IMG/VR virus record: IMGVR_UViG_3300037782_000016
Location: 1 to 36,544 of that record
DNA length: 36,544 nt
Direction: 5' to 3' (one strand)
From: a virus
Taxonomy: Duplodnaviria; Caudoviricetes
The notes under the pieces are model-generated. The model did no database searches and was not told the origin of the DNA. It saw only the letters and a list, made by a program, of their open reading frames with translations. Shown here piece by piece: positions 1 through 36,544 of the stretch (positions are counted from its first letter, which is position 1; the number at the start of each line of letters is the position of its first letter). The position numbers and the translations under genes are program-made.

Positions 1-127
1 TGCTCTTTTTATCAGCCCATTTGTAGTTTCTGAGTTCGTTCTGTATGTTGTGGCTGTTTGGATCAACAACTATCTGATAGTCTTGCATCCACCTTATCCG
101 CTCTTGAACAATACCCGGTCGTTTAAA
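1..127. repeat. Terminal direct repeat, copy 1 (circular-assembly overlap)
   Basis: Bases 1-127 (tgctcttttt...gtttaaa) match 36418-36544. The 127-nt length is typical of an assembler k-mer overlap, and the TerL ORF reads across it. Confidence 0.95.
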
Positions 128-1075
128 GCAGGGTTGACAGTTTACGTTATTTTCGGTTAAGTAGTTGATGGTTAACTTATCCCCTATATCTGCAATCACT
201 ATACTTTTAGTACCGCAAACGTTCTTTATCTTCCTGGTTATGCTGCCAGCTGATAGGCCCGTTTCATACAGTTCCTCTTTGACGTATATTTTTTTCTTCT
301 TGTCGTCTATTCCGAAGCGGATGTTTGTTGTTGGGTCCGTGCTACCGAAGTCAACCCCGAAGCCTACGAAATAATTTGCGTCAAATTCTCCAGTTGTCCA
401 GCGTTTAAAGATAGCACCTTCCAGTGGTGCGTACTCGCCTTGTCCGTAAACTTTCCAGCGGTAAGGGTCTGCTGTTCCTTTGGCTTCGTTCTCTGGTGTC
501 GGCTCGTAGCTCTTTATGCGTTCGATTACTGAGGCTTTCAGGAAAGGGTTATGCTTAAACGTTGACTTGATGACCCTTACGTCATCGCGTTGCTCAAACT
601 TCTTTTCCGTTAACCAGAACTCGGACGAAGGGTTGAAGTCTACCCAAGTATGTATTGACGTTCGCACGTACACAGCGTCAAAAATATCATAGCTTATTCC
701 GTTGACCTCGTTGAAAAATGCAAACTCTCTCTTACCGCTTCGGGCGTCTTGCCCATCCTCATAGCTGGTAAACTCGATGATACTATCGTTGTGAAGCGTG
801 TAAACTCGGTCAGTTTTGTTATAGCTCTTAATGAGCTGGGCTATCTCTGGGTTGTTCTGCACTATGTTGTGCATATCCCTGATAGCGCCCTTCTTTAGGT
901 TCGGTATGTCTTGGCCTATAACGGTTGTAGTGCTTCCTGGGTGCTTCCAAGCTATTAACGGTAACGCGAGTAAAATGTTATACGTCTTTCCGCTTGAAGT
1001 GCCGCCACGATTAACGGTAATTGATACACCTTCGGGTATCTCGTAGTTTAGCTTGAATAGTTTGCTGGCTTTCAC
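1..1075 (-). CDS. terL: Terminase large subunit, 5' part (PBSX/SPP1-like); continues across the contig junction
   Basis: Not in the ORF track; translated by hand. GTG at 1075 overlaps the TerS stop (GTGA). Starts MKASKLFKLNYEIPEGVSITVNRGGTSSGKTYNIL (Walker A) and contains GKREFAFFNEVN (Walker B). About 386 aa in total. Confidence 0.93.
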   Translation of the reverse strand, partial: MKASKLFKLNYEIPEGVSITVNRGGTSSGKTYNILLALPLIAWKHPGSTTTVIGQDIPNLKKGAIRDMHNIVQNNPEIAQLIKSYNKTDRVYTLHNDSIIEFTSYEDGQDARSGKREFAFFNEVNGISYDIFDAVYVRTSIHTWVDFNPSSEFWLTEKKFEQRDDVRVIKSTFKHNPFLKASVIERIKSYEPTPENEAKGTADPYRWKVYGQGEYAPLEGAIFKRWTTGEFDANYFVGFGVDFGSTDPTTNIRFGIDDKKKKIYVKEELYETGLSAGSITRKIKNVCGTKSIVIADIGDKLTINYLTENNVNCQPCFKRPGIVQERIRWMQDYQIVVDPNSHNIQNELRNYKWADKKS

Positions 1076-1530
1076 TTCTCATCAGGATCATCGCCCTCTA
1101 TTTGAATATTGATGTCTTTGCCTGTGATTTTCGTCTCGCTTTCGGAGTGTTCTTTTAAACCTAAATCACGCGCAATAATGTTTCCACTAAATGCACCAAC
1201 GGCAGCACCTTCAAACTTTTGGGTAAACATAATCTGCTCCACACGCGTAATGATGTCCGAAAAATCTTCTCTCTTTTTGTAGTCAAACCAAGTGCTAGTG
1301 CCAATATCTAGGAACACACAAAGCCCTGTTATCGTGTATGGCGTTTCAGTCTCTCTATTAACTTCTTTAGCATCCTTACCAACCCAATCTGTTTTAACCC
1401 ACTTTCTAGCGTCCGTTGCTTCAAAATATTCCTTGCACGCTTCCCATAGTATTTCAGGGGATGAGAATATAAGGTCTCGTCCGTGTGTGGCTCGTTGCTT
1501 CCAGAATTGATTGCTTTTAGGTGCTGCCAT
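1072..1530 (-). CDS. terS: Terminase small subunit, P22 gp3-like
   Basis: N-terminus MAAPKSNQFW...HGR...SPEILWEACKEYF resembles P22 gp3 as recalled; also PYTITGLCVFLDI and FEGAAVG. Directly upstream of TerL. Confidence 0.9.
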   Translation of the reverse strand: MAAPKSNQFWKQRATHGRDLIFSSPEILWEACKEYFEATDARKWVKTDWVGKDAKEVNRETETPYTITGLCVFLDIGTSTWFDYKKREDFSDIITRVEQIMFTQKFEGAAVGAFSGNIIARDLGLKEHSESETKITGKDINIQIEGDDPDEK

Positions 1531-1536
1531 AGTCTT

Positions 1537-1848
1537 TTATCTTCCGCATTGGCTTACGCTGCCTTTGTAGCGTTTTCCGTTGCTGATACTGTCGAAGTGA
1601 AATGTTTTTAGTTCGATGTTATGCGCTTCATCCTCTCCAAAGCAAAACATCTCTTGTTCCGTTGGTAGGTTGGTTTCGTTTCCTTGCTCGTCCGTTACAC
1701 TCGTCAGTACCTTACACTCTAAACAAATTTCTTCCTCTTCCTTAGTGCATGAGGTAAGTGTTAGAGCTGTAAGTACAGCTGCATAGAAAATGTAGTCGAT
1801 CCAGTCTATTAGGATTATTCCGAGTTTTGATTTCTTCCCGTCTTTCAT
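1537..1848 (-). CDS. Putative lipoprotein
   Basis: Basic N-terminus, hydrophobic stretch, lipobox-like LTSC followed by TKEEEE, and four further Cys residues. Confidence 0.65.
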   Translation of the reverse strand: MKDGKKSKLGIILIDWIDYIFYAAVLTALTLTSCTKEEEEICLECKVLTSVTDEQGNETNLPTEQEMFCFGEDEAHNIELKTFHFDSISNGKRYKGSVSQCGR

Positions 1849-1850
1849 AA

Positions 1851-2300
1851 TTACAAATTTAGTTGTTTTAAAATTAATTTCCGAATTGAGGGTAATACCT
1901 CTTTGATTAGTATTTCTTTTGATTCGTCTGTGAGTCCGAAGATAATCCCTCCACCCGTTGCGTTGGCTACTTTATCGGCTAGGTCAACATCGTCTTTTTG
2001 AGTGTCTCCGGTCCACGTTATAGCATTTTCCGTTAACCCTGTTATTTTGAAGCTGCGATAAAAGTCTCCAGTATCGTATAGAGTCCAGTTTGTGTTTGGC
2101 TTTCCGAATACTACTTGACTGGTGCGGCTGTATAGCGGCATCTTTGACCCATCCTCGAGCGTTCCGAATCTCAACTGACCCTCTCTATTCAGATCGAGTA
2201 TCATTTTTTGATTCGGTTGGTTGTTGAACACCAATAGAAACACCTTGCCCGTGTTTAGGTCTTGAATATCCTTTGCTAGTTTAATCGCTTTTTCCATCAC
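1851..2300 (-). CDS. Putative tail-completion/neck protein (HK97 gp10-like)
   Basis: LYDTGDFYRSF and IFGLTDE motifs resemble the LxDTGxL family of phage neck proteins. Confidence 0.55.
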   Translation of the reverse strand: MMEKAIKLAKDIQDLNTGKVFLLVFNNQPNQKMILDLNREGQLRFGTLEDGSKMPLYSRTSQVVFGKPNTNWTLYDTGDFYRSFKITGLTENAITWTGDTQKDDVDLADKVANATGGGIIFGLTDESKEILIKEVLPSIRKLILKQLNL

Positions 2301-2503
2301 TTCAAAGGTACAATCGTTTTAAATTCCCGCCCTTTCCAAGTGAAGGTGTCGGTGTTTGGGTTTTCCTGACGTGCTTTGTGCCTGGCATGTCTGAGCGTGC
2401 TAGTGTCCTTTCCTAGATAATACCTATTCGCGGCTGCTAGGTTGACGAAGTATTGATCGGGCTTTCCCTTCTCTCTTGCTCTTATGAATTTTCGGATGCT
2501 CAT
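2297..2503 (-). CDS. Hypothetical protein
   Basis: 68-aa ORF with 4-nt overlaps to both neighbours. Confidence 0.6.
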   Translation of the reverse strand: MSIRKFIRAREKGKPDQYFVNLAAANRYYLGKDTSTLRHARHKARQENPNTDTFTWKGREFKTIVPLK

Positions 2504-2763
2504 TCGCTTTCTTTTGTGGTTATTCTAATCCCCTTGACATCGGTCTTGCCGTCATCTATCCAAATGAAAGAGCCTTTAGCAATTTCAGTATTTGACAGCC
2601 CCTTCGTTTCTTTAGGATGTAATTCCCTGATTTGGCTAATTGTGTGCTGGTAATTTATTAGCCATTGCGCTGTGTCAATCGCCAACCTTTGAACATTCTC
2701 GCTGTTCACTGTATTACACAAATCATCAAATGATTTTATTTCGTATTCTTTGTCTTTGCTCAT
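2500..2763 (-). CDS. Hypothetical protein
   Basis: Track ORF 2500-2805; the more likely start is MSKDKEY at 2763, coupled to the upstream stop. Confidence 0.6.
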   Translation of the reverse strand: MSKDKEYEIKSFDDLCNTVNSENVQRLAIDTAQWLINYQHTISQIRELHPKETKGLSNTEIAKGSFIWIDDGKTDVKGIRITTKESE

Positions 2764-3083
2764 TATCCTAGTGCTTTTGCTATTGCCTTGTTTCGCATAT
2801 CCCATATTTTTTTAGGGATTGAATTGTCGTCGTTTTCAATGCTCATTAGAGCGTGAAGTAAATCGGGTGCTGCGGATATTAGCCTTGCGTTGGCAACTGC
2901 TTCTTCATTTTTTTTGTTTCCGCATAGCGAGACTAGAAGGTTTCCATCGACCGTATCTTTTGACTCTATCCCAACGCCAATAATACCTTCTTTTCTAATT
3001 TCAATAGTGCCGCTTCTTGACTTTCCTTTTTTAATTTCAAATACAATCCACTCTCCCTTTGTTCCTTTAAACTCGTTGCTCAT
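2763..3083 (-). CDS. Conserved phage hypothetical protein
   Basis: TKGEW N-terminus and ANARLISAAPDLL motif, common in small phage early proteins. Confidence 0.7.
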   Translation of the reverse strand: MSNEFKGTKGEWIVFEIKKGKSRSGTIEIRKEGIIGVGIESKDTVDGNLLVSLCGNKKNEEAVANARLISAAPDLLHALMSIENDDNSIPKKIWDMRNKAIAKALG

Positions 3084-3397
3084 TGGTTTCCTTTCGTTAA
3101 TGCAAGTATTGCCTGACTTAAATCTCTGACTGTTCCACCACTTAAATCTGTGATTGATTTTATTAAGTCTCGGTTTGTTTTTTCTTGCTCATTTATTCGG
3201 TTGTTTAGCGATTCAATCTCGCCCCTTAACCGAGTAACCTCGACCCCGTCTCGGCTCATTGCATCATACACATCACTCGAAACTAATATGCTATTATCGT
3301 TTCGATAATTCAGCTGCTTAATTTCCTTGTCCTTTTCGTTCAATTCCGATTTCAGCTGCTTTATCTCAGCTTCTAATTGTGCTTTAGTTTTTCTCAT
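3080..3397 (-). CDS. Coiled-coil hypothetical protein
   Basis: Heptad-rich 105-aa ORF within the operon. Confidence 0.65.
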   Translation of the reverse strand: MRKTKAQLEAEIKQLKSELNEKDKEIKQLNYRNDNSILVSSDVYDAMSRDGVEVTRLRGEIESLNNRINEQEKTNRDLIKSITDLSGGTVRDLSQAILALTKGNQ

Positions 3398-3400
3398 TGG

Positions 3401-3601
3401 TTAATTTAATTTGCTGATTCGTATTTCGTTGTAAAGCTGCATTGCCTTCCTAAACTTTATTTTTATTTCATTCTTGTTAGCCCCAAATACAACTGGACCA
3501 CCATCCCCATCAACTAATGAACATGAGTATGTACGTTTCTGAACACTGTAAATGTACCTGACTTTTTTCCCGTCAATCTCTCCGTACGAAACTGCGCTCA
3601 T
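3401..3601 (-). CDS. Small hypothetical protein, possibly HicB-like fold
   Basis: YSCSLVDGDGGPVVFGANKNEIKIKFRKAMQLY loosely follows the HicB N-terminal pattern. Confidence 0.45.
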   Translation of the reverse strand: MSAVSYGEIDGKKVRYIYSVQKRTYSCSLVDGDGGPVVFGANKNEIKIKFRKAMQLYNEIRISKLN

Positions 3602-4308
3602 TGTTCTTTGGTGTTTAGTGCTTCCTTCATTTTGTTAAGCAAGATTTCGTTTTTTTTCTGATTTGGCTTTATTGTTTCTGCGTGCCTTAACGTTGCAACC
3701 ATCCTTTCTAAGACTTCAACATCCCAACGCTCAACAACCATATTAGGCTGCTTCTTTTTCGATTCCGACTTATTGGGAATGAAGTATATCGTTCCTTCTG
3801 AAAGTTCGTCTCGGCAATCTGATTCCGCTTCCTCAACTATCTCTGCCCATTTACCTGTTTCGGGGTCGAATAGGAAAATAGGACGCTTATTAATAGCTCT
3901 TGCAATAAGGGCAAACTCTCCATATTCGGCATCAAAATAAAACTTACTGTCACCCAATACAACTGTGTTTTCTCCGCAAAGGTACTTAACCACATCCCCC
4001 TTCTTATACTTCTTCTCTGCGTAAGCAATTAGCTTTTCTTTAAATTCCTCTGGGTCGGCTTCGGTGAAGTAATGTTTTACCCAATCATTTCTAACACCAT
4101 AAACCCCATCATAATGAAAGCCAAAGCCTTTAAAAGACTTCTCACTTTTTCCATTACCAATATTAAGTACGATAGACCCAAATGCACTCTTATAAACCTT
4201 CCTCACCTCGAACTCAGGCTCTTTTTCCGTGTTCAGAAACTCCCTGTATAGGTCTAACTTAAAACTCTCGATTTTACTGTCTATCTGTTCTTTGATTTCC
4301 CGTTTCAT
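3598..4308 (-). CDS. Hypothetical protein
   Basis: 236-aa ORF coupled to its neighbours; contains GKWAEIV. Confidence 0.7.
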   Translation of the reverse strand: MKREIKEQIDSKIESFKLDLYREFLNTEKEPEFEVRKVYKSAFGSIVLNIGNGKSEKSFKGFGFHYDGVYGVRNDWVKHYFTEADPEEFKEKLIAYAEKKYKKGDVVKYLCGENTVVLGDSKFYFDAEYGEFALIARAINKRPIFLFDPETGKWAEIVEEAESDCRDELSEGTIYFIPNKSESKKKQPNMVVERWDVEVLERMVATLRHAETIKPNQKKNEILLNKMKEALNTKEQ

Positions 4309-4544
4309 TTCTCTTCGTTTTTTTCGGTCATTAATTTATAGGCTATTGCAAAGGCTACTGATAGTATTACGCAAGTAAAAACCATCTTTACCCAAAACGT
4401 TTCATTCGTCCAGATCGCGGCTATTGTTGATATGAATATGCCGTAAAAAAACAGCATCCCATAAGCGTTGATAATTTTAGGCCAGAAGTCTTTGGTGTTT
4501 ACATATTCCCCGATAATGATAAAAAGCCTTTTAATCGCTTTCAT
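4305..4544 (-). CDS. Small membrane protein (2 TM)
   Basis: Two hydrophobic segments. Confidence 0.65.
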   Translation of the reverse strand: MKAIKRLFIIIGEYVNTKDFWPKIINAYGMLFFYGIFISTIAAIWTNETFWVKMVFTCVILSVAFAIAYKLMTEKNEEK

Positions 4545-4927
4545 TTCTCTTGTGGTTTTAGTTCCTCTCCAGTTAGTGAGTGAAACAAGTTTTGTATTTC
4601 GTGGATGTATTCAAGTCTGATTTGAAAAGACTCTGGAAAATTATCGTCTAAATAAAAATGCCGCCTCTCTCCCGTACTTACAATTCTAATAGACCAGCTT
4701 ACTTTAAACTCTGGAAAATCTATTAAACTGAAATAACTGTTGTTATCTTGAAATCCCAAGTCCGTTAACCTTCCCTCTGTTATCGGGATGCCGACATAAA
4801 CCATGTCAGATTCTTCAATTAGGCATATCTGCTCTGCGTCTAACTTTATTTGACAGGCTGGGACACCCTCTAATGTTTCAAAGACTAGATTACCTACCCT
4901 TACATCTTGTTGTTTTAATACTTTCAT
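4541..4927 (-). CDS. Phage hypothetical protein, paralog of 17757-18218
   Basis: RVGNLV...IPITEGRLTDLGF...YIHEIQNLFHSLTGEEL. Confidence 0.7.
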   Translation of the reverse strand: MKVLKQQDVRVGNLVFETLEGVPACQIKLDAEQICLIEESDMVYVGIPITEGRLTDLGFQDNNSYFSLIDFPEFKVSWSIRIVSTGERRHFYLDDNFPESFQIRLEYIHEIQNLFHSLTGEELKPQEK

Positions 4928-4957
4928 TTCTCTACTTGTTTTGGTTTAAATTCTTAA

Positions 4958-4989
4958 CGAATGTACGCTTTTCGCGTTAATTTTGCAAA
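4958..4989 (-). promoter_or_regulatory. Bacteroidota-type promoter (variant -7 box)
   Basis: Minus strand TTTG-N20-TACATTCG upstream of the 4927 start. Confidence 0.55.
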
Positions 4990-5008
4990 CGTTTCGCTCG
5001 AGTTAATG

Positions 5009-5377
5009 TTATTTTTCAAGTCGCCTAACTGAGTACCCGTTCTCGTATGCCCAAGTCGGGTTTTCCGTTATCTTTTTGTGGCAGCCCCTGCAAACCGCCA
5101 TAAAGTAACGCACATCGCTTAAAAACTCTCCTCGCCCCTTCTTGTGGTGCAGTTCAGTTGACTTGTTTTGGCAGCCATCTACCTCGCATTTGGGGTGATT
5201 CCGCATATAAGGGTCGCGAACCTTTCGATATTCAGCGAGTAGTTTAACTTGTTTACTAGAAATAGCCTTAATCGGCTTCTTCGTCTCGATCCGCTTTCTT
5301 TTCATAGGGTGGTATTTGCACCTTCCCTTACTCCAAGCTGGGTTATTGCAGTTTCCGTATGTGCAGGTCTTTGGCAT
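5009..5377 (-). CDS. HNH endonuclease
   Basis: HPKCEVDGC...ELHHKKGRG...FMAVCRGCHKKI. Likely ATG at 5377 (MPKTC). Confidence 0.85.
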   Translation of the reverse strand: MPKTCTYGNCNNPAWSKGRCKYHPMKRKRIETKKPIKAISSKQVKLLAEYRKVRDPYMRNHPKCEVDGCQNKSTELHHKKGRGEFLSDVRYFMAVCRGCHKKITENPTWAYENGYSVRRLEK

Positions 5378-5482
5378 ATTTTGTTTTTGTGTTTGCAATG
5401 GATATTACTTCATTCCGCTTATTATCTGTCTTTCGCGCTAGATATATCAAGTGGTTGCTGTTAGACGTAGTTGTGCAACATA

Positions 5483-5710
5483 CTAAGAAACTTCTTCCGT
5501 TTGTCGCCAAGTGTGCCAAGGGTAGTTAATCTCAAAGTATGCTATTGCACTTTCTCTATCTTGTTCGGTTACTTTTATCTCAAACTTTTCACCTTCATAA
5601 ATTCCCGTGAATAGAAAAATACGTTGCACAACATTGGCTAAACCAACATTTTTACCTAAGTTATCTGTTCGCCATTGTGCTGATTTTGATTCTCTTTCTT
5701 CTGTTGTCAT
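5483..5710 (-). CDS. Cassette-borne hypothetical protein
   Basis: 75-aa ORF that starts inside attC-like site 5621-5757 and ends next to the cassette boundary GTTGTGCAACAT (5470-5481). Confidence 0.65.
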   Translation of the reverse strand: MTTEERESKSAQWRTDNLGKNVGLANVVQRIFLFTGIYEGEKFEIKVTEQDRESAIAYFEINYPWHTWRQTEEVS

Positions 5711-5757
5711 ATCTAATCTGTTTAAAACGTTGTTTAGCCTTAGCCGTTGTGCTTCAT
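5621..5757 (+). mobile_element. attC-like site, array 1
   Basis: ACGTTGCACAAC, then GGCTAAACCAACATTTT pairing with AAAACGTTGTTTAGCC (one extra C in the left arm), then GTTGTGC at 5746. Confidence 0.75.
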
Positions 5758-6623
5758 TACCTCATAGCCTTTCTAATCTCAGCAACCGCAGTAGGGCTTC
5801 TCATTGCCGTCCAATGGTCTAGCAAGTCATCTTTTACCGTGCTGCTATCCGTGAAGGGTGTCGTGTCTAGTATTTCAACACCGCGTGGTAATACGTCCGT
5901 TGTGCTTCCGTTTCCTAGCCTCCCTTTCCCGTAGTTCTTAGTGTATTTACTCACAATTCCCGTTACCTCATCGCTTTCATTTATGACTACAATGGTCTTT
6001 CGGGCTATTCGATTAATGTCCCTCATATAGCTTCGATCAAAAACATCTTCGTCAACGTCTGGATGAAGCATTACGATGTTTTTAAAGACTTTCACTTTCT
6101 TATCCTCGTCAATGTTCTTTAGCATAGCCTCCAAAACTTGATTTCCCATTGAATGACAGAATAAATTGATTTCCCCTAAACAATCGGCCCTTTCCTCGAT
6201 TAAGTAAGTTACCATTCGATTGAAGATTTGCGCTAGGTTTGCGCCCGTTCTTTTAGCGTCCTGACTATCGTTGTGGTAGGCGTTGATTAACCTACCGATA
6301 CTGGACCAACTTTGCAGAATAAAATGGTCGCTTGGATAAAGCTCCCGAATCTTGTCGGCCATCTTAATTGACTTCTCAAAGGTATTCGCAAAGCCGTGAA
6401 TGAAGATGTTGAGCTTACTACCTGGTTTATCCTTCATAGACTTGTAGATGTCCGTAAACATCGTCTTAGTCGGGTAGTGGTTGATAGTGTTCTGGATTAA
6501 ATGCTCGTAGTCGTTCAGATCATCACCGCACTTTAGCACTTTGAATGATTGGGTTGCTGGCTCGATTCCTTTGCTTACTACTTTCCCGTTAAAGATTGTC
6601 CTATTGGTTAAAATGTGATTCAT
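5757..6623 (-). CDS. Alpha/beta hydrolase (DUF900-like esterase/lipase)
   Basis: IFIHGFAN oxyanion motif, LFCHSMGNQV nucleophile elbow, SWSS, NESD and a C-terminal DH. Confidence 0.85.
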   Translation of the reverse strand: MNHILTNRTIFNGKVVSKGIEPATQSFKVLKCGDDLNDYEHLIQNTINHYPTKTMFTDIYKSMKDKPGSKLNIFIHGFANTFEKSIKMADKIRELYPSDHFILQSWSSIGRLINAYHNDSQDAKRTGANLAQIFNRMVTYLIEERADCLGEINLFCHSMGNQVLEAMLKNIDEDKKVKVFKNIVMLHPDVDEDVFDRSYMRDINRIARKTIVVINESDEVTGIVSKYTKNYGKGRLGNGSTTDVLPRGVEILDTTPFTDSSTVKDDLLDHWTAMRSPTAVAEIRKAMR

Positions 6624-6674
6624 TGTTTTGGGTTTAGGTTTTAGTTATTAAATATTGTTGGGTAATTGTGCTAA

Positions 6675-6914
6675 TCAACAATCTGGACACTCTATCTCTA
6701 TTCCGAATACTTTGTCATGTAGTTTCTTTGAGCCGTTACAAGTTTGGCATAACTGTTCGCTTTGCCCCTGATTAGGTGTGGTTAATGCTTGTTCCTCGTT
6801 TCCAAGAAACTGATTTGTGCATAACCCAATGATTGCTTTTTCACGATTTGTTAGGCTTTCAGGCTTTATTCCGTACTCATCCTCTAATCTGTCAATAACC
6901 GTACATCTATTCAT
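6675..6914 (-). CDS. Hypothetical protein with C-terminal zinc finger
   Basis: CQTCNG...ECPDC. Confidence 0.6.
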   Translation of the reverse strand: MNRCTVIDRLEDEYGIKPESLTNREKAIIGLCTNQFLGNEEQALTTPNQGQSEQLCQTCNGSKKLHDKVFGIEIECPDC

Positions 6915-7280
6915 CTATTCTTCCTCCATTTCGTTAGCCGCTGCCAGCATTTCGTTGGCTGTTTGCCTATACCTTAACGCTATTTCTTTATAAGCCATAG
7001 CATCATTAACGTCCAAAGCATCATTGGAAAGCTTTTCGCGAATCTTAGATTGTTTAGCTAAAGCGTGTGAAGACAAATAAAGCTCATTAATATCCATGTA
7101 AACCATTGCAACTTCACACTCAGCATCATCGCCATAGCTGCCTACGCTAGTGCCGTCCTCGTTGTACCAATCGCCCTTATCGTCCTTGAAGGCTGTCTTG
7201 CCATCACTACTACGGCTGTCTTTCATTGTCCTTACCTCTCCGTTGTTCAGGCGGTAGGTCTTGTCTAGTTTTAGTTTCAT
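6915..7280 (-). CDS. Hypothetical protein
   Basis: 121-aa ORF coupled to its neighbours. Confidence 0.65.
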   Translation of the reverse strand: MKLKLDKTYRLNNGEVRTMKDSRSSDGKTAFKDDKGDWYNEDGTSVGSYGDDAECEVAMVYMDINELYLSSHALAKQSKIREKLSNDALDVNDAMAYKEIALRYRQTANEMLAAANEMEEE

Positions 7281-7702
7281 TGCTTCTCGTTTAGTTCGTT
7301 AATGTCAATTGCTAGTCCTGATTCGATGAGTCCGAAAACATCGAAGTGCCACTTTAATAGATTTTCTACTTGACAATAAGCCATTTCTAATGGCGAGTCA
7401 ATTTCATGCATCTCGCCATCAAACCCAGCTTCCATTATGGAGTCATCATCATTTATCTGAATGGTTGTCCAATCACTTAAAACATCAATTGGCACAAACC
7501 TCTCTCCCTTATGCTCAATCTCTTTGGTTAGGTCTGATAAGGGGCGTAGGATGGGTTTATAGTCTTCGTACAGTATTTCTCTATTTATAAATCCATTTGT
7601 GCAAGATTTTAAAATTTCAATTCTGTTTCTAAAGCCCCCCTTCAACCCATACGGAAGGTATGGCGCAAGGTCTTTAATCTCTAACTGTCTTTCTGTTTTC
7701 AT
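7277..7702 (-). CDS. Conserved phage hypothetical protein
   Basis: LAPYLPYGLK...KPILRPLSDLTKEI...WHFDVFGLIE. Start moved to ATG 7702 because a promoter lies at 7723-7754. Confidence 0.7.
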   Translation of the reverse strand: MKTERQLEIKDLAPYLPYGLKGGFRNRIEILKSCTNGFINREILYEDYKPILRPLSDLTKEIEHKGERFVPIDVLSDWTTIQINDDDSIMEAGFDGEMHEIDSPLEMAYCQVENLLKWHFDVFGLIESGLAIDINELNEKQ

Positions 7703-7722
7703 ACTCGTAATTTTGGTTTTGT

Positions 7723-7754
7723 CAAATATACAATAAACATTCTTTCGGGGCAAA
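7723..7754 (-). promoter_or_regulatory. Bacteroidota sigmaABfr-type promoter
   Basis: Minus strand TTTG-N20-TATATTTG. Confidence 0.75.
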
Positions 7755-7762
7755 CGTTAACC

Positions 7763-8362
7763 TTATAGCTTTAAAAGTGCCTCTTTTGTTCCCTTCCAAC
7801 TTCCCTTATTCCGCTGAGACCTTAAACGGTTCTCCTGCTTCTGCATAGTGCGGTAAACGTTTTCTAGCTTAGTCAAGCCGTTGGGTATCTCCAGTATTAT
7901 CCTTTCGGCTATGTCCCTGGCTCGTGCGTATTTTAACGCAACTTCCAGCCCTAAATCGATGACTATCTCGCAATCGGAGTCGTCTTTGTTGAAGTAGGCC
8001 ACTTCTAATATTTCCCTTGCCTCGTCATAAATCGCTGCATATTCTTTGTCCTGAACGTAGTCGGTGTGATGCGTTCCCGTTTCGTCTTTCGTGTAATGCG
8101 TTGCCGTTGCGTGGTCGCGCCCAATCAAGGCAGCAATATGACTTGCTGGTAACTTCTCGCAGAATGATACACTCGCACTCGTGAACGCTTGTCGTACCCT
8201 TATTATTGGTCTGTCCCGGACGCTAGACTTCAACATCTCTATGCTTATTCCCTGAGTTTCACAGAGCGTTTCCCTCATTTCCAGAACCGCTTTTAGTTCC
8301 CGAATGTACTTTACGCTCCTATCCTTTGCGTCCTCAATTATTGTTTTTTCTTGCTTTTTCAT
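7763..8362 (-). CDS. DnaA C-terminal-like HTH DNA-binding protein
   Basis: RDRPIIRVRQ...IAALIGRDHATATHY matches the DnaA_C GRDHxTVxH signature. Confidence 0.75.
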   Translation of the reverse strand: MKKQEKTIIEDAKDRSVKYIRELKAVLEMRETLCETQGISIEMLKSSVRDRPIIRVRQAFTSASVSFCEKLPASHIAALIGRDHATATHYTKDETGTHHTDYVQDKEYAAIYDEAREILEVAYFNKDDSDCEIVIDLGLEVALKYARARDIAERIILEIPNGLTKLENVYRTMQKQENRLRSQRNKGSWKGTKEALLKL

Positions 8363-8810
8363 TTTCCCGTACTTGTTTTTTTAAATGGTTAATGTCGTTG
8401 ATGTATTCCTTCATCGTGTATTGGTCGGTCGGAATGTGAAACCCTAACGCCTGCTTTAATGCGCTTAATGTTTCGTGGAGTTGATTCTTTTCTTGGTCTC
8501 GATCCTGCTCTCTGGCTTCTCGTTGTTTCAGTAAAGCATTGGCAATGGTCTTTTCACTTGAAACGCTGCTCATTTTACCTTTGACGATTTGCAGAACCTC
8601 TCGCTTGTCATCTTCTAACGCCCTGAGATATTCCCGGTCCTTTAGCCACTCGGTCAACATTTCTTCTTCAATCTTTTCCCAAGCCTTCAACAGCCTTTTC
8701 GGAAACAGAAACAAAAACCGCCCGGATCCCAAATGCCTGATGTCGCCTGTCTCGATAATCCTGGAGTAAGTCTTTACCGTTAACTCGTCTATGCTGTCGA
8801 TTATTTTCAT
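8334..8810 (-). CDS. Hypothetical protein, possibly tail-assembly-chaperone-like
   Basis: DSIDELTVKTYSRIIETGDIRHL...LGFHIPTDQYTMKEY; function is an inference. Confidence 0.5.
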   Translation of the reverse strand: MKIIDSIDELTVKTYSRIIETGDIRHLGSGRFLFLFPKRLLKAWEKIEEEMLTEWLKDREYLRALEDDKREVLQIVKGKMSSVSSEKTIANALLKQREAREQDRDQEKNQLHETLSALKQALGFHIPTDQYTMKEYINDINHLKKQVRENEKARKNNN

Positions 8811-8813
8811 TTC

Positions 8814-8850
8814 AATATTGTTGCATTAGTGCGCTATATGCCATTGTTAG
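8814..8850 (+). mobile_element. attI-like array-leading site, copy 1
   Basis: AATATTGTTGCATTAGTGCGCTATATGCCATTGTTAG, 31/37 identical to 13555-13591; ends in the GTT core of the first cassette. Confidence 0.65.
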
Positions 8851-8857
8851 TGGCAAT

Positions 8858-9154
8858 TTAAAGCCACTTCATTTTTTTATTATACCTCAAATTGTAAGCA
8901 CATTTACTTCCTATTGGTGGTATTCCTTTCCATATAATATAAGGTATGCCAGCATCATCGTAAGTTACTGATTCACATTCTCGAATATTTCCTAATTCAT
9001 CAATAAATCTCAAGCCATTAACATCTTTACCAAAGTCATTCTCAGTAATAAAACTGCCACTAACAACACCTAAAGTTGCATTGCCATTGTCGGCTGTGTG
9101 TTGAACTTGTGGGTTTTCTTTGTGCATAGTTTTTAATTTGAAAGTTTCGTGCAT
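8858..9154 (-). CDS. Cassette-borne hypothetical protein
   Basis: Stop directly abuts GTTAGTGGCAAT (8846-8857); the start (9154 or 9127) lies in attC 9053-9195. Confidence 0.6.
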   Translation of the reverse strand: MHETFKLKTMHKENPQVQHTADNGNATLGVVSGSFITENDFGKDVNGLRFIDELGNIRECESVTYDDAGIPYIIWKGIPPIGSKCAYNLRYNKKMKWL

Positions 9155-9195
9155 TTTAATGGCAACGCACTTTAGCCAAACCGTTAGCGGTAATT
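9053..9195 (+). mobile_element. attC-like site, array 2 #1
   Basis: ACTGCCACTAAC-AACAC-CTAAAGTTGCATTGCCATT ... AATGGCAACGCACTTTAG-CCAAACC-GTTAGCGGTAATT; one extra T in the left arm. Confidence 0.8.
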
Positions 9196-9426
9196 CTTTG
9201 GTGGTTTGCTATTCGGGCATTTATCATTATCACAATATCTTTTGCCAAATAACATTAAAAACCCACCTCTTGGCATCGTGCTACCACAGTTGGTACAAAA
9301 ATGTCCTACGCCTTCTCTCATAACTCTACATAAAGGCGGTTTAGGGGGTTCTGGAGTAGAATTACCGCTAACAACACCTATATGTAATACCTTATTTTCT
9401 TCTTGGTTGTTCTGTTCTTTACTCAT
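9184..9426 (-). CDS. Cassette-borne zinc-ribbon protein
   Basis: FCTNCG...YCDNDKC. The stop TAA lies within the GTTAG core; the start lies in attC 9360-9495. Confidence 0.65.
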   Translation of the reverse strand: MSKEQNNQEENKVLHIGVVSGNSTPEPPKPPLCRVMREGVGHFCTNCGSTMPRGGFLMLFGKRYCDNDKCPNSKPPKNYR

Positions 9427-9495
9427 TGTTTTAGTCTTTTAAGTTAGTGTAGTAATTTATCAATGTCGGAACTACACATAGCCAAAACGTTATCC
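9360..9495 (+). mobile_element. attC-like site, array 2 #2
   Basis: AATTACCGCTAAC (perfect 13-bp complement of 9183-9195)-AACAC-CTATATGTAATACC ... GGAACTACACATAG-CCAAAAC-GTTATCC. Confidence 0.75.
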
Positions 9496-9822
9496 CTACT
9501 GAAACAAATCAATTTGCCCATCACGACCAAATTTAGGCTGTTTTGGGTTTTCAGTCGAGTAAACGTGTTCCGCTTTTCCGTACATTCCCTTCGCTGTCTT
9601 TTCGGTTTTGAAGAGAAGCCCCTCGTTGTATAGGTCGGTTATCGCCCGTCTAATGCTCGTTATCGGACATTCGTTGATTCCGTAGATTTTCCAAGCCTCT
9701 GATGCTGTTAGGTTCTTTTTCGATCGGAATATCTCCAGCACTTTGTCTCGCTGTCTTTGGGCCTTTCCTTGACTTTCGGCTAAGGTTCTTCCGACTTCCT
9801 TGTTTGTGTTGTAGTAACTCAT
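9496..9822 (-). CDS. Winged-HTH DNA-binding protein
   Basis: VLEIFR...LTASEAW...ITSIRRAITDLYNEGLL. Confidence 0.65.
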   Translation of the reverse strand: MSYYNTNKEVGRTLAESQGKAQRQRDKVLEIFRSKKNLTASEAWKIYGINECPITSIRRAITDLYNEGLLFKTEKTAKGMYGKAEHVYSTENPKQPKFGRDGQIDLFQ

Positions 9823-9865
9823 ATTTTTGGTTTTGGTTAATCAATTACTTCCCGTATTAAGCCGT

Positions 9866-10255
9866 TCATTGGTCTGTTTTTACGCTTATTTTTATGACGC
9901 AATACTTTTCCTTGTAACTTTTCAATTCAGTTAGCAAGTCATGCCCACCTATTGATAAATAGCTATCGTTATAAGTTCCGTAAGTGTATGAAGAATAATT
10001 GTATGATTCAGATGTAAAATCCGCATCAATAGAACCAAACAATTTCTTTAGCCAGCCCTCCTTTATTTCTTGTTCTGTTTTCTTTTCATCAGAAATGTAA
10101 TAACCTACGGACACCTCGGATTCGTACAAATCAAATATCGCTCTAAATTTCTTCACTAAATCAATCCTCTTATAACCGTCAACTAATTTGACAGTCTCGA
10201 AATCGGATAACCAGCTTGACTCAATAAATCCACTAAATGTAAATTCCTTAATCAT
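9866..10255 (-). CDS. Hypothetical protein with its own promoter
   Basis: 129-aa AT-rich ORF with a TATATTTG box just upstream. Confidence 0.7.
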   Translation of the reverse strand: MIKEFTFSGFIESSWLSDFETVKLVDGYKRIDLVKKFRAIFDLYESEVSVGYYISDEKKTEQEIKEGWLKKLFGSIDADFTSESYNYSSYTYGTYNDSYLSIGGHDLLTELKSYKEKYCVIKISVKTDQ

Positions 10256-10278
10256 AACTTGTAATTTGGTTTAGACTT

Positions 10279-10286
10279 CAAATATA
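10279..10286 (-). promoter_or_regulatory. Bacteroidota -7 promoter box
   Basis: TATATTTG on the minus strand, 23 nt before the 10255 ATG. Confidence 0.65.
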
Positions 10287-10312
10287 AACACTTTCACGAT
10301 ATAAACGTCAAT

Positions 10313-10690
10313 TTAACAAAAATAATCGTCAATCATTTGCTTTGCCATATCGAAGCCCACCGCGAATCCACCCGTGTAACCCTCTTTTCGTAGCCTCTCG
10401 TGAACGCTGTGTTGTTTTTGAGGGTGTTCTGACTTCGAGATGCTTCCGTCCTTTAGAAAGGGGTTGTTTGATTCCGTTTTTACTTCTATAAACAAACCGT
10501 TGTAACCTTTCCGAGCTGAAAAGACGAATATATCTGGGTGTCCGCCCTCGTGTGGAAGCCTTATCGCTTTAGCCGCCTTAGATTGACCCATGGTTAACTT
10601 GACCCCGTTCGGGTCGCTCTGGACGATTACTTTCGGCTGGACCAGTTCAATGTACTGGATTATCTGCTTATGTAGCTGCTTCTCGTTCAT
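10313..10690 (-). CDS. VRR-NUC / PD-(D/E)xK nuclease (resolvase-like)
   Basis: EKQLHKQI...GHPDIFV...GLFIEVKT...QH...LRKEGY. Likely start MNEKQL at 10690. Confidence 0.85.
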   Translation of the reverse strand: MNEKQLHKQIIQYIELVQPKVIVQSDPNGVKLTMGQSKAAKAIRLPHEGGHPDIFVFSARKGYNGLFIEVKTESNNPFLKDGSISKSEHPQKQHSVHERLRKEGYTGGFAVGFDMAKQMIDDYFC

Positions 10691-10874
10691 TACTTTCTTC
10701 CTTCCAGTCTCCATCGGCGTCTAAATGTTTTGGTGGCCATCCGTGTTTCCTGACCATTAGCATCCGCATAAATCGAGACCAAAACAATAGTAACACTTGA
10801 AACAAAAAAGCCCCGACTATGCAGAATCCACAAAACACCCAAAAGCCACTAAACATAAATTCTATTAGTTCCAT
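10668..10874 (-). CDS. Small membrane protein
   Basis: Single long hydrophobic segment; HGWPPKHLDADGD tail. Confidence 0.6.
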   Translation of the reverse strand: MELIEFMFSGFWVFCGFCIVGAFLFQVLLLFWSRFMRMLMVRKHGWPPKHLDADGDWKEESNEREAAT

Positions 10875-10876
10875 AA

Positions 10877-11254
10877 TTAATACGGAAAGTCATCATCACC
10901 CATGCCGTCGCCATCATCAATCGGCTCGGCTGTCTTTACCTCAGACTTACTCCCTAAAAACTCAAATGCACTTACCCTAACTTTCGAGTAGTACCTTTCC
11001 TCGCCCTTCTCGTTCCGCTGTTGCCCCTCCAGGTAAACCTTATCCCCTTTGCTCAGGTATTTGGCGAGAATTTCGCCTACATTACCCCAAGCCTCGATCG
11101 AGTGCCAGGTGGTATCTTCTACTTTCTCGCCTGACTTGTTTTTGTAGCGTTCGGTTGTTGCCAGCGTAAACTTGCATACTTTTGTGTTTCCTACGTCCGT
11201 GATTTCGGGGTCTTTCCCCAAGTGTCCGATTAACATTATCTTGTTCATATCCAA
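10877..11254 (-). CDS. ssb: Single-stranded DNA-binding protein
   Basis: MNKIMLIGHLGKDPE...FTLATTE...TTWH...LSKGDKVYLEG, with acidic DDDFPY tail. Confidence 0.95.
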   Translation of the reverse strand: MDMNKIMLIGHLGKDPEITDVGNTKVCKFTLATTERYKNKSGEKVEDTTWHSIEAWGNVGEILAKYLSKGDKVYLEGQQRNEKGEERYYSKVRVSAFEFLGSKSEVKTAEPIDDGDGMGDDDFPY

Positions 11255-11430
11255 ATGTATTCTGCTAGTCTGTAAATTGCTTCTGAAAGCTCTAAACCAG
11301 CCAACACCATAAAAGTGTAGCCTATTTTGATGTTTCCCTTTTTATTTTCCTCTTTCCCAATGTAGGTTAACGCTGCGGCTATTACCGCTGGGTCGCTGAT
11401 TAAGCTGATTACTTCTAATGATTGTTCCAT
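11245..11430 (-). CDS. Small membrane-associated hypothetical protein
   Basis: 61 aa with two hydrophobic patches. Confidence 0.5.
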   Translation of the reverse strand: MEQSLEVISLISDPAVIAAALTYIGKEENKKGNIKIGYTFMVLAGLELSEAIYRLAEYIWI

Positions 11431-11446
11431 AACTACTGATTATTAA

Positions 11447-11716
11447 TTAAACTTTCGGCTTCTGCTGCCCTAAATACTTTTCTGTTACCTCCACCAACTC
11501 GCCAAAGGCATCAATTCGCTCAATGGCTGGATCGGGGATTTCAATATTCAGCTCCTTTTCGATTTTCATTGCCGTCTCCAGGATGTCGAGACTGTCCATT
11601 CCGATGTCGCCTTTTAACGTGGACGAGTCGTTATAATCCTCCATATCGGCATCCGACAATCCCATCACTTCTTTGATAACTTCTTTAACTACTTCCCTTG
11701 TGTTTGATTCGCTCAT
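11447..11716 (-). CDS. acpP: Acyl carrier protein
   Basis: Acidic 89-aa protein with DIGMDSLDILETAMKIEKELNIEIPD (DSL phosphopantetheine Ser motif and ACP helix II/III pattern). Confidence 0.9.
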   Translation of the reverse strand: MSESNTREVVKEVIKEVMGLSDADMEDYNDSSTLKGDIGMDSLDILETAMKIEKELNIEIPDPAIERIDAFGELVEVTEKYLGQQKPKV

Positions 11717-11946
11717 AGCTCTATGATTAGATTAATTTCATTACATTTAACCATTGGCATATCAGGATATGAAATTTGAGCATATTCGATTTTTGATACG
11801 GTAACACCGTACTGCTTTTCGTACTTCAAAATTAGACTAGATATATGCTGCTCTAGTTCGCGTTTCTCATTACGCGCCTTTTCAATTTCTTTTTCAAACC
11901 CAATATTGCTTTCTGAAGCCTTATCAGTTGTTTTGTTATTGCTCAT
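11713..11946 (-). CDS. Hypothetical protein
   Basis: 77-aa coupled ORF. Confidence 0.6.
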   Translation of the reverse strand: MSNNKTTDKASESNIGFEKEIEKARNEKRELEQHISSLILKYEKQYGVTVSKIEYAQISYPDMPMVKCNEINLIIEL

Positions 11947-12665
11947 GCCTTTAGTTTTTCGTTCAAAATCTTTGCCGCCATTTCTACCCTAGCGGTTAAT
12001 AGGTCTTTGTCCTCCTGAGGGACTGTAAAGCTTATGTTTGTAATCGCTGGATATTTACTCTCTTTAGGAATCAAAGGTAGCTGCTCAGGCTGTGAAAAGC
12101 TAATCCAAGCGTAAGTGTTCAGGTTGTCCACCATTGCCTCAGCGTAATCAACTACCTCATTGAAGTATTTCCGTTCGACCCCGTGAATGTATAGAGCCAC
12201 ATCATCAACTCCAGCTAGTATCGCATTGCTAACAAGCTGCCAGTAATACTCAGGCTTTTTTTCTTTCAAGTTCTCGTGCGCTATTACTGATTCCGCGCAC
12301 ATATCGCTTAACTCGCAGAATGAACGCAAGGTATAAGGGCTTTTAACATCTGCCACCTCTGTTTCACTTACCATGTCGGGCGCACCGCTCCAGGGTAGTG
12401 TTGGATGTTCGTACCTTTCCTTGTGTACCTCTTTCCACTTAATATCCAAATGCTTTTCAAAGAAAAACAACTCCATTAGGTTACCCCAGCTTGTGGGACG
12501 TGCCGTTGTTTCATTATCCAGTTGGCAGCCTAACTTAGATTCCCAAACTTTTTCCTGAATGTAAGTCTCAAAAGGTTTGCCGGTGTTCTCAATACTGAAC
12601 GCACCCCTACCTTTACTCATTAGCCTGTAAATTTGGCTGCTCGTGAATTTCCCTACCCTACTCAT
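11943..12665 (-). CDS. YqaJ/lambda-exonuclease-like recombination nuclease
   Basis: RVGKFTSS...WGNLME...SGAPD...DVKSP...YYWQL. Confidence 0.85.
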   Translation of the reverse strand: MSRVGKFTSSQIYRLMSKGRGAFSIENTGKPFETYIQEKVWESKLGCQLDNETTARPTSWGNLMELFFFEKHLDIKWKEVHKERYEHPTLPWSGAPDMVSETEVADVKSPYTLRSFCELSDMCAESVIAHENLKEKKPEYYWQLVSNAILAGVDDVALYIHGVERKYFNEVVDYAEAMVDNLNTYAWISFSQPEQLPLIPKESKYPAITNISFTVPQEDKDLLTARVEMAAKILNEKLKA

Positions 12666-13314
12666 TCTCGTATGTTTTTAGTTCTTCCAATGCTTTTGCG
12701 TAGTGGTTTTCCTCTTCCATTCCAATCACTCGCTGAATATGTGCGTAGCGTTTACTCGGGATGTTGGCTTCCACCTCTTCAAATTTCTCTCTCAATTCCT
12801 TTAGCGTTACCACTTTTCGGGTACGGTTAAACGCCATTGTATCCTTTCGGTTCAGATCACGCCCAAACAAAGCCCCAAAATGTTCCGCAGCATCCTTAAT
12901 AGCGTAACTCTTTGCAGCTGGCAATGCTTTCATTACCGCATCTTGCTTGACGGCTGTAAGGTCGCTTGCCGCCTTTCCTTTGTCAGTTTGTATTCCGACC
13001 GCACCTACCCCATCGTGATAGTTCCATTGACCCGTGATTGGGTCTAAGTAGTGAAGTCTTACGGAAACAGTAACCGAATTAAATAGCTGCTGATAGTCCT
13101 TTACCTCAACTCGCCATTGTTGAAATATCCTATCCAGTAAAAACTCAATCTTATCAATCGGGATGTATTTCACTCCCTTAGCGAAAGGGTGCTGTTTGAT
13201 AAACTTCTGTATAGGCGGCTCGTTCGTTATCGCCTTTAATTGGTCATACTTAAACGCCTCTTTAGGGTCTAATTGTAGTTCTTGAATCTTTGGTAAGTTC
13301 TTCTTCTCACTCAT
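12658..13314 (-). CDS. Rad52/Sak-like single-strand annealing protein
   Basis: YIPIDKIEFLLDRIF...DGVG...AKSYAIKDAAEHFG...GRDL, next to the exonuclease. Likely start MSEKK at 13314. Confidence 0.8.
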   Translation of the reverse strand: MSEKKNLPKIQELQLDPKEAFKYDQLKAITNEPPIQKFIKQHPFAKGVKYIPIDKIEFLLDRIFQQWRVEVKDYQQLFNSVTVSVRLHYLDPITGQWNYHDGVGAVGIQTDKGKAASDLTAVKQDAVMKALPAAKSYAIKDAAEHFGALFGRDLNRKDTMAFNRTRKVVTLKELREKFEEVEANIPSKRYAHIQRVIGMEEENHYAKALEELKTYENE

Positions 13315-13319
13315 AACTT

Positions 13320-13541
13320 TTAGTTTTTCCCGAAGATCGGGGTTAATACTTGTATTTCCTTTTCGGTTATCGGTTTGCAATTTACCTCATCCATAGTTAA
13401 ATCGCAAGTTATTAGCTGGCCTTTTTCGTAGGTCAACTCGACTTCCAGTTCTCCGTTTCGGAAGCGTTCCGTAAAATAGTCGTCGTGGTAATACTCCTTG
13501 ACTTTCTCAAATCCTAAACTCTCTAGTTTTTTCTTTGTCAT
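13320..13541 (-). CDS. Hypothetical protein
   Basis: Likely start MTKKKLESLGF at 13541; the track's longer N-terminus merely reads through the attI-like site. Confidence 0.6.
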   Translation of the reverse strand: MTKKKLESLGFEKVKEYYHDDYFTERFRNGELEVELTYEKGQLITCDLTMDEVNCKPITEKEIQVLTPIFGKN

Positions 13542-13554
13542 ACTTTTTGGTTTT

Positions 13555-13591
13555 AATATTGTTGCACTGATGCGTCTTATGCCATTGTTAG
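13555..13591 (+). mobile_element. attI-like array-leading site, copy 2
   Basis: AATATTGTTGCACTGATGCGTCTTATGCCATTGTTAG; homolog of 8814-8850. Confidence 0.65.
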
Positions 13592-13598
13592 CCACCAT

Positions 13599-13799
13599 TT
13601 AAAGTAAATCCTCGTGGTCTCTAATTGAACGTTCTAAATATGCCATTCTACTGCTAACTTTTGCTTGTACTTCTTGGTACGTTTCTTTCTTCAAAGGTTG
13701 GTTGTTATTGAGTTCGTTAAACTTGTTCCAGAAGTCAACCAATGATTCAAGTTCTTCCTGTCTTGTTTTAATGTGGTTTTCAATTTGCGCTACATTCAT
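13599..13799 (-). CDS. Cassette-borne hypothetical protein
   Basis: Fills the span between GTTAGCCACCATTT (13587) and AAACGGTGGCTAAC (13803-13816). Confidence 0.65.
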   Translation of the reverse strand: MNVAQIENHIKTRQEELESLVDFWNKFNELNNNQPLKKETYQEVQAKVSSRMAYLERSIRDHEDLL

Positions 13800-13802
13800 A
13801 AT

Positions 13803-13937
13803 AAACGGTGGCTAACAAAATGTAACACACATAACCCGTCAGCCTTTTAAAAGCGTATGTGTGAGTTTGTAATTCAGTTCTTTTATCGGTGGTCTGTGAT
13901 GGCTACGATGTGTTACACAAACCGTTATGCCCCATTT
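13803..13937 (+). mobile_element. attC-like site, array 3 #1
   Basis: GGTGGCTAAC-AAAA-TGTAACACA ... TGTGTTACA-CAAACC-GTTATGC. Confidence 0.8.
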
Positions 13938-14481
13938 ACTTCACCACAGTTTCAAACACTATCTGTTTTGGCAGCACCGCCTTTGTTAAGTACACACTTG
14001 AAAACGGTGGGTTAAGCTTTGGCTTCGGGTCGCCGTAATCCTTAAAGTAGCTTATACGCTTGTTGAAGTACATTATTTCAAAGTCATTTTCTGCAAACAT
14101 TTTAAACCTCTTCTGGCTTTCAAACAACCCTACAACTCCAACAAGCATAGCAAACGGCTTACCTATTTCAAACAGTCGTGCAAACACTTCGCCCTTCAAG
14201 CTATAAGGCGGATTACTAATTATGTACTCAATGGTAGTTGGTGGCTCGTATGTAAAAAAGTCTTCACCGTTTCCAATGTGTGTATTTAAAACCTTGTGTC
14301 CTGCTGTTGTTAGCATTTTTACAAAGTTGCTTTCATTAGTATCAAACGGGCACCATATCTCACTATTAGGTTTTAAATACCTTAACAAAGGCTCAATAGC
14401 GTAATTAGGCGTATAAAACTCATCATTAGGGTTCAGCTCTTTTGTAACTGCTTCTTTGTTTGTTATTAAGTCTAATTTCAT
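13936..14481 (-). CDS. Putative DNA amino-(N6-adenine) methyltransferase, cassette-borne
   Basis: DEFYTP, IWCPFD, GEDFF and IISNPPYS (NPPY catalytic motif). Confidence 0.8.
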   Translation of the reverse strand: MKLDLITNKEAVTKELNPNDEFYTPNYAIEPLLRYLKPNSEIWCPFDTNESNFVKMLTTAGHKVLNTHIGNGEDFFTYEPPTTIEYIISNPPYSLKGEVFARLFEIGKPFAMLVGVVGLFESQKRFKMFAENDFEIMYFNKRISYFKDYGDPKPKLNPPFSSVYLTKAVLPKQIVFETVVK

Positions 14482-14490
14482 ATAATTAAA

Positions 14491-14634
14491 AAACGGGGCA
14501 TAACACTAAATATAAAACATACAGGTGTTTAGCCAAAATTATGCAGTTGTGCCATTAATTAAGTTTGTAGCGTACAGGTTGGCTACTGCTTTCTATTCCT
14601 GTACGTTTCATATTATTTACGTTAGCCACCATTT
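14491..14634 (+). mobile_element. attC-like site, array 3 #2
   Basis: AAACGGGGCATAAC-ACTAA-ATATAAAACATACAGG ... CCTGTACGTTTCATAT-TATTTAC-GTTAGCC. Confidence 0.8.
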
Positions 14635-14795
14635 ACGACAGCATATAATAAATCTCTACCTATTTTAGCCCAAGTTGATGGTTCGTTTGGATGGTTTTGC
14701 CATTGGTCTTTAGGTATGAACATTGCTAATCCAACAATGCTAAATACAAACAATAGGGTTATAAACATCCAAACTATTAAACATAATCCTTTCAT
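14622..14795 (-). CDS. Cassette-borne small membrane protein
   Basis: Likely start MKGLCLIVW at 14795; one long TM segment; stop inside the GTTAG core. Confidence 0.6.
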   Translation of the reverse strand: MKGLCLIVWMFITLLFVFSIVGLAMFIPKDQWQNHPNEPSTWAKIGRDLLYAVVNGG

Positions 14796-14799
14796 AATA

Positions 14800-14933
14800 A
14801 AACGGTGGCTAACAAAGTATATAGCACATAGCCTGTTAGCCATTTTTAAAACTATATGCGGTTATTAAATTATTTTCTCTTTTAATTAGGTCTGTGAGTG
14901 GTTACGTGCCATATACAAACCGTTAGCACCAAC
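14800..14933 (+). mobile_element. attC-like site, array 3 #3
   Basis: AAACGGTGGCTAAC-AAA-GTATATAGCACATAGCC ... GGTTACGTGCCATATAC-AAACC-GTTAGCA. Confidence 0.8.
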
Positions 14934-14934
14934 A

Positions 14935-15129
14935 CTAATCTTCAAGTTCATCCTCAAACTCTTCTGCTATATCCTTACACAACTTGATAAGCTTTTTTAT
15001 GTACGGCTTTTCGTATTGGCTTGCTTCTTCTTCAATTCCTTTTACACCACCTTCATTTTGTAGTGCTTCGTAACATTCTTCTAAATCTTGGTAGGTATTT
15101 TCAAACCTACAATAACTCATATTTCCCAT
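14935..15129 (-). CDS. Conserved small phage protein, cassette-borne
   Basis: MGNMSYCRFENTYQDL motif; followed on the + strand by only a truncated attC start (GCACAAC at about 15163-15169). Confidence 0.7.
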   Translation of the reverse strand: MGNMSYCRFENTYQDLEECYEALQNEGGVKGIEEEASQYEKPYIKKLIKLCKDIAEEFEDELED

Positions 15130-15175
15130 TTTATTAAGTTTTAGTTATTCAATCCGTACTATGCACAACAAGCCA

Positions 15176-15556
15176 TCACAACTCAATCTCAATCTTTCCA
15201 AGACCACCGCAAGTTGAGCAGTCCATCGTTTCAAATATTTCTTCTCCGTAAACGTTATTCCCACCGCCTACAATCGCGCGGCTTCCCGTGAAGTGTTCCG
15301 CGTGTCCGTGTCCGTTGCAGTCCTCGCAGTTAATCAATAGACGTTTTTTCATTGGTTCTCCAGTCCCAATAACCTTCGCGTTTAGGTAATCGGATTCTTC
15401 GCTATCCTGATTCTCTAAGGCTTCGTTTATTTCGGCTAAATCATTAATTCCCATACTTGCAAAAATGTCGATTGCTGATAATTGACTGACGTAAATAGTA
15501 AAGTGGTTGTCGTGCTTGTCGCTTATCTGGTTGAAATCAAACTTGTAAATTTTCAT
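15176..15556 (-). CDS. Protein with DnaJ-type CxxCxGxG zinc finger
   Basis: CEDCNGHG...CSTCGGLG. Confidence 0.7.
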   Translation of the reverse strand: MKIYKFDFNQISDKHDNHFTIYVSQLSAIDIFASMGINDLAEINEALENQDSEESDYLNAKVIGTGEPMKKRLLINCEDCNGHGHAEHFTGSRAIVGGGNNVYGEEIFETMDCSTCGGLGKIEIEL

Positions 15557-15576
15557 ACTCTAATTTTTTGGTTGAC

Positions 15577-15607
15577 CAAAGATAATACTGTTTTGGTAAA
15601 TTGCAAA
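15577..15607 (-). promoter_or_regulatory. Bacteroidota sigmaABfr-type promoter
   Basis: Consensus TTTG-N19-TATCTTTG on the minus strand. Confidence 0.8.
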
Positions 15608-15613
15608 CGTTTT

Positions 15614-16300
15614 TCACGGTAATGCGTCAAATATGGTTGATTGCCTTACGTTTTGTTTTCGAGAAACTTCAAGTGCTGTTTCTAGTATCGTTCTACCAGC
15701 TTCGTAGTCTACCAGGTTTCGAGCTATTTTGTCTTTTCTTTGATTCCCTTTGTATTTTTTAAAATCGTAGTCGTGAAATGTGCATAAATTCTGAAACTCA
15801 TTTTTACCTGTTCCTACTTTGCAATATCTATTTGAAATTTTATTTGGTAGGTTAAAGTTTGTCCAGTAATAATGCCTATCCCTTTTTTTGGGAGAAAACA
15901 TAGGTTCGTAATACGATATTACATTTTCAACACAGTATTTGCCTTTGAAAAAATTATTTAAAAATATAATCTCTTGCCATAACTTCATATCTGGATAACT
16001 GGCTTTCGACTGTCTTTCCCCTTCACCGGTGTTAGTTTTTCTAAGCCTTGAATGTGTCGGACATGGAGGGCTACTCCAAATAAAATCAAACTTTTGGTAA
16101 TGGTCCAGTAGGTATTGGTGTGCATCTTCGATCAAAACTTTATCGTTCGGGAATCTCTCTTGATACAACCTAGCTAATTCCGGATCTAATTCTACCGCAG
16201 TAACATCAATTTTAATACCTGCTTCTTTACCTACCTCATCCCACTTGTAACGATTGCCGCCTAAACAAGCGTATAGGTTTAATATTTTGTACTCTCTCAT
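15614..16300 (-). CDS. DNA (cytosine-5) methyltransferase
   Basis: LNLYACLGG (motif I), AVELD, WSSPPCPTHS (motif IV PC), VENV (motif VI). Confidence 0.88.
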   Translation of the reverse strand: MREYKILNLYACLGGNRYKWDEVGKEAGIKIDVTAVELDPELARLYQERFPNDKVLIEDAHQYLLDHYQKFDFIWSSPPCPTHSRLRKTNTGEGERQSKASYPDMKLWQEIIFLNNFFKGKYCVENVISYYEPMFSPKKRDRHYYWTNFNLPNKISNRYCKVGTGKNEFQNLCTFHDYDFKKYKGNQRKDKIARNLVDYEAGRTILETALEVSRKQNVRQSTIFDALP

Positions 16301-17073
16301 TCCCCTAAATGTTCGTCAATCAACTTAACAACTTCGGGGCTTACCTTTTCCCCGTGGGCGTTTATCGCGTCCGCTTGTTTTCGTATGGCGTTTATTTCCG
16401 TGCGCTTCATATTCGGTAGCTCTCGTTTTAAAAAATCAAGATACTTATTCTCGGTCATTATTGAGCGATGCCGATTTACCGCTTTTTTTGCCGATTCTTT
16501 TTCAATAGCCTTTTTAGTGGCGCAAACCGAAACACTCTCAGCCAGTTTTAACGCCTGCTCCTTTGGTATTTCCCGAATCAAACTAGCGTAGTCCTCGTCC
16601 GCTTTCCGTTCGTTTTCTCGGTGCTTTGCTTCCATAAGTAATTCCCTTTCGTGCATCATCCATTCGCTAATTACCTCCAGGTTTAAATCCCGGTACGTTT
16701 TCTGAATGTCCTTATACTTTCCCTTTCGCCCTTTTTTTAGGACCATTAGAATCATATCAATCGGGTCGTACTGAAATTCCTCGAGAATATCATCAACGAT
16801 TAACTCCCTTCGATCATCACCCATTTCAATCTTCAAAGCCAGCGCGGCCTTTCCTAAAGCTATGCTTATCGCTGTTCTACATTCCGAATAACCGTTATCG
16901 CGCTGTTTGATAACCGAACGCATAGCAGGACTGTGTACCAGTTCTTCCGTTGAGTTTGCTGGCACTAACTCCCCGTACTTTGCCCTCTCAGCTAAACTAG
17001 AAGTTTTTGTATGCAGGGTTATCTTTGTGTTGGTTGTGGAATTTCTCGAAATTTGATTGTTGTCCTTTTCCAT
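16297..17073 (-). CDS. Hypothetical replication-associated protein (possible helicase loader)
   Basis: Immediately downstream of the initiator-like gene; function inferred from position only. True start may be downstream. Confidence 0.5.
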   Translation of the reverse strand: MEKDNNQISRNSTTNTKITLHTKTSSLAERAKYGELVPANSTEELVHSPAMRSVIKQRDNGYSECRTAISIALGKAALALKIEMGDDRRELIVDDILEEFQYDPIDMILMVLKKGRKGKYKDIQKTYRDLNLEVISEWMMHERELLMEAKHRENERKADEDYASLIREIPKEQALKLAESVSVCATKKAIEKESAKKAVNRHRSIMTENKYLDFLKRELPNMKRTEINAIRKQADAINAHGEKVSPEVVKLIDEHLGE

Positions 17074-17764
17074 TGTTTTCTTTTTTAGTCCAATGACAAA
17101 CGTTACCCCTTACGGTGGCTTGCCAGTCTTTTATTTTCCTTTCAGGATTAATTGTTTTCCAGTCGTTACCTTTCCAAGCCTCATACCTTCCTCTGACCTT
17201 AGTGTCGTCCAAGTTTAAATTCTGCTTCACTCCCTGCTCCATTGCGTAGTTGTGAAATTCCTCGTAGGTAGGTTCTTTGACTTTCGGGTTTCTTAAATTG
17301 CGCTTTGTCGGTTTTTTACTTTCAACTTCATTATCATCTTTACTTTCATTGTCATCTTCATCTTCATAGTCAATGTCAGTGTTTTGCCCCCCTTTTGCTT
17401 TTGGTTTGCTATCGTTTTGCTCTTGATTTGATTTAGAGTTTGCGGCTTTCCTCCTTATTTGACTAATCTCATTCTCCTTTACAAATCGCCTGCAAGTAAA
17501 TTCAATAAAACCTTTCTCTTCCTTTATTTCCGCGATTTCGTTGTAAATTAAGTCGTCCAATATTTCACGCATTTTTTCGGGCGAACAACGCCACAAATTT
17601 TGCAGGCTTTTTGCTGGCATTTTGATTGTGTTTTGCTTCCCTTTTGTCCAAAGTTTGAAAACAATTCTCATCCAAGCCGCCTCACTTTCTAATGATAATA
17701 CGTTGCAGTCGCGCTCCCAGTCTCCTATATAAATGGGTATATTTGGTAGATTCTTTTTACTCAT
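16997..17764 (-). CDS. Phage replication initiator-like protein (YdaU/DUF1376-like)
   Basis: N-terminal PIYIGDWERD HTH domain, low-complexity linker, C-terminal PTYEEF...W...IKDWQATVR...W domain. Confidence 0.7.
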   Translation of the reverse strand: MSKKNLPNIPIYIGDWERDCNVLSLESEAAWMRIVFKLWTKGKQNTIKMPAKSLQNLWRCSPEKMREILDDLIYNEIAEIKEEKGFIEFTCRRFVKENEISQIRRKAANSKSNQEQNDSKPKAKGGQNTDIDYEDEDDNESKDDNEVESKKPTKRNLRNPKVKEPTYEEFHNYAMEQGVKQNLNLDDTKVRGRYEAWKGNDWKTINPERKIKDWQATVRGNVCHWTKKENNGKGQQSNFEKFHNQHKDNPAYKNF

Positions 17765-18218
17765 AGCCCTCTATTTTTAGCTCCCCGCCAGTTAGGACGT
17801 GATATAAATTCTGCACTTGATGAATGTATCGTATGTGAGGGTATTTTACTGGTGTAAAAGTGTCTTCGTACAGCTCGTCATTATAACACATTTCGTGGTC
17901 AAGCACCATATGCCACATTTCAAATACATCATCCTGAAATGATATTTTAACAACCCTATTGTATTCAGGGCGGCCATAGTCTTTAACGTTTTGAACCTTA
18001 ATTTGTAAAAAACCTCCATTGAACCCCATTTTTTCTAGCCATTCATCGTCCAAAGGTATTAGCTCGGCCGCGTTCCATTCTTCGCCAGCATAAGTAATGT
18101 AATCTTCTGTTTCAATGTATTCCCCAACAGAATCAGTCCCAAACGACTTTACTTTTTGAACTACTGAGGCTATTTTAATTAAGTTTCCAAGCCTCAAATC
18201 CTTTATTTGTAATTCCAT
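17757..18218 (-). CDS. Phage hypothetical protein, paralog of 4541-4927
   Basis: Start MELQIKDLRLGNLI at 18218; IPLDDEWLEKMGF...YIHQVQNLYHVLTGGELK. Confidence 0.7.
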   Translation of the reverse strand: MELQIKDLRLGNLIKIASVVQKVKSFGTDSVGEYIETEDYITYAGEEWNAAELIPLDDEWLEKMGFNGGFLQIKVQNVKDYGRPEYNRVVKISFQDDVFEMWHMVLDHEMCYNDELYEDTFTPVKYPHIRYIHQVQNLYHVLTGGELKIEGYE

Positions 18219-18230
18219 AATGTAGTGTAA

Positions 18231-18318
18231 TAAAAAAGCCTTTCCCCTTTCGCCCCGCACGGCTACTCAGAAAAAGGCTTTTCGATAAAAATTTCGTTCG
18301 ATTCGTGCGGGAATCTTA
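18231..18318 (-). promoter_or_regulatory. Structured 5' leader (attenuator/pseudoknot-like) of the replication operon
   Basis: 10-bp inverted repeat 18234-18243/18273-18282 ending in a U run, crossed by an 8-bp inverted repeat 18254-18261/18304-18311. Confidence 0.6.
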
Positions 18319-18322
18319 AAGG

Positions 18323-18352
18323 CAAATATAAAGGGATTTATTTAAAATGCAA
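18323..18352 (-). promoter_or_regulatory. Bacteroidota-type promoter, unit 3
   Basis: TTG-N19-TATATTTG. Confidence 0.75.
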
Positions 18353-18359
18353 TAGGTGT

Positions 18360-18393
18360 AAAAAATAAGAGGATGTGCGACTACACATCCTCT
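18360..18393 (-). terminator. Intrinsic terminator
   Basis: Perfect 10-bp stem AGAGGATGTG/CACATCCTCT, 6-nt loop, followed by TATTTTTT on the minus strand. Confidence 0.85.
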
Positions 18394-18433
18394 CTGGACT
18401 ATCAAAAAAAACAATATGAAAAGTAATTTTCAC
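18360..18433 (-). ncRNA. Putative small RNA 2 (about 75 nt)
   Basis: Lies between promoter 18437-18466 and terminator 18360-18393; 5' hairpin UGAAAA/UUUUCA, then U-rich AUUGUUUUUUUUGAUAG. Confidence 0.6.
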
Positions 18434-18436
18434 TAG

Positions 18437-18466
18437 CAAATATACATCGCTTTCGGAAAAATGCAA
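18437..18466 (-). promoter_or_regulatory. Bacteroidota-type promoter, unit 2
   Basis: TTG-N19-TATATTTG. Confidence 0.75.
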
Positions 18467-18470
18467 GGGT

Positions 18471-18501
18471 AAAAAAAGAAAGACGGCGCAAACCGTCTCT
18501 C
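18471..18501 (-). terminator. Intrinsic terminator
   Basis: GAGAGACGG-TTTGCG-CCGTCTTTC followed by T7 on the minus strand. Confidence 0.8.
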
Positions 18502-18550
18502 TCCAACCAAAAAATACAAGTATGAGTGCGCAGAACGCGCTCAGGACTGT
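18471..18550 (-). ncRNA. Putative small RNA 1 (about 80 nt)
   Basis: Lies between the -7 box 18555-18562 and terminator 18471-18501; 5' hairpin UGAGCGCG/CGCACUCA overlapping CAUACUUGUAUUUUUUGGUUG. Confidence 0.62.
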
Positions 18551-18554
18551 GAAG

Positions 18555-18562
18555 CAAATATA
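18555..18562 (-). promoter_or_regulatory. Bacteroidota -7 box, unit 1
   Basis: TATATTTG; weak -33 (TTAG at a 19-nt spacing). Confidence 0.65.
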
Positions 18563-18607
18563 AGACGGTTATTCGTAATTCCTAACTATGTTGATAAGTC
18601 GGGCTGA

Positions 18608-19069
18608 TTAAACAATATACAAATCTTCCCGATCCGTGATTCGGCAGTCCAAGTGCAGCCAGCTTCTATTTTTTCCAGCCGTTTTCCTATAATCCTCAAC
18701 CGTTGTTATCCCTAATTTCCTTAATTCAGCGTAATTTTCGCGCACCTTATAGAACATCTCATCGCTTCTAAGGTATTTCCCCCGATGCTTTACTTTAATG
18801 TCAATAGCGCGCCCATATCGGTGTTGGCTATTCAAAGTCTCTGTTATATCGGTGTCGTAGTCTCTAAACCCCGATTCCGTGTACGCACCACCCCACAACC
18901 AGTCGTTAACCACGATATAAGCCCTCTCATCGTCTGAAAATAGTTTTTTGAGGTATTCTAGTATTGGCATCAATCGAGGGTCTAATAATTCAATTGCAGC
19001 GTTTCCACGTCTTTTGTAAGTGTTGATGCTGACTAACTCTCTCAGATCGAAGTTCTCGCTAATTTTCAT
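18608..19069 (-). CDS. Endolysin, peptidase M15 family
   Basis: SENFDLREL, SGFR, SQHRYGRAIDI and WLHLD zinc-ligand motifs. Confidence 0.88.
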   Translation of the reverse strand: MKISENFDLRELVSINTYKRRGNAAIELLDPRLMPILEYLKKLFSDDERAYIVVNDWLWGGAYTESGFRDYDTDITETLNSQHRYGRAIDIKVKHRGKYLRSDEMFYKVRENYAELRKLGITTVEDYRKTAGKNRSWLHLDCRITDREDLYIV

Positions 19070-19487
19070 CGGGTGTGTTTAGGCTTTGATTGACTGCAAT
19101 GAATTTCTCTAGTTTTATTCTGTCCTCTGTTCCGCGCTCCCTCATATCGTGGATGTCCTTCTTCATTCCACCTATGTCTTTAAGGATTGACTGGAGGGTT
19201 ACATTGACCCCATCGATTGAGTTCGTGAGTTTCGGTAAAAATTCCTCCATTACTTTCTTACGGTCTTGCTCAGAATCCTTTGCGTAATTAGCCGTTGCGT
19301 TTGCCGTCTCTTTCACTTCGTTTAATTTCACTTCAAGTTCTTTAATCCTAGTATCTTTTTCTTCGTCCCTTTTCTCCAAGTTACGGGTTTTTTCCTGCTG
19401 CGTAGCTTTGAACGTGATAAAAAATGCAACCATCGCTAATGCTTCGAGTATTAAATTCCCGGCATCCAACTCGTTAAATATATCCAT
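19059..19487 (-). CDS. Membrane-anchored coiled-coil protein, putative holin/lysis accessory
   Basis: One N-terminal TM segment plus a coiled coil, directly upstream of the endolysin. Confidence 0.5.
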   Translation of the reverse strand: MDIFNELDAGNLILEALAMVAFFITFKATQQEKTRNLEKRDEEKDTRIKELEVKLNEVKETANATANYAKDSEQDRKKVMEEFLPKLTNSIDGVNVTLQSILKDIGGMKKDIHDMRERGTEDRIKLEKFIAVNQSLNTPDEN

Positions 19488-19710
19488 TTATCTGTATTGT
19501 TAAATCAACATCTTCAAACCCTTGCACGTATTTTTCCGTGACCTTATCTTTTGGTATGTAGTAACCGTGTTCAGGATGATAGCAATTCGCTTTGCTCAAC
19601 CAGGTATCTACCCTATATCCGTCCTCTTTTTCAAAAGGGATTCCCTCGCCATCGTTTATTGTTTGGCTTATTGCATCAAACTCTTGACTACTTACTAGCT
19701 TACAATCCAT
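19474..19710 (-). CDS. Hypothetical protein
   Basis: 78-aa coupled ORF after the tail fibre genes. Confidence 0.6.
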   Translation of the reverse strand: MDCKLVSSQEFDAISQTINDGEGIPFEKEDGYRVDTWLSKANCYHPEHGYYIPKDKVTEKYVQGFEDVDLTIQINGYI

Positions 19711-20467
19711 ACTTACTGATTAAAAAGTTATGAACCGCTGTTAGGTCTGATGAACCTAAAACAGAATCAAAAATAATTACTTCTGCAACTTTACCATTTA
19801 AGTAATTCCCGTTAAATTCGCCGATTCTACCTATTGATAAGTTAAACGCAGTGCCTCCGATAGAACTAGCACTAGTGGCAATTCCATTCTCAGTAAGGCC
19901 CACACCATCTAAATACATAACAGTCTCGGTATCTCCGTTAGCATACGTGTCTGTTAGTAACTGAGGGTTTGCCGTCATAGCCTCGGTGCTTCTTGTAACA
20001 GAACCTACACTACCATCCCCGAATAGGTTTTGAAAAAACGTTGTACCCGATGGTCGTCTTAATTGATGTGTAATACCCGTTGTTTGAGTGTTACCGCTTC
20101 CGTTAGCTTCTCCTATTATAGTTTGGTTTGATATGGTTATATCGTCGGTTTGCGAAATGGTAATAACTGTATGGTTGGCTAATTTACTATATTCAGTCCC
20201 GACAGTTAAGAAATGATTTGAGCCATTAAAATCAATGTAGGGCAGCGAGTTTGTACCGAACCCCGTAGCGTTGTAAGTTGGCTGCGCTGACCCCGAGCCT
20301 TGCGTTGCGTCAGTTGAACCAGTGCCTAAGTTACCCCATGCAGATACAGCCCCTCCTGACTCCGTAACATTCTGAGCTGCATCAACCCAAAATACAGGGT
20401 TTAATGCTGGTATAGGGTTGCCATCACCACCCTGACTCGCGTAAGCTCCTAATCCTATCCCTATCAT
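19700..20467 (-). CDS. LamG/concanavalin-like tail or receptor-binding protein
   Basis: Start MIGIGLG (ATGA overlap); FWVDA...VSAWGN...IDFNG...LNGKVAEVIIFD...FLISKYGL. Confidence 0.75.
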   Translation of the reverse strand: MIGIGLGAYASQGGDGNPIPALNPVFWVDAAQNVTESGGAVSAWGNLGTGSTDATQGSGSAQPTYNATGFGTNSLPYIDFNGSNHFLTVGTEYSKLANHTVITISQTDDITISNQTIIGEANGSGNTQTTGITHQLRRPSGTTFFQNLFGDGSVGSVTRSTEAMTANPQLLTDTYANGDTETVMYLDGVGLTENGIATSASSIGGTAFNLSIGRIGEFNGNYLNGKVAEVIIFDSVLGSSDLTAVHNFLISKYGL

Positions 20468-21474
20468 GCTTTTAGGCTTCCAATTAATTTCCAAGTATTA
20501 GCGGCTTCTTTCTTTAAAACAACACCGCTGTAATTACCGTCTATTTTTAAATTTCCATCTTTCGAGTTAATGACTTGGCTTCCACTAACAGTAAATGAAA
20601 TGTCGTTTGTTAAATCGTTTGGGGAAAATTCAAACTCAACACCCTGAGCATAAGCAGAATTTGCCGCATCTGTTACGGTTATAACCACAGCACCACCTGA
20701 TGAATCCATAGGGTAGTAAGTGTTCGGATCAATGTTTTCTAAATTATCGCTAGTTGTGATAGGCGAGCCAACGGGTCTATGTCCTCTTATTTCTTGGTCT
20801 CCCAAAATCGCGCCCGTCATTGTGCCGCCTGCCGTTGGTAAAGCGTTATCTGCTGTCGTTCCTTGCGCTGCTGTCGCATAGTCGGCTGGGTCAAAATTCT
20901 TTACATCGTTTAAATTAACCACCTCACTATCCATTAGCGCACCAGCAGCCGTTACATTTGTCGTGTCCGTAACATCCGCGCCATCTTCTACATTAATAAG
21001 TGTACGGAAGTTTGGAAGGGTCAGGGATTCAACTGAACCAGTACCAGAGCTAGATCGTGCCAGCACCCTATTTGTTGGAATGTTCTGAATCTTATCGAAG
21101 GTCACAGCGTCATTATCAATAGTCCAAACTGTTCCCGAACTACTAACAGTTACATCACCTTTGTCCCCATCAGAAACACCGCCAGTTGCAGCGTCAATGG
21201 TAAGTGTCTGCGCACCGTCATCCGCTGTTATAGTGACGTTTGTCCCAGCGGCTAAAAGAGCCTTAACCTTTGTGTAAACCCTCGTGTCTGTAAAAAAAAG
21301 GTTTGTAGCACCCTCTGTTACATCGTCTGAATCGTTGTCGTCCAGGTTGTATGCCGAATCGTTTAGGTTAGTTTCTACCTCACGGTGTAAAGCTGGTGTA
21401 ATTGCTTCAACGTTGTTGTCTGCAAGGTTAGTGTCTATGTCGGTCTGTAATGCTGTTCTTCCTTTCTGTGCCAT
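20464..21474 (-). CDS. Tail fibre protein
   Basis: T/A/G/D-rich, with fibre-type segments EGATNLFFTD, SDGDKGDVTV and LPTAGGTMTG, and a C-terminal ANTWKLIGSL. Confidence 0.75.
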   Translation of the reverse strand: MAQKGRTALQTDIDTNLADNNVEAITPALHREVETNLNDSAYNLDDNDSDDVTEGATNLFFTDTRVYTKVKALLAAGTNVTITADDGAQTLTIDAATGGVSDGDKGDVTVSSSGTVWTIDNDAVTFDKIQNIPTNRVLARSSSGTGSVESLTLPNFRTLINVEDGADVTDTTNVTAAGALMDSEVVNLNDVKNFDPADYATAAQGTTADNALPTAGGTMTGAILGDQEIRGHRPVGSPITTSDNLENIDPNTYYPMDSSGGAVVITVTDAANSAYAQGVEFEFSPNDLTNDISFTVSGSQVINSKDGNLKIDGNYSGVVLKKEAANTWKLIGSLKA

Positions 21475-21478
21475 AATG

Positions 21479-21486
21479 CAAAATTA
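21479..21486 (-). promoter_or_regulatory. -7 box 4 nt upstream of the tail fibre ATG
   Basis: TAATTTTG-CATT-ATG. Confidence 0.55.
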
Positions 21487-24400
21487 AGAATATAATTTAC
21501 GGTTATTGTCATACGCCTGAGCGAGTGTGATTATTATCGATGGATAAGGTCGTGAGCCTTCGTAGTTTGGTGCAAACTCGCCAGTAATTCTAACGGGCAA
21601 CTCAACGTAGTCATCAGCGTTTTTACTGTTGTAGTCTGTAATCGTCATCTCGTCAGCAAAGAAAACCGTGTACTTCAAGAAGTCTCTTATCGCTGTATCT
21701 GAGGCTTGCATTTCAAGTGTGTACTGATTTTTCAAGTTTAGGCTTACAATGTTCTCAAATCCATTGGTCCACCTTACAACTTCTTCTTCATAACTTCCCG
21801 AAGCAAAACCAAAGTACGACTGACAAATACGAAGCTGACCGGTAAGATTCAGACCACTAAAGTCTCTCACTTTTGTTTGGTCGGCATCCCCTATTCGACT
21901 ATCGAGGGTGTACGTTATACGAGTAGAGCCATCGGCACGGGCTGTTGTAAACTCGTCCAAACAATAGCTATCTGAATACAGCGCATCGCCACCTCCAAAA
22001 TCAAACTTTACTCTATATTTTCCAGCATCAAACGCAGACAAAACATCTCGCCACTCCAAAACATACGCTATGTATTCGTTGTTATCGCGTGATTCAAAGC
22101 CTTGCGTGTAATACGTGCCGTATGCGTTGGTGTTTAGATCCGCTTGTTTTGTCCAAGTGCCATCCACCAGCTTTTCCAAGTCCATTGAACAAGTGTACTG
22201 CTGCGGAATTATCTCGAGAAATAGCGAATAATCGTTCTTCAAGTCGTCCGCGTCCGTTGTGGAGGCTAAAACACAATGCTCAAAACAGCACTTCCTTAAC
22301 GGGTTTTCGTCCTTCGGTGTTACTGGTGGGTCAAAGTCTATAACATCCTGGACAAAACAATCTTGAACAATTACATTACCCCTGTCAGGCGTCCCCGATG
22401 TGTTCTTTTCAGCTATCGAACAACTGATAGTGTATTCCGTAATCGCTGGGTCAATATTAGAAGCGTCTATTTTAGCCGATACTGTGAACGTACCGCCACT
22501 CTCTTGAATGTCTAGCAGTCCAGTAGTCAGCGTTGATTTTAACACGTTAGAGCGTGCTTCTCGGTTAAATTCACTTGATAGGCTTTCATTAGCCGTCCAA
22601 GTACCGTTCTCTTTCGGGATGATTCGCATTACAGCGTACACATCTGCCGCTGTTGGGCTACCACCACCTGAATAAACAAAGATGGCTGTAACCGTTGTAT
22701 CTCCTACACGCTTCATGTAAGGCTGCCCACCTACCGACAAAGAGCCAGTAGTATCGCTTATTACTATGCTGTTACTGCCCCAATTAGCGTTATGGTCGTA
22801 ATCTTTCGGGTCTAAGGTAACATCTGTTGATAGTGCGCTCGTTACCCCGCTCGCGCTTACCTCTGCAATGACCCGATAAACTAAATCAAATCCCGAAAGA
22901 CCAGCTAGTCTAATCCAATCCTGATTGACCCCGTTATTTGGTTCGGTGTAGTCAATAAATGCTCCGGGAATGTTTGACAAAATAAGCTGCTCCCAATACT
23001 CCCAACGCATAAGGAAAGGAAATTGAATCCTGTAACCGTATTGAGTACCCGTGTCATCCGCTGTTGAACGGTAAAAAATAAGCTCACTTAAAAGCTCTGT
23101 ACTCGCGGAAATAAAGCCCGAAGGTGTGGCTTGCCTGAACGTTCTAACCGCACCACTTAAAGGGTCTGCGCTGCTATCGTATGTCCTCTCAAACAATACA
23201 GCCTCGTCTGTTCCATCCGTTGCTACTATCTGAGCGGTCAATCCCTCTAGTTGCGCATCTGATAAAGTGCCTTGATCGAGTAGGACCAATGTATCTGCGA
23301 CAACCTCGTCCTCGACCTTTATTACATCGTCATTTGGATTGACAAATGAGTTATCCGTTTGGTCTGCAAATAAGAAGTCCGTTGTGACTGTTGCCGTTCC
23401 CGTGCCTATTTCGGTAGTCGCTGTGTTCACATCTACCAATAGCGTGACGTAGTTATTTAACTCGGGTGTAGCGAAGTTATCAACAACGTATGCGGCAATT
23501 AAGAACTGTTTGTTTGTGAGGCCATCGAATTTATTCAGTACAGCCGAACCAAAGTTAACATCAAAGTCAACGCTTGCAACTCCAGCACTTACCGTTACGG
23601 TTAAGTCCTCGATAACTGTGTACGTTGCGTCCGCTGCTTTAGCCTCTCCATCAATAGCTGCTGCGCCCTGTTCTTGTAAAGCTCTATCCCAGCAATAATT
23701 CTCTCGCATTAACAGGTTGTTGTTGGCGATGTCGCTTTCTTGTTCGGGTAGTACAATGAAGTTTACACAAACGTACTCAGGATCATTCGCGCCAACTACC
23801 AACTTTTCAATATCGAAGGTTACATTTGTCGTGCCGGCAAGGTCTAAGGTGTTGATCGTGTTGTTGTATGAAAGGTTGGTTACTTCATACTCAGGATTTC
23901 CACCGTTTCCTTCTTCGTCAAACCATCCGCTATTTCCGTCCTTGCTGTTTACGCCATCGTAAACGAACTCCTGGAACACGTTAGGGTCTTTCGCTTCCCT
24001 TCGTGCTTCTAATCGCCATACGTTGGTCAAAGCATTGAGTGAGCGAAAGTAGGTAGGCGCAACGTTATTTTGAAGCTCTGTTATTTGAGGGGGTAGGTAG
24101 AACGGGTGTACGTAGAACGTGTGTACTATTTGGAAAACATAAATTTCATTATTACGCTCGTCTGTCTCGGTCTGATTAGTAAATGAAGCACCTCCATCAT
24201 AGCCAAATTGCCAGTCTTTTTTCCCTAATGGAATCATTGCCGCCCCGACTAATGGCGCACTCGTAGCATCCTCGCTAACAAATCGCATAATTGACCCGTC
24301 AACTTTGCTAAAATAGTTTGTCGCTTCGTTGTTTCTAATTAGGCCATAATCATAAACCAGCCCTTCGGGGTCTTGTTGAAGCCTAAACTCTACCGTCTCG

Positions 24401-24786
24401 TCCGACAAGTCTTGCGTGAATGTAGCATAAGCCCCTGCACCAGATGTATCCCACATTCTCATGCGATTATCGTCTGGTTTTTCCATTACTAGATACTCGC
24501 CATCATTAGCCAGCGTATTGGCATTTTGAATGATAATTGTATCGCCAACACTAAACTCTTCAAATCTATTTAACCCTTCTTCATCCCTTACCCAACTGTC
24601 ATCTGGGTCTTGCGGATCATCAAAGGAAAAACCTTCGTCAGTTTCGGCATTTACATACGTCTCGTAGCGGACGGTCGCGGTCATTGTAACCTTCTGGAAA
24701 ATGTTAGCATACAAGTAGTCAATCTCAGGCGTTGCAGAGCTTAAACTTTCTACTTCATACTTTATGTCCTCTAAGAATCCAGCCAT
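21484..24786 (-). CDS. Large virion structural/tail protein (1100 aa)
   Basis: Acidic, beta-rich, located in the tail module. Confidence 0.7.
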   Translation of the reverse strand: MAGFLEDIKYEVESLSSATPEIDYLYANIFQKVTMTATVRYETYVNAETDEGFSFDDPQDPDDSWVRDEEGLNRFEEFSVGDTIIIQNANTLANDGEYLVMEKPDDNRMRMWDTSGAGAYATFTQDLSDETVEFRLQQDPEGLVYDYGLIRNNEATNYFSKVDGSIMRFVSEDATSAPLVGAAMIPLGKKDWQFGYDGGASFTNQTETDERNNEIYVFQIVHTFYVHPFYLPPQITELQNNVAPTYFRSLNALTNVWRLEARREAKDPNVFQEFVYDGVNSKDGNSGWFDEEGNGGNPEYEVTNLSYNNTINTLDLAGTTNVTFDIEKLVVGANDPEYVCVNFIVLPEQESDIANNNLLMRENYCWDRALQEQGAAAIDGEAKAADATYTVIEDLTVTVSAGVASVDFDVNFGSAVLNKFDGLTNKQFLIAAYVVDNFATPELNNYVTLLVDVNTATTEIGTGTATVTTDFLFADQTDNSFVNPNDDVIKVEDEVVADTLVLLDQGTLSDAQLEGLTAQIVATDGTDEAVLFERTYDSSADPLSGAVRTFRQATPSGFISASTELLSELIFYRSTADDTGTQYGYRIQFPFLMRWEYWEQLILSNIPGAFIDYTEPNNGVNQDWIRLAGLSGFDLVYRVIAEVSASGVTSALSTDVTLDPKDYDHNANWGSNSIVISDTTGSLSVGGQPYMKRVGDTTVTAIFVYSGGGSPTAADVYAVMRIIPKENGTWTANESLSSEFNREARSNVLKSTLTTGLLDIQESGGTFTVSAKIDASNIDPAITEYTISCSIAEKNTSGTPDRGNVIVQDCFVQDVIDFDPPVTPKDENPLRKCCFEHCVLASTTDADDLKNDYSLFLEIIPQQYTCSMDLEKLVDGTWTKQADLNTNAYGTYYTQGFESRDNNEYIAYVLEWRDVLSAFDAGKYRVKFDFGGGDALYSDSYCLDEFTTARADGSTRITYTLDSRIGDADQTKVRDFSGLNLTGQLRICQSYFGFASGSYEEEVVRWTNGFENIVSLNLKNQYTLEMQASDTAIRDFLKYTVFFADEMTITDYNSKNADDYVELPVRITGEFAPNYEGSRPYPSIIITLAQAYDNNRKLYS

Positions 24787-25013
24787 TACAATTTACTTTT
24801 GATAAACTCTATTTTTTCCTTAACACCGCCCAACTCGTCCAGCATAGACTTCAACTCGCCCGACCTTTTGTTCAACTCGTTCACTTCTTCCTCTGGTAAG
24901 TCCTTAATCGCGCCCTCTTTAATAAGACGCTCAGTGTTTTTAGCGACTTTCAGAACACCATCGCCCATCATTCGCATCCCTTCAACAATGTCTTTATGTT
25001 CCTGTTGGCTCAC
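24786..25013 (-). CDS. Small coiled-coil protein
   Basis: 75-aa coupled ORF. Confidence 0.6.
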   Translation of the reverse strand: MSQQEHKDIVEGMRMMGDGVLKVAKNTERLIKEGAIKDLPEEEVNELNKRSGELKSMLDELGGVKEKIEFIKSKL

Positions 25014-26853
25014 TGATTTCCTCCTTTAAGTTGTTTGACCATATACGTTTCACGGACACTACAAAGTTAGCCAATTGTTTTGCAGGGTTATAACCACAAG
25101 ATAAAACCTCCGCTATCGTTCCGTCTGGAAGCCTTACAGCCCTATCTTCACGCACGTTCACCACGTCTGAATAGTTCATTTGAACACCCTCATAAGTGAT
25201 TAGTCTGCGTTGCGCGTGGTTTGGGTTGCCGTCAGGCACAAAACTGCTAGACTTGTAGAACTCTTCATATAAGTTCCTAGCCCTTATTTTCGGCTGATTG
25301 AGTAGTGATATTTTGGTTTTTAATGGGTCGTTTTCATTCACATCTAGCAAGCACACCCTATCAACGCTAACTATGTCTTTTTCGAGCATAGCCATGCCGA
25401 TGCGGTTCTCTAGGATATTTCCGAGATTCGGATCTTCTAGCTCGTCAACTGGATTAATCTCTACCTTGATGTCAATAAATGCACTCAAAGCCTTTTTAAC
25501 CTTATTGATTAGCCTGACTATTTCGTTTATGCCTTTAATAGCTACATTGGCGGCTTTGATTATAATTCCCAACACAACACCCAAAGTACCCAGCAAGGTA
25601 TCTGCAACTTTTTCAGGTACGCTCAAAGAACGTTTATCAAATATTCGTGAAAATGGAATGGCGACTCGATTACTTCCTGAAAGTAAAGAATCGCTCCCAA
25701 CGCTATTTTTATACACAGCCTGAACACTTACGTTAGTGCCTAGCCAGTTGTCAATAGTGTTGAGGTCGTTGTTATCGTAGGCAAACGTGATGTTAATGTT
25801 TGCCACCAGGTCAATAGAGTTGTCTGTAAATTTAGGTGTGTAAACTGGCTGTAACTTAAACCTCGCGCTTGTCGGGGGTAGGTTTGGCTCAATGCTTAAT
25901 TGACCGTTGTTTACGATTAATTTAGCGTTGAACATTGCTTTTATACCCCTAAGTAGGTCTCCAAAAGTACCATCGTAGAAACCTGTTTGCACGTTTGGGT
26001 CGGGTGTAAGGAATCCGAATATACGGTCATCTTGCTGAGTTACCGGATTAGCTAATTGTCTAGGTATCAAATGAAGTTTACTCCAAATAGCATCCTGCAA
26101 AATACTTGATTTGTATGTAAGCCCTAGCTCGTTTGCACCAATCTCAATTAGCCTATTAACGCTCATAGCCATCTTAAACTTAACCCTTTGGATGATAAGG
26201 TCTACCATGTCAAGAATCAGCTTTACAATCGCAATGAGTAGAGAAGTTGTATAAATGATTTGAGCAATTAAGTTGATCACGCCACCAGCCGAATCAATGA
26301 CTGTGCTACTTTGACCAACGCTCGAAGCTATATCGGTAATTTGCTTTTGAAGCTCCTGGGTAACGTAAGTGATGGCAAACGTCACCAGGAACGTGTCTCG
26401 GTAATTGGGTATACTGCTCAACACATAAGGAACGGGTACAAATTCAGACGGGCTTAAATCCCCTTTCTCGTATAAATAGCGATATGACACACCATCCGCC
26501 CTATCTTCAAATAACTCAATTCCCTCTTGATCGACACTATCAGCTGTAACCCTATTCTCATCCCATTCAGCTGTACGCAAGTCAATATAACCTTTAAAAA
26601 TCGTACTTATTTGACCCTTTTCCGCTATCTTAATTTCGTGCGGAACACCAACAAGAACCCCATTTCCACCAGTAACACCGCTATCGTAGATTGATTTGAG
26701 TGTTGCGTGTGTTTCTCCATACCAATCAAATGAGCCAACCGTTACCGCTTGCTCTACTCTATCGTTTTGGAAATTCAATTCGATGGATAAGTCGTTCGCG
26801 TTAGCTGGGTTCTTTACCCTTTGACCGTTTATGTAGTGTATTTGTTCAGCCAT
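24994..26853 (-). CDS. Tail tip/hub-like structural protein with hydrophobic segments
   Basis: Follows the tape measure gene; two long hydrophobic/amphipathic stretches. Confidence 0.65.
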   Translation of the reverse strand: MAEQIHYINGQRVKNPANANDLSIELNFQNDRVEQAVTVGSFDWYGETHATLKSIYDSGVTGGNGVLVGVPHEIKIAEKGQISTIFKGYIDLRTAEWDENRVTADSVDQEGIELFEDRADGVSYRYLYEKGDLSPSEFVPVPYVLSSIPNYRDTFLVTFAITYVTQELQKQITDIASSVGQSSTVIDSAGGVINLIAQIIYTTSLLIAIVKLILDMVDLIIQRVKFKMAMSVNRLIEIGANELGLTYKSSILQDAIWSKLHLIPRQLANPVTQQDDRIFGFLTPDPNVQTGFYDGTFGDLLRGIKAMFNAKLIVNNGQLSIEPNLPPTSARFKLQPVYTPKFTDNSIDLVANINITFAYDNNDLNTIDNWLGTNVSVQAVYKNSVGSDSLLSGSNRVAIPFSRIFDKRSLSVPEKVADTLLGTLGVVLGIIIKAANVAIKGINEIVRLINKVKKALSAFIDIKVEINPVDELEDPNLGNILENRIGMAMLEKDIVSVDRVCLLDVNENDPLKTKISLLNQPKIRARNLYEEFYKSSSFVPDGNPNHAQRRLITYEGVQMNYSDVVNVREDRAVRLPDGTIAEVLSCGYNPAKQLANFVVSVKRIWSNNLKEEISEPTGT

Positions 26854-29267
26854 TATCCTAGTCGTGGTCTGCGCCTTACGTGTTTGATAATTCTTTTAGC
26901 CCCGTTTCTGTACTGTTTCTCTGTGATAACCCCGTCAGCTAGGTTAAAGTGGCTTTCGCTTTTGTTCTTTTCGATGGCTCGGATTAATTGCTTTATGTGT
27001 TTTTCCCCGAATGACTGCTGGACCATTGGCGCACCGTGAGTTGCTAGTTTCACAACGTCCTCATTACTCAATCCTTTGAGCTTTGCGTTTTGTTCAGCGG
27101 TCAACACCCTTTCATGCGGATGGAGTTTCCACCATTTACCACCTTTACTATCTAATGTACCTGGACCACCTGTATCTTCAACACCCTCGTAGGCCGAACC
27201 CCCGAACAAAGTAAGCGAAGCCTTCGCAAGTGCCGTTTGACCTAGTGCCTTTTGAAGTGCTTGTCCCGGATCCGTTTGAGGGTCTTTCAATAGGTTGTTG
27301 TAAGCGTTCAAAAATGACTGTGCAAGCTCTCTGTTTTGCTGTTTACGTGCCAGCCTTTGGCGTTCGGCTTCCAATTCCGCTGCATTTCTCTGGGCTTCCG
27401 CAAGGTTATTCTTTTGCCCTTTGTCAGCCAGCTCTTGTTGGCGTTGTATTTCCTCGTTAGCCGCCTCTGTTCTACGCTGGTTTTCTTCGATTTCCTTGTT
27501 CACGCCAACGGTTAGTGAGCTGGATATATCGTTTATGACGGCTTTGGTGCGTTCAAGTTTAGCTTCCTCTTGCTCAATGTACTCTTGATTCGCCTTTTCT
27601 CGTGCCGCAGCCTCTTGTTTAATTGATTCCTGAACCTCTTTTGACCTTTCTTCCGTTGCCTTAGTAACCTTTTCCTGTGCTTTGGCAAGCTCTTCAGTAG
27701 TGTCTAGTGTAATTCGCTCAATTGTCTGTATCTCTCCAAGTGCTTTCTTTTGGTCATTGAATTGCTTTTGCTCAATAGTGGTCTGTTTGTTCCGAACCTC
27801 GTTTATTTCTCGGGCTGTTCTAGCTGCAACCTCATCACGCTGTGCTTCTAGTTCGGCGAGTTCTTTGCTTTCCGCGATAAGCGTGTCATTAAAACCAAGC
27901 TCTATTTTTTTGGCCTTAATCCTCAAATCAATCAACTCAATCTCTTGACTAGCCAACTCCCTCAATGCTGTCTGAGCTTGTTGCGCTGATTCAATACGCT
28001 CCTGGTCGCTTAGATTGGCGTCATCTGCTGCGGACTTTCTTTCTTCAAACGTCCTTCTTAAACGCTGTTCATTTCGGGCAAACTGAACCTCCAAGCGTTC
28101 TAGTTTCTTGATAGTTTCGTCTAGCTCAGTACCTTGCCTAATTGATTCATTGACAAACTCTCCAGTCGCCTCAGCTAGTTTCCCAATTTTATCGGTTGCA
28201 TCCTCTACTCCAGTAGTTAATTGAAGTGTCGCATCAGCTGCCGTTTTAGCCGCACCAGCGAAGTCGCCTTCAAATAGTTGCTTAATCGCCTCTCCAAATA
28301 CTTTGATTGACGTAAAACGATTGATTATGTTGTCAACAATAAGACTACCCAATTCTTTTAACGCCTCAATCGGATTGTCAATCGCTTCTTTTAGCGCATC
28401 AAACCCTGCGAAAGATAACTCTTGAATAACCCCTAGTAGCCTCTGGAAAATAGCTTGTAGCGGTCTTGTTATACGAGTCAAGGCATCAACGCCACGCTGT
28501 GTACTAGCAAATGCAGCTATTAAGCCACCAAGTGCCACAACAATAGCACCAATACCCGTGCTTATCAATGCTATTTTTAGGGCTTTAGATGATCGAATTA
28601 AGGCATTACTACTACTTACAGCACCTTTTAAGCCCCTGCCATAAAGCTCAAACTGCCTTTTTAGCTGGCCTAAATTGACACCAAAAATGGTTAACTCCCC
28701 AGCTGCCTCTTTAATATCTTCCTTGTAGTTACCTACATTTAGCCTCTGTTTTTTTAGGTTGTCGCTATTTTCCTTTATAAACTCGTTGTTCTTATCAAGA
28801 GTCGCGTTGATTTCTTGAAGTCGAGTTTGACCTTCTGCTGTTTCAAGATTGAGCTGCTCACGTTCGCGCCTTAACTTACGGTTCTCGACTTGCAGACGCT
28901 TCAAAGTACCTATCTCCTTATTTTCTAATTCAATAGTGTCCTTCGTCTCTTTGTTCTGTTCCCTCTTTTGAAGTTTGAGCCTTTCGATTTCTTTGGTTCG
29001 CTTCTGGACCTCTGAGGATAGCTGCGCTTGCAATCTCAGACGCTGCTGCTCTACTTTGTCGAGTTCCTTTGCTACGGTAATGGACTTCTGAGCCTCCTGG
29101 TTGTAGTTCTTTACGTCCTGACCCGTCTTAAATGGCTGGTTTTGTAGAATCTCCTTGCTCGTTCCGAGAATACCCTTTAAAGCATCTTCTAAATCCCGTG
29201 CCTCTTTGATAACTGGTATCAGTGCATTAGGGTCAAATAAATCCTCTCTTTTTAATTCTCCAGCCAT
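26853..29267 (-). CDS. Tail tape measure protein
   Basis: 804 aa, coiled-coil/Ala-rich, with QRLNVGNY, ALISTGIGAIVVALG and C-terminal LHPHERVL. Confidence 0.88.
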   Translation of the reverse strand: MAGELKREDLFDPNALIPVIKEARDLEDALKGILGTSKEILQNQPFKTGQDVKNYNQEAQKSITVAKELDKVEQQRLRLQAQLSSEVQKRTKEIERLKLQKREQNKETKDTIELENKEIGTLKRLQVENRKLRREREQLNLETAEGQTRLQEINATLDKNNEFIKENSDNLKKQRLNVGNYKEDIKEAAGELTIFGVNLGQLKRQFELYGRGLKGAVSSSNALIRSSKALKIALISTGIGAIVVALGGLIAAFASTQRGVDALTRITRPLQAIFQRLLGVIQELSFAGFDALKEAIDNPIEALKELGSLIVDNIINRFTSIKVFGEAIKQLFEGDFAGAAKTAADATLQLTTGVEDATDKIGKLAEATGEFVNESIRQGTELDETIKKLERLEVQFARNEQRLRRTFEERKSAADDANLSDQERIESAQQAQTALRELASQEIELIDLRIKAKKIELGFNDTLIAESKELAELEAQRDEVAARTAREINEVRNKQTTIEQKQFNDQKKALGEIQTIERITLDTTEELAKAQEKVTKATEERSKEVQESIKQEAAAREKANQEYIEQEEAKLERTKAVINDISSSLTVGVNKEIEENQRRTEAANEEIQRQQELADKGQKNNLAEAQRNAAELEAERQRLARKQQNRELAQSFLNAYNNLLKDPQTDPGQALQKALGQTALAKASLTLFGGSAYEGVEDTGGPGTLDSKGGKWWKLHPHERVLTAEQNAKLKGLSNEDVVKLATHGAPMVQQSFGEKHIKQLIRAIEKNKSESHFNLADGVITEKQYRNGAKRIIKHVRRRPRLG

Positions 29268-29271
29268 ACGC

Positions 29272-29279
29272 CAAAATTA
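29272..29279 (-). promoter_or_regulatory. -7 box 4 nt upstream of the tape measure ATG
   Basis: TAATTTTG-GCGT-ATG, just after a terminator. Confidence 0.6.
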
Positions 29280-29282
29280 AAC

Positions 29283-29312
29283 AAAAAAAAGGGGTGCATA
29301 GCGCACCCCCTT
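29283..29312 (-). terminator. Intrinsic terminator
   Basis: GGGGTGC/GCACCCC stem followed by T8 on the minus strand. Confidence 0.85.
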
Positions 29313-29335
29313 AAAATGTGAATCAAACCTAAATC

Positions 29336-29521
29336 TCAATTTTTGGGCGTTGGGTGTTCTTTTTTGAACTCCAAGAACCTGAACCAAATCGCGCTCCTAC
29401 CAGTTTTAACGCCCAATTCATTAGAAATATAGCGGAAAAATGAACGCTTGCCGGCCATTGTTCGGTGGTTAAAGTCGTCAGACTCCAGCGTCTTTCCATC
29501 TATGACTTCAAATTTCGCCAC
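29336..29521 (-). CDS. Small basic protein, paralog of 29521-29688
   Basis: GTG start overlaps the upstream TAG. Confidence 0.65.
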   Translation of the reverse strand: MAKFEVIDGKTLESDDFNHRTMAGKRSFFRYISNELGVKTGRSAIWFRFLEFKKEHPTPKN

Positions 29522-29688
29522 TACTTGTTCGCTTTCTTGAACGCTTTAAACCGCTTCCAAATCTCATCGTGCTTACTGTGCACTCCTTGATCTGTGATAA
29601 AACGGTAGAACTTCTTTTTGTCCTTTTGAGTAGTCGAAAAAGCGTCCGCGTTTAAACTAAGCTGTTTGTTTACGATAAAGCAATTCAT
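29521..29688 (-). CDS. Small basic protein, 55 aa (not in ORF track)
   Basis: MNCFIVNKQLSLNADAFSTTQKDKKKFYRFITDQGVHSKHDEIWKRFKAFKKANK; TAATG overlap with the tail gene and TAGTG overlap with the next gene. Confidence 0.7.
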   Translation of the reverse strand: MNCFIVNKQLSLNADAFSTTQKDKKKFYRFITDQGVHSKHDEIWKRFKAFKKANK

Positions 29689-30620
29689 TACGGTATGCTT
29701 ATAGTTGCGCTCTCTAGGTCAGTATCATCATAACCAGTAACACCAGATGCAAGGGTTAACGTCATATCATCCCCCGAAGTTTGAGATGGAATGACAAAAG
29801 TGTACGTTCCGCTCGGGCTTTCAGTTACACTCGTAGGCGTTACAGATGCTGCGCCCGTATCGTTATACAAGTCGAAGTCTGCAAGGACTAAACCAGTAAC
29901 AGGCTCAGGATTTAATGCGCTACCGTAGTCAGTAGTGATTTTCATTACAAAACCAGTAGTTGTTGGTGTTCCTACAACCGTACCGTTGATGTCAAGTAGT
30001 CCTGAAAAATCCAATGGGTCAACGTTGTCCAAGTCTCCAGGTGCAATGTAACCTAAATCCCCATCGCTTACCGCTCTGTCGAAGCTAAAGTTTAAAAGAA
30101 CTTTAGGAACAGTTGAGCCAGTAGGCCATACATAACGAGCGTTCCAAGTGTTTTGATCGACCTTCAAAGGTCTTAACTCATCAGCAGTTGTTTTGTCGCC
30201 AATGATACGCCCTGAATCATCAATGATAAAAACACCGAAGTTTGTTTGGCATTTCCAGTCGTCAATAGTTCCAGCATAAGCACTATCTACCTTGATAAAA
30301 GAAACAGATGCATCTAAATCTCCCTGACGCACAAAAACCTCAACCCCAGAATCTAAACCCTCCGAAGTTGGATCACCCCTCTCTAAGGTAGCATTATCAA
30401 ATCCAGCCGTTGGAAAGAAACGCTTTGTTTCGTCCGACTGGTTGATGAGTCCAGAAAAGTAAGCGGAGTCTAATGACCCAGTAAGGTCGATTGCGTTCGC
30501 TGTACCTGTTGAGTCGGCCATACGAACAATGATTAATTTTTTAGCGATGTCAAGAACGCTAGTACAGTTCGGTAAGCCTGTATTCCTTAACGGTTCATCG
30601 CATGAACAAGCAGTTGCCAT
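29688..30620 (-). CDS. Major tail (tube) protein
   Basis: Position after the head-tail genes; CSC...NTGLPNC N-terminus; own promoter. Confidence 0.75.
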   Translation of the reverse strand: MATACSCDEPLRNTGLPNCTSVLDIAKKLIIVRMADSTGTANAIDLTGSLDSAYFSGLINQSDETKRFFPTAGFDNATLERGDPTSEGLDSGVEVFVRQGDLDASVSFIKVDSAYAGTIDDWKCQTNFGVFIIDDSGRIIGDKTTADELRPLKVDQNTWNARYVWPTGSTVPKVLLNFSFDRAVSDGDLGYIAPGDLDNVDPLDFSGLLDINGTVVGTPTTTGFVMKITTDYGSALNPEPVTGLVLADFDLYNDTGAASVTPTSVTESPSGTYTFVIPSQTSGDDMTLTLASGVTGYDDTDLESATISIP

Positions 30621-30650
30621 AATTTTGAGTTTTAATTTATGATTCTATTG

Positions 30651-30658
30651 CAAATTTA
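30651..30658 (-). promoter_or_regulatory. Bacteroidota -7 box
   Basis: TAAATTTG upstream of the major tail gene. Confidence 0.6.
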
Positions 30659-30669
30659 AAGTTTTTTCT

Positions 30670-31431
30670 TTACGCATACCCATCACTATATCCAATGCTG
30701 TAAGCATCCCCTTCGATTACTGGTATATCTCGCTCAGGGCAATCCAGGTTCTTTTTGATTTGAAGGCTTACTACTAAATCAATGCCCGTGTACTTATTAT
30801 TGAACATAGCTTGCCCTCTCTCGCTTGTCGTCTCGCTGCCTTTAGTTGTTATAAAGCGGTGGTTGGTTCGGGTAACGGTCAGTACATCGTGAATGTCCTT
30901 GCTTCTTTCAAGTGCATCTATAAATGCATCAATCCACCTATGAAGTGGGTTTAACCTTTCTTCTTCTGACTTTTCAATGGTCCTCTCTTGAATGTCCTCT
31001 CCGTTGTAAACCAAAAATCGCATATCCCCTTCGCTGTCAATAATACTATCAACTTCGGGGGGTTGCGTTCTCGTTTGGGTTTCTACATTGTAAACGAAAG
31101 GGCTTTTTAAAGACTCGTCTTGCTGTCTAAACTCCTGAGTAAATTCCTCAATGTACTGTAAATACTTACCATTCTTAAAATGAGGGTTGCGAATGGTATA
31201 GTTGCCAACGGTTAAACCCGTGTCTCCAGTAACGGTTATCCAGTTGTTCTCGCTTACCCCTGTAACTACATAGTCATTGCCGCCAATAGTTATCTTTAAG
31301 TCTGGGCATAGGTAGTAAGTGTAATCGATATAAAACTTGTACCCTCCAGATATTGATTCAGCAGCCCTTAATCGAAAGGTAAGCTCCATATTAGAGATGA
31401 TCGAGCGCACTATGTCAACTGCACTTCTCAT
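30670..31431 (-). CDS. Putative tail terminator/head-tail joining protein
   Basis: Inferred from position between the adaptor and the major tail gene. Confidence 0.55.
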   Translation of the reverse strand: MRSAVDIVRSIISNMELTFRLRAAESISGGYKFYIDYTYYLCPDLKITIGGNDYVVTGVSENNWITVTGDTGLTVGNYTIRNPHFKNGKYLQYIEEFTQEFRQQDESLKSPFVYNVETQTRTQPPEVDSIIDSEGDMRFLVYNGEDIQERTIEKSEEERLNPLHRWIDAFIDALERSKDIHDVLTVTRTNHRFITTKGSETTSERGQAMFNNKYTGIDLVVSLQIKKNLDCPERDIPVIEGDAYSIGYSDGYA

Positions 31432-31931
31432 ATCATTGCAGCGTATGGGTATTGGTGGACCAGTTTAAAGTCGGTGTAAGTGTCTCGGTTCTCAATGCAA
31501 TAGCCTTGCAGAATATCTGCATTATCCCTTGCTTCGTTGTAAAGGCGTTGACCCATTGAATACATTAACGGTCTTGCGGCTTCGGATTCAATCGTCTTAT
31601 TTCCTGAACCCGTGTTTACGTTCTCTTGCTGCGTGGTGTACTCAAAGTAAAACAAGTATGTCAGTATCTTCTTAATACCGATGCATCTATAAGGGTGTCC
31701 ACCAATGGCAAACGAAAACTCATTGAAGATAGTAATGTACTTCGCAGTTTGCGGCTCTCCACCTGATAGGTCAGCTATAAAGGCTAGCCCTTCCGTGTTA
31801 CCTAGCATTAACTTTATCTGCTCATTCTCCCATTCCTCACTTAATGAAGCGGTAAGGTCGGCATCAGAAAAACCGTTCCCGGCTATCTTAGTATTGCCCG
31901 ATGCAAAGTCTGACGCTGCAAGGATTCCCAT
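31428..31931 (-). CDS. Putative head-tail adaptor
   Basis: Position after the capsid; LMLG...GIKKILTYLFYFEY pattern. Confidence 0.6.
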   Translation of the reverse strand: MGILAASDFASGNTKIAGNGFSDADLTASLSEEWENEQIKLMLGNTEGLAFIADLSGGEPQTAKYITIFNEFSFAIGGHPYRCIGIKKILTYLFYFEYTTQQENVNTGSGNKTIESEAARPLMYSMGQRLYNEARDNADILQGYCIENRDTYTDFKLVHQYPYAAMI

Positions 31932-32830
31932 TACTTCAAGATTTTAACGTGGCCTTTAGCTGCTAATACTTCGGCTTGACGCTTGTTGAATTTCTTTTTT
32001 TGACCCTTTGACCAACCAGCGGCGTTGTCCTTAATAAACTCGACCTCTACTTTGCTCGAATCTACCAGCTTATTATCTGTGATTCCTTTGTTATTCTTTG
32101 GTAGGTCTTGCGGCTTTGCACCTTTAGCTACTGGTTTCTTTTTTGGTTCTAACTTGTCAACTTCTTTTTTCTTACCTCGTGGCATAGCGTTTAAGTTTAA
32201 TCGTTCTCCAGCAAAGATAATATTTTCGGTGGTGATGTTCTCGCGCCATTTTACATCTATAATCTGAGCATTGTAATCCTTTAGACTTGCTTCGGTTATT
32301 TCAACACCTTTCTTTAGCATTGTGCGGATATTCAGGTTGTCTAGTCCTTTGTTCTGCTGACCGGACCACCCTTTGTAATCCATTTTCTCTAGTGCCTTTC
32401 TACCCCAAAACCTTCCAGCCCCGATGCGCGTCTGTTTAAGGTAGCTTAAATATTGATACTTCGGGCTGTAAAAATAAACGTCTGTAAAGGTTAAACACTC
32501 AACACCGTCATCAATAGCCTGCTGGTAAACTCTAAATAGGTTTATATCCACCAGGTCATCACTTCCAACGATAACCACCCCATCAGGATCATATCTTCTA
32601 GCCGCTTCCATTAAAGCATTATTCTTATGGCTTATGGGTCTATTATCTGTCTCAATGTAATCAAATCCAAACGGCTCAACTACTGAACGGCTAACATCGC
32701 CCTCGCTACCACCAACAATAACTTTAAAACCTAGTTGCTTTTGGTATTGCCACAAATAAGAAAGCACGACCTTAGTTAGATCGTGCCTTCTCCAGATTGG
32801 TATTATTAAAACTAGCTTATGTAGTTTCAA
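31931..32830 (-). CDS. GT2/GT-A glycosyltransferase-like protein with basic C-terminal extension
   Basis: LVLIIPIWRR, VIVGGS, HKNNALM, VVIVGSDDLVD (xDD motif), GAGR, GLD. Likely TTG start at 32830 overlapping the capsid end. Confidence 0.72.
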   Translation of the reverse strand: MKLHKLVLIIPIWRRHDLTKVVLSYLWQYQKQLGFKVIVGGSEGDVSRSVVEPFGFDYIETDNRPISHKNNALMEAARRYDPDGVVIVGSDDLVDINLFRVYQQAIDDGVECLTFTDVYFYSPKYQYLSYLKQTRIGAGRFWGRKALEKMDYKGWSGQQNKGLDNLNIRTMLKKGVEITEASLKDYNAQIIDVKWRENITTENIIFAGERLNLNAMPRGKKKEVDKLEPKKKPVAKGAKPQDLPKNNKGITDNKLVDSSKVEVEFIKDNAAGWSKGQKKKFNKRQAEVLAAKGHVKILK

Positions 32831-34142
32831 GTGCTGCTTTTGCAGTAGTGAAGTCTCCGTTAACGAACGCTGTACGGTTGTTGTTCTTAACAACTGTCGC
32901 CCCTCTCCATTCTGCGCGAATGGTTTTGAAGTTCTTAGTGAAGTCGTCTAAATCGTAACCGATGTCAATGGTAATTCCCTGACGTGTCCATAGCTCAGCT
33001 AGTGGCATCTCTCCAATTAGGAAAGTGTCCTGAGTTACAAGAGTAGTCGGGATGATTGGAATACCATCAAGCATCAAGCTACCAGCAACCATTGTCAAAC
33101 GCTCAACGTAACGCTTGTCAGTTGAACTTACCTTTTGAGATTGCAGTAAAGCAATGTCCTGAGGGTTCATCCAAATTGCTGTTGGACCGTTGTGGTTTGC
33201 AATGATTATCTGAGTGACCCCATTAACCAATACATCAACGATGTTAGCGTTGTCAATCGCGGAGGCCATGGATGAGATAGCTGACCAAGCTGTTGCGGTT
33301 GTGAACACCCCGTTGTGGTTCGGTGCTGTACCGTTACCGCTGTAAGCGTTCTCCTCAACTTTCAATAGCAACTGAGTCATCAAGTCGTCGCGGATAGCTG
33401 ATTCCATTACGGTAATGTCCTCGAGCATTTCGTCAGAGACCTTTGTGTAAGCAGTTGTTTTAACGATTTCTTCGCTACCAACTACCCAGTTAAAATCTCT
33501 CTGCGACTTAGTTGCACCCTCGTCTGTTTGACCAGCATCACCTTCGGGGCTGTCTTTGTAAACCCATTTGATGAGATTTGTTTGACCAACTTGGCGTTGT
33601 GTCATTGTCTCCAGGAAGCGCACACGTCTCGTTGGGATGTTGTTGTAACCAGGAATCATATATCCTACTGGATATTCTCCTGTGATGTTACCAGCCTCAG
33701 TCATTGATCCGACCGCTTTGTTTACAAGGTTGTGATTCCATTTAAACGATGTTCCACCGTTCATGCGCTCACCAGCCTTTAGCTTCTTCAAAAAGCTCTC
33801 GTTCGCTTTCAATTCAGCTTTAAGGTTGTCGATTGACTTACCTTCGCCTTTAGCGTTGATTAACTTCTCTTGAAGTCCTTTAATCGCTTCGCCTTGCTCT
33901 TTGGCAATCTCTAGTGCTTTTTGCACCGAGCTGTTCATAGTAGTCAGGATTTCAGACTTCATTTCCTGAATCTCCTCTTTAGTCGCGCCTTTTTCAATGG
34001 CATCGGCTAATGTTGAGTTGGCTTCGTCCTGATAACCTGAATAGTGCTTTACTTGTTCTTCGGCAGAAAGCTCACCGAGTTTTTCAACCTCAACCCCTTT
34101 GTTTTCTAGGTATTGGTTAAATGTCAATTTAAAATTGCTCAT
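32817..34142 (-). CDS. Major capsid protein, HK97 fold
   Basis: N-terminal coiled-coil delta domain; EGATKS, VSDEMLED, GNGT, IWMNPQD, LDGIPII, FTKNFKTIRAE. Confidence 0.93.
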   Translation of the reverse strand: MSNFKLTFNQYLENKGVEVEKLGELSAEEQVKHYSGYQDEANSTLADAIEKGATKEEIQEMKSEILTTMNSSVQKALEIAKEQGEAIKGLQEKLINAKGEGKSIDNLKAELKANESFLKKLKAGERMNGGTSFKWNHNLVNKAVGSMTEAGNITGEYPVGYMIPGYNNIPTRRVRFLETMTQRQVGQTNLIKWVYKDSPEGDAGQTDEGATKSQRDFNWVVGSEEIVKTTAYTKVSDEMLEDITVMESAIRDDLMTQLLLKVEENAYSGNGTAPNHNGVFTTATAWSAISSMASAIDNANIVDVLVNGVTQIIIANHNGPTAIWMNPQDIALLQSQKVSSTDKRYVERLTMVAGSLMLDGIPIIPTTLVTQDTFLIGEMPLAELWTRQGITIDIGYDLDDFTKNFKTIRAEWRGATVVKNNNRTAFVNGDFTTAKAALETT

Positions 34143-35032
34143 TGTTGTTTAATTAAGTATTCGACAATTGATTTACCTTGCGGCTCTTTCTTGTCGAGTG
34201 TCTTAATTAACGGCTCGCCTTTTCTGAGTGCGTGAATGTTCTTACAAAGATGTAAAAATTTTTCTTTATCGGTTGCTTCTGATTTTTCCAAATCTTCCAG
34301 CACCTCGTAAAGCTCGTCCATTTGCGCCTTACTTTCAAGTGTTGGCGTTATAGGATTGCTACCAGCGATAACGCAGCTAATCTCAATCAACTTAGCCTCG
34401 CGCACCACAAAGTACATACCTTCCTTTTCCGCTTCGTCCCGGTTCTTTATTAGGTCAATCGTGCTTTCCCATACAGCGTATTCTTCCTTATACTCGGGGT
34501 CATCAAGGGCCATATCAATCTTGACGTATTGCATGCCTACGGAGTGCTGGTCTATTTCCCCGTTCTTATACATCTCGTATATCTGAGGGTTCAGCTTTTC
34601 CTTGATAGCCGTCTCCATTATCAGGGCCGTTGTTGTGCCGCCCCCAGGTACACCCAAATCTTCCCAAGTAAAATCCTTTTCGTAAACACCTTGATTGTCT
34701 CCAACCTTTGCGGTTAGTTGGTAGATGTGGTCGTGCAAGTGTCGAACCTTATCGCCTCGCTCACTAATTGACTTTGTGAAAATTCCTTTGAGATGTACGT
34801 CTCCGTGACTATCCAGCCAGTTGTAGGTGTTGCCGACAATTGTTCTATAAAGCGTTCCATCTTCGTCTGCTTTGTTGGTTATTTTTTTTGCTACTGATGA
34901 CTGAGTAGGTAGGTCAATAACGTCACACTCCTTAACTTGCATTTTCTTTGTCTCGATCAAAGACTTCTTATGCTTCACTAAGTAGGCGTTGCGCTCTGAC
35001 TTACTTTCAAAATTTGGTATGTTCAGCTTCAT
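34139..35032 (-). CDS. Prohead maturation protease (HK97-type)
   Basis: DSHGDV, HLHDH, QHSVGM and LIEISCVIAGSNPIT. Confidence 0.88.
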   Translation of the reverse strand: MKLNIPNFESKSERNAYLVKHKKSLIETKKMQVKECDVIDLPTQSSVAKKITNKADEDGTLYRTIVGNTYNWLDSHGDVHLKGIFTKSISERGDKVRHLHDHIYQLTAKVGDNQGVYEKDFTWEDLGVPGGGTTTALIMETAIKEKLNPQIYEMYKNGEIDQHSVGMQYVKIDMALDDPEYKEEYAVWESTIDLIKNRDEAEKEGMYFVVREAKLIEISCVIAGSNPITPTLESKAQMDELYEVLEDLEKSEATDKEKFLHLCKNIHALRKGEPLIKTLDKKEPQGKSIVEYLIKQQ

Positions 35033-35034
35033 AA

Positions 35035-36297
35035 CTATTGCTGTTGATTGTTCGTTATCATTCCTGTGTCCTTTGCGAATTGTTGCCCATCGTCCTCTTT
35101 ACCAGTCAAACTTAAATACAGTTCACGGCTAATTGCTCCAGACTTAAATTCCTCTAAGTATATTCTTTTCTGCTCTAGTGAATCAGGATGCAATGCTTTT
35201 ATTTCCTCTTTGTCAATGACTAACTTGTAGTTTCGGCCTTCCCTCTGATTTACTTGGCGTACCCATTTACGATTAATTCCCTCCGTGAACATTTCGGCGT
35301 TAGGAATCAATACCTCATTGTAGAGCGTCTTTATTGCCTCGCGTCTGTTAGCGTGGATCTTATTATCGGGGTCATTGAACAACTCTGAGGGCATACCGTA
35401 ATGATTGCATAAAATCCGTAGATGCTGTATGTCCATCTCCATAAGCTGCAAATCACTATTGCTCATTGCAAGCTGGTTAACTGACACTGGCTTTGGTGTG
35501 AAATATAATGAGTTAGCCCTGTGTGCGCCTCCCATATTCTGCTTAGCAGCTTTTTCAAGATTCTCTATATCATCGGGGGTTTGATTTAGCCCAGATGTGC
35601 CAGGGTTGCCACTCACTATTGCGCTTATGCCTCTATTCTCAAACGCTTCCCCTGCTGCTACTGCGTTGTTGTTAGATGCGTTTAAAATGTTGTATGCGCT
35701 GTTCAATGGGCTTAAACCGTTCTTGTCTCTCAGGTTTTGGCTATCTGGACTAAAGGCCCTAAGGTGCAGAATCTCGTCAGGGCTAAAGACTTCATTTATG
35801 TTGTCCATTAATCTGTAACCTGTTACAGTTGAACGTATAGAGCTAGGCTTATCAAGAATAACCTCCATTAGTTGAGGCGGTAAGGCTTCGAGTTTATTCG
35901 GTAGAAATCCAATACTTTCAATCTCCCCTAAAACGTAAAGCTCTCCGGTTACGTTGTAGTAAATAAGGCTTTGACTCAGTAGCTCAGTAAAGTTGCACTC
36001 GTTGTTGTTTTCAAAGATTAAATCGTGAAGCTCCCCATCATAGACGTATTCCCAACTCCCATCGTTCTGAACCTCGACAAGCCTGTAAGGTAATGTTGAA
36101 GCGTCTCTAGCTATCTTCGATATTATTGGGTAGATGTGCTGGTTGGTCATATATCCCATCTCTACCGCTTGGTTGTCTGTTATTCGTTGGGCGGTTGCGC
36201 CACTAGAGAAGTTTATTGGAATGAACCTATCGTAAGCTGGTTGGTTTATTCGCCTCCCTAAACTTCTCCACCATGAACCAAAGTTATTAAACGCCAT
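35035..36297 (-). CDS. Portal protein (HK97 family)
   Basis: DEILHLR...GLSPL...YGMPSELF; located between TerL and the protease. Confidence 0.92.
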   Translation of the reverse strand: MAFNNFGSWWRSLGRRINQPAYDRFIPINFSSGATAQRITDNQAVEMGYMTNQHIYPIISKIARDASTLPYRLVEVQNDGSWEYVYDGELHDLIFENNNECNFTELLSQSLIYYNVTGELYVLGEIESIGFLPNKLEALPPQLMEVILDKPSSIRSTVTGYRLMDNINEVFSPDEILHLRAFSPDSQNLRDKNGLSPLNSAYNILNASNNNAVAAGEAFENRGISAIVSGNPGTSGLNQTPDDIENLEKAAKQNMGGAHRANSLYFTPKPVSVNQLAMSNSDLQLMEMDIQHLRILCNHYGMPSELFNDPDNKIHANRREAIKTLYNEVLIPNAEMFTEGINRKWVRQVNQREGRNYKLVIDKEEIKALHPDSLEQKRIYLEEFKSGAISRELYLSLTGKEDDGQQFAKDTGMITNNQQQ

Positions 36298-36312
36298 TTA
36301 TAACATTTTCAG

Positions 36313-36320
36313 CAAAGTTA
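36313..36320 (-). promoter_or_regulatory. Bacteroidota -7 box
   Basis: TAACTTTG upstream of the portal gene. Confidence 0.6.
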
Positions 36321-36331
36321 AGAAATAAGTA

Positions 36332-36544
36332 TTATCTCCTTCTTACGTTCATATACCAGTAAGTAAAGATGTAGCCCATAGCATCAATCGCGTGGTTATA
36401 ATCGTCAATTGGCGTGTTGCTCTTTTTATCAGCCCATTTGTAGTTTCTGAGTTCGTTCTGTATGTTGTGGCTGTTTGGATCAACAACTATCTGATAGTCT
36501 TGCATCCACCTTATCCGCTCTTGAACAATACCCGGTCGTTTAAA
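36332..36544 (-). CDS. terL: Terminase large subunit, 3' end
   Basis: In-frame continuation across the junction: NTPIDDYNHAIDAMGYIFTYWYMNVRRR, with TAA at 36334-36332. The PxDxxNHxxDA motif is typical of the terminase nuclease C-terminus. Confidence 0.92.
   Translation of the reverse strand, partial: FKRPGIVQERIRWMQDYQIVVDPNSHNIQNELRNYKWADKKSNTPIDDYNHAIDAMGYIFTYWYMNVRRR
36418..36544. repeat. Terminal direct repeat, copy 2
   Basis: Matches bases 1-127. Confidence 0.95.

Follow-up and report, generated by a model that had tools for sequence, protein, structure and literature searches.

Clusters of attC sites that lack an integrase (CALINs) have been described in lytic phages, including a Bacteroidota phage (Qi et al. 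2023, PMC9892861), and phage cassette clusters were reported to be rare (17 in 10,705 genomes). In the accessible portions of the Qi study, the sites are treated as ordinary attC and the gene layout is noted only as 'divergent directions'; attC1 of the Polaribacter phage P12002L is there the only site with spacers of 5/7-8 tried with IntI1 and the sole one of six without verified integration, and a second P12002L site recombined with IntI1 (PMC9892861). Integron surveys found Bacteroidota nearly integron-free, one complete integron being added in IntegronFinder 2. The I2 helix of the integron integrase has been reported as necessary for docking extrahelical bases and for blocking the second strand exchange; therefore, an enzyme without I2 would need another solution. 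Smyshlyaev et al. (2021, PMC8138268) delineated an integron-like subgroup of tyrosine recombinases, and the accessible part of their paper ties no insertion-less member to cassette arrays.

We analysed a window of 36,544 nucleotides, the 36.5-kb genome of a pond phage (a 100%-complete record), in which three loci hold six small-gene cassettes and six attC-like sites. On the + strand each unit reads TT-body-AAC-hairpin-G and its gene is encoded on the − strand. We propose, with a probability of about 0.7, that these are six mobile single-gene cassettes of an integron-like system common to Bacteroidota and their phages, and that their movement at G|TT is probably the work of a borrowed tyrosine recombinase in which the IntI insertion is missing. 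The features are as follows.

5471-5746, + strand: cassette 1a, sole cassette of array 1; ends match over 12 of 14 nt; an HNH gene and a DUF900 hydrolase gene lie on either side
5483-5710, − strand: ORF of cassette 1a, 75 aa, first ATG within site H0; no family match
5626-5752, + strand: site H0, spacers 5/8, same geometry as P12002L_attC1
8804-8846, + strand: candidate docking site at the left end of array 2; it ends in G|TT (G = 8846) and is homologous to 13545-13587
8847-9183, + strand: cassette 2a, ends match over 13 of 14 nt
8858-9154, − strand: ORF of cassette 2a, 98 aa, start within H1
9058-9189, + strand: site H1, spacers 5/7
9184-9489, + strand: cassette 2b; other contigs contain it complete with its hairpin, between unrelated flanks
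9184-9426, − strand: ORF of cassette 2b, 80 aa, cysteine-rich, phrog_36989, start within H2
9366-9495, + strand: site H2, spacers 5/7
13545-13587, + strand: candidate docking site at the left end of array 3; it ends in G|TT (G = 13587)
13588-13924, + strand: cassette 3a, ends match over 13 of 14 nt
13599-13799, − strand: ORF of cassette 3a, 66 aa; no family match
13810-13930, + strand: site H3, spacers 5/7
13925-14621, + strand: cassette 3b, holding a probable DNA methyltransferase gene
13936-14481, − strand: probable DNA methyltransferase gene of cassette 3b, 181 aa (phrog_799, E 5e-29)
14498-14627, + strand: site H4, spacers 5/7
14622-14922, + strand: cassette 3c, with the same 14-nt ends as cassette 3a
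14622-14843, − strand: ORF of cassette 3c, 73 aa (ATG in H5) or 57 aa (ATG 14795)
14807-14928, + strand: site H5, spacers 5/7; array 3 has its final crossover here, at G14922

A strict geometry detector recovered exactly the six attC-like sites that a sequence-only reading of the window had named, every one on the + strand and every one with a matching upstream cassette end; 100 dinucleotide shuffles gave a mean of 0.32 sites, none with a matching end. The five end pairs quoted in that reading were all located, and its claim that ends match across the gene rather than within one hairpin was confirmed: each site pairs with its own R' over 4-7 nt only, but at 12-14 of 14 positions with the cassette start that lies upstream. 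The cores are R'' (..YAAC) and R' (GTTR..), and in all six R'' is complementary to the cassette's own first core. In a looser test, pairing a GTTR k-mer with its inverted copy 80-1500 nt off, we found seven pairs at k = 10 against 0.45 ± 0.70 (maximum 3) in 200 shuffles, and eight at k = 9 against 2.2 (maximum 8). The hairpins measured 121-132 nt core to core, shorter than the 135-145 bp first given. Of the three arrays proposed, arrays 2 and 3 are indeed multi-cassette; array 1 is a single cassette, and array 3 stops at G14922, the ORF beyond it (14935-15129) being without matching ends. With the detector used here, arrays 2 and 3 each hold at least two sites and have no neighbouring integrase, which makes them candidate CALINs.

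The geometry differs from that of integrons. Five sites have spacers of 5/7 and one of 5/8, whereas canonical attC sites have 5/6 (as in the aadA7 site) and carry one additional base in L'', at position 4. The phage had no match to a detector for the canonical geometry, which did pick up a single site behind either of two IntI genes, and Rfam at its gathering threshold gave no match. The right spacer was 7 nt in 30 and 8 nt in 32 of the 62 distinct sites that were verified. In these sites the L-box columns covary, bottom-strand G.T wobbles recur at constant positions, and the base at position 11 of the cassette end is A on the left and C on the right in 58; the 13-14-nt matched ends and this fixed wobble are likewise unlike integrons. 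Model R1 detects P12002L_attC1 and finds seven sites in P12002L, with genes antisense; two are listed in the accessible text of Qi et al. 2023 (PMC9892861). A 23-nt site motif had matches in 14 genomes, 11 of them titled as Bacteroidota.

Folding was less convincing. In core-to-core folds only the bottom strand of H0 was more stable than its shuffled versions (z −2.2); z for the remaining 11 folded strands ranged from −1.5 to +1.0, and the minimum-energy fold of H2 lacked the long stem, so that the description 'intact hairpins' was too strong. The bottom strand was lower in energy at five of six sites plus one tie with extended ends, and at four of six core to core, in most cases non-significantly against shuffles. 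We considered the possibility that the repeats are regulatory or chance inverted repeats rather than recombination sites, as the weak folding energies would allow. The shuffles, an exact 392-bp indel between relatives and homology that breaks at the cores (see below) make this explanation virtually negligible.

All six cassette genes are antisense to site polarity, as opposed to the sense genes of integrons, which are expressed from Pc at attI, and run in the same direction as the phage's own genes. Among 50 viral loci, 44 had antisense cassettes, none sense and 6 unclear or none, viral loci found via cassette proteins or the phage enzyme being biased toward antisense genes; where loci were selected by pattern instead, 38 calls were antisense and 4 sense. 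In 21 genome loci, 14 were sense, 6 antisense and 1 unclear. Since each array begins 7-13 nt past a phage gene's stop codon, the antisense layout would allow expression by read-through from the phage's leftward operon. The genes of cassettes 1a, 2a and 2b start within their own hairpin and take their initial 19-27 residues from it, as far as the core's V; the stop codon of the cassette 2b ORF falls within the GTTA core, and a homologue of the cassette 1a ORF occurs in viral locus L277 (47% over residues 27-75).

Of note, the antisense orientation was absent from the sequence-only reading. Two accounts of it were rejected. Inversion of a body between its two cores does not explain antisense cassettes, since phage and host cassettes agree in the polarity of the position-11 asymmetry. 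The − strand is not the top strand, with a hairpin lent to the next gene, in view of the 392-bp indel and of cassette 2b travelling with H2.

This indel was seen between two contigs (L228 and L229) that are 99.9% identical, with one mismatch in each of two blocks of 841 and 1685 nt, and that differ by one 392-bp insert of the form TT...AAC-hairpin-G, exactly one cassette at G|TT; both hold a homologue of cassette 2b. Related sequences thus differ precisely at G|TT, as had been predicted, and gain or loss as a body with its downstream site, as in integrons, occurs in relatives. Matching across the gene had been put forward as the signature of cassettes; cassettes are exchanged at G|TT, but such matching alone is silent on which hairpin travels with a gene, which was identified because of the indel.

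Array 2 was matched by 23 of 37 loci examined, and 15 of these 23 alignments begin within 9177-9184. Cassette 2b matches L226 over 9182-9491, L215 and L225 over 9179-9484, and L239 over 9276-9493 (contig end). For methyltransferase cassette 3b, homology to L099 is limited to 13921-14506 and ends at both cores. Two of this phage's cassettes therefore recur beside unrelated neighbours, joined at G|TT, and the gain and shuffling of single accessory genes is borne out in relatives. Site H2 is 88-90% identical to sites in L027 and L083, where the bodies are unrelated. Of 80 methyltransferase loci, 26 had no ATG-started ORF covering the match and were set aside; the rest comprised 43 distinct loci. 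Matched ends were flagged at 8 of these and not at the other 35, so this gene family often lies outside cassettes.

Exchanged partners share no spacer identity beyond GTT. In typical double-strand recombination, by contrast, the partners do share it. This bears on an explanation by double-stranded, Xer-like recombination at short core-plus-L-box sites, the hairpins being translation-start modules, which would suit an enzyme without the I2 insertion, the weak site folding and the three genes that begin in a hairpin. Yet the arms covary over the 62 sites with bottom-strand wobbles at fixed positions, and host sense arrays keep the same hairpins without a coding role. We regard it as very improbable.

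The phage encodes no recognisable tyrosine recombinase, as first stated: PF00589 had no match in this 100%-complete genome (control 14/14), and neither did the phage recombinase of this site system at E<=1. The same sites also make up arrays elsewhere, with sense genes in Bacteroidota genomes and with antisense genes in other phages. Arrays of both kinds begin beside a tyrosine recombinase without the IntI insertion. In the host enzyme family (P0001), 14 of 30 loci had a matched first cassette 45-184 nt past the stop codon, against 0 of 6 XerC/D loci, and at one locus (L289) seven such sites extend across 13 kb behind the enzyme. With the phage enzyme, 11 of 21 viral loci (7 distinct) had a verified site upstream on the opposite strand; around it, 15 sites were upstream and 1 downstream. 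Of 151 Bacteroidota genomes sampled, 25 encode the host enzyme (E<=1e-55); used as query, P0001 gave nothing in viral contigs, nothing in GenBank phages at 1e-40, and 48 weak integrase matches in GenBank phages at 1e-20.

The distance from the catalytic R to HxxR was 90-92 aa in all 30 enzymes in which both motifs could be read: 25 from hosts, 3 of 16 from phages, and IS91-linked and unassigned ones within that range. Three IntI have 132-134 aa there and six XerC/D 96-98 aa, and the array-linked enzymes are about 40 aa short of IntI. In a FastTree tree they adjoin IntI (0.90 with IntI, 0.75 as a group), with three IntI only and modest support. They share with XerC/XerD a simple fold without insertion, and their closest solved relatives are archaeal XerA; they differ in lying apart from the same genomes' XerC/D in the tree and below the NCBIfam XerC and XerD cut-offs (180 vs 335 and 175 vs 330 bits). 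The site-linked enzyme is not IntI, so that the first suggestion of an IntI-like one was unsupported as it stood: judged by gene neighbourhood, the trans-acting enzyme is likely an insertion-less tyrosine recombinase. A host supply had also been proposed. Bacteroidota genomes do encode this enzyme, but other phages encode it too, so the host is one of two possible sources.

As in integrons, then, there are crossovers at G|TT, cassettes made of a body and a downstream hairpin, complementary cores across the gene, and tandem arrays beside a tyrosine recombinase that branches next to IntI. Unlike in integrons, where an IntI with the I2 insertion lies beside the array, that enzyme lacks I2, the host enzyme is co-directional with the array and the phage genes are antisense. 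Ordinary cassettes moved by a canonical host IntI are nevertheless conceivable: the cores loosely fit RYYYAAC/GTTRRRY, IntI1 can use phage attC sites, including one from a Bacteroidota phage, one of four array-enzyme genomes checked (G024) encodes a true IntI, and TIGR02249 outscores the XerC/D models for both enzymes. However, both miss its cut-off (185 and 163 vs 265), the site behind the G024 IntI has the canonical geometry that the detector found at no site in this phage, the arrays of 5/7-8 sites begin beside the insertion-less enzyme, and P12002L_attC1 lacks verified IntI1 integration. This account appears quite improbable.

The arrays may also be inherited relics, fixed since an ancestor with a recombinase and now changing only via homologous recombination by a Rad52-like annealing protein. 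This differs from the preferred reading in present activity alone, the origin being the same. It would fit the enzyme at the array end of other phages and missing here, the poor H2 fold, the Rad52/Sak-like gene that adjoins array 3, left ends unlike host primary sites, and the lack of variants in pond runs: contigs of six runs, one possibly the source, contained no excised circle such as had been predicted, no excision joint and no variant array of this phage, with under a fifth of the phage's words present in runs X4-X6. A joint (9195-9353) in run X2 and some loose ends belonged to other replicons with the same site types. A search for close relatives found none, and hence no empty site with which to compare the phage's own arrays: the Rad52-like gene led to 20 loci of at most 57% identity, none of them with an R1 match below E 0.2, an HTH gene to 6 loci (<=48%) and a 158-aa gene to 0; GenBank phages gave weak methyltransferase and hairpin matches only. 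Against a relic, both cores persist in all six cassettes and the end bases still match at 12-14 of 14 positions, as would be expected after recent insertion or under selection. In addition, the phage uses three separate loci, and 30 of 33 array-bearing viral records lack a PF00589 match (4 of 5 among those >=90% complete), so that the integrase-less state is the common one. A relic is unlikely on balance, though a serious candidate.

As to docking, for which integrons have a primary attI site where the array starts, the left ends of arrays 2 and 3 form a 60-nt repeat of 78% identity, both copies ending in G|TT. A matrix of 11 host primary sites ranked the three left ends 299, 431 and 510 of 784 (431 and 510 being arrays 2 and 3). 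The three share a short TA motif only, present at 104 of 784 GTTR sites; the repeat pattern had no match in viral contigs, and mini-hairpins at the left ends were non-significant.

In the integron-like system that we favour, the − (bottom) strand would fold as single-stranded DNA and be cut in AA|C, and cassettes would leave as circles that integrate again at a different core or at an array's left end. Over longer times, hairpin exchange at the AAC end would supply a body with a new N-terminus. The enzyme could come from a host chromosomal array, in which the recombinase is followed by sense cassettes, or from a co-infecting phage with the same enzyme family at the end of an antisense array; this phage may have lost the gene or never had it.

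The phage resembles the CALIN phages of Qi et al. 2023 in its attC-like clusters, small genes and DNA methyltransferase, and as a lytic-type phage without integrase; the accessible text of that paper names no insertion-less recombinase, hairpin-encoded N-termini or cassette indels (PMC9892861). PADLOC gave a weak type II methyltransferase match only (E 0.0017). Integrase-less phage attC clusters are thus already published; for the antisense layout and the insertion-less enzyme we found no precedent, in a search that left most subscription journals outside. A variant site with such an enzyme would mean that a common gene-capture system was overlooked in a major phylum and its phages, would test the real need for the I2 helix in hairpin recombination, a point central to the origin of the integrase, and would let phages swap methyltransferases and other accessory genes in a targeted manner without carrying a recombinase.

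More tentatively, and at slightly less than even odds, we suggest a second, sister integron system, with an I2-less recombinase acting at folded 5/7-8 sites, a phage antisense pool, a hijacked enzyme and proteins made by hairpin swaps. If true, it would provide an extant model for the stage that preceded IntI, as well as a way in which new cassettes arise; phages, often enzyme-less, would swap methyltransferases and small effectors via the enzyme of a host or neighbour. Hairpin exchange at the AAC core would build new proteins from hairpin-encoded N-termini and portable bodies; such body/hairpin exchanges provide a handle on the open question of cassette formation. The body of the cassette 2a ORF occurs with other N-termini, and its own N-terminus also precedes a DUF3850 (PF12961) body.

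The sequence-only reading had proposed that each gene of the arrays is bracketed by its own pair of complementary ends, and every pair it quoted was found in place. A detector with the pattern YAAC, 5 nt, paired arms, 6-8 nt, GTTR and a score of 10 or more returned six sites in the window, all on the + strand and 121-132 nt long, with spacers of 5/7 in five and 5/8 in one:

5626-5752, + strand, site H0, cassette 1a (array 1)
9058-9189, + strand, site H1, cassette 2a (array 2)
9366-9495, + strand, site H2, cassette 2b (array 2)
13810-13930, + strand, site H3, cassette 3a (array 3)
14498-14627, + strand, site H4, cassette 3b, methyltransferase (array 3)
14807-14928, + strand, site H5, cassette 3c (array 3)

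Over the 14 nt compared, 12-14 agree between each site and the start of its own cassette; agreement with the site's own right core extends over only 4-7 nt. One hundred shuffles of the window gave a mean of 0.32 sites and none with a matching end. The three arrays that had been claimed are present and hold one, two and three cassettes, respectively, but the ORF at 14935-15129 lies outside array 3. To the right of this ORF stands a lone core-like sequence (15150-15175, AAC end at 15169), which lacks paired arms and is no match for the core at 14922; it is possibly a decayed cassette end. A DUF900 alpha/beta hydrolase gene (5757-6623; E 2.7e-21) lies directly right of H0 and is not bracketed by matching ends. 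No canonical attC site was found in the window by the detector that found the canonical site behind the IntI of genome G024.

The stems of the window sites are weak. The bottom strand of H0 folded better than shuffles (z -2.2), and the other eleven strand folds did not. Pairing is supported by the fixed register and covariation seen over 62 distinct sites rather than by fold energies; as the detector selects paired arms, only within-pair variation counts as evidence here. The same sites carry bottom-strand G.T wobbles at fixed places, most of all at position 11 of the ends, in 58 of the 62.

Searches for relatives found no close relative of the window phage, and the cassettes were traced instead. 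The 80-aa gene of cassette 2b led to 37 loci, 23 of which match array 2 at the DNA level; 15 of these 23 alignments begin at 9177-9184, i.e. at the G|TT (the predicted crossover point) of 9183. Contig L226 matches 9182-9491, which is the whole of cassette 2b with its hairpin, between unrelated neighbours, and the H2 hairpin is also kept in L215/L225 and L239. Gain or loss of genes exactly at G|TT, as predicted, was borne out by two of these contigs, L228 and L229, which share 99.9% identity apart from a 392-bp insert; the insert starts with TT, carries an 87-aa ORF in antisense and closes with AAC-hairpin-G. Farther left, the two diverge again, at G|TT. Contig L099 matches the methyltransferase cassette over 13921-14506; the 14-nt ends are shared and the left neighbour differs. 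Most homologues of the methyltransferase gene lie outside cassettes: of 80 loci, 26 were dropped before scoring, and 8 of the 43 distinct ones that were scored were flagged. Neither a circle nor a variant of the window phage was present in the contigs of six pond runs, which drop rare forms. As judged by these sequence comparisons, the window arrays are shown to be real, mobile, integron-like cassettes, with G|TT-exact gain and loss in relatives.

Hairpins and gene bodies were also found in other combinations. L224 and L228-L230 match 9177/9184-9376 only, thus sharing the body of cassette 2b with a different hairpin, and L099 likewise has the methyltransferase cassette body with another hairpin. 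In an alignment of 25 proteins of the cassette 2b gene (the query and 24 of 44 homologues), all share one body, and their N-termini range in length from a few residues to about 80; at the junction of the two, the core encodes a V-S-G/S motif. Hairpins of L027 and L083 that carry unrelated bodies are 88-90% identical to H2. The cassette 2a body stands behind other N-termini in proteins P0047-P0050, and its N-terminus precedes a PF12961 body in P0052 (88%, over one third of the query). By these comparisons, hairpin and body travel as one in recent moves but change partners at the AAC core on a longer time scale. Candidate routes for this exchange are top-strand recombination and cassette birth.

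By analogy with host arrays, and from the 392-bp indel of L228/L229, the + strand of the window is taken as the top strand, and all six window cassette genes are then antisense. Cassettes 1a, 2a and 2b have their first ATG inside their own hairpin, the frame running through arm and core, and cassette 3c has an ATG both in the hairpin and in the body. Among 50 viral cassettes in 29 loci, 44 were antisense, none sense and 6 unclear or without an ORF, a tally biased by the part of the set that was reached via antisense genes; in a pattern-selected set, taken with Polaribacter phage P12002L, L001 and the window, 38 calls were antisense and 4 sense. Genome loci held 14 sense, 6 antisense and 1 unclear cassette (n = 21 in 10 loci), and two phage-like contigs in MAGs, tallied apart, held 6 antisense cassettes. 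We considered the possibility that the phage genes are host bodies flipped between cores and rejected it, since the position-11 asymmetry has the same direction in phage and host cassettes. The phage gene upstream of each array ends, at its stop codon, 7-13 nt before the array starts, which fits a presumed expression of the cassettes by read-through.

No tyrosine recombinase was detected in the window with PF00589 (0/1; control 14/14). A sense array in MAG locus L090 has its first G|TT 66 nt past the end of the gene for P0001, a tyrosine recombinase of 383 aa. The TIGR02249 score of P0001 is 185 bits, in two stretches, versus a cut-off of 265, and the protein has 40 residues in a region for which VchIntIA uses 82. 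Among 151 sampled genomes of the phylum, 25 have relatives (E<=1e-55). A matched first cassette was found up to 1.5 kb downstream in 14/30 loci of the P0001 family versus 0/6 XerC/D loci; seven sites spread over 13 kb lie in a 17-kb stretch behind the gene of L180, which was negative in this test. With XerC/D as root, a tree of 54 proteins places the host enzymes and their phage counterparts in one group (0.75) beside three IntI (0.90). The distance from R to HxxR is 90-92 aa in host and phage enzymes where both motifs could be read, and 132-134 aa in IntI. One of four genomes checked, a Bacteroidota-group one (G024; locus L287, G024:C32), also has a true IntI, which is divergent and has a canonical site, alongside the insertion-less enzyme with its own array.

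Among array-bearing viral records, 3 of 33 contain PF00589 (1 of the 5 near-complete ones), and in all three the gene borders an antisense array on the left, at its first core, and is directed away from it. This layout was repeated, where testable, among 20 further viral loci of the phage enzyme (11/21 loci, 7 distinct), and the phage-enzyme loci have 15 sites upstream and 1 downstream. The phage enzyme has no match in the window at E<=1. These gene neighbourhoods show a link, at the level of sequence, between the site family and the insertion-less recombinase in hosts and other phages. We propose that this enzyme would act in trans on the window phage, the folded strand serving as recombination substrate and the cassettes excising as circles. 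Recombinases of 275-290 aa form a phage clade (L255, L256, L257, L258-L278) in which most loci have an AT-alternating G|TT site some 50 nt ahead of the start codon; these are complete phage-borne platforms. Inside the array-linked recombinase clade, L091:1855-3905 pairs a tyrosine recombinase with an IS91-family transposase, a putative link to rolling-circle elements, makers of single-stranded DNA.

The available part of Qi et al. 2023 (PMC9892861) describes 17 phage CALINs (attC clusters without a neighbouring integrase), including that of P12002L with methyltransferase cassettes, for which it lists two sites; IntI1 recombined 5/6 sites tested, the exception being P12002L_attC1, whose geometry is 5/8 with our detector. 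R1, a model built from the six window sites as the sequence-only reading had suggested, finds seven sites in P12002L (L021), within 14488-14641 and 29992-40885, and the detector finds more than seven; the methyltransferase genes are antisense between sites. Integrons are few in Bacteroidetes according to the part of IntegronFinder 2 available. Like integron cassettes, those of the window are mobile units exchanged at G|TT, but the arrays do not qualify as integrons by IntI, spacers or orientation. The anatomy and antisense layout of the window cassettes are directly observed. In a literature search with subscription journals mostly outside its coverage, neither antisense cassettes with hairpin-encoded starts nor an insertion-less array recombinase was found described.

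The window is a complete tailed phage of 36,544 bp with a 127-nt terminal repeat (100% complete by the record's own estimate). Its terminase, portal, capsid, tail, SSB, Rad52-like and nuclease genes are all on the - strand, and its DNA is present in pond metagenomes, one of which may be the source sample. The host is probably a member of the Bacteroidota, because the 23-nt site motif matched 14 genomes that are mostly Bacteroidota by title (11/14; Neomarinimicrobiota, 1/14). The phage also encodes an acyl carrier protein (11447-11716; PF00550, E 1.7e-9; phrog_5934) and, outside the cassettes, a second methyltransferase (C5, PF00145; 15614-16300). A 35-nt repeat at 7696-7730 and 15550-15584 holds, on the - strand, a TAnnTTTG-like element, a Bacteroidota promoter motif; both copies are likely early promoters.

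The left ends of arrays 2 and 3, candidate docking sites, share a 60-nt repeat of 78% identity ending at G|TT. A TAT six bases before GTT is found at these two ends and in 9/11 host primary sites. With a matrix of the host primary sites (n = 11), the two ends rank 510 and 431 among 784, and the array 1 end 299. The 9-mer ATATTGTTG occurs only at 6652, 8815 and 13556 of the window, always on the + strand and immediately upstream of a start codon on the - strand; neither GTT nor a cassette accompanies the copy at 6652 in the corresponding position. A leader motif and an unused docking site are both conceivable readings of the 9-mer.

Follow-up and report, generated by a model that had tools for sequence, protein, structure and literature searches.

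The phage genome described here probably encodes two small RNAs, designated U1 and U2, that would base-pair across start codons in early mRNAs of the same phage and in doing so likely block their translation. As judged from the sequence, the predicted target regulon of U1 is made up of early genes, and the predicted target of U2 is a DUF6633-like gene beside the replication initiator. A preliminary description of this DNA had proposed trans-acting antisense RNAs that cover start codons and whose exposed parts are reverse complements of translation-start regions. The proposal is supported by target matches and by covariation of seed and leader in one relative, and the start regions could be resolved to the early and replication genes of the phage itself. 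The self-controlling phage antisense RNAs known so far mostly act on one target or one leader; here one short RNA appears to address dispersed early genes by way of a leader tag that they have in common and that varies from lineage to lineage.

The window, meaning the entire stretch of 36,544 nucleotides that was analyzed, is a complete phage genome of 36.4 kb, with an overlap of 127 nt between its ends; according to its record it has direct terminal repeats and is 100% complete. It contains approximately 61 minus-strand genes, and PHROGs names were obtained for a terminase, portal, protease, capsid, tail, endolysin, methyltransferases, exonuclease, SSB, resolvase and acyl carrier protein. The nearest cultured matches are to phages of Flavobacterium, Leeuwenhoekiella and Polaribacter at 28–37% identity. 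Since these matches and the promoter type both point to the Bacteroidota, the host is likely a member of this phylum. In PHROGs and Pfam scans of 39, 35 and 39 protein sequences, sets that overlap and include 16 plus-strand ORFs, nothing was recognized as an integrase, CI-type repressor, antirepressor or partition protein, which agrees with the earlier remark that no repressor had been recognized. Two HTH-type proteins are encoded, one at 9496–9822 (winged-helix) and one at 7763–8362. The locus of interest is the largest gene-free gap of the genome (389 nt), with the endolysin gene on one side and the early operon on the other.

Two minus-strand units had been described in this gap, and the sequences quoted for them were found at the positions claimed. 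They may be considered in terms of the following features:

18555..18562, minus strand: P1, the -7 promoter box TATATTTG of U1 (consensus TAnnTTTG), with TACCTTTG at the equivalent place in the related phage B
18470..18550, minus strand: U1, predicted small RNA of ~80 nt with a 5' hairpin bearing a GUUCU loop, a single-stranded anti-start seed and an intrinsic terminator
18501..18527, minus strand: U1 seed, CAU and a U-rich stretch, complementary to the leader family AACCAAAA..GTATG of the window phage
18470..18503, minus strand: U1 terminator, 12-bp stem and U-tract
18437..18444, minus strand: P2, the -7 promoter box TATATTTG of U2, with TTG 22 nt upstream
18360..18432, minus strand: U2, predicted small RNA of ~72 nt with the core TCATA-TTG-TTTTTTG common to U1 and U2
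18395..18424, minus strand: U2 seed, complementary to the start region of gene 16297–17073
18360..18394, minus strand: U2 terminator, 12-bp stem and U-tract

The -7 consensus of Bacteroidota promoters is given as TAnnTTTG (PMC7366714, PMC6847099), and the extents of both RNAs were set by placing +1 at 4–5 nt downstream of the box, where it is expected according to PMC6847099. The TATATTTG promoter, the CAU with its U-rich stretch and the strong terminator that had been ascribed to both units were confirmed from the promoter boxes and from folding against 200 shuffles. The claimed length of 75–80 nt holds for U1 (about 80 nt), whereas U2 is slightly short at about 72 nt. Similarly, a 5' hairpin ending in CAU had been claimed for both units; it is good in U1, but its counterpart in U2 is merely a weak 5-bp A-U stem. 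Because the two share the TCATA-TTG-TTTTTTG core, U2 is likely paralogous to U1.

The fold energies of U1 and U2 were better than those of 200/200 shuffles, with z-scores of -3.98 and -5.08 that are owed mostly to the 12-bp stems of the terminators. Since folding is similar on the opposite strand (z = -4.8), the strand of the units is given by the promoter and the U-tract rather than by the z-score. An alternative named in the preliminary description, that the region is read from the plus strand as micropeptides (MSAQNALRTVKQI and MKSNFH), is highly improbable. The A-rich sequence upstream of both ATGs would suit it but is there by construction, whereas the plus strand has no TAnnTTTG from 17746 to 18700, genes on the minus strand take up 95% of the genome, and the equivalent frame in phage B encodes an unrelated peptide (MNRAERPS...).

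A detector requiring a promoter and a terminator within 45–130 nt, which was written with U1 and U2 already in view, identified three units on the two strands of the 36.5-kb genome, all of them at this locus. When applied to 30 codon-block shuffled genomes, it returned 0–2 units each and never two with a CAU and U-rich stretch. Contigs from two other sequencing runs span 17993–18436 and 18371–18523 with zero differences; this part of the locus (17993–18523) is thus not an assembly artefact, and the lack of variants means that the contigs offer no within-population covariation.

The TATATTTG box occurs three times in series on the minus strand, at 18555–62, 18437–44 and 18323–30. The last of these is a third promoter that is absent from the preliminary description, and the unit that follows it is not an anti-start RNA:

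18219..18330, minus strand: P3 and third unit, a structured leader of the early/replication operon whose 5' loop CCCGCACG is complementary to the loop sequence CGTGCGGG of a terminator-like hairpin

A small 5' hairpin with a loop complementary over 6–8 nt to that of a terminator-like hairpin further downstream was observed in four phages, two of them cultured (P12002L and snusmum6-1). The loops occupy similar positions in all four (nt 11–12 and 60–62), and their letters have changed in step. The motif, which produced no Rfam hit, is likely a loop-loop attenuator as judged from this pattern. It is located as follows:

Window, 18219–18330, minus strand: loop-loop leader motif
L001 (phage B), 5076–5186: loop-loop leader motif
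L107 (P12002L), 34477, minus strand: loop-loop leader motif
L109 (snusmum6-1), 13649, plus strand: loop-loop leader motif

With three promoter-terminator units in series ahead of the early operon, the third of which is attenuator-like, U1 and U2 might also be by-products of tandem promoters and terminators that gate this operon by means of short terminated transcripts extended by antitermination. Their mirror sequences would then be inert remnants of inverted leader copies, and the same terminators would end the lysis transcript. The terminated pR' transcript of an Stx phage is reportedly a precedent for such gating. This explanation is unlikely, as it supposes that an inverted copy of each phage's own leader tag arrived independently at one and the same unpaired position of a conserved scaffold and leaves the placement of the best pairing sites at start codons unexplained.

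Those sites are as follows for U1, for which the antisense reading is held with good confidence:

15552..15584, minus strand: predicted U1 target 1, TATCTTTG promoter and leader of the Zn-finger gene 15176–15556; duplex -26.3 kcal/mol, the best coding-strand site
7698..7730, minus strand: predicted U1 target 2, TATATTTG promoter and leader of gene 7277–7702 (PHROG 10841); duplex -22.6 kcal/mol, the second-best site
12659..12684, minus strand: predicted U1 target 3, start region of the exonuclease-like gene 11943–12665 (PHROG 4763/149), which is without a promoter of its own; duplex -21.8 kcal/mol, the third-best site
10251..10286, minus strand: predicted, weaker U1 target 4, TATATTTG promoter and leader of gene 9866–10255; duplex -18.7 kcal/mol, outside the genome-wide top 10

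In a scan of every position, the best three of the 10 coding-strand sites listed for U1 are start regions, while the chance expectation is that about 7–8% of sites fall there. When the U1 seed was compared with 60 start regions of the phage, those of 15556, 12665 and 7702 led, and the best-of-60 score was equalled by 5/200 and 4/200 shuffles under two schemes. Three early genes have a TATmTTTG promoter of their own (15584, 10286 and 7730). In all three of their leaders AACCAAA stands ahead of the ATG, and it is mirrored by U1. For the sum over three promoter-proximal leaders, which were chosen after the match had been seen, 0/2000 shuffles were as good, both for U1 of the window phage and for U1 of phage B. 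The coding strand carries nine copies of AACCAAAA, of which six are in the leaders of five genes. The 15556 protein has a zinc-finger-like CxxCxGxG end and no clear family; the duplex of U1 with its leader lies partly upstream of the predicted +1, and counted from +1 the net binding is -16.2 kcal/mol. Several of the mismatches to perfect pairing among the targets of U1 and U2 are A-to-G changes in the target and are tolerated by G-U pairing. Among 207 start regions from three cultured Bacteroidota phages, none fell below -19.2 kcal/mol with U1 or U2 of the window phage. Separately, the GUUCU loop of U1 (18531–18536) is able to pair with CAGAA just past the ATG of gene 7702 (7686–7702, minus strand), a pairing that was not seen at the other targets of U1.

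A relative allowed the seed and the leaders to be compared between phages. In what follows, A is the window phage and B is this one relative, which is known from contigs L001, L099 and L100. L001 was met in an endolysin search at 56% identity. L099 was met through a family search with the U2 target, and its first 40 nt are the last 40 nt of L001; L100, which has the same metagenome name as L001, is identical to part of L099. The B homolog of U1 has the position, fold and GUUCU loop of its counterpart in A. All 14 consensus pairs of the scaffold are kept, four of them by double changes, and the CAU in B sits 4 nt past the stem.

The seed and the leaders of B both read ATCAAAAAC, as opposed to AACCAAAA in A. 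All four coding-strand copies of ATCAAAAAC in L099 precede an ATG, and a fifth copy precedes a small divergent gene beside U1; the sequence is absent from the coding strand of A. ATCAAAA was found in 6/20 leaders of B versus 0/40 early leaders of A (p = 0.0008), and AACCAAA alone fails to separate the leaders of A from those of B (6/40 versus 1/20, p = 0.41). The Zn-finger gene is homologous in the two phages, with a leader that bears the tag of its own phage in each. In a cross test, A-U1 scored -26.3, -18.7 and -22.6 kcal/mol on the promoter leaders of A and -13.8, -13.4 and -10.6 kcal/mol on leaders of B. For B-U1, the values were -17.9, -17.4 and -15.1 kcal/mol on leaders of B and -15.8, -10.8 and -15.7 kcal/mol on those of A, an own-leader margin that is small for two of the three leaders (about 2 kcal/mol). 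Over 40 early starts of A and 20 starts of B, the own-leader preference had a Mann-Whitney p of 4.5e-6. Leaders of Bacteroidota are A-rich in general (PMC6847099), and the test controls for this. With the cost of unfolding included, net binding is predicted at -14 to -22 kcal/mol for the five pairs of A, -12 to -17 kcal/mol for three pairs of B and -8.5 to -11.8 kcal/mol for three cross-phage pairs. The best four of the 10 sites listed for B-U1 in L099 are start regions. From the covariation check that had been suggested for related phages, the U1 seed and the leader tag differ in step in one relative, which is a single contrast between two phages.

The cross test also bears on the possibility that the RNAs are real and act mainly on host mRNAs, such as those of receptor or defence genes, with the matches to the phage itself being secondary. 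The leaders of Bacteroidota hosts share the A-richness noted above, and FopS, a host RNA, represses host susC starts in a like manner (PMC11697453). With thousands of host genes some matches are to be expected, a rate that the 207 foreign leaders bound only loosely. The seed, however, follows the leader tag of each phage, and a phage that silences its host would be selected to avoid matching its own starts; a mainly host-directed role is thus considered quite unlikely.

It is very unlikely that the tag instead serves a phage protein (the winged-helix protein of 9496–9822, for example) as a DNA operator of which U1 merely holds a reversed copy. Three copies of the tag do lie at the +1 of early promoters, and HTH-type proteins are encoded. 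Yet the tag is also found ahead of internal genes that have no promoter and is tied, on the coding strand, to an ATG; it is no palindrome, and its variation is of a kind that suits G-U pairing.

Several other features of phage B were recorded. A second promoter-terminator unit (L001 4986–5062) begins with B's own leader tag and has no ATG; no convincing target for it was found in the 20 kb examined, and it may be the remnant of a gene or act as a decoy for U1. The interval between the endolysin gene and U1 of B holds a 94-aa orphan gene with its own promoter (L001 4481–4765, minus strand) that is absent from the window, and 13 nt of its leader are complementary to B-U1. The early regions of both phages include an acyl carrier protein gene (window 11447–11716, minus strand, PHROG 5934; L099 5215–5457) and a gene for a DUF900 alpha/beta hydrolase (window 5757–6623).

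For U2, a single target is predicted:

17064..17093, minus strand: predicted U2 target, start region of the DUF6633-like gene 16297–17073; duplex -28.1 kcal/mol

The gene is nested in the 3' end of a replication-initiator-like gene (DUF1376, below cut-off). The next-best of the 60 start regions scored -17.4 kcal/mol and the next-best coding-strand site anywhere -22.7 kcal/mol, such that the top site of the every-position scan is a start region with a gap of 5.4 kcal/mol. None of 200 shuffles in either of two schemes was as good in the best-of-60 comparison. The target protein matched DUF6633 clusters with a score of 0.95, and since its recognition value is low the assignment is a lead only. 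The position of its start is uncertain, the database call of the protein being 222 aa; the ATG is conserved in B. No U2 counterpart was found in phage B, so the match is without covariation support, and the leader of the DUF6633-like gene in B does not have GGACTA, the stretch that pairs with U2. An antisense role for U2 is, on balance, slightly favored.

Were U1 and U2 to act as self-directed antisense RNAs, they would be transcribed from host-type promoters and would occlude the A-rich leader and AUG on which ribosomes of Bacteroidota rely instead of a Shine-Dalgarno sequence. Start-codon pairing has precedent in the phylum, since GibS and FopS of Bacteroides are reported to repress in this way, by pairing around start codons (PMC7366714, PMC11697453). 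The most likely purpose would be a delay switch. As one promoter class is common to the small RNAs and their targets, both would begin to be transcribed by the host polymerase on entry; the structured, stable small RNAs would then accumulate and, at a later stage of infection, turn down the early and replication genes. Read-through from the lysis operon would add U1 in the window phage, because no terminator was found from the endolysin gene to U1. The same pool of small RNAs would also damp an incoming phage of the same tag. A lytic timer is rated somewhat above a role in immunity or a carrier state because no integrase or partition gene was recognized, and the two are compatible. It is plausible that the small RNAs would substitute for a repressor, with the qualification that the genome has no recognized integrase either and does encode the winged-helix protein.

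A tentative and rather doubtful extension of this reading is a system of control and immunity that is built of RNA only. A lineage-specific leader tag and its small-RNA reader would drift together and define immunity groups, and the tandem locus would be a bank of swappable readers, with U1 for the regulon, U2 for replication and the ATG-less, tag-bearing unit of B as a possible decoy. Such a system would take the role of lambda CI and its operator without a protein, perhaps in a non-integrated carrier state. If self-directed control by U1 and U2 is true, a compact phage without a recognized repressor can time its early genes and exclude its kin. The RNAs and leaders would also be natural orthogonal pairs for translational control in Bacteroidota, where designs based on the Shine-Dalgarno sequence are not applicable.

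Some parallels are found among known systems. The sar RNA of P22, a phage antisense RNA of ~68 nt, pairs with the antirepressor mRNA and blocks translation initiation (PMC12197685). The predicted likeness is that of a small phage RNA blocking translation initiation on an mRNA of its own phage; however, sar has one target inside a protein-repressor circuit, whereas U1 would have several tag-sharing targets at a distance of 3–11 kb. The predicted targets of U1 and U2 are the Zn-finger gene, the exonuclease-like gene, two genes of unknown function and the DUF6633-like gene, and no antirepressor was recognized. The c4 RNA of P1 and P7 (Rfam RF01695) is a phage RNA that curbs replication or early functions of its own phage by pairing in trans. 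Immunity RNAs of the c4 and P4 CI kind have complementary sites on either side, maintain a prophage or plasmid state and confer immunity. The CI RNA of P4 is described as processed from the leader that it controls, with transcription termination by way of seqA and seqC (PMC4825925). Here again an RNA and not a protein restrains the phage's own functions in trans, as is predicted for U1 and U2; in contrast to both, U1 and U2 have promoters and terminators of their own and would cover the start codons of separate genes, with best sites 1.3–11 kb away. The C4 covariance model had no match at E<=10 in the genome and was not among the 7 weak Rfam hits, a weak test given that no control genome reached the cut-off.

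GibS and FopS of Bacteroides thetaiotaomicron (PMC7366714, PMC11697453; Rfam RF04319) have a Bacteroidota promoter, a single-stranded seed, an intrinsic terminator, paralogous copies and start-codon pairing without a Shine-Dalgarno sequence, all of which are predicted for U1 and U2. This includes the order seen in FopS-type RNAs, in which a canonical Bacteroidota promoter is followed by a single-stranded seed and then the intrinsic terminator. Unlike U1 and U2, they belong to the host, have metabolic targets there and keep a conserved R1 seed, whereas the U1 seed changes between phages; in addition, U1 has a 5' hairpin that is not part of the FopS consensus. Binding by RbpB is a further trait of FopS, alongside its repression of host susC mRNAs. 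The FopS covariance model had no match at E<=10 in the genome, with a control over cut-off in one of 14 genomes. Lastly, STnc6030 of the Salmonella prophage BTP1 is reported as a cis-antisense RNA of 786 nt that lies over late genes and acts to exclude its own phage and not a relative (PMC7067206). Such exclusion resembles what is proposed here, although STnc6030 as reported is not a short trans-acting anti-start RNA.

Eight scans of viral, two of metagenome and two of genome collections, by pattern or by protein, identified no third relative. In the pattern scans of viral contigs, the matches were 6/6 not such units in one scan, 8/9 chance and one phage B in a second, and 25/26 chance and one phage B in a third; another scan had phage B as its sole match, and yet another returned 20 matches, namely phage B and 19 unrelated sequences with no U1-like unit against a matched leader. 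With the endolysin protein, two loci were found, of which L002 lacks the units. The 336-aa tail protein led to 115 matches, of which 80 were kept, and is full-length in B only. The resolvase identified seven loci, six of them not B and without the units, and none in the genome collection. The DUF6633-like gene was found in metagenomes zero times with a single sequence and once with an alignment, and was likewise not found in the genome collection. A blastn search of the locus against cultured phages gave no match. The Rfam search that had been called for found no known family at gathering score in the window, its 7 weak hits at E<=10 all being far below cut-offs. No description of such RNAs in Bacteroidota phages was found in the literature searched, which was mostly without subscription journals and excluded supplements, where phage transcriptome tables could hold such RNAs.

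A unit with CAU and a U-rich stretch in the cultured Polaribacter phage P12002L (L107 14222, plus strand) was considered and rejected, for no start stood out among the 82 annotated (best -17.8 to -17.9 kcal/mol, no gap). The promoter-terminator detector also gives units with CAU and a U-rich stretch at L113 5939 and L122 13378, both on the plus strand. Within the window, the early-region gaps at 13800–13935, 14482–14621, 14844–14934 and 9427–9495 (minus strand) start, directly past the stop codon, with a similar (T/A)AACG(G/T)TT..G motif that may be the signature of a mobile cassette or repeat. A recurring promoter-terminator unit of 77–83 nt that contains GCTGTTTCCGC was observed in the unrelated phage contigs L078, L079, L080, L084, L090, L091 and L097 and is a candidate for another small-RNA family.
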